Part shown: one piece after another, positions 1 to 28,644 of the stretch
Numbering within the stretch: the first letter of the stretch is position 1
Layout of the letters: each line of letters begins with the position of its first letter
Assembly (NCBI GenBank): GCA_051531975.1
Contig: JAOPTT010000024.1
Location: forward strand, 1 to 28,644
DNA: 28,644 nucleotides
Origin: Spirochaetaceae bacterium
GTDB taxonomy: Bacteria; Spirochaetota; Spirochaetia; DSM-2461
Direction of reading: 5' to 3'
Program-made: the position numbers and the translations under genes
The notes under the pieces: generated by a model
Seen by the model: the letters and a program-made list of their open reading frames with translations, nothing else
Databases searched by the model: none
What the model was told of the DNA's origin: nothing

Positions 1-1
1 C

Positions 2-1675
2 TAAAGTGATATCTTCATCTAAAGTGATATCTTCATCTAAAGTGATATCTTCATCTAAGTTAATTTCTTCATCAAAGTTGAACTCTTCATCTAAATTAAC
101 ATCTTCATCAATGTTAAAATCTTCATCTAAACTAATTTCATCACTTATATTAGTGTCTTCATCAAAGTTAAACTCTTCATCTAAATTAACATCTTCATCA
201 ATGTTAAAATCTTCATCTAAACTAATTTCATCACTTATATTGATATCTTCATCAAGACTAATTTCATCACTTATATTGATATCTTCATCAATGTTAAAAT
301 CTTCATCTAAACTAATTTCATCACTTATATTGATATCTTCATCAAGGTTCAACTCTTCTTCTAAACTAATTTCATCACTTATATTGATATCTTCATTAAG
401 GTTCAACTCTTCTTCTAAACTAATTTCATCACTTATATTAATATCTTCATTAAGGTTCAACTCTTCTTCTAGACTAATTTCATCACTTATATTGATATCT
501 TCATCAAGGTTCAACTCATCATCAAGACTAATTTCATCACTTAAATTGATATCTTCTTCAAGGTTTAACTCCTCATCTAAGTTTATATCATCAAGCTGGT
601 CTAAATTAAATTCACCATCAATATCAATATCATCTAGATTTATTTCATCACTTGATGCTTCAAATGCATGTTCTAAATCCTGAAGTTCATCCTCCATGGA
701 TATGGATTCTTCAGTTTGTAAATCCATCTCATTGCTTATGTCATCTATATCAAATTCACTTGTTACATCATCTGTTTTAAAATCAACAGTGGTTTCTTGT
801 TCTGTTTCGTCAGTAATTTCTACATCAATATCATTTTCATTCCCAAATGGATCATTACCTGGGAAATCTTCTTTACTAATTACAACATCATCTTCAGGAG
901 GATTATCTTTAAAATTATTTTTAGTATTTAGCTTTTCTTCTCTCATTTTTAATATTTGAGTTTCAGATAGTTCTGTTACTTTTGTAGTATCAATACCTGG
1001 TAATTCTTCAGAAAATTCATCCTCTTCAGAAGAAGTTAATGTTTCAAAAGCAGGGTCTTCTTCCATAAATATAGATGTATCTTCAAGCAGTGGATCATTT
1101 AATATCTCTTCAGATTGAACTTCATCTTCCGGCAGTATTTCAATCTGATCCCTATTAACATCTAACTCTTCTTTGTTTATAATCTCTTCTGTATCAATTT
1201 GTGCTAAAGGGTTATCAGTATCTATTTCTGAAGTTTCTTCAACAAGACTGTCTAAGTTATCAAGTTCATCAAATGTTAATGTTATTGAATCCTCTTCTAA
1301 ATCATTAAAGAAACCAGTTTGTTCTTCAGAAGTTGTTGGTTCAGCACTAGTTGGTTCAGTAGCAGTCTCAATCACTGGCGGTACAGGAGTTGTTGTACTT
1401 GGTATATTTTTAATTGCAGCAATTTCATTTTTTAAATCATGAATTTCACGACTCAGATTTATAAGTTCATGGTTTAGAGATTTTATTGCTTCAATAGAAT
1501 CAATTGGTAAACTCATAGGGTCTGTACTATCTTCAATTGAATCGAAGTCGTCTTCTTGGTTATCGTAATCATCCATCTCTTCATCAATTTCTACCTCTCC
1601 AGTTAAATCTGTTTTATCAGTAAATGTTCCGTAGAGCTCAAAATCATCAGGATTTTTAGTTAAATCTGCTGCCAT
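2..1675 (-). CDS. Large, highly acidic repeat-containing hypothetical protein (partial; 3' end lies beyond the left window edge; at least 558 codons)
   Basis: Manual translation from ATG at 1675 (GAGG SD upstream) is open without a stop to position 2: MAADLTKNPDDFELYG...IKSLNHELINLSREIHDLKNEIAAIK (coiled coil)...GFFNDLEEDSITLTFDELDNL...LDEDITLDEDITL. It is absent from the ORF track because no stop codon falls inside the window. Confidence 0.9.
   Translation of the reverse strand, partial: MAADLTKNPDDFELYGTFTDKTDLTGEVEIDEEMDDYDNQEDDFDSIEDSTDPMSLPIDSIEAIKSLNHELINLSREIHDLKNEIAAIKNIPSTTTPVPPVIETATEPTSAEPTTSEEQTGFFNDLEEDSITLTFDELDNLDSLVEETSEIDTDNPLAQIDTEEIINKEELDVNRDQIEILPEDEVQSEEILNDPLLEDTSIFMEEDPAFETLTSSEEDEFSEELPGIDTTKVTELSETQILKMREEKLNTKNNFKDNPPEDDVVISKEDFPGNDPFGNENDIDVEITDETEQETTVDFKTDDVTSEFDIDDISNEMDLQTEESISMEDELQDLEHAFEASSDEINLDDIDIDGEFNLDQLDDINLDEELNLEEDINLSDEISLDDELNLDEDINISDEISLEEELNLNEDINISDEISLEEELNLNEDINISDEISLEEELNLDEDINISDEISLDEDFNIDEDINISDEISLDEDINISDEISLDEDFNIDEDVNLDEEFNFDEDTNISDEISLDEDFNIDEDVNLDEEFNFDEEINLDEDITLDEDITLDEDITL
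5..580 (-). repeat. Coding tandem repeat: 32 degenerate 18-bp units (hexapeptide phi-D/E/S-D/E-D/E-phi-N/S/T) with higher-order structure
   Basis: Units read LDEELN, LEEDIN, LSDEIS, LDDELN, LDEDIN, ISDEIS, LEEELN, LNEDIN, ISDEIS ... LDEDFN, IDEDVN, LDEEFN ... LDEDIT x3. The plus strand shows ctaaagtgatatcttcat three times at 1-54. Confidence 0.95.
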
Positions 1676-1785
1676 ATTTATAGTACCTCATTACATTTTC
1701 GGTAATTGTGTTTAAAAAATTTAATCTTTATAAAATAATTCTAAATCAGTTTTCAATAACATTAAAGAAAAATGTATATTTTTTA

Positions 1786-1812
1786 TAAAGAATTTGCCTA
1801 TTACACCGTTAA
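1786..1812 (+). promoter_or_regulatory. Sigma28 (FliA)-like promoter upstream of the ftsB-like gene
   Basis: TAAA-N15-ACCGTTAA versus consensus TAAA-N15-GCCGATAA. The ATG follows 6 nt later with no SD. Confidence 0.5.
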
Positions 1813-1818
1813 ATATGT

Positions 1819-2253
1819 ATGTTTAAGAAAATTTCGTGGTCAATTTATGTTGGTTTTTCAGTTTATTGTATAATTTCACTATTTTCGGGTAGTGTTGGTT
1901 TTTCAAATATGAGAGCTTTAGACTACTTTAAAGCAAATATGATAACTCATGTTGAGGTTCTGCAAATGAAAAGTGCTAAGCTTGAAGATGAGATCCATCG
2001 TTTATCAAATGATGAGGATAGATTAAAACTTGCAGTGAGACCTATAGGTTATATTGAATCCGGTCAAAGCGTTGTAAAAATATTAAATAATAAAGTATCA
2101 AAATCTCTTTATGAGATAGATAGACAATTTGATACTCCTATTTTTGAACAAAATACTAATAGAATTTTACTTGTTTCTACCATGTTTTCTGCTATACTTT
2201 TTATAATATCTCTTTTAGTAGGAGTTTTACGTGATACTTTTAAAAGAAAATAG
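1819..2253 (+). CDS. Septum formation initiator family protein (FtsB/DivIC-like) with an extra C-terminal TM helix
   Basis: N-terminal TM, FSGSVGF (G..G motif), coiled coil LQMKSAKLEDEIHRL, then AVRPIGYIESGQ, which resembles the FtsB/DivIC 'AR..LG....GE' motif. Confidence 0.7.
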   Translation: MFKKISWSIYVGFSVYCIISLFSGSVGFSNMRALDYFKANMITHVEVLQMKSAKLEDEIHRLSNDEDRLKLAVRPIGYIESGQSVVKILNNKVSKSLYEIDRQFDTPIFEQNTNRILLVSTMFSAILFIISLLVGVLRDTFKRK

Positions 2254-2791
2254 CTTTGAGGAAATAGTAGAAAGATTAACAAATGGTGAAATTGTAATTG
2301 TTCCCTGCGATACAATATATGGTATTCTTGGTAGATCTCCAGATACTGATTCAGCTATTAGAAGTATTAAAGGTAGAGGCGAATTTAAACCTTTTTTACA
2401 TTTAGTATCTTCAATAATTCAATTTAATGAACTATCAATAATCCCATTTCCAGAAGATTTAGAAGAGTATTGGCCTGGTGCTTTAACAGTTGTTACAGCT
2501 GTAAAGTCAGGAGGCACTATTGCTTATAGACTTCCTTCAGATCCTTTTTTACAGGATATTGTCTCTCATATGGAATCACCATTATATTCAACAAGTGTTA
2601 ATATAAGTGGAGAAGCTCCAATGTGGAGAATTAAGGATATTATAGAACAGTTTGAAAATAAAGTAGATCTAATTGTTGATGGTGGAGATTATGAAAATCG
2701 TAAACCATCTACTGTCATTGATATAACAACTAGACCTTATAAAATTTTAAGGCAGGGTGCTCTAACCCTCCCATTAGAGTTAACTATATAG
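2231..2791 (+). CDS. tsaC: L-threonylcarbamoyladenylate synthase (Sua5/YrdC/TsaC family)
   Basis: PCDTIYGI, KGR..KP, WPGALT, STSVNISG, PSTVID and ILRQGA motifs. GTG start with GGAG SD, overlapping the upstream gene by 23 nt. Confidence 0.92.
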   Translation: MILLKENSFEEIVERLTNGEIVIVPCDTIYGILGRSPDTDSAIRSIKGRGEFKPFLHLVSSIIQFNELSIIPFPEDLEEYWPGALTVVTAVKSGGTIAYRLPSDPFLQDIVSHMESPLYSTSVNISGEAPMWRIKDIIEQFENKVDLIVDGGDYENRKPSTVIDITTRPYKILRQGALTLPLELTI

Positions 2792-2794
2792 ATA

Positions 2795-3604
2795 TTATTC
2801 TATAATTTTACCTTTCAAACCAGATTTCATAATATCGTTGTTTTGCAGAGTTTCTCTGTTTAACTTTTCTCTTTCATGTAGTAAATGTATAGGAACTTGA
2901 TAAGCTTCTTCTATTTTCTCATTAATTAGCATATCTTCTTTTTTCCCAATACTAACAGTTCCATCTTTATAGAATAAAGCTACATTATCGCAGAACTTCT
3001 TTGAAATATCTAAGTCATGTATAGAATAAATAATACTTATTTTATGTTCTTTAGCATATTGGATAACATATTTAAAGACTTTATCTTTCTGATGATTTTC
3101 TAATGCAAATACCGGTTCGTCCATTAATATAATTGGTGAGCCAAATAGTAGTGCAAAAGCTATAACAACTCTTTGCATTTCACCTTTACTTGCGCTATTT
3201 GTCTTTTTATTAAGAGACTCTTTTAATTCAAAAATATTAATTATCTCTTCAATTAATTTTTTATCAGCTTTCTTTGAATGGTGGCCATTGTTATAGACCA
3301 TTTCTAATAGATCGCCAATTGTCTCCTCTGTATCAAATTCCATATTTTGAAATATAATTGAAGCTTTACTGTTTAGTTCTTCTTCGTCGGTTATATCTTT
3401 TGTATTTTTATCAAGTAGTAGAATTTCTCCATTTTCTGGTAAAAGTCTACCTGCAGCTAATAACATTAGTGTAGATTTTCCAGTTCCATTCTGGCCAATA
3501 AATGTTGTAACTCCAGGTGGAATTTCTAATGATAAATTTTTAAAGACATCTTTATCTTCCTGGTATCCAAAAAGAATATTTTTAATAGATATTATGCTGC
3601 TCAT
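2795..3604 (-). CDS. ABC transporter ATP-binding protein (orphan, degenerate signature motif)
   Basis: Walker A GQNGTGKST, Q-loop IFQN, signature ASKGE (canonical LSGGQ), Walker B ILMDEP, H-switch SIHD. AGGAG SD. Confidence 0.9.
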   Translation of the reverse strand: MSSIISIKNILFGYQEDKDVFKNLSLEIPPGVTTFIGQNGTGKSTLMLLAAGRLLPENGEILLLDKNTKDITDEEELNSKASIIFQNMEFDTEETIGDLLEMVYNNGHHSKKADKKLIEEIINIFELKESLNKKTNSASKGEMQRVVIAFALLFGSPIILMDEPVFALENHQKDKVFKYVIQYAKEHKISIIYSIHDLDISKKFCDNVALFYKDGTVSIGKKEDMLINEKIEEAYQVPIHLLHEREKLNRETLQNNDIMKSGLKGKIIE

Positions 3605-3678
3605 TATTGCTCCTAGGCTAATTTATGATCTATTTTACTTAAAAAGATCAATCCTATGCAACAACTGATTAACTTGGC

Positions 3679-3707
3679 TTGATAAAACTATAAAAAAACT
3701 TCAAAAT
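3679..3707 (+). promoter_or_regulatory. Sigma70-like promoter of pfkA (probably leaderless transcript)
   Basis: TTGATA-N17-CAAAAT, with the ATG 6 nt downstream and no SD. Confidence 0.5.
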
Positions 3708-3713
3708 ATAAAT

Positions 3714-5036
3714 ATGAAGAAATTAGACTTTAGTATAGAAACATTAGGTCCTTGTAAGATTGAGTCACCTATTCCATTAAAAACTAATATGGATGAAGCT
3801 CATGCTTCTTTTGTTAATGATGACGAAAGAGTTCTCCACGAAATTGTCTATCATGAGGGTAGTTCAAAAAATCGTGAAGATTATATAAAAGATAATCTTA
3901 TGGAGAAGGCAGGACCAAGGAAACATATTTATTTCCAGTCAAATCATATTCATGCTGGAATCATAACTTGTGGTGGACTTTGTCCAGGATTAAATGATGT
4001 TATTCGTGCTATTGTTCGATCCTTATGGTACGAATATGGGGTCCGGAGAATAACTGGTATTCGTTATGGTTACCAAGGTCTAGATCCTAAACAGAATATG
4101 CCATTTAAAGAGTTAGATCCCGATGTCGTTGACGATATACATAAAATGGGTGGAACAATGCTAGGTTCTTCTAGAGGTGGACCATCAGTTGAAACTAGAG
4201 TTGATACCATAGAGCGTATGAATTTAAATATGTTATTTGTTATTGGTGGAGATGGTACTCAACGTGGTGCATTAGCAATGGCTGATGAGATCGAAAAAAG
4301 AGGCCTTAAAATAGCTATTATCGGTGTTCCAAAAACTATAGATAACGATATCGCATTTATTCAAAAGTCTTTTGGTGTGGAAACTGCTGTAGCAGAAGCT
4401 TTAAATGCTGTCTACTCAGCACATACAGAGGCTAAAGATGCCATAGATGGAATTGGTCTAGTTAAAGTAATGGGTCGAGAATCCGGCTTTATTGCCGCTC
4501 ATACAGCACTTGCAACAAATGATGCTAACTTTGTATTGGTACCTGAAGTTAAATTTGAATTAGATGGTCCTAATGGGCTTTTAGAAGCACTAGATAGAAG
4601 GCTAGAGAAAAAGTTCCATGCAGTTATCTTGGTGGCTGAAGGGGCAGGGCAGGAGTTATTAGATGGCTCTAACGATACTGATGCTTCAGGTAATAAGAAA
4701 CTTTCTGATATTGGTGTATTTTTAGCTAATGCAATAAAGACACATAGGAAGAAGATTGGGAAACCATCAAATCTTAAATATATAGATCCTAGTTACATGA
4801 TACGGGCAGCAGCAGCAACACCTAATGATTCCCTATATTGTGCTAGACTTGGTGGTAATGCAGTACATGCTGCTATGGCCGGTAAAACAAAAATGCTAAT
4901 TAGCATGTGGAACTATCATTTAGTGCATGTTCCTATAAGTCTTGCAATTTCAAATAGAAAGGTTTTAGATCCCAAGGGTCCACTTTGGAGAGATGTTTTA
5001 TCTACTACAAGAATGCCTTTATCGATGACAAATTAA
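3714..5036 (+). CDS. pfkA: ATP-dependent 6-phosphofructokinase (GGDG/PKTIDND type, group X)
   Basis: TCGGLCPGLN, IGGDGT, PKTIDND, MGRESGFIA and YIDPSYMIR motifs. Confidence 0.95.
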   Translation: MKKLDFSIETLGPCKIESPIPLKTNMDEAHASFVNDDERVLHEIVYHEGSSKNREDYIKDNLMEKAGPRKHIYFQSNHIHAGIITCGGLCPGLNDVIRAIVRSLWYEYGVRRITGIRYGYQGLDPKQNMPFKELDPDVVDDIHKMGGTMLGSSRGGPSVETRVDTIERMNLNMLFVIGGDGTQRGALAMADEIEKRGLKIAIIGVPKTIDNDIAFIQKSFGVETAVAEALNAVYSAHTEAKDAIDGIGLVKVMGRESGFIAAHTALATNDANFVLVPEVKFELDGPNGLLEALDRRLEKKFHAVILVAEGAGQELLDGSNDTDASGNKKLSDIGVFLANAIKTHRKKIGKPSNLKYIDPSYMIRAAAATPNDSLYCARLGGNAVHAAMAGKTKMLISMWNYHLVHVPISLAISNRKVLDPKGPLWRDVLSTTRMPLSMTN

Positions 5037-5058
5037 ATAAAACCAACTTTTAATAAAT

Positions 5059-5091
5059 AAAAAGCAACTAAGTATTCTTAGTTGCTTTTTT
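5059..5091. terminator. Bidirectional intrinsic terminator between convergent pfkA and pgi
   Basis: AAAAAGCAACTAAG-TATT-CTTAGTTGCTTTTT(T): perfect stem with A/T tracts on both sides. Confidence 0.9.
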
Positions 5092-5095
5092 ATTG

Positions 5096-6661
5096 TTATA
5101 TTAATATTGATGCATATGTACTAAGTACTTCATCCATTTGATTATTTAAAACTTTACCGGCTAATAATTTACCTAATTGAACACCCTCTTGATCAAAAGA
5201 GTTTATATTCCAAATAAAACCTTGAAACATTACTTTGTTCTCAAAATGAGCTAAAATTGCACCCATAATTTCTGGAGTTAATTTGTCAGCATAAAGTAGA
5301 GATATTGGTCTCTCTCCATCAAAGTTTTTATTTAGGTTTGTATCATCCTTACCAAGTCCCATTGCTGTCATCTGCGCAACAAGGTTTGCATTAAGTTTTT
5401 TCTCACTTGTTGAACCTTGGAATACAATGTCTGAATCAATTTGTGGAGTTTTAAAACCAATAAATTGAACTGGAATAATAGTTGTTGCTTGGTGGATATA
5501 TTGGAAAAATGAGTGTTGAGAGTTTGTCCCAGGTTCACCAAAAATAGAAGGTCCAGTTGAATAGTTAACTCTTTCACCAAATCGATTAACAGTTTTACCG
5601 TTACTTTCCATATCTAGTTGCTGTAGGTGAGCAGGGAATCTACACATTGATTCTGAATATGGAATTACAGCAGTATTTGTCATTTTTAATACATTATTTT
5701 CATAAACACCAATAAGTGCATCAGCTAAAGCTGCATTTTCAAAAATATTGCTGTTTAATGCTTGTTTATCAGCTTCTCTAGCTCCAGTTAAAAATCTTTC
5801 GAATATTTCTGTTCCTAATGCTAAAGATAATATACAGCCACCAACTGCACTAGTTGATGAATATCTACCACCAATATTATCATCTATAAAAAATGAATCT
5901 AGGTAGTTATCATCACCTGCTAAAGGACTTGTAGCAGATGTTACACAAACAAAATGTTTAAGAGGATTTAAACCTGTAATTTGAGCTTCTTCCATTTTAG
6001 TTAAAACAAATTTTTGATTAGTTAATGTTTCTTGTGTATTACCACTTTTTGAAACTAATACAAAAAGAGTTTTTTCAAAGTCTAAACCGTTTAATACATT
6101 GTTTGCATCATCAGGATCAACATTTGCTATAAAATGTGCAGCCATTACTGGAGTATCGTAGTTTTTTAGAGCTAAATACATAGCTCTTGGCCCTAAATCA
6201 GAACCACCAATTCCAACTTGTACTACAGTTTCAAATTTCTTTCCTGTGGAACCTAAAATATTTCCAGAGTGAACTTTTTTAACAAAATCATAAACCTTTG
6301 TTTTTTCTCCAGTGTAAAATTCTGTCATATCTTGACCATCAATTGATACAGAGTTAAGTTTTGTTTCTCGTGTATGGTGATGAAGAACCTTTCGACCTTC
6401 ACCAGTATTTATTACATCACCATTTAAAAGTGACGTATATTTTTCGATAAGTTGTTGTTCCTCTGCTAATCCTTGAAGAAGGTCTAAACATTTTGCATCT
6501 ACTTTTTTCCCAGCAAAGTTATAAGTTAACCCGGCACCTGCAGGCGCACTTAATTTGGAAATTCTAGTTGGGTTTAACTCACTTTTTATTGAGCAAACCG
6601 GAGTCTCTAATAATTGTTTGTAATTCTTTGACTCACTAAGATTTGTATAATTTATTGACAT
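5096..6661 (-). CDS. pgi: Glucose-6-phosphate isomerase
   Basis: GIGGSDLGP, SKSGNTQET, GGRYSSTSAVG, QQLDMESNGK, GTNSQHSFFQ and FDQEGVQLGK motifs. AGGAG SD. Confidence 0.97.
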   Translation of the reverse strand: MSINYTNLSESKNYKQLLETPVCSIKSELNPTRISKLSAPAGAGLTYNFAGKKVDAKCLDLLQGLAEEQQLIEKYTSLLNGDVINTGEGRKVLHHHTRETKLNSVSIDGQDMTEFYTGEKTKVYDFVKKVHSGNILGSTGKKFETVVQVGIGGSDLGPRAMYLALKNYDTPVMAAHFIANVDPDDANNVLNGLDFEKTLFVLVSKSGNTQETLTNQKFVLTKMEEAQITGLNPLKHFVCVTSATSPLAGDDNYLDSFFIDDNIGGRYSSTSAVGGCILSLALGTEIFERFLTGAREADKQALNSNIFENAALADALIGVYENNVLKMTNTAVIPYSESMCRFPAHLQQLDMESNGKTVNRFGERVNYSTGPSIFGEPGTNSQHSFFQYIHQATTIIPVQFIGFKTPQIDSDIVFQGSTSEKKLNANLVAQMTAMGLGKDDTNLNKNFDGERPISLLYADKLTPEIMGAILAHFENKVMFQGFIWNINSFDQEGVQLGKLLAGKVLNNQMDEVLSTYASILI

Positions 6662-6684
6662 GTTACTTTCTCCTATTTTATCTA

Positions 6685-6713
6685 AGTTTATTACTCTGAA
6701 AAATAAAAGTCTA
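6685..6713 (-). promoter_or_regulatory. Sigma70-like promoter of pgi
   Basis: TAGACT-N17-TAAACT on the minus strand, upstream of the SD. Confidence 0.5.
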
Positions 6714-6725
6714 TATACGGGATGT

Positions 6726-8351
6726 TTATTTTATTTGAAATAAATTTATATTAGAAATATTGAATGCATTTCCAGATGTTTCTCTATTACCAAAACCTAA
6801 TCTACCATTTAATTCAACAGGTATATTGAAGCTATCTAATATCTGAGTATCATCTATTTTCATAGTAAGTTTACCATCGGATATTTGCAGATAATAATCT
6901 CCATTAATACCATTTTCAGTTGATAAAGTATTAGTATAAAGAACCTCTGAATTTTCATCTAATCCGTTTTGTGTAATATTAACTAATACATTACTTAATC
7001 CAGTCTTAGTTAAGGAGATTATGACACCATCGGACCAACTTTTAAAACGTCCATTACCATAAAGAATTATTAGACACTCTCCATTGTTTTTGAAATCAGC
7101 ATTAAACAGTATTGTATTGTTGTTTCCAATAGAGTTTCTACTCCATGCTATAGAGTTAACTTTCATCCCATTAAATGCTAGCTGTTTACCTTCCGACGTC
7201 CAAAGTGCAGGTATGTGAACCCAACTTGTATCAATAGGTGTATCTGGTGTTAGAGTACTTCTAAATACGGTTTTCTCTTGTTTTGTAAGTTCTTCTCGCA
7301 GTTTTTTTTCTAACTCTTCAAGACTTAAACTTTTTTCTGCAGCAGCATCTAATTCTGCTTGTTCTAGTTCTGCTGCTGCATCTAGTTCTGCTTGCTCTCG
7401 TTCAGCAAGTGTCATCTCTTCATTTGTGAGATTTAACTCGTCTAACGCCTCTTGAAGTTTTAGGCTTTCACTTTCTCTAAGTGCGGCTAATTGTTCCTCA
7501 AGATCTTTTAACATCAGATCTTTTTGATTAGTTAATTGTGAGTTTAGATCAGTAGTATTGTTTTTATCAACAAGAGTTAAATATTTGTTAATTGTTGTTT
7601 TAAGTTTTTCAACAGATGAATTTGTAATAAGTAGATCTTTATCGTCTATATTACCTAAAAACTTATTTTCATTAACTAGTGTTGCTATATTTTTTAACCC
7701 TTCATGGTATTCATTGGATCTATCTAATAATTGTTGAGTAAAGTTTTTTGATAACGATGTTCGGTTTGTTTGTATGTTTTCTACTAAATCATCTAAATAT
7801 AATAAGCCTCGTCGATTTCTAAACGCGATATTTATTTCATTTATATCTTTTTCTGAAAAACTATTTGATGTTAAAGTATCTTGTAGTGTTGAGACATAAT
7901 TTGTAAATTCTTCATTTACCTGATCTAATTCAACTCCCATTCTACTATTACTTTCCATGAGTTCAGAGAGTTGTAACTGGTCATTCTGGGATTTCTTTTG
8001 TGCAACTCTTCTCTCATTTTCACTATTTTTAACCCTATCTTGAACAGCTTTAGATTCTTCTTCTAAAGCTCTAAGTTTATCTTCTATTGCCTTTAATTCA
8101 GCAGAATCAGTTGTAGTTGATCTCATATTTCTTAATCTTTCTGCTTCTAAAAGAATTTGTTTATTTCGTTCAATTAAAATCTGTTCATGGTCTGCAATAA
8201 GTTTAAATATTATATTTTCTATCTCTTTTTCTTGAATTGTAGGTTTTTTATCAATAAAATAATCATTATTTAAGTAGGTATATAAAAATGCATTTGACGC
8301 TACAAATAATGTAAGAACTATAAAAATTGGTATGTTTGTATTTACTTTCAT
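6726..8351 (-). CDS. Hypothetical membrane-anchored protein: N-terminal TM, long coiled-coil stalk, C-terminal beta-sandwich (ConA/DUF1080-like) domain
   Basis: Hydrophobic residues ~7-27, E/L/K/Q-rich helical region to about residue 360, and a beta-rich C-terminus ending GRLGFGN...FNISNINLF. Its GGAGG SD overlaps the cyclase stop codon. Confidence 0.8.
   Translation of the reverse strand: MKVNTNIPIFIVLTLFVASNAFLYTYLNNDYFIDKKPTIQEKEIENIIFKLIADHEQILIERNKQILLEAERLRNMRSTTTDSAELKAIEDKLRALEEESKAVQDRVKNSENERRVAQKKSQNDQLQLSELMESNSRMGVELDQVNEEFTNYVSTLQDTLTSNSFSEKDINEINIAFRNRRGLLYLDDLVENIQTNRTSLSKNFTQQLLDRSNEYHEGLKNIATLVNENKFLGNIDDKDLLITNSSVEKLKTTINKYLTLVDKNNTTDLNSQLTNQKDLMLKDLEEQLAALRESESLKLQEALDELNLTNEEMTLAEREQAELDAAAELEQAELDAAAEKSLSLEELEKKLREELTKQEKTVFRSTLTPDTPIDTSWVHIPALWTSEGKQLAFNGMKVNSIAWSRNSIGNNNTILFNADFKNNGECLIILYGNGRFKSWSDGVIISLTKTGLSNVLVNITQNGLDENSEVLYTNTLSTENGINGDYYLQISDGKLTMKIDDTQILDSFNIPVELNGRLGFGNRETSGNAFNISNINLFQIK
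7335..7400 (-). repeat. 33-bp (11-aa) imperfect tandem duplication within the coiled-coil stalk
   Basis: REQAELDAAAE / LEQAELDAAAE. Plus strand: ttctgcagcagcatctaattctgcttgttctag / ttctgctgctgcatctagttctgcttgctctcg. Confidence 0.85.
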
Positions 8352-8359
8352 AATTCCTC

Positions 8360-10390
8360 CTATTTCTCGATCTCAATAAATCCGTATTGTATCCAATCAT
8401 CTGATGGCTCTTGTATCTGATGAGAATCTTTTTTAAACCATAACTTTGTATTACTTTTATACTCTTCAAACTCTGTTACAGTTACTATTCTAGAAATATA
8501 TTTTTCCATTGTTGGTATCGGTTCTTCTAAATATGCAGTTTTAATAGCTTGTAACGTATCTTCCCATTTTTTTAATGCTATTGCTCTAAATTGTTTTTTA
8601 TCCACTACAGTTTTAGCTATTGAATATGATTTCCACAATGATATTCCAGCTGTAAAGCTATCCATAATTTTTTGTATATGTGATAAAGCATCATTATTTA
8701 TATATTTATTGTTTCCTAAAAATCGTGATTGAACTCCATTGTTTCCAAGAATTGTATATAACTCCTTTGGAACTTTCTTCCCCTTAGGTCTTACTTTATC
8801 TACTTTATAGAAAGATAGATGAGGATTCATATCTTTTAAGTTATTTTTAGTATTATTCCTCACGGTTTCAGTCATTAATATATTTGTTTGGTACTGTTTA
8901 TTTATCGCTTCTAATCTAGCTGATGTATTAACTGTATCACCAATAACTCCAAGTTCATAATTGTTTTCAGTACCAGTTTTACCATAAACAATTTTACCAT
9001 AATCTAGTCCAACCCTAAAATTAAAATCAATTTTTAAAGTTTTTTGTAGGTCATTTACTTTCTCAAGAATTAAAATCGCACTTTTTAATGCATAAAAAGA
9101 TGAATTGTGTTTCCTTTCACCTTCTTGGAAAATGATTAAACAGGCATCACCAATATATTTATTAATTTTACCGTAATTTGCTTCTACTACTTTTTCTACT
9201 TCTACCCAAATAGAGTTAACAATAGTAAAAACCTTTTCTTGATAAAGTTCGGTTAGAGTTGTAAACCCTTTTATATCAAGGAATAAAACTGTCATAAATT
9301 CTTCGTGGGGATCAAGTATACTTGTTGATTCCATAAGAACCGCAGATAATAACTCTTTATCTGAAATACCAGCTACAATTTCTCCTAAAGAGTTTAACTG
9401 CTGATGCAGACTAGAATATGCAGAATATAAAATTGAAGTTTCATTAAAGTTAGTATATACATCCTCAACCTTTTTCTTAACAAGACCACTTTTTTTAATC
9501 TTTTCACCTTCTCTAGTTATTATGGTACTTATAGATGCTATCTCTCTTGTTATTTTACTTGTAGTTATTAGTTTTATTGTAACAACTAAAATAAATACAA
9601 ACATTAATATACCTAAAAAGGTATTTCTAACTTTGTTAATCAGATAGAAAAAGTCACTACTTAGATCGGCTATAACAAAAATAGGATATGTCGGAGTTAT
9701 TCCATCAGCATTAATAAGACTATGTTGGGCATACTCTGCAATTCCAATATATTTTTTATTATCAAATGTATATTCAAAACTTACTGTGTTGTTTAGTTTA
9801 TATTTTTGACCATTAGATATTCTGGTATAGTTATCTCTATCTTCTATAGTAGGGATAATAACTAGATCGTAGGTTTTATCGTTACTTTTTTTGTATAAGG
9901 TATTTATATAAGATTTATCATCACTATTTTTACTGTTATTTAAGAGGGATAGATAAACTTCAGAGGCTATTGTTGCTGGAATGTGTGAAGCATTTAGTAA
10001 TATTTGATTTCGAAGTTCTTTGCTGAAATTTATAGTAAAACCGGGATCATTCTTTTTTCCAGAATACTCTTCTAAACCTTCAATATCAGTTAAAATTGCC
10101 AATATACTATCATCGTATTTAACTTTGTTAATTCCTGACTCTTTACTATAAACCAATATGTCATCTAAATAATCAAAGTAAACTAATGTATCTTTGTTTT
10201 CTAAATAATCAAGAGAGTTAAAGTATTCCGCTTCTATTGAGTCCAGTTTCTCATAAAAGTCTGTATTACTAGAGTTTGAGATTATATTTTTTATTACTAC
10301 CTCAAACATAAGATAAGTTGAAATGAATACTACAATGAATGTAATAATATCCCAAAATATCAGCGAAGATTTTATATGTATTTTTTTCAT
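8360..10390 (-). CDS. Membrane-bound class III adenylate/guanylate cyclase (TM - extracytoplasmic sensor - TM - HAMP-like - cyclase - C-terminal extension)
   Basis: VLFLDIKGFT, INKYIGDA, FRVGLDYG and GVIGDTVNTSARLE motifs, two TM segments. Start moved to ATG 10390 (MKKIHIK) because the ORF-track TTG at 10429 is the -35 box. Confidence 0.93.
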   Translation of the reverse strand: MKKIHIKSSLIFWDIITFIVVFISTYLMFEVVIKNIISNSSNTDFYEKLDSIEAEYFNSLDYLENKDTLVYFDYLDDILVYSKESGINKVKYDDSILAILTDIEGLEEYSGKKNDPGFTINFSKELRNQILLNASHIPATIASEVYLSLLNNSKNSDDKSYINTLYKKSNDKTYDLVIIPTIEDRDNYTRISNGQKYKLNNTVSFEYTFDNKKYIGIAEYAQHSLINADGITPTYPIFVIADLSSDFFYLINKVRNTFLGILMFVFILVVTIKLITTSKITREIASISTIITREGEKIKKSGLVKKKVEDVYTNFNETSILYSAYSSLHQQLNSLGEIVAGISDKELLSAVLMESTSILDPHEEFMTVLFLDIKGFTTLTELYQEKVFTIVNSIWVEVEKVVEANYGKINKYIGDACLIIFQEGERKHNSSFYALKSAILILEKVNDLQKTLKIDFNFRVGLDYGKIVYGKTGTENNYELGVIGDTVNTSARLEAINKQYQTNILMTETVRNNTKNNLKDMNPHLSFYKVDKVRPKGKKVPKELYTILGNNGVQSRFLGNNKYINNDALSHIQKIMDSFTAGISLWKSYSIAKTVVDKKQFRAIALKKWEDTLQAIKTAYLEEPIPTMEKYISRIVTVTEFEEYKSNTKLWFKKDSHQIQEPSDDWIQYGFIEIEK

Positions 10391-10400
10391 AGTTATCCTA

Positions 10401-10429
10401 ATAATAGATTTGTGATATTTAAGAGTCAA
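10401..10429 (-). promoter_or_regulatory. Sigma70-like promoter of the cyclase operon
   Basis: TTGACT-N17-TATTAT, ending 10 nt before ATG 10390. Confidence 0.6.
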
Positions 10430-10497
10430 TTCTTTTTAAGAAATATGATGTATTTTAACGTATTTAAGTCGATAATTACCATATGGAGGATAATTAA

Positions 10498-11916
10498 TTG
10501 AGAAGATTACGATTACCACTGATAATTCTAATGTTAGTTTTTATATTTTCGGTTATGTTTCATCTCTTTTATTTAAAAGATATTGATACTATATTTTCTA
10601 TGCAATCACCATGGACTTTAACCGCACTTATAATTGCTACAGCATTCTTTTTTCTAAAAACATTAGATGTTGTATTTTGGACACCTTCTAGAAACTCTGG
10701 GTTTATTAAGACTCCAAGACTTTTTATTGATGTTCTAAATTTTATTTTGTTAGCTATTGTTATTTTAATATTAGTTAGTCAAATATTTCATAAACCAATT
10801 ACTGGTATTCTTGCCGCTTCAGGTGCTCTAGGTGTTATTGTTGGTTTAAGTATGCAAAGAATGCTTGCCGATCTATTTACAGGTGTTGCAATCAATATGG
10901 ATAATACCATAAAACTTATGGATTGGATTGAGTATAATAAACCAAATGGGGATCCTATAATTGGACAAGTTAGAGAGGTAAACTGGAGAACTGTAAAACT
11001 ACTAACTTATGATAATAATATTGTTGTTATTCCAAACGGAGCATTAGCAACAGATTCTATAAAAAACTTTTCAAATCCTACTAGTAAATCAATGTTTATC
11101 ATAGATTTAACTATGGACTTTGAAGTCCCAAGTGCTAGAGTCTTAACTCTACTTGAAGCAGCTGTTATATCTGTTAAAGAAGTTCTTGAAAATCCAAAAC
11201 CTAAAATTTATATTGATTGTGTTACAGAGCGGGGAGTTCAGTACGCTGTTAGATTTTGGTTAGATATTAATGTTGTGAATATTTTTGAAGGAAAGCACTT
11301 GGTATATAATAGTGCTTTAAAACATCTGCACCAAGGTGGATTAAGTTTATCATATTCAAAACATGACATATATTATAAGCCAATGCCTACTAGACAGTTG
11401 GATCGACATAGAGATATCGGTCCTTTACTAAAACGAGTTCCATTGTTCACTATGTTAAATAATAGTGAATTAAATATTATACATAAAGGTGTTTCTGAAG
11501 TAGCAGTTAATCGTGGGGAGGCTGTAGTTAGAGCAGGGGAAGCAGGTTCTTCTATGTTTATATTAGTGGAAGGGGCTATGAATGTAATAGTCGACAAAAT
11601 TACTAATGGTAAAATTAAGAAAATAAAAGTTAATCAATTAGTACCAGGTGATTTTTTTGGAGAGATGTCTCTGTTAACTGGAGAACCACGGTCTGCTTAT
11701 GTTATAGCTAGAACTGATTCAATTTTATATGAAATCAAGAAAAAAACTATAATGCAAGTATTAAAAGGTCGTCCAGAAGTTAGTCGTAAATTATCTAGAA
11801 TTCTGGCTGATAGAGTTATGTCAAATGAAAGTGCAAAAATTAAATATAAAGATAATAAAGCAAAACTTGCTTCCACCCTATTTTCAAGGATGAAAGAGTT
11901 TTTCTTCGGTATCTAA
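10498..11916 (+). CDS. MscS-family channel with C-terminal cyclic-nucleotide-binding domain (bCNG-like)
   Basis: MscS motifs ASGALGVIVGLSMQRMLADLFTGV, GQVREVNWRTVKL and IPNG. CNBD motifs VPLF..L, GEAGSSMFILVEG and GDFFGEMSLLTGEPRSA. GGAGGA SD with TTG start. Confidence 0.93.
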   Translation: MRRLRLPLIILMLVFIFSVMFHLFYLKDIDTIFSMQSPWTLTALIIATAFFFLKTLDVVFWTPSRNSGFIKTPRLFIDVLNFILLAIVILILVSQIFHKPITGILAASGALGVIVGLSMQRMLADLFTGVAINMDNTIKLMDWIEYNKPNGDPIIGQVREVNWRTVKLLTYDNNIVVIPNGALATDSIKNFSNPTSKSMFIIDLTMDFEVPSARVLTLLEAAVISVKEVLENPKPKIYIDCVTERGVQYAVRFWLDINVVNIFEGKHLVYNSALKHLHQGGLSLSYSKHDIYYKPMPTRQLDRHRDIGPLLKRVPLFTMLNNSELNIIHKGVSEVAVNRGEAVVRAGEAGSSMFILVEGAMNVIVDKITNGKIKKIKVNQLVPGDFFGEMSLLTGEPRSAYVIARTDSILYEIKKKTIMQVLKGRPEVSRKLSRILADRVMSNESAKIKYKDNKAKLASTLFSRMKEFFFGI

Positions 11917-11920
11917 TATA

Positions 11921-13189
11921 TTACTCTTTATGGTACTGGGCAGCCATTGCTAACATTTCTGCCGCAGGACCACTTTCTCCATCTTTATTTTTATGAACCA
12001 TAGCTACAACACCAGTTGATAGACCAAAAAGGTTAATAAAACCTTGGGCATCATTATGATCATAATCTGACTCTCCAAATGATGCTAGGTCTTCTAGATA
12101 CAGTGAATATGGTGATTTTCGTCCAGTTATTAGAACATTTCCTTTATATAACACTACTCTAATAGAACCAGTAACAAACTCACTGGTTTTCTCCATAAAT
12201 GCTTCTAAACTTTCTCTAGCAGTAGTATACCACTTTCCAGCATAAACTAGATTTGAATAGTCAATACTAAGTTTTTGTTTTAAATCTAATGTATCTCTAT
12301 CTAAAGTTACCATTTCAAGATCTCTAGTTGCTTCGTGTAGAATTGTTCCAGCTGGAGTTTCATAGACACCACGGCTCTTCATTCCAACTAATCTAGTTTC
12401 AACAATATCTTTTCGACCAATACCATTTTCATGACCAAGTTTATTTAGTTTTTCTAGAATAGAGAAGGCTGACATCTTCTTTCCATCTAAACCAACAGGG
12501 ATACCTTTTTCAAAGTCTATAACTACTTCAGCTTCTACATCTGGGGCATCTTTAGGAGATTTTGTTAATAAAAACATATCTTCTTTTGGTCTGTTCCATA
12601 AATCTTCTAGGTCCCCACCTTCATGACTCATGTGCCAAATATTCCAGTCTCTTGAGTATATTTTTTCTTTAGTTACTGTAAGTTCAATTCCACGCTCTTT
12701 AGCAAAATCAATTGCATCTTCTCGAGATTTAATATCCCAAACTCTCCAGGGAGCGATTACTTCTAATTCAGGAGCTAACGCTTTATATGTAAGTTCAAAT
12801 CTTACTTGGTCGTTACCTTTTCCTGTACAACCGTGACAAAGAGCATCACAACCTTCGGCTAAAGCAATTTCAACTTGATGTTTTGACTGTAAGGGTCTCG
12901 CAATTGAAGTTCCTAAAAGGTATTTACCTTCGTAGATAGCTCCCGCTCTAACCATTGGGAAAATATACTCTGCAGCTAATTCTTCTTTTATATCTTTTAT
13001 ATATAATTTTGAAGCTCCGGATTTTAAGGCTTTAGCTTCCATATTAGCCCAGTCTTCATCCTGTCCCACATTTGTACAAATACCTATGATTTCAGCACCT
13101 TCGTACTGTTCTTTTAACCAAGGGATAATAATTGAAGTATCTAACCCTCCAGAATAAGCTAATGCTATCTTTTTAATTTTTTTTGCCAT
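11921..13189 (-). CDS. argG: Argininosuccinate synthase
   Basis: LAYSGGLDTS, HGCTGKGNDQVRFE, SHEGG and KSRGVYETPAG motifs. Confidence 0.98.
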   Translation of the reverse strand: MAKKIKKIALAYSGGLDTSIIIPWLKEQYEGAEIIGICTNVGQDEDWANMEAKALKSGASKLYIKDIKEELAAEYIFPMVRAGAIYEGKYLLGTSIARPLQSKHQVEIALAEGCDALCHGCTGKGNDQVRFELTYKALAPELEVIAPWRVWDIKSREDAIDFAKERGIELTVTKEKIYSRDWNIWHMSHEGGDLEDLWNRPKEDMFLLTKSPKDAPDVEAEVVIDFEKGIPVGLDGKKMSAFSILEKLNKLGHENGIGRKDIVETRLVGMKSRGVYETPAGTILHEATRDLEMVTLDRDTLDLKQKLSIDYSNLVYAGKWYTTARESLEAFMEKTSEFVTGSIRVVLYKGNVLITGRKSPYSLYLEDLASFGESDYDHNDAQGFINLFGLSTGVVAMVHKNKDGESGPAAEMLAMAAQYHKE

Positions 13190-13198
13190 TGTAAGCTC

Positions 13199-14374
13199 CT
13201 ATAATGCCTTTTCTAAAATATCTAGGCCAATTTTTATTTCATCTTTAGTTATAATAAGAGGTGGTGAAAACCTTAAAGTATCACTGCCTGTTCTTAATAT
13301 TAATAAACCATTTTCTCTACACTTATTCATTACTTCAGGAATTAAACTTGCATTTTTAAGTTTTAAACCAAGTAGTAAACCTTCACCTTTTACCATAATT
13401 GCATTCTCTTTTTTTGTAATAATCTCTTCTAAACCTTTCTTAAAGAAATTACTTAGTAAGTTTACATTTGCTAAAAAGTTAGGGTTATTTATTAATCCTA
13501 GAACCTTTAGTGCAACTGCAGTCGTTACAGGTCCTCCACCAAATGTAGTCCCGTGTTCACCTATTTGTATCAGATCGTTAACTTTTTTAGGTATTAATGT
13601 TGCACTTAATGGCAAACCACCTGCAAGAGGTTTTGAAAGAGTAATTATATTAGGGTTTAATCCATAAGTTTCATAACCATATAATTTCCCAGTTCTACCT
13701 AATCCAACTTGTACTTCATCTGAAATTATTAAAATATCATGTTTTTTTGCTAGAGAATGAAGCGCATTACAAAATTCTGGTGATACTGAATCCAAACCAC
13801 CTTCACCCTGTAGAGGTTCTATAATCACAGCTGCAAATGTTCGATCAAGTGTATTTTCTAATGCTTTTACATCATTAAAACCTATAGTCTCAAAACCTGG
13901 AACCAATGGGTAAAAAGGTGCCTTATATTTCTCTTTAGGTGTAGCTGACATAGTACCAAAAGTTCTACCATGGAAAGCATTACTAAATGATAATATTTTA
14001 TAATTACCTTCACCTTTAACTCTTTGGCTATAAGCTCTAGCATATTTAAATGCAGCTTCATTTGCTTCTGTTCCACTATTTCCAAAATGTACAGCATCAA
14101 AGTTACCTGATGTTGTTAATTTTTCCGCAAGTTTAATCGCAGGCTCTGTTGCATATAGATTAGAGACATGTATAAGTTTTAACATCTGATCATGTGCTAT
14201 TTTTGCTAAATCTTCTCTGCCATAACCTAGGGCATTTACAGAAATACCTGAACCAAAATCTAGATACTTGTTACCTTTTTTATCAAAAAGATAACAACCT
14301 TGTCCCTTATCTAAAACTAAGAAATCACTACCATAGTTATTTGGGTATGGAGGATTATTTACAAATGGGCTCAT
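13199..14374 (-). CDS. argD: Acetylornithine aminotransferase (class III PLP enzyme)
   Basis: NSGTEANEAA, FHGRT, EPLQGEGG, DEVQVGLGRTG and HGTTFGG motifs; arg operon context. Confidence 0.93.
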   Translation of the reverse strand: MSPFVNNPPYPNNYGSDFLVLDKGQGCYLFDKKGNKYLDFGSGISVNALGYGREDLAKIAHDQMLKLIHVSNLYATEPAIKLAEKLTTSGNFDAVHFGNSGTEANEAAFKYARAYSQRVKGEGNYKILSFSNAFHGRTFGTMSATPKEKYKAPFYPLVPGFETIGFNDVKALENTLDRTFAAVIIEPLQGEGGLDSVSPEFCNALHSLAKKHDILIISDEVQVGLGRTGKLYGYETYGLNPNIITLSKPLAGGLPLSATLIPKKVNDLIQIGEHGTTFGGGPVTTAVALKVLGLINNPNFLANVNLLSNFFKKGLEEIITKKENAIMVKGEGLLLGLKLKNASLIPEVMNKCRENGLLILRTGSDTLRFSPPLIITKDEIKIGLDILEKAL

Positions 14375-15216
14375 ACACTCTCCTTGGCGAGCAGGCTTTT
14401 ATGCCGACCAGCCTTGTTCAAGGTTTTCTGGTTTAAAAAAATAACAGATCCTTTTTTATTTTCTATAAGTTGTTTTAAGTCACCTGATGAAACATAGTTA
14501 CTAATAACAACACTTTTTACACCATTTTCAATGGCACTAATAGATGATTTTACCTTTGGAATCATTCCGCCAGATATTACTCCACTTTCAATTTCTTCTT
14601 TTATACTCTCTAGTGTCATATGTTTTAAAACTTCGTTTTCTTTTAATATTCCTGGAATATCAGATAAAAAGATTACTTTGTTTGCTTTTAGTGTCACAGA
14701 AACTGCCAAAGCAGCTTCATCAGCATTAATATTTAGAGGATTACCATCCTTATCCATTGATACCGAACATATTATAGGAGTAAATCCTCCATGTATAAGC
14801 AAATTTAATAGATTAGGGTCAGTAAAGGTAACTTTTCCTGTTCTATTTTCTCCAAGGGAATCTATCGGTTCTCCTGTAAAGATCTGCCCATCATTTCCTG
14901 ATAATCCAACAGCAGGAACTTCAAGTGTCTCAAAAGTTCTAACAATTCTTTTATTTATTCTACCAGCTAATACACCATCAACAATCTGCATTTCAGGTTT
15001 AGTCGTCATTCTAACTCCGTCAATGAACTTAGCTTCTAAACCATAAACTTTTGATGCCTCTGTAACTTCTGCTCCACCACCATGAACTAAAATAAAGTTA
15101 TAGTCTGTCTGTAGAGTTTTTATCTCTTTTATTAAACTGGTTAGTTCAGCTCCTGTAACAGCGACTTTCCCACCAGTTTTAATTAATATTATTGGTTTTA
15201 TATTTGAACTTCCCAT
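14371..15216 (-). CDS. argB: Acetylglutamate kinase
   Basis: IKTGG, VHGGG, DGVRMT, NINAD and GGMIPKV motifs. Confidence 0.95.
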   Translation of the reverse strand: MGSSNIKPIILIKTGGKVAVTGAELTSLIKEIKTLQTDYNFILVHGGGAEVTEASKVYGLEAKFIDGVRMTTKPEMQIVDGVLAGRINKRIVRTFETLEVPAVGLSGNDGQIFTGEPIDSLGENRTGKVTFTDPNLLNLLIHGGFTPIICSVSMDKDGNPLNINADEAALAVSVTLKANKVIFLSDIPGILKENEVLKHMTLESIKEEIESGVISGGMIPKVKSSISAIENGVKSVVISNYVSSGDLKQLIENKKGSVIFLNQKTLNKAGRHKSLLAKESV

Positions 15217-16254
15217 TTAAAGTTCTCCATTTAAAGGAAGTCCAAGAGTTTCATTGAACCCAAATCTAATATTCATATTTTGAACAGCCTGACCAGATGC
15301 TCCTTTTACAAGGTTATCAATAGTAGAAAAAAGAATAATTGAACCTTCTTCTATCTGCCAGCTAATGTCACATCTGTTTGAGTTAACGCAATTACCCACT
15401 TCTGGATTTACCCCAGCTAAAACATTCACAAATGCTGAATCTTTATAATATTTTTCAAATATAGCTTCAATTTCAGCATCTGTTATTTCTGACTTTAACT
15501 TAGCAACTGTTGTAACAACCATACCTCTTCTTAATGGTATTAGGTGTGGATTAAACAGTGCAATACCACAATTGGAATTTACAAAATCTAACTCTTTCTG
15601 AATCTCTATCTGGTGTCTATGTTTTGTTCCTGCATTATAAGCATTAGAATTCTCTGCTCTTTTTACAAAAAGAGAACCTGGTTTTGCACTTCTTCCAGCT
15701 CCAGATATTCCAGACAGTGCATTTATAACAATATCTTTAGTTATAATGCCCTCTTTTAATAGTGGAAGTAGTGGTAAAAGAGTTGCTGTTGGATAACATC
15801 CTGGGTTAGCAATTAAATTAGCATTTTTTATTTTATCAGAATACCATTCTGATAATCCATATACAGCCTGGTTTTGTAGATCTGGATTAGGGTGTGTTTG
15901 GCCATATGCTTTAATAAATAGATCTGCATTTTCAATTCTAAAATCTGCAGACAGGTCAATTATTACAGAGTTTCCAAAAAAATCGGAACATATTTCAGCT
16001 GATTTTAAGTGGGGAAGGGCTGCAAACACAACATCTGGCTTTGCCTTTTTTGCATCATCTACAGATATTAAAAGACCTGTTGGAACCTTCCTTTTTAAAC
16101 TATAAGAACTTATTCCAGGATCATATTCAGTAATAGATAAACCAACTGAAGAAGATGAAACTGGATATATCTTTTCTATTTCTGGATGATCTAATAATAA
16201 CCTTAAAAGAACTAAGCCTGTATAACCAGTAGAACCTAATATTGCTGCTGTCAC
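15217..16254 (-). CDS. argC: N-acetyl-gamma-glutamyl-phosphate reductase
   Basis: GSTGYTG, ALPH, DLSADFR, ANPGCYPT, SGISGAGR, HRH and DNLVKGASGQA motifs. GTG start. Confidence 0.97.
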   Translation of the reverse strand: MTAAILGSTGYTGLVLLRLLLDHPEIEKIYPVSSSSVGLSITEYDPGISSYSLKRKVPTGLLISVDDAKKAKPDVVFAALPHLKSAEICSDFFGNSVIIDLSADFRIENADLFIKAYGQTHPNPDLQNQAVYGLSEWYSDKIKNANLIANPGCYPTATLLPLLPLLKEGIITKDIVINALSGISGAGRSAKPGSLFVKRAENSNAYNAGTKHRHQIEIQKELDFVNSNCGIALFNPHLIPLRRGMVVTTVAKLKSEITDAEIEAIFEKYYKDSAFVNVLAGVNPEVGNCVNSNRCDISWQIEEGSIILFSTIDNLVKGASGQAVQNMNIRFGFNETLGLPLNGEL

Positions 16255-16255
16255 T

Positions 16256-16726
16256 TTATAACTCCAAATCTTCTATTTTATTTCTTAAACTTTTTTTGAA
16301 ATTTTCTCTAGAAAACTCTTCATTAATAATAATCATGATCGTATCATCACCTGCAATTGATCCAATAACTTCTTCAAATAGTAAGTTATCAATTGCGGCT
16401 GCAGTGCTATTTGCATGTCCCGGGAGTGTTTTAATAACACATAAGTTATCTGAAAATGCTATAGATAAAAAACCTCTTTTAAAATCATTTATATATTGTT
16501 GTTCAGATTCTTTTAAATTAAGAATCGAAGGAAGGGTGTATATGTATCCGTTGGATCCATCTGATAACTTACCAACTTTTAACATCTTAAGATCTCTTGA
16601 AAGTGTTGCCTGTGTAACATTTACTTCACTCTCTTGCAACAATCTTAATAGTTGATCTTGGCTTGTTATAGTTCCGGTCTCAATAATGGACTGTATTATC
16701 TTTAATCTATCTGGTCTCGTAGTCAT
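16256..16726 (-). CDS. argR: Arginine repressor
   Basis: TQATLSRDL DNA-binding motif, KTLPG and GSIAGDDT arginine-binding motif. Confidence 0.96.
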   Translation of the reverse strand: MTTRPDRLKIIQSIIETGTITSQDQLLRLLQESEVNVTQATLSRDLKMLKVGKLSDGSNGYIYTLPSILNLKESEQQYINDFKRGFLSIAFSDNLCVIKTLPGHANSTAAAIDNLLFEEVIGSIAGDDTIMIIINEEFSRENFKKSLRNKIEDLEL

Positions 16727-16738
16727 AATAAAACACCT

Positions 16739-16777
16739 TTTGTATATTTATACATTTATTATGTATATCTTCTCATG
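16739..16777. promoter_or_regulatory. Tandem ARG boxes (ArgR operator)
   Basis: 14-bp cores TGTATATTTATACA (16741-16754, palindromic) and TGTATATCTTCTCA (16762-16775), i.e. two 18-bp boxes 3 bp apart, directly upstream of argR. Confidence 0.8.
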
Positions 16778-16786
16778 ATGTTTCAA
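16758..16786 (-). promoter_or_regulatory. Sigma70-like promoter of the argR-C-B-D-G operon
   Basis: TTGAAA-N17-CATAAT on the minus strand, overlapping the ARG boxes. Confidence 0.65.
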
Positions 16787-16827
16787 TGCCTTTAGGATAA
16801 AAATATAATTTTATTTTACAGAAAAAT

Positions 16828-16835
16828 GCCGATAA
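16828..16835 (+). promoter_or_regulatory. Sigma28-like -10 element upstream of fapA
   Basis: Perfect GCCGATAA 7 nt before the ATG, with no SD. The -35 TAAA is not at canonical spacing. Confidence 0.5.
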
Positions 16836-16842
16836 TAATTAA

Positions 16843-18189
16843 ATGAGCAATTGTAACGTAATTATTACACTATCTTCAGATGAATATAAGGCCTACGCTG
16901 ATTTTGTACCAGCCGTGGGAGAAGGTGCAGAACTTAGTTTAAACTATACAAAGTCAATTATTCTAGAAGCCGGATTAATACATGGAATTGATTGGGAAAT
17001 AATCACATCAACTATTGATTTTTGTAATAAACATAAAAAACCTCGAAATGGTGTTAAAATTGCTACAGGAACTCTAGCCATATCAGAAGTCCCAGAGCAT
17101 TGGAATTTAGAGGATAAATTTTTTAAAAATGCCATGGGTTTAGATACAGAAGCATTAAAGATAGATTATAAAGAACAGTCAAACTTCATTATGGTAAAAA
17201 AGGGCGAATTAATCGCACATAAAAATGAAGGCCGAGATGGTGTCGAGGGTAAAAGTGTAAAAGGAAAGCCTTTACAATTTAAAAAGAAAAAAATTGTCCA
17301 ATTTACAAATGGGCGGAATACTACTGAGCATAAAGGGAAGTTATACGCCTCTACATCAGGTCGATACGAAGTTTCAGAAAACCGAGATATACATATAAAT
17401 GATGTTCTTCATATAGAAGGTAATGTAGATTATAGTACCGGTAACATCTCTTTTGGGAAAGATGTAATTATAGATGGTGAAATTAAAGATGGATTTAAAG
17501 TAGCTGCCGGTGGAACCTTATATTGTAAAAGTAATCTAGATGCAACTGACATTTTGTGCCGAAAGGATCTAATTGTAGATCAGGGTATAATCGGTCGAGG
17601 TACAGCACTTGTACGAGCCGGGGGAAAAATAAAAGCAAAGTTTATAGAGAATTGTCATGTTGAATCCCAAGCAGGTTTAGAAATCGAAAAAAATATAATG
17701 AATTCACAAATATATTCATTAGGGCAGCTAAAGTTAGGGGAAAAAGGGGCTATTGTTAGTAGTAAAGTCTATTCCGAACTAGGGGTCAAAACATATAACA
17801 TAGGAAAGGATGGAAGCCCTAATTCCGAAATCAATTTAGGCTTCTCCTTTGTAGATCAAAGATCAATAGAATCTATTAAACAGAGAGTTGATGTATTAAA
17901 AGAAAAGTTAAATAAACTAAATAGACTTCCAGAGTACAGAAAAACAGATAAAAAACTTGATCTTATTAGGCAAATACAAGATGTTGTTACTAGAGGTGAT
18001 TCAGAACTTTCTGGAAAAATAAAGGCTTTATATAAATATCCAGATGTAACATTAGAAGTTACGGGAACTGTTTTTCCAGGTAATATCATAATAATATGTG
18101 GTGTTACTTATAGCGTGACTGAAGAAAAAAGGAAAGTTAAATTCTTTTTAAATAAAGAGAGTAATAGGGTAGAATCAGTTAACCTTTAA
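16843..18189 (+). CDS. FapA family protein (DUF342, flagellar assembly protein A-like)
   Basis: VKKGELIA, G..G..VKG, GNVDYSTGNISF, beta-helix-like repeats (AKFIENCHV), a coiled coil and GTVFPG. Confidence 0.88.
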   Translation: MSNCNVIITLSSDEYKAYADFVPAVGEGAELSLNYTKSIILEAGLIHGIDWEIITSTIDFCNKHKKPRNGVKIATGTLAISEVPEHWNLEDKFFKNAMGLDTEALKIDYKEQSNFIMVKKGELIAHKNEGRDGVEGKSVKGKPLQFKKKKIVQFTNGRNTTEHKGKLYASTSGRYEVSENRDIHINDVLHIEGNVDYSTGNISFGKDVIIDGEIKDGFKVAAGGTLYCKSNLDATDILCRKDLIVDQGIIGRGTALVRAGGKIKAKFIENCHVESQAGLEIEKNIMNSQIYSLGQLKLGEKGAIVSSKVYSELGVKTYNIGKDGSPNSEINLGFSFVDQRSIESIKQRVDVLKEKLNKLNRLPEYRKTDKKLDLIRQIQDVVTRGDSELSGKIKALYKYPDVTLEVTGTVFPGNIIIICGVTYSVTEEKRKVKFFLNKESNRVESVNL

Positions 18190-18194
18190 CTCAC

Positions 18195-18223
18195 TTGATA
18201 AAAAGAAGCACCTGTTGTTTAAT
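18195..18223 (+). promoter_or_regulatory. Sigma70-like promoter of birA (probably leaderless)
   Basis: TTGATA-N17-TTTAAT, with ATG 18231 7 nt downstream and no SD. Confidence 0.45.
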
Positions 18224-18230
18224 GTTTCTT

Positions 18231-18965
18231 ATGAATCTAAAGAAAATTGAAAACCCTTTTGGTGGTATGACCTACTATAAGGAAACGACAACATCAACAA
18301 TGGCTGAAGCTGCAAATCTACTTTCAGAAAAGGATATACACGGTTCTATCGTCCTGGCAGATTTCCAGACCAATGGTATTGGAAGAGTCCCTGGCCGTAA
18401 GTGGCTATCATCAGAAAAAGAGAACTTAACTTTTACATTAATAATTAAAAAAGATTTTATAGGCCATGGTTTTGGCACGACTCCTCTAAAAGCTGGATTA
18501 GCACTTTCAAAAGCTGTTAAGAATATTTGTGCTGTCGACTCAAAAGTTAAATGGCCAAACGACGTAGTTGTTAATAATAAAAAAATATCGGGAATATTAT
18601 GCCAGTCACAAAAAGGGTATATCTTGGTAGGAATAGGTATAAATGTAAATCAGTTGAATTTTGATGAAAGTATTAAAGATAAAGCCACATCTCTCTCCTT
18701 AGTATCAGAGAAAGGTTTCAACTTAGAAATGGTATTATCAAAGTTTTTATCTGAGTTTTTTGCAGTATTAAAAAGTGAAACTTGGTTAGATGAACTTAAT
18801 AATTGTCTATATAAACAAAACGATGAAGTAAGCTTTTCAATTGGTAACCCAGAGAATAAAAATATTGTAACTGGTTTACTTGTCGGGTTAGATAAAATTG
18901 GTAAAGTAATAATAAAAGATGCTAATGGTAAAGAAAATAGTTATTTAAGTGGTGAATTTATCTAA
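18231..18965 (+). CDS. birA: Biotin--[acetyl-CoA-carboxylase] ligase (no N-terminal HTH)
   Basis: STM, QTNGIGR..GRKW, KWPND, KISGIL and GIGINV motifs. Start placed at ATG 18231. Confidence 0.92.
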   Translation: MNLKKIENPFGGMTYYKETTTSTMAEAANLLSEKDIHGSIVLADFQTNGIGRVPGRKWLSSEKENLTFTLIIKKDFIGHGFGTTPLKAGLALSKAVKNICAVDSKVKWPNDVVVNNKKISGILCQSQKGYILVGIGINVNQLNFDESIKDKATSLSLVSEKGFNLEMVLSKFLSEFFAVLKSETWLDELNNCLYKQNDEVSFSIGNPENKNIVTGLLVGLDKIGKVIIKDANGKENSYLSGEFI

Positions 18966-19004
18966 TAGTCTTAATAAAAACTTGATTATTAACCAATACC
19001 TTAG

Positions 19005-20693
<1,689 letters not shown>

Positions 20694-20719
20694 GCTTTTA
20701 GCTTATATTATGCTTTTTA

Positions 20720-20774
20720 TTAACAGCAAAAAAAGATTTAGTTTTTTCTATACTTTTTAGTTTTTTGCTGTTAA
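20720..20774. repeat. Perfect 14-bp inverted repeat with 27-nt spacer downstream of groEL
   Basis: TTAACAGCAAAAAA (20720-20733) ... TTTTTTGCTGTTAA (20761-20774). Confidence 0.75.
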
Positions 20775-20801
20775 ACTCAGTTTACATTGTAGAGGTTAAG
20801 A

Positions 20802-21095
20802 ATGAAATTAGCAGATTTTACGTTTACGGTAGGTTATAATGGCACTGAAGCTATTGTAAATAAAGATACCGAACAAGCAGGGAGTAATCTTTCAATTATA
20901 GAGCTAGTTGATAAAGGTTTTTATAAACCAGCACTTAGTCAGGCTATATTGAATGATGATAAAGATGGCATAAGCTATTTAAGAGAAACTTATAATAAAG
21001 TTAGTGGATCAAATTACAAAACTGACATCCAAATTATGAGACTTTTTGGTGTTTATACTGTCCCTGACAAAATTACTAAGGTAAAACGACTTTAA
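20802..21095 (+). CDS. Hypothetical protein (97 aa)
   Basis: GAGGT SD, ATG start, fills the gap co-directionally between groEL and yajC, globular-looking composition. Confidence 0.8.
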   Translation: MKLADFTFTVGYNGTEAIVNKDTEQAGSNLSIIELVDKGFYKPALSQAILNDDKDGISYLRETYNKVSGSNYKTDIQIMRLFGVYTVPDKITKVKRL

Positions 21096-21130
21096 ACTCT
21101 ATATAAAATAAAGAATATAAAGGAAGAACA

Positions 21131-21502
21131 ATGAATATTTTACTTAATTTACCATTACTTTTAGTTGCACCAGAATCTGCAGCAGCAGGTGGATCGTCAG
21201 GTCTAATGACTTTTGCACCACTTTTAATTATGATTTTGATTTTTTACTTTCTAATCATGAGACCTCAAAGTAAAAAACAAAAAGCTACTAAAGCTATGTT
21301 AGCCGCTGTAAAAAAGGGTGACAAGGTTACTACTATTGGTGGTATTCGTGGAACTGTAGATAATGTTAAAGATGATATTGTAACTGTTAGAGTTGACGGA
21401 AATACTAAAATTGATTTCATGAAGTCTGCTGTAAGTGCAGTTGTTACTACAGAATCTGAAGCAAAAATAAAAGAAGTAAAAGAAGTTAAAGAAGAAAAAT
21501 AA
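21131..21502 (+). CDS. yajC: Preprotein translocase subunit YajC
   Basis: FYFLIMRPQSKKQK and KKGDKVTTIGGIRG motifs; precedes secD-secF. Confidence 0.97.
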   Translation: MNILLNLPLLLVAPESAAAGGSSGLMTFAPLLIMILIFYFLIMRPQSKKQKATKAMLAAVKKGDKVTTIGGIRGTVDNVKDDIVTVRVDGNTKIDFMKSAVSAVVTTESEAKIKEVKEVKEEK

Positions 21503-21533
21503 TAATTTTTATATACAAGACCTGGAGAAATAG

Positions 21534-23279
21534 ATGAATAAAAGATTCAAATTACTCCTAATTCTTACTTTGATAGTACTAGGTTTATTTACACTTAAAC
21601 CTACATACACATGGTATATGTCTCTTTCTGACAGTGAAAGAGCTATTGCTAATGAGTCAAAAGAGGGAATTAGAGAGAAATCCCAAGAAAAAGCAACTAT
21701 TGGAGCAAATGCAGTTATTGAGTTAGTAAAAACTAACCCAAAAGGTGACGTTCCAGCTGAATACTCTTTCTTGTTAGATGTTGCCAAGAAAAAATATAAG
21801 GATGCAGAAATTGATTTTCCTGAATCATGGACTCTTGGTGTTGTTTTAAATGCATTTAAAGATAGTACTGATTCTGTAAAGAGTTTAGTTAATTTACGAG
21901 CTGCATTTGAAACTTACTATAGTGAAGTTGTTTTTGCTGATAAAGGCTTAAAGGGTGAAATCTTAAAAGCTGGTTTAGATATCGCTGGTGGTATGAGTGT
22001 TGTAATTCAGGTTGATAAATCTTCTATTAAAATTGAAAAAGAAGATGGAACTTTAAAAACTGAAGCTGAATTAACAGATTTAGAAATTGAAGAAGCTGTT
22101 AATTTATCTTTAAAAGTTTTAAATAGTAGAATTGATGAGTTTGGTTTAACTGAACCTAATATAAGAAAGCAAGGTGATGATCAGATTTTAATTGAAATCC
22201 CTGGTGATTTTGACCCTGCAGCTGTTGATCAGTTTATTAAAGGTAAAGGTCGTTTAAACTTTCAAATTGTAGATAATGCTAAAACTGCTGAGCTTAGTAT
22301 CTTTAGAGCTAAAAATGGACATGTTGATGCACCTGAAATTCTTGGTGATGATTATGTTGCTTTTGGTAGATATAAAGAAGACAGATATGGTATCGATCAA
22401 TTCCAAGACTATGTAGTTTTAGAAAAAGAAATTGGACTTTCTGGTATTCATATTAAATCTGCAGGTGTATACCGAGATAGTATGACTGGTGGAACAAAAG
22501 TTAACTTTGAACTTGATCCTGAAGGTGGAGACCAATTTTTTGAGTTTACATCTGCCCATGTAAATCAGCCTATGGCTGTTGTTATGGACGATAAAGTTAA
22601 ATCAGTTGCTAATATTAACGACTCTATTAGAAGTTCTGTTATGGTTACTGGATTTAATGCAGAAGAAGCTAGTAACTTAGCTCTGATTTTAAAAACTGCA
22701 GCACTACCTGTTGAGTTAGAAGTTATTAACATGCAACAAGTTGGAGCTCAATTAGGTCAAGATACTGTTGTTAAAGGTTTATATTCCATTTTGTGGGGTT
22801 TCTTAGCAGTAATGGTATTTATGTTTATCTATTACCAAGGTGCTGGTTTAATTGCAAATGTTGCATTATTACTTAACCTATTTTTTGTAATTTCTGTTTT
22901 AGCTACATTTAATATGACATTAACTATGACTAGTATTGCTGGTTTAATATTAAATGTTGGTATGGCTGTAGATGCAAACGTAATTATATTCGAACGTATA
23001 AAAGAGGAACTTGCAAAAGGTAAATCTAGAGCAGCTTCTATTAAGACTGGTTTCCAGAGAGCTTTCTGGACAATCATGGATGCTAACATTACAACTTTAA
23101 TTGCTGCATTATTCCTTTCTCAAGTTGGAAAAGGACCTATTAAAGGTTTTGCCGTAACTTTAGCTATCGGTATTGTTAGTTCACTATTTACTGCACTATT
23201 TGTTTCTAGATTTTTATTCGATGTTGGAACAGATCAGTTAGGTAAAAAGAAAATAAGTATTGGGTGGGGGGTAAAATAA
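21534..23279 (+). CDS. secD: Protein translocase subunit SecD
   Basis: GLDIAGG, RIDEFGLTEPNI, GMAVDANVIIFERIKEE, IMDANITT and GPIKGFAVTL motifs. Confidence 0.97.
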   Translation: MNKRFKLLLILTLIVLGLFTLKPTYTWYMSLSDSERAIANESKEGIREKSQEKATIGANAVIELVKTNPKGDVPAEYSFLLDVAKKKYKDAEIDFPESWTLGVVLNAFKDSTDSVKSLVNLRAAFETYYSEVVFADKGLKGEILKAGLDIAGGMSVVIQVDKSSIKIEKEDGTLKTEAELTDLEIEEAVNLSLKVLNSRIDEFGLTEPNIRKQGDDQILIEIPGDFDPAAVDQFIKGKGRLNFQIVDNAKTAELSIFRAKNGHVDAPEILGDDYVAFGRYKEDRYGIDQFQDYVVLEKEIGLSGIHIKSAGVYRDSMTGGTKVNFELDPEGGDQFFEFTSAHVNQPMAVVMDDKVKSVANINDSIRSSVMVTGFNAEEASNLALILKTAALPVELEVINMQQVGAQLGQDTVVKGLYSILWGFLAVMVFMFIYYQGAGLIANVALLLNLFFVISVLATFNMTLTMTSIAGLILNVGMAVDANVIIFERIKEELAKGKSRAASIKTGFQRAFWTIMDANITTLIAALFLSQVGKGPIKGFAVTLAIGIVSSLFTALFVSRFLFDVGTDQLGKKKISIGWGVK

Positions 23280-24223
23280 TGACTAGAAATTTTAATTTTA
23301 CTAAACATAGATATTTTGGTATCATCTCTACTGCTTTAATTATAATTGGATTTATTTTTACTTTAACAGTTAGGGGTGGATTCAACTTAGGTATCGATTT
23401 TAAAGCTGGTTTAAATCAGCAGATACAGATTACTTCATCAACTGAAGTAGAAAGAGTCGAAGTCCTTGATTCCTTAAAAAGTATTTCTGGAGTTAAGGTT
23501 CAATCTATTGGATCAGATTCTGAAAATATGTTTGTAGTAAAAGTACAAGCAAATGAAGAGGATGATTTTCAGGCTTCTATGTCAGAAAGTATTAAAGCTT
23601 CTTTAGACGCTAAATATGGTTCTGATAAAGTAGCTGTTTTAAGTACAGAGTTTGTTGGTGGATCTTTTTCATCTAACTTAACTCAGGAAGTTATCTATTT
23701 AACTTTCTTTGCATTATTACTTATTCTTGCTTATGTATGGATTAGATTCCATTTAAACTACGCATTTTCTGCAATCGCTGCAATATTCCATGATGTTCTA
23801 TTTTTATTAGCATTTATTGGTGTAACTGGTTTAGAAGTAGGTACAGGAACTATTGCTGCAGTTTTAACAATTATCGGTTATTCGTTAAATGATACAATCG
23901 TTATCTTTGATAGAGTAAGAGAGAATGTTAAAGATGTTAAAGGTAAGAATTTTGAAGAAGTTGTTAATCAGAGTTTAAATGAGTCTTTAAGTAGAACCAT
24001 TATTACTTCATTAACTACTTTAATTGCTGTAACATCCATTTTTATCTTAGCTGATGGTCAAATTCAAGACTTCGCGTTAAGTTTAATTATTGGTATTATT
24101 GTAGGTACATATTCATCTATATTTGTTGCAAGTAGTGTAGTAGTTGCTTGGGGTAATAAAGTTGCTTCAAAAAGACATGAAAAATACAAAACTAATTCGT
24201 CTTCTTTATCTGTTGATAATTAA
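23279..24223 (+). CDS. secF: Protein translocase subunit SecF
   Basis: GIDFKAG, HDV, GYSLNDTIVIFDRVRE, RTIITS and GTYSSIF motifs. The ATG overlaps the secD stop (TAATG). Confidence 0.96.
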   Translation: MTRNFNFTKHRYFGIISTALIIIGFIFTLTVRGGFNLGIDFKAGLNQQIQITSSTEVERVEVLDSLKSISGVKVQSIGSDSENMFVVKVQANEEDDFQASMSESIKASLDAKYGSDKVAVLSTEFVGGSFSSNLTQEVIYLTFFALLLILAYVWIRFHLNYAFSAIAAIFHDVLFLLAFIGVTGLEVGTGTIAAVLTIIGYSLNDTIVIFDRVRENVKDVKGKNFEEVVNQSLNESLSRTIITSLTTLIAVTSIFILADGQIQDFALSLIIGIIVGTYSSIFVASSVVVAWGNKVASKRHEKYKTNSSSLSVDN

Positions 24224-24240
24224 GATAATTTTAGTATAAT
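24213..24240 (+). promoter_or_regulatory. Candidate sigma70 promoter for the deacetylase-ispH pair
   Basis: TTGATA-N16-TATAAT immediately before the secF terminator hairpin. Confidence 0.45.
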
Positions 24241-24270
24241 AAAGTCGACCTTTGGGTCGGCTTTTTTTTT
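24241..24270 (+). terminator. Intrinsic terminator after secF
   Basis: AAAGTCGACC-TTTG-GGTCGGC followed by T9. Confidence 0.85.
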
Positions 24271-24281
24271 GGAGTTTATTT

Positions 24282-25334
24282 ATGAAGGTTTTTGGTTTTA
24301 TACTTTTATTATTAACAACATCACATCTATATTCTGAAATATCCCTCTCTGAAATTCAAGGTTCAGGATGGAGTGATAAACAGGTCGGAAACATCACTTA
24401 TTATACTAAAAAAGATTATGGACGAGTTCCTATCTTATGTTTTCACAAAATTGGAGATGCTGAAAGATACGAAATAACCTCAGAAAATTTCAAAAACTTC
24501 TTAATATATTTAAATGATAATAAATATTACCCAATCTCGGATAAAGATTTTTTAAACAGAGACTTTGCTAAAGTTCCAACAGGCTATAAACCTATTGTTT
24601 TAGGTTCTGATGATGCCTCAGAGGGTAATTTTATATATAAAACAAACGATGACTCAATTTATGGAGAACTTGATTTAAGCACAGGTAAACCAGAACATGA
24701 TCCAAATTCAATGGTTTATCTACTTGAGAAATTTATTAGACCTGAAGATGGAAATATAAATTTTACTTTTTACATCTCCTTTAATGGTATCCCTTTTAGG
24801 CAGACAGGTGGTGATAAGGCCACAGGGGAATATTTTCGTGGAATAGATCTTATTGGTCAAAAGTTTAACTACTTATTAGATAATTTTATAGTTGGTATTC
24901 ATACTGTAACTCACCCAGTAACTAAAAATACATCTGCAAAAGATTTTAAGTGGGAGATCGATGAGTTCTATAACATCTTATATTCATATGTTGGTGAAAG
25001 AATTAATCTTATTGATACCCTTGCTTATCCTTATGGATGCGCTAATTTAAAACCAGAAATGGAAAAAATGATAAAAAATTATAATACAAAGGGTGTAAAA
25101 ATAGTTGGAGCCTTTGATTTTGATGGTTATTTCAGTCAATCTCCATTTAGTTCTAAGATAAAGGACTTCGATATCTCACGTTTTGGCGTAGATAATAAAA
25201 ATATACAAAACTTATATGGTTTCTTAGAAAGTGTTCCTCAGTATAAAACTGAACGTATAATAGTTGTTAAATCCAAGACTGATTTACTGAATGTTAATAT
25301 TTCTGATGATGATATTGTAATGGTGGTTCCATGA
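24282..25334 (+). CDS. Secreted polysaccharide deacetylase (CE4/NodB-homology, PgaB/IcaB-like)
   Basis: Signal peptide, PILCFHKI, LGSDDA (TFDDG-equivalent), HTVTH metal motif, AYPYG. GGAG SD before ATG 24282. Confidence 0.8.
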   Translation: MKVFGFILLLLTTSHLYSEISLSEIQGSGWSDKQVGNITYYTKKDYGRVPILCFHKIGDAERYEITSENFKNFLIYLNDNKYYPISDKDFLNRDFAKVPTGYKPIVLGSDDASEGNFIYKTNDDSIYGELDLSTGKPEHDPNSMVYLLEKFIRPEDGNINFTFYISFNGIPFRQTGGDKATGEYFRGIDLIGQKFNYLLDNFIVGIHTVTHPVTKNTSAKDFKWEIDEFYNILYSYVGERINLIDTLAYPYGCANLKPEMEKMIKNYNTKGVKIVGAFDFDGYFSQSPFSSKIKDFDISRFGVDNKNIQNLYGFLESVPQYKTERIIVVKSKTDLLNVNISDDDIVMVVP

Positions 25335-26161
25335 AAGTAATATTAGCTGAGACTTTAGGCTTTTGTGCCGGCGTTAAAAAGGCTGTAGACCTTATATACT
25401 CAGAAATTAACCAGTCTGATGGCACCCAAATTTTAATGGAAGGTCCTATTATACATAATAATAGTGTAATTGATGATTTAGCAGATAAAGGTGTTAAATT
25501 GTTAGACGGTTCAACAGATATTTTAAATAAAAAAGTTGTAGTACGTGCCCATGGGATTACTCCCACATTAGAAGCATCAATAATTGATAGAGGCGCTACT
25601 GTTGTTGATGGGACTTGTCCTATAGTTAAAGCTTCTCAGATTAAGATTAAAAAATATTCAAATGATGGGTTTTTTATAGTTATTGCAGGTGATAAGGGAC
25701 ATGCTGAAGTTATAGGTTTAGTAGGCCAAGCTCCAGACAATACTCTTGTTGTTGCAAATGCTACCGATGTTTTAAATCATTCTTATCCTGAAAAGACACT
25801 ATTGTTAAGTCAAACAACTTTTAGTAAACCAGAATTTAGTGTAATAGAGGCAGAACTTAAAAAGAAATGCCCAACTTTGACTTCATTAAATACAATTTGT
25901 GGTGCTACAAAACAGAGACAAGACGCTGTAGTAGAATTAAGTAACAAGGTAGATGCCATAATTGTTGTTGGTGGATTAACCTCTTCAAATACTAAACGAT
26001 TAAAAGTTGCAGTAGAAAATATTGTTCCAACATGGTTAATTGAAAACTCTGAGGGTATTCCCACCCAGATTAAAAACTATAAAACTATTGGTGTTACAGC
26101 TGGAGCATCAACACCTGATGTTGTTATTCAGGAAGTTATTAAGGTTTTAGAATCCTATTAG
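25331..26161 (+). CDS. ispH: 4-hydroxy-3-methylbut-2-enyl diphosphate reductase
   Basis: GFCAGV, RAHG, DGTCP, HAEV, QTT, TICGAT..RQ, SSNT and TAGASTP motifs (three Fe-S Cys). ATGA overlap with the upstream gene. Confidence 0.97.
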   Translation: MKVILAETLGFCAGVKKAVDLIYSEINQSDGTQILMEGPIIHNNSVIDDLADKGVKLLDGSTDILNKKVVVRAHGITPTLEASIIDRGATVVDGTCPIVKASQIKIKKYSNDGFFIVIAGDKGHAEVIGLVGQAPDNTLVVANATDVLNHSYPEKTLLLSQTTFSKPEFSVIEAELKKKCPTLTSLNTICGATKQRQDAVVELSNKVDAIIVVGGLTSSNTKRLKVAVENIVPTWLIENSEGIPTQIKNYKTIGVTAGASTPDVVIQEVIKVLESY

Positions 26162-27243
26162 TCTATAATGCCTACCCAACCTGGGTTTTCTATAGCAAAT
26201 TTAGTTAATTCATATTCGGCGTTATAGTTTCCACTATCAGGCATATAAATCGATAGCCATGTATAAATACCATTTTCTGCAGTTGTTATTGACTGCTCAA
26301 AATCTGTATTTAATGAACTTATATCAAATAGATCTGTGTAATTACCACCATTGAACTCGGTTGCTGAAACTGTTTTGTTTGTTAAAAAATCAAGTGTATC
26401 ATTTTTAAATTCTAAGCTTTCCACAATAACAGATATTTCCTCTACGTTGTATAATTGCTGTAAAGATCTAGCTTCATGTCCATAAAATGATGTTTCATTT
26501 ATATCATAATAGTTGTAATAACATTCTAGAGTTGCTTTCCCAAGGTTTAATGTTGAAAGTTCTGTTAAGCTGTATGCAGCTTCTATAAAACCTATGTAGT
26601 CATTACCAGGGACTGGAATTTCTTCAGGAGAAGCAATTACATACTCTGCAGATCCATTAAATTCATATATTGTTTCAATGTTACCTACTGAGCAGGCATC
26701 AAATGCTACTAATTGTACTCCATCTACGTCATATAGAGTATCTGAAATCTCTTCTATAGTCATAATTGTTTCCGGTGAAGTACCATCTCCTTCAAAAATT
26801 AGACCACTTGAATAAGTAGATGTAAATCCAGTTCCATGTGAGCCAAAATAAAGAGCATAATTATCTGCTGGTAACATTCTTTTTGTATATTTGATGTAAG
26901 ACTTAAGTGTTTCTGGATCTGCCATATCTAATTCGTTATTTGTATTAATAATAGTTGTATCATCTAAATCTATTATTCGTGAAGTGGAACTAAGAGGGCT
27001 ATCTAATATTTCTAGTTGGCTATCACCATCTACTGCACCATCATATAGTATAACTAATCTAATATCAGAAGTATTTACCTGTGATTCTGTTAGTTCTAAA
27101 ACATCGGAAACTAAAGTTAATGGGCTTGTTGAGTCATCACCTATATAAAACATTAAAGTCCAATCTGCAGTAGGGTATTCAGGTTGTATTTCGCAAGAGA
27201 TTAAAAATATAACAGAAAATAAAAATATAAGAATTTTCTTCAT
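26158..27243 (-). CDS. Clostripain-like cysteine peptidase (family C11) lipoprotein
   Basis: Lipobox LISC, WTLMFY, NELDMADPETL, YFGSHGTG (catalytic His), FDAC (catalytic Cys), ASPEEIP. Confidence 0.85.
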   Translation of the reverse strand: MKKILIFLFSVIFLISCEIQPEYPTADWTLMFYIGDDSTSPLTLVSDVLELTESQVNTSDIRLVILYDGAVDGDSQLEILDSPLSSTSRIIDLDDTTIINTNNELDMADPETLKSYIKYTKRMLPADNYALYFGSHGTGFTSTYSSGLIFEGDGTSPETIMTIEEISDTLYDVDGVQLVAFDACSVGNIETIYEFNGSAEYVIASPEEIPVPGNDYIGFIEAAYSLTELSTLNLGKATLECYYNYYDINETSFYGHEARSLQQLYNVEEISVIVESLEFKNDTLDFLTNKTVSATEFNGGNYTDLFDISSLNTDFEQSITTAENGIYTWLSIYMPDSGNYNAEYELTKFAIENPGWVGIID

Positions 27244-27262
27244 GTTTAATAATACACCCTAT

Positions 27263-28417
27263 TTAATATTTGATGGAAGCCAAAAACTTCTTGATAGAGG
27301 AAGTTAGTTTAAAGAAATCATCTCTTTTGGAATATTTACCAAATGAAATTCTTAGAGAAGTTTTACATCTTTTTATATCTCTTCCCATTTCTTCTAATAC
27401 ATAAGACTCTCTATTTATATCTCCTGTACAAGCAGAAAGTCTGCTTAGCTGAATATTTTCTTTGTTTAAATGGAAAAGTAGATCCTCAATTTTTTCTAGT
27501 TCTGGAAATGAAATATTTATAATACCTGGAACTCCATACTCAGAAGATTCTATGTAATATTGGTATTCAAGTTTAGAAATGATAAATAAAGCTTCTGTGT
27601 GCAGTATTTTTAACTCATTAATCCCGTTGTTAAAGTCATTAATTAGTAAATTTGTAGCTTCTAACAATGCAATTACACTTGGTGTATTAAAGGTTCCTGT
27701 AAATAAAGAGAAAGGTAGTGGAGTATCTTCTAGTTTGAAGTCTATGTTGTCATCTTTTAATAATAGAGCTGCAGCACCTTGCAAACCATAAATTTTATGG
27801 CCACTATAATAAAAACCATCACAGTAGGGTAGCCAACTCTTAAAGTTTATTCTGGAGATTGTCTGAACTGCGTCGAATATTACTTTTACTTTATATTTAT
27901 TCGCTAATTCATATACTTTTATAAAGGGTTGAATTATCCCGGTTTCGTGATTTACTGGGGAGTAGATAAGAACTGGATTGTTTTTTTTGTATTTTAACAA
28001 TTGCCCTAGAGATTTTAGGTCGATTTGACCACTGTCATCAACACCTATTTTTACTTTTGAACTTTCTAAAAGTGATTTATGTTCAATGGTTGTTGATATT
28101 ATCTCTCTATTTCTCAATATATCTTCTATTCTTTTTATTAAAGATGAGGAACTACAATCAAAGTAGATATTAAAATTATCACAACCTAAAACTTTTTTTG
28201 TACTGATAATTTCTTTTTCTAATAGGTTAAAGAGATTTACTCCTCTACTATTCTGGGCCGAAGGATTACCCCAAAAATTCCTATTAAACTGATCTACCTT
28301 AGCTAGAACCTCTGAACAAGGCTTTGTTGTCGCATTATAATCTAGATAAACATCTCTTTTATCTAATAAAATTCTGTTTTTCGTTATTCTCTTTCGTAAG
28401 TTACATCCACAGGACAT
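27263..28417 (-). CDS. Cysteine desulfurase-like class V PLP enzyme (IscS/NifS family, divergent)
   Basis: YLDYNATT, GNPS, EH, NHETG, DAVQ, SGHKIYG (PLP Lys), SACT (catalytic Cys) and LRISFG motifs. AAGGAG SD. Confidence 0.88.
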   Translation of the reverse strand: MSCGCNLRKRITKNRILLDKRDVYLDYNATTKPCSEVLAKVDQFNRNFWGNPSAQNSRGVNLFNLLEKEIISTKKVLGCDNFNIYFDCSSSSLIKRIEDILRNREIISTTIEHKSLLESSKVKIGVDDSGQIDLKSLGQLLKYKKNNPVLIYSPVNHETGIIQPFIKVYELANKYKVKVIFDAVQTISRINFKSWLPYCDGFYYSGHKIYGLQGAAALLLKDDNIDFKLEDTPLPFSLFTGTFNTPSVIALLEATNLLINDFNNGINELKILHTEALFIISKLEYQYYIESSEYGVPGIINISFPELEKIEDLLFHLNKENIQLSRLSACTGDINRESYVLEEMGRDIKRCKTSLRISFGKYSKRDDFFKLTSSIKKFLASIKY

Positions 28418-28489
28418 TTGAGCTCCTTAAGAAAAATATCGACAAAAAATTTGTATATTATAAATAATTGAATTATATTTAATATTACG

Positions 28490-28518
28490 TTGACTAAAAT
28501 ATACCAGATTGTTATATT
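28490..28518 (+). promoter_or_regulatory. Strong sigma70-type promoter (P1-like) firing rightwards
   Basis: TTGACT-N17-TATATT with TG extension, AT-rich upstream region and a relatively GC-rich discriminator (ACGTCTCG). Confidence 0.6.
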
Positions 28519-28593
28519 ACGTCTCGTTGTTGCGGGTAAAACCTTAATGTTTAAGTATCTAAAAAACTTAAAAATTAAAAGTTAAACTCTGCA

Positions 28594-28630
28594 GAAATAA
28601 AAAAAAGTTAATTTTTATTTATTGTTGACA
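28594..28630 (+). promoter_or_regulatory. UP element plus -35 box of a second promoter (P2-like); its -10 lies beyond the window
   Basis: A/T tracts followed by perfect TTGACA at 28625-28630. Confidence 0.5.
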
Positions 28631-28644
28631 AAAAAATGGTGAAT

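Follow-up and report, generated by a model that had tools for sequence, protein, structure and literature searches.

Three genes situated between pgi and argG raise the question of whether a cyclic nucleotide signal is sensed, made and received within a single locus. The genes encode a membrane class III cyclase, a stalked protein that follows it directly (the stalk protein) and an MscS channel fused to a CNBD. An earlier note on this DNA had read them as a self-contained, complete circuit from sensor to effector, or else as a Pycsar-like defence. The DNA analysed (the window) is the 28,644 nt of contig JAOPTT010000024.1 in assembly GCA_051531975.1, from a Spirochaetaceae bacterium; this host is a marine spirochaete. 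Its own genome (G000) was compared with three congeners (G001, G002 and G003) and with G226 and G299, which represent two other spirochaete families. The direct results concern the structure of the genes, their domains and folds, the motifs for catalysis and for cNMP binding, and the pattern of conservation. The best reading of these, given a probability of a little over one half, is a receptor-cyclase module that senses the envelope or a glycan and has a local target, the channel, which is dispensable.

Gene arrangement and the divergent intergenic region

ORF listing and Pfam searches placed all three genes between pgi and argG where the earlier note had put them (Table 1). The surroundings are housekeeping genes in syntenic order (arg genes, pgi, pfk, groEL and secDF); mobile or defence genes were not found around the locus, and a scan of positions 6500-12100 gave no intrinsic terminator-like sites. 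RNA reads from a single run on this sample covered only pgi and say nothing on the expression of the three genes.

Table 1. Features of the locus, in positions of the window (nt) or of the respective protein (aa)
Feature	Position	Strand	Remarks
pgi	5096-6661	-	flanking gene, Pfam
Stalk partner gene	6726-8351	-	ORF, 541 aa
Stalk TM anchor	aa 7-25		sole hydrophobic segment, N-terminal
Stalk helical N-module	to about aa 200		conserved
Stalk variable helical stretch	to about aa 360		Pro/Gly-poor
Stalk ConA-like beta-sandwich head	aa 364-541, nt 6729-7262		predicted structure
8-nt spacer, cyclase stop to stalk ATG	8352-8359	-	stop TAG 8362-8360; ATG 8351
Class III cyclase gene	8360-10390	-	676 aa from ATG 10390; ORF listing begins at TTG 10429
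Cyclase TM1	aa 15-33		hydrophobic segment
Cyclase periplasmic Cache/PDC-like domain	about aa 34-256		predicted structure
Cyclase TM2	aa 257-275		hydrophobic segment
Cyclase helical linker	between TM2 and catalytic domain
Cyclase catalytic domain	about aa 365-540, nt 8771-9298		PF00211
Cyclase C-terminal extension	aa 541-676 (~135 aa)		conserved, without recognised family
Divergent intergenic region	10391-10497	.	107 bp, given cyclase start ATG 10390
MscS-CNBD channel gene	10498-11916	+	472 aa, TTG start behind GGAGG
Channel hydrophobic segments	aa 8-26, 41-59, 75-93, 101-119		four
Channel MscS beta-domain	nt 10864-11073
Channel CNBD	nt 11503-11766
argG	11921-13189	-	flanking gene, Pfam

The true start of the cyclase is more probably the ATG at 10390 than the listed TTG, since the resulting protein has the same size as the orthologues P0139 and P0140, and with this start the divergent region of about 107 bp between cyclase and channel could be confirmed. 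When analysing the minus strand a promoter-like sequence, TTGACT-17-TATTAT, was identified at 10429-10401; promoter-like sites in positions 6500-12100 number 32 compared with 32.3 expected from shuffles, and this site alone is weak. A block reading TTGACTCT...CTATTATTA is common to the argG-cyclase spacer of G003, a locus without the channel. A TGTGA, possibly a CRP half-site, was seen by eye in the intergenic region, where the second half-site is absent.

The receptor cyclase and its coupled partner

The junction consists of TAG, the stop of the cyclase, then GAGGAATT, then the ATG of the stalk gene, with an AGGAGG overlapping the stop, which supports the translational coupling that had been proposed from the 8-nt gap and the overlapping Shine-Dalgarno sequence. 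The same order, cyclase then stalk, syntenic between argG and pgi, is found in 3/3 congeners, with a gap of ~9-12 nt in G001 and G003. In the two other families a cyclase of 38-43% identity is followed by a protein with a TM and a coiled coil after 19 nt (G299) or 13 nt (G226). The N-terminal part of the G226 partner matches the stalk profile with an hhalign probability of 73% (E 3e-5) while the match in G299 is weak (10.5%). The head of the G299 partner is a ConA-like GH43_C2/DUF1349 domain (E 6e-22) that shows no detectable sequence homology to the head of the stalk protein, so that the grounds for counting this partner in one family with the stalk protein are its position and its architecture. 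Among the genomes examined, relatives of the stalk protein occur only where this cyclase occurs, and no equal-sized contigs tying remote stalk-like proteins to remote cyclases were found. The cyclase-stalk pair is read as a two-gene operon and is the conserved core of the locus.

The catalytic domain of the cyclase matches PF00211 (E 3.7e-16), and an alignment to OaPAC (5x4t) revealed the metal-binding Asp residues (FLDIKG and IGDA), the substrate Lys (KYIGD) and the transition-state Asn and Arg (VNTSARLE). The base-specifying position holds Gly (GVIGD), kept in all relatives, whereas OaPAC has Thr. In known adenylate cyclases the position specifying adenine is Asp or Thr, and because of the Gly cAMP can be named as product only tentatively.

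The AF2 model of aa 1-300 (pLDDT 88.1) was compared with known folds, and its ectodomain found sensor domains of chemoreceptors, with VIA Z-scores of 10.2 (6d8v), 9.5 (4wy9) and 9.4 (3ub6). Towards sCache and dCache domains 130-170 residues could be aligned at Z 8-10.2, a middling range according to the tool. In Foldseek the best E-value of the N-terminal model was no better than 0.039, and Pfam gave no Cache family match for the ectodomain, no HAMP and no sensor family. The Z-scores of 8-10 point to a Cache/PDC-like sensor fold, predicted to lie between the two TMs, and the membrane class III cyclase with an ectodomain that the earlier note described is borne out. The fold matches of the N-terminal model also include the extracellular domain of WalK (4ywz, Z 8.1) and the WalK-YycH model 9a5d. 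For the C-terminal extension an ESM Atlas search gave a best score of 0.89 and no usable lead.

The stalk protein matches no family above the Pfam cut-off. Residues 41-360 are poor in Pro and Gly, with a charged, coiled-coil-like composition at aa 41-120 and 281-360, and aa 364-541 were modelled as an all-beta domain with a pLDDT of 90.6. This head found CBM66 (4b1m) in Foldseek (E 1.2e-6, TM 0.62-0.66) and, with VIA, the C-terminal beta-sandwich of the levanase BT1760 at Z 17.2 (157 residues, rmsd 2.7), CBM66 at 14.5 and ERGIC-53 at 14.3. The architecture proposed earlier, TM, coiled coil and beta-sandwich, holds in the form of one TM, a helical stalk and a lectin-type head; the head has a ConA-like lectin fold, and its binding of carbohydrate is putative. 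The family is small, with 17 members in a search of 5.8 billion proteins and 21 in 1.84 billion representatives, and a comparison of 17 orthologues shows a conserved N-module and a conserved head with a variable stretch between them. The head is also found in other architectures that lack the N-module (P0178, P0183 and P0186). We regard the stalk protein as a previously undescribed kind of periplasmic cyclase partner with exchangeable heads, and this dedicated partner as the more original element of the locus; should it prove to control the cyclase, class III cyclases would have in it an accessory sensor of a new kind.

The channel and its link to the cyclase

The channel matches PF00924 (E 1.7e-15) and PF00027 (E 3e-19), a phmmer search aligned its aa 41-298 with MscS and YnaI chains, and the phosphate-binding cassette of the CNBD, FGEMSLLTGEPRSA, aligns with that of PKG, FGERALLYDEPRSA, and with the CNBDs of PKA. 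With both domains and the cassette in place, the fusion of MscS to an intact CNBD is confirmed. It is the sole MscS-CNBD of G000, its orthologues are 56-71% identical, and a contig scan with generic CNBD patterns returned, among the matches listed, only distant channels whose full-length identity does not exceed 33%. The protein is of the bCNG type, a known kind, and gating by cyclic nucleotides is predicted. The bCNG are bacterial cyclic-nucleotide-gated MscS homologues (Caldwell et al. 2010; Malcolm et al. 2012, cited in PMC13591265), and according to that review their physiological role is unknown and they have no solved structure.

Co-occurrence of the three genes in relatives, as implied by the earlier note, stood for cyclase and stalk; for the channel it did not. 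At 2/2 complete congener loci (G001 and G003) argG is followed after ~120-130 bp by the cyclase, and an MscS+CNBD fusion was not found in any of the five other genomes bearing the pair (G001, G002, G003, G226 and G299, 71-96% complete). For the other relatives co-location was read from equal contig sizes and not from DNA, with the exception of one contig. Orthologues of cyclase and channel lie on equal-sized contigs of 26995 (P0139/P0122/P0005, including the stalk), 5269 (P0146/P0006), 9078 (P0147/P0008) and 5602 bases (P0155/P0011), and in the metagenome run X1 a ~80%-identical contig joins the channel to the 5' end of the cyclase across the intergenic region. Since these contigs suggest that other relatives keep the channel with the cyclase, the ancestor of the genus probably had the channel, with at least two losses since. 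On the genus tree, cyclases linked to a channel occur in scattered places, the basal branch included, with two as the fewest state changes, and in pairwise comparisons the identity of the cyclases rises and falls with that of the channels (Pearson 0.92, for 10 non-independent pairs). The proteins of one relative are labelled Thiospirochaeta perfilievii, and a genome paper exists for a strain of that species (PMC7380536).

In other phyla a class III cyclase was found in the flanks of 7/30 full-length MscS-CNBD loci and within 2 kb in three of the 30, two being of the CHASE2 and one of the dCache-HAMP receptor type, so that the pairing of receptor cyclase and channel noted here does recur. A literature search, with most subscription papers outside its reach, found no description of a cyclase-bCNG gene pairing. 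A receptor cyclase beside a bCNG channel is a testable candidate input; at the present locus the link is optional. G000 contains 29 cyclase-domain and 24 CNBD matches, and a comparison of coordinates revealed this channel as the sole CNBD match within 5 kb of any cyclase match. With that many cyclases a single such adjacency is not improbable by chance, and neither messenger nor receptors are private to the locus.

Possible function and comparison with known systems

In the module that we prefer, the first gene would encode a homodimer-type class III cyclase with a periplasmic Cache/PDC-like sensor between two TM helices, and the translationally coupled second gene a single-pass, N-terminally anchored periplasmic protein made up of N-module, variable stalk and lectin-fold head. 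The TM and N-module of the stalk protein may contact the TM/sensor region of the cyclase, and the head would read a glycan or envelope feature and thereby set the synthesis of cNMP, which is probably, with some uncertainty, cAMP. The divergent bCNG-type channel would then be one local receiver of that cNMP in this lineage, presumably gated by this cyclase, although the 28 other cyclase-domain matches of G000 could also feed it.

Whether the channel belongs more closely to the pair depends on how its adjacency is read. A closed three-part circuit, with stalk and cyclase sensing, cNMP being made and the adjacent channel as dedicated effector, all as one functional and evolutionary unit, is possible but doubtful. 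The divergent adjacency over a shared 107-bp region, the intact CNBD, the lack of a second MscS-CNBD in G000, the four or more other assemblies and the X1 contig in which the adjacency has probably been retained, and the receptor cyclases beside such channels elsewhere all fit it. However, in G001 and G003 the pair occupies this site and the channel is missing, none of the five other pair-bearing genomes yielded the fusion, and 23/30 of the MscS-CNBD loci in other phyla are without a cyclase in the fetched flanks. With a dispensable channel, and with the many cyclases and CNBDs of G000, the words self-contained and complete circuit of the earlier note are not supported. Co-transcription and nothing further, with a structural or glycan-binding stalk protein that has no regulatory tie to the cyclase and a channel that is a chance neighbour reading a global cAMP pool, is unlikely. 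Heads in architectures without the N-module are consistent with it, and about 28 cyclase genes make one adjacency to a CNBD gene not improbable, but the junction of 8-19 nt is retained over three families although the stalk has diverged strongly, its relatives follow the cyclase in the genomes examined, and the identities of channel and cyclase co-vary.

The defence reading, in which a cyclic pyrimidine is made upon infection and a CNBD membrane protein permeabilises the membrane and kills the cell, is highly improbable. Pycsar systems (PycC with PycTM or PycTIR; PMC11224242) do combine a class III-fold cyclase with a neighbouring membrane protein that bears a CNBD, as here. A PADLOC check gave matches of the cyclase to nine PycC models (best 68 bits; the catalytic domain taken singly reaches 69.5 bits) and of the channel CNBD to PycTIR effector models, in their CNBD part. 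The PycC matches are non-specific: 10/10 other cyclase domains of G000 that were tested match PycC models too, five with higher scores (86.9-105.9 bits), so that the match is generic, and the channel is recognised via its CNBD only (aa 327-456), its membrane part being a full MscS channel. The present locus also differs from Pycsar in that cyclase and channel are divergent and share no operon, the co-transcribed gene of the cyclase being the stalk, and in that the cyclase is of the receptor type, with two TMs and a sensor in the periplasm. G001, G002 and G003 share the housekeeping neighbourhood, mobile and defence genes are absent, and inheritance looks vertical, with co-varying identities of cyclase and channel. 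Membership in Pycsar is unlikely, as neither PycC specificity nor a single operon nor a defence-island-like distribution was found.

A bolder proposal, which we hold to be quite unlikely, would make the stalk protein a periplasm-spanning probe. Its head would bind a glycan of the peptidoglycan, the outer membrane or the flagellar sheath, and its helical stalk would relay tension or distance, via TM contacts, to the cyclase with its Cache-type sensor. Envelope geometry would so be turned into cNMP, and the bCNG channel, where kept, would act as a solute-release valve; such an envelope-to-turgor reflex is not known to have been described in any bacterium.

Compared with known systems, the receptor-cyclase module that we prefer is built of parts with separate likenesses. 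The channel is laid out like other bCNG, with an MscS pore, a beta-domain and, at the C-terminus, a CNBD whose cassette is intact, and is a spirochaete member just 27-40% identical to matches outside its own clade. With receptor-type class III adenylate cyclases (Cache-, CHASE2- and HAMP-linked) the cyclase has in common the catalytic residues and two TMs around a predicted PDC/Cache-like ectodomain, and the nearest solved catalytic domain is that of OaPAC, a photoactivated cyclase. It differs from those receptor cyclases in having no Pfam sensor family or HAMP, Gly where they have Asp or Thr, the C-terminal extension of ~135 aa and a dedicated downstream partner. The head of the stalk protein shares its fold with ConA-like beta-sandwiches (the C-terminal domain of the GH32 endo-levanase BT1760, CBM66 and the L-type lectins ERGIC-53 and VIP36) at 11-14% identity and without a Pfam match, and unlike these it sits on a membrane-anchored helical stalk. 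YycH and YycI are membrane-anchored accessory proteins of the sensor kinase WalK and are encoded in the same operon. By analogy the stalk protein would resemble them in its single-pass N-terminal anchor, its periplasmic body and its position directly after the sensor gene, while there is no sequence relationship and the stalk system differs in that its output is a cyclase instead of a kinase and its partner protein carries a lectin-fold head on a long helical stalk.

Gene arrangement between pgi and argG

The three genes lie between pgi and argG on contig C24 of the source genome (G000), in a window with a G+C content of ~30%. When translation of the cyclase is started at ATG 10390 the protein has 676 aa, the same size as its orthologues, and a 107-bp intergenic region divergent to the channel gene remains. 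At the cyclase-stalk junction the stop codon TAG is followed by GAGGAATT and the ATG of the stalk gene, giving an 8-nt gap with AGGAGG overlapping the cyclase stop. All sequence statements made about these genes in the earlier note hold.

Positions in the window of the three genes and the genes flanking them
Feature	Position	Strand	Remark
pgi	5096-6661	minus	flanks the three-gene set
Stalk ORF, 541 aa	6726-8351	minus	Pfam: nothing above cut-off
Cyclase ORF	end at 8360; listed start TTG 10429	minus	Pfam PF00211
Channel ORF, 472 aa	10498-11916	plus	Pfam PF00924 and PF00027
argG	11921-13189	minus	flanks the three-gene set on the other side

Upstream of the cyclase a block, TTGACTCT...CTATTATTA (window 10401-10429, minus strand; 6900-6960 in locus L006), is common to G000 and the congener G003 and not clearly to the congener G001. 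In G000 the TATTAT ends only 10 nt before the ATG, leaving almost no leader if this is the -10 element. The stops of the channel gene and argG are convergent and 4 nt apart (window 11914-11923), and no terminator-like hairpin was found across window 6500-12100.

The neighbourhood holds genes for an argR-like repressor, a semialdehyde dehydrogenase, an amino-acid kinase and a class-III aminotransferase (the latter three probably argC, argB and argD, judged from their order beside argG) together with argG, pgi, pfk, groEL, yajC, secDF and ispH. Between secF and ispH a 360-aa ORF (window 24252-25334, plus strand) matches no Pfam family at E <= 1e-5. A 558-aa ORF (window 1-1675, minus strand), open at the window start, gives several overlapping tblastn matches in G003 with its aa 302-558, which suggests an internally repetitive protein.

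Architecture of the three proteins

The two genes of the operon encode a receptor cyclase with a putative Cache-like sensor and a periplasmic stalk protein, anchored in the membrane, whose head has a lectin-type fold. In the cyclase, aa 15-33 and 257-275 are hydrophobic, and aa 1-300 were modelled with AlphaFold2 from a 31-sequence alignment (pLDDT 88.1). Foldseek with this model gave no match below E 0.039, and VIA-align against 48,161 chains ranked periplasmic sensor domains of chemoreceptors and kinases at the top (Z 10.2 for 6d8v, 9.5 for 4wy9, 9.4 for 3ub6 and 8.1 for WalK, 4ywz). The modelled ectodomain is read as a putative Cache/PDC-like sensor, Z scores of 8-10 being in the middling range.

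For the catalytic domain the best alignment was to the photoactivated adenylate cyclase OaPAC (5x4t, E 1.7e-13), with which it shares both metal-binding Asp, the Lys of KYIGD and the Asn and Arg of VNTSARLE, but the residue before GD is Gly, conserved in all relatives compared, where OaPAC has Thr. This position has a role in choosing the base; the most likely candidate for the product is cAMP. The C-terminal extension of 135 aa is conserved and matches no family.

The stalk has one hydrophobic segment (aa 7-25) and a Pro/Gly-poor region (aa 41-360), of charged, coiled-coil-like composition at aa 41-120 and 281-360. Its head (aa 364-541) was modelled as an all-beta sandwich (pLDDT 90.6), which by Foldseek resembles CBM66 (E 1.2e-6) and in VIA comes close to the sandwich at the C-terminus of levanase BT1760 (Z 17.2), to CBM66 (14.5) and to ERGIC-53 (14.3); in both searches the predicted head matches a ConA-like lectin/glucanase fold. 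An alignment of 17 sequences revealed conservation of the first 200 residues and of the head, with a variable stretch between them. In the G000 stalk a 15-aa insertion, absent from all 16 aligned orthologues, creates the repeat AELDAAAELEQAELDAAAE (aa ~318-345, window 7320-7400) and looks like a recent in-frame duplication within the coiled coil.

The channel consists of four hydrophobic segments, an MscS beta-domain and a CNBD, whose cassette, FGEMSLLTGEPRSA, can be aligned to its counterparts in PKG and PKA. G000 has two further genes of the MscS family, and the channel is the one MscS-CNBD fusion found there. As read from the sequence, the active-site and cNMP-binding motifs at the locus are intact.

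Conservation of the cyclase-stalk pair and probable history of the channel

The stalk is present in four of the 41 relatives' genomes (G000 counted), including all three congeners (G001-G003), and was not found in other genera among 38 genomes of the family, which at the same time make up the order as sampled. G001 and G003 both have argG, cyclase, stalk and pgi one after the other, all co-directional, with about 120-130 bp between argG and the cyclase; the G002 contig ends within the cyclase. Among 301 genomes sampled from the class the cyclase was found at E <= 1e-60 in four, G000, G001 and two spirochaetes of other families, G299 and G226, where a protein with a TM segment and coiled coil follows after 19 nt and 13 nt, respectively. 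The G299 partner matches the stalk profile weakly (hhalign probability 10.5%) and carries a GH43_C2/DUF1349 ConA-like domain at its C-terminus (E 6e-22); in the G226 partner, which runs off the contig, the N-terminal part matches with a probability of 73%. Searches of 5.8 billion proteins and of 1.84 billion representatives gave 17 and 21 family members, some of the 21 sharing the N-module alone or the head alone. From this distribution, the small stalk family and the differing heads, cyclase and stalk form a two-gene module that is both conserved and rare and in which the head can be exchanged.

In G299 (L112, contig C148, 124-4169) a gene for a FliL-domain protein (3567-4169, E 1.8e-7) is convergent with the stalk-like gene and preceded by one for an ankyrin-repeat protein of 1142 aa, which bears an F5/8 type C domain and also matches the NAD glycohydrolase translocation F5/8 type C domain family.

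For the channel, a search of G001-G003 yielded no orthologue of full length; a 12-sequence channel profile gave 34 matches in G001, G002, G003, G226 and G299 (71-96% complete), none spanning both halves. In the protein database 11 channel orthologues reach 56-71% identity, the next best match being at 40%. Four of these are on contigs equal in size to that of a cyclase orthologue (26995, 5269, 9078 and 5602 bases), the 26995-base size being common also to a stalk orthologue; the equal sizes suggest co-location. In metagenome run X1, possibly that of the source sample, a 1597-base contig of ~80% identity aligns to both window 10071-10459 and 11081-11397 and so links the start of the cyclase, across the intergenic region, to the channel. 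When a cyclase tree of 31 rows was built by a quick method and rooted on the 13 remote ones, the five channel-linked rows came out scattered across it, the basal row among them, with G001 and G003 nested between, and channel presence needs a minimum of two state changes. Pairwise identities of cyclase and channel co-vary (Pearson 0.92, Spearman 0.68; 10 non-independent pairs). In the simplest history the ancestor of the genus would already have had the channel, with at least two later losses.

Signalling context and relation to known systems

The genes, domains and arrangement described in the earlier note were confirmed, and its interpretation is supported in part. The privacy of the sensor-messenger-effector circuit that it envisaged was not upheld: G000 has 29 PF00211 and 24 PF00027 matches, an unusually large cNMP signalling set, and messenger pool and receivers are therefore many. 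The genome is 5.46 Mb, against 2.7-3.7 Mb in the three congeners (71-96% complete).

The same note had offered Pycsar-like membrane-effector defence as one alternative, and when PADLOC was run the cyclase did match nine PycC models and the channel CNBD the CNBD part of the PycTIR effector models. However, all ten other G000 cyclase domains tested as controls also match PycC models, five outscoring the 69.5 bits of the window cyclase, and the neighbourhood is one of housekeeping genes, syntenic in the congeners, which makes defence a very improbable role. In PMC11224242, Pycsar is PycC with PycTM or PycTIR, acting via abortive infection.

For the cyclase-stalk module, the conserved TM segment and N-module of the stalk would contact the cyclase and the head may bind an envelope glycan, while the cNMP formed would have many CNBD proteins as targets, the adjacent channel being one of them in lineages that possess it.

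In a survey of MscS-CNBD loci in other phyla, 30 of the 80 loci listed had a match over both halves and were retained, the 50 CNBD-only loci being excluded. Among the matches listed, a class III cyclase is found in the fetched flanks of seven of the 30 and within 2 kb in three, and a cyclase-domain match in five of the 50 excluded loci. The three are L037 (295 bp from the MscS-CNBD gene, divergent), L059 (142 bp, tandem) and L039 (1.9 kb), two with cyclases of the CHASE2 receptor type and one dCache-HAMP. A receptor cyclase adjoining a bCNG-type channel is therefore a recurrent yet minority arrangement. The review PMC13591265 presents bCNG channels as a known family of unknown physiology and without a structure. 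Receptor cyclase and adjoining channel are of known kinds, and what is new is the putative accessory protein of the cyclase.
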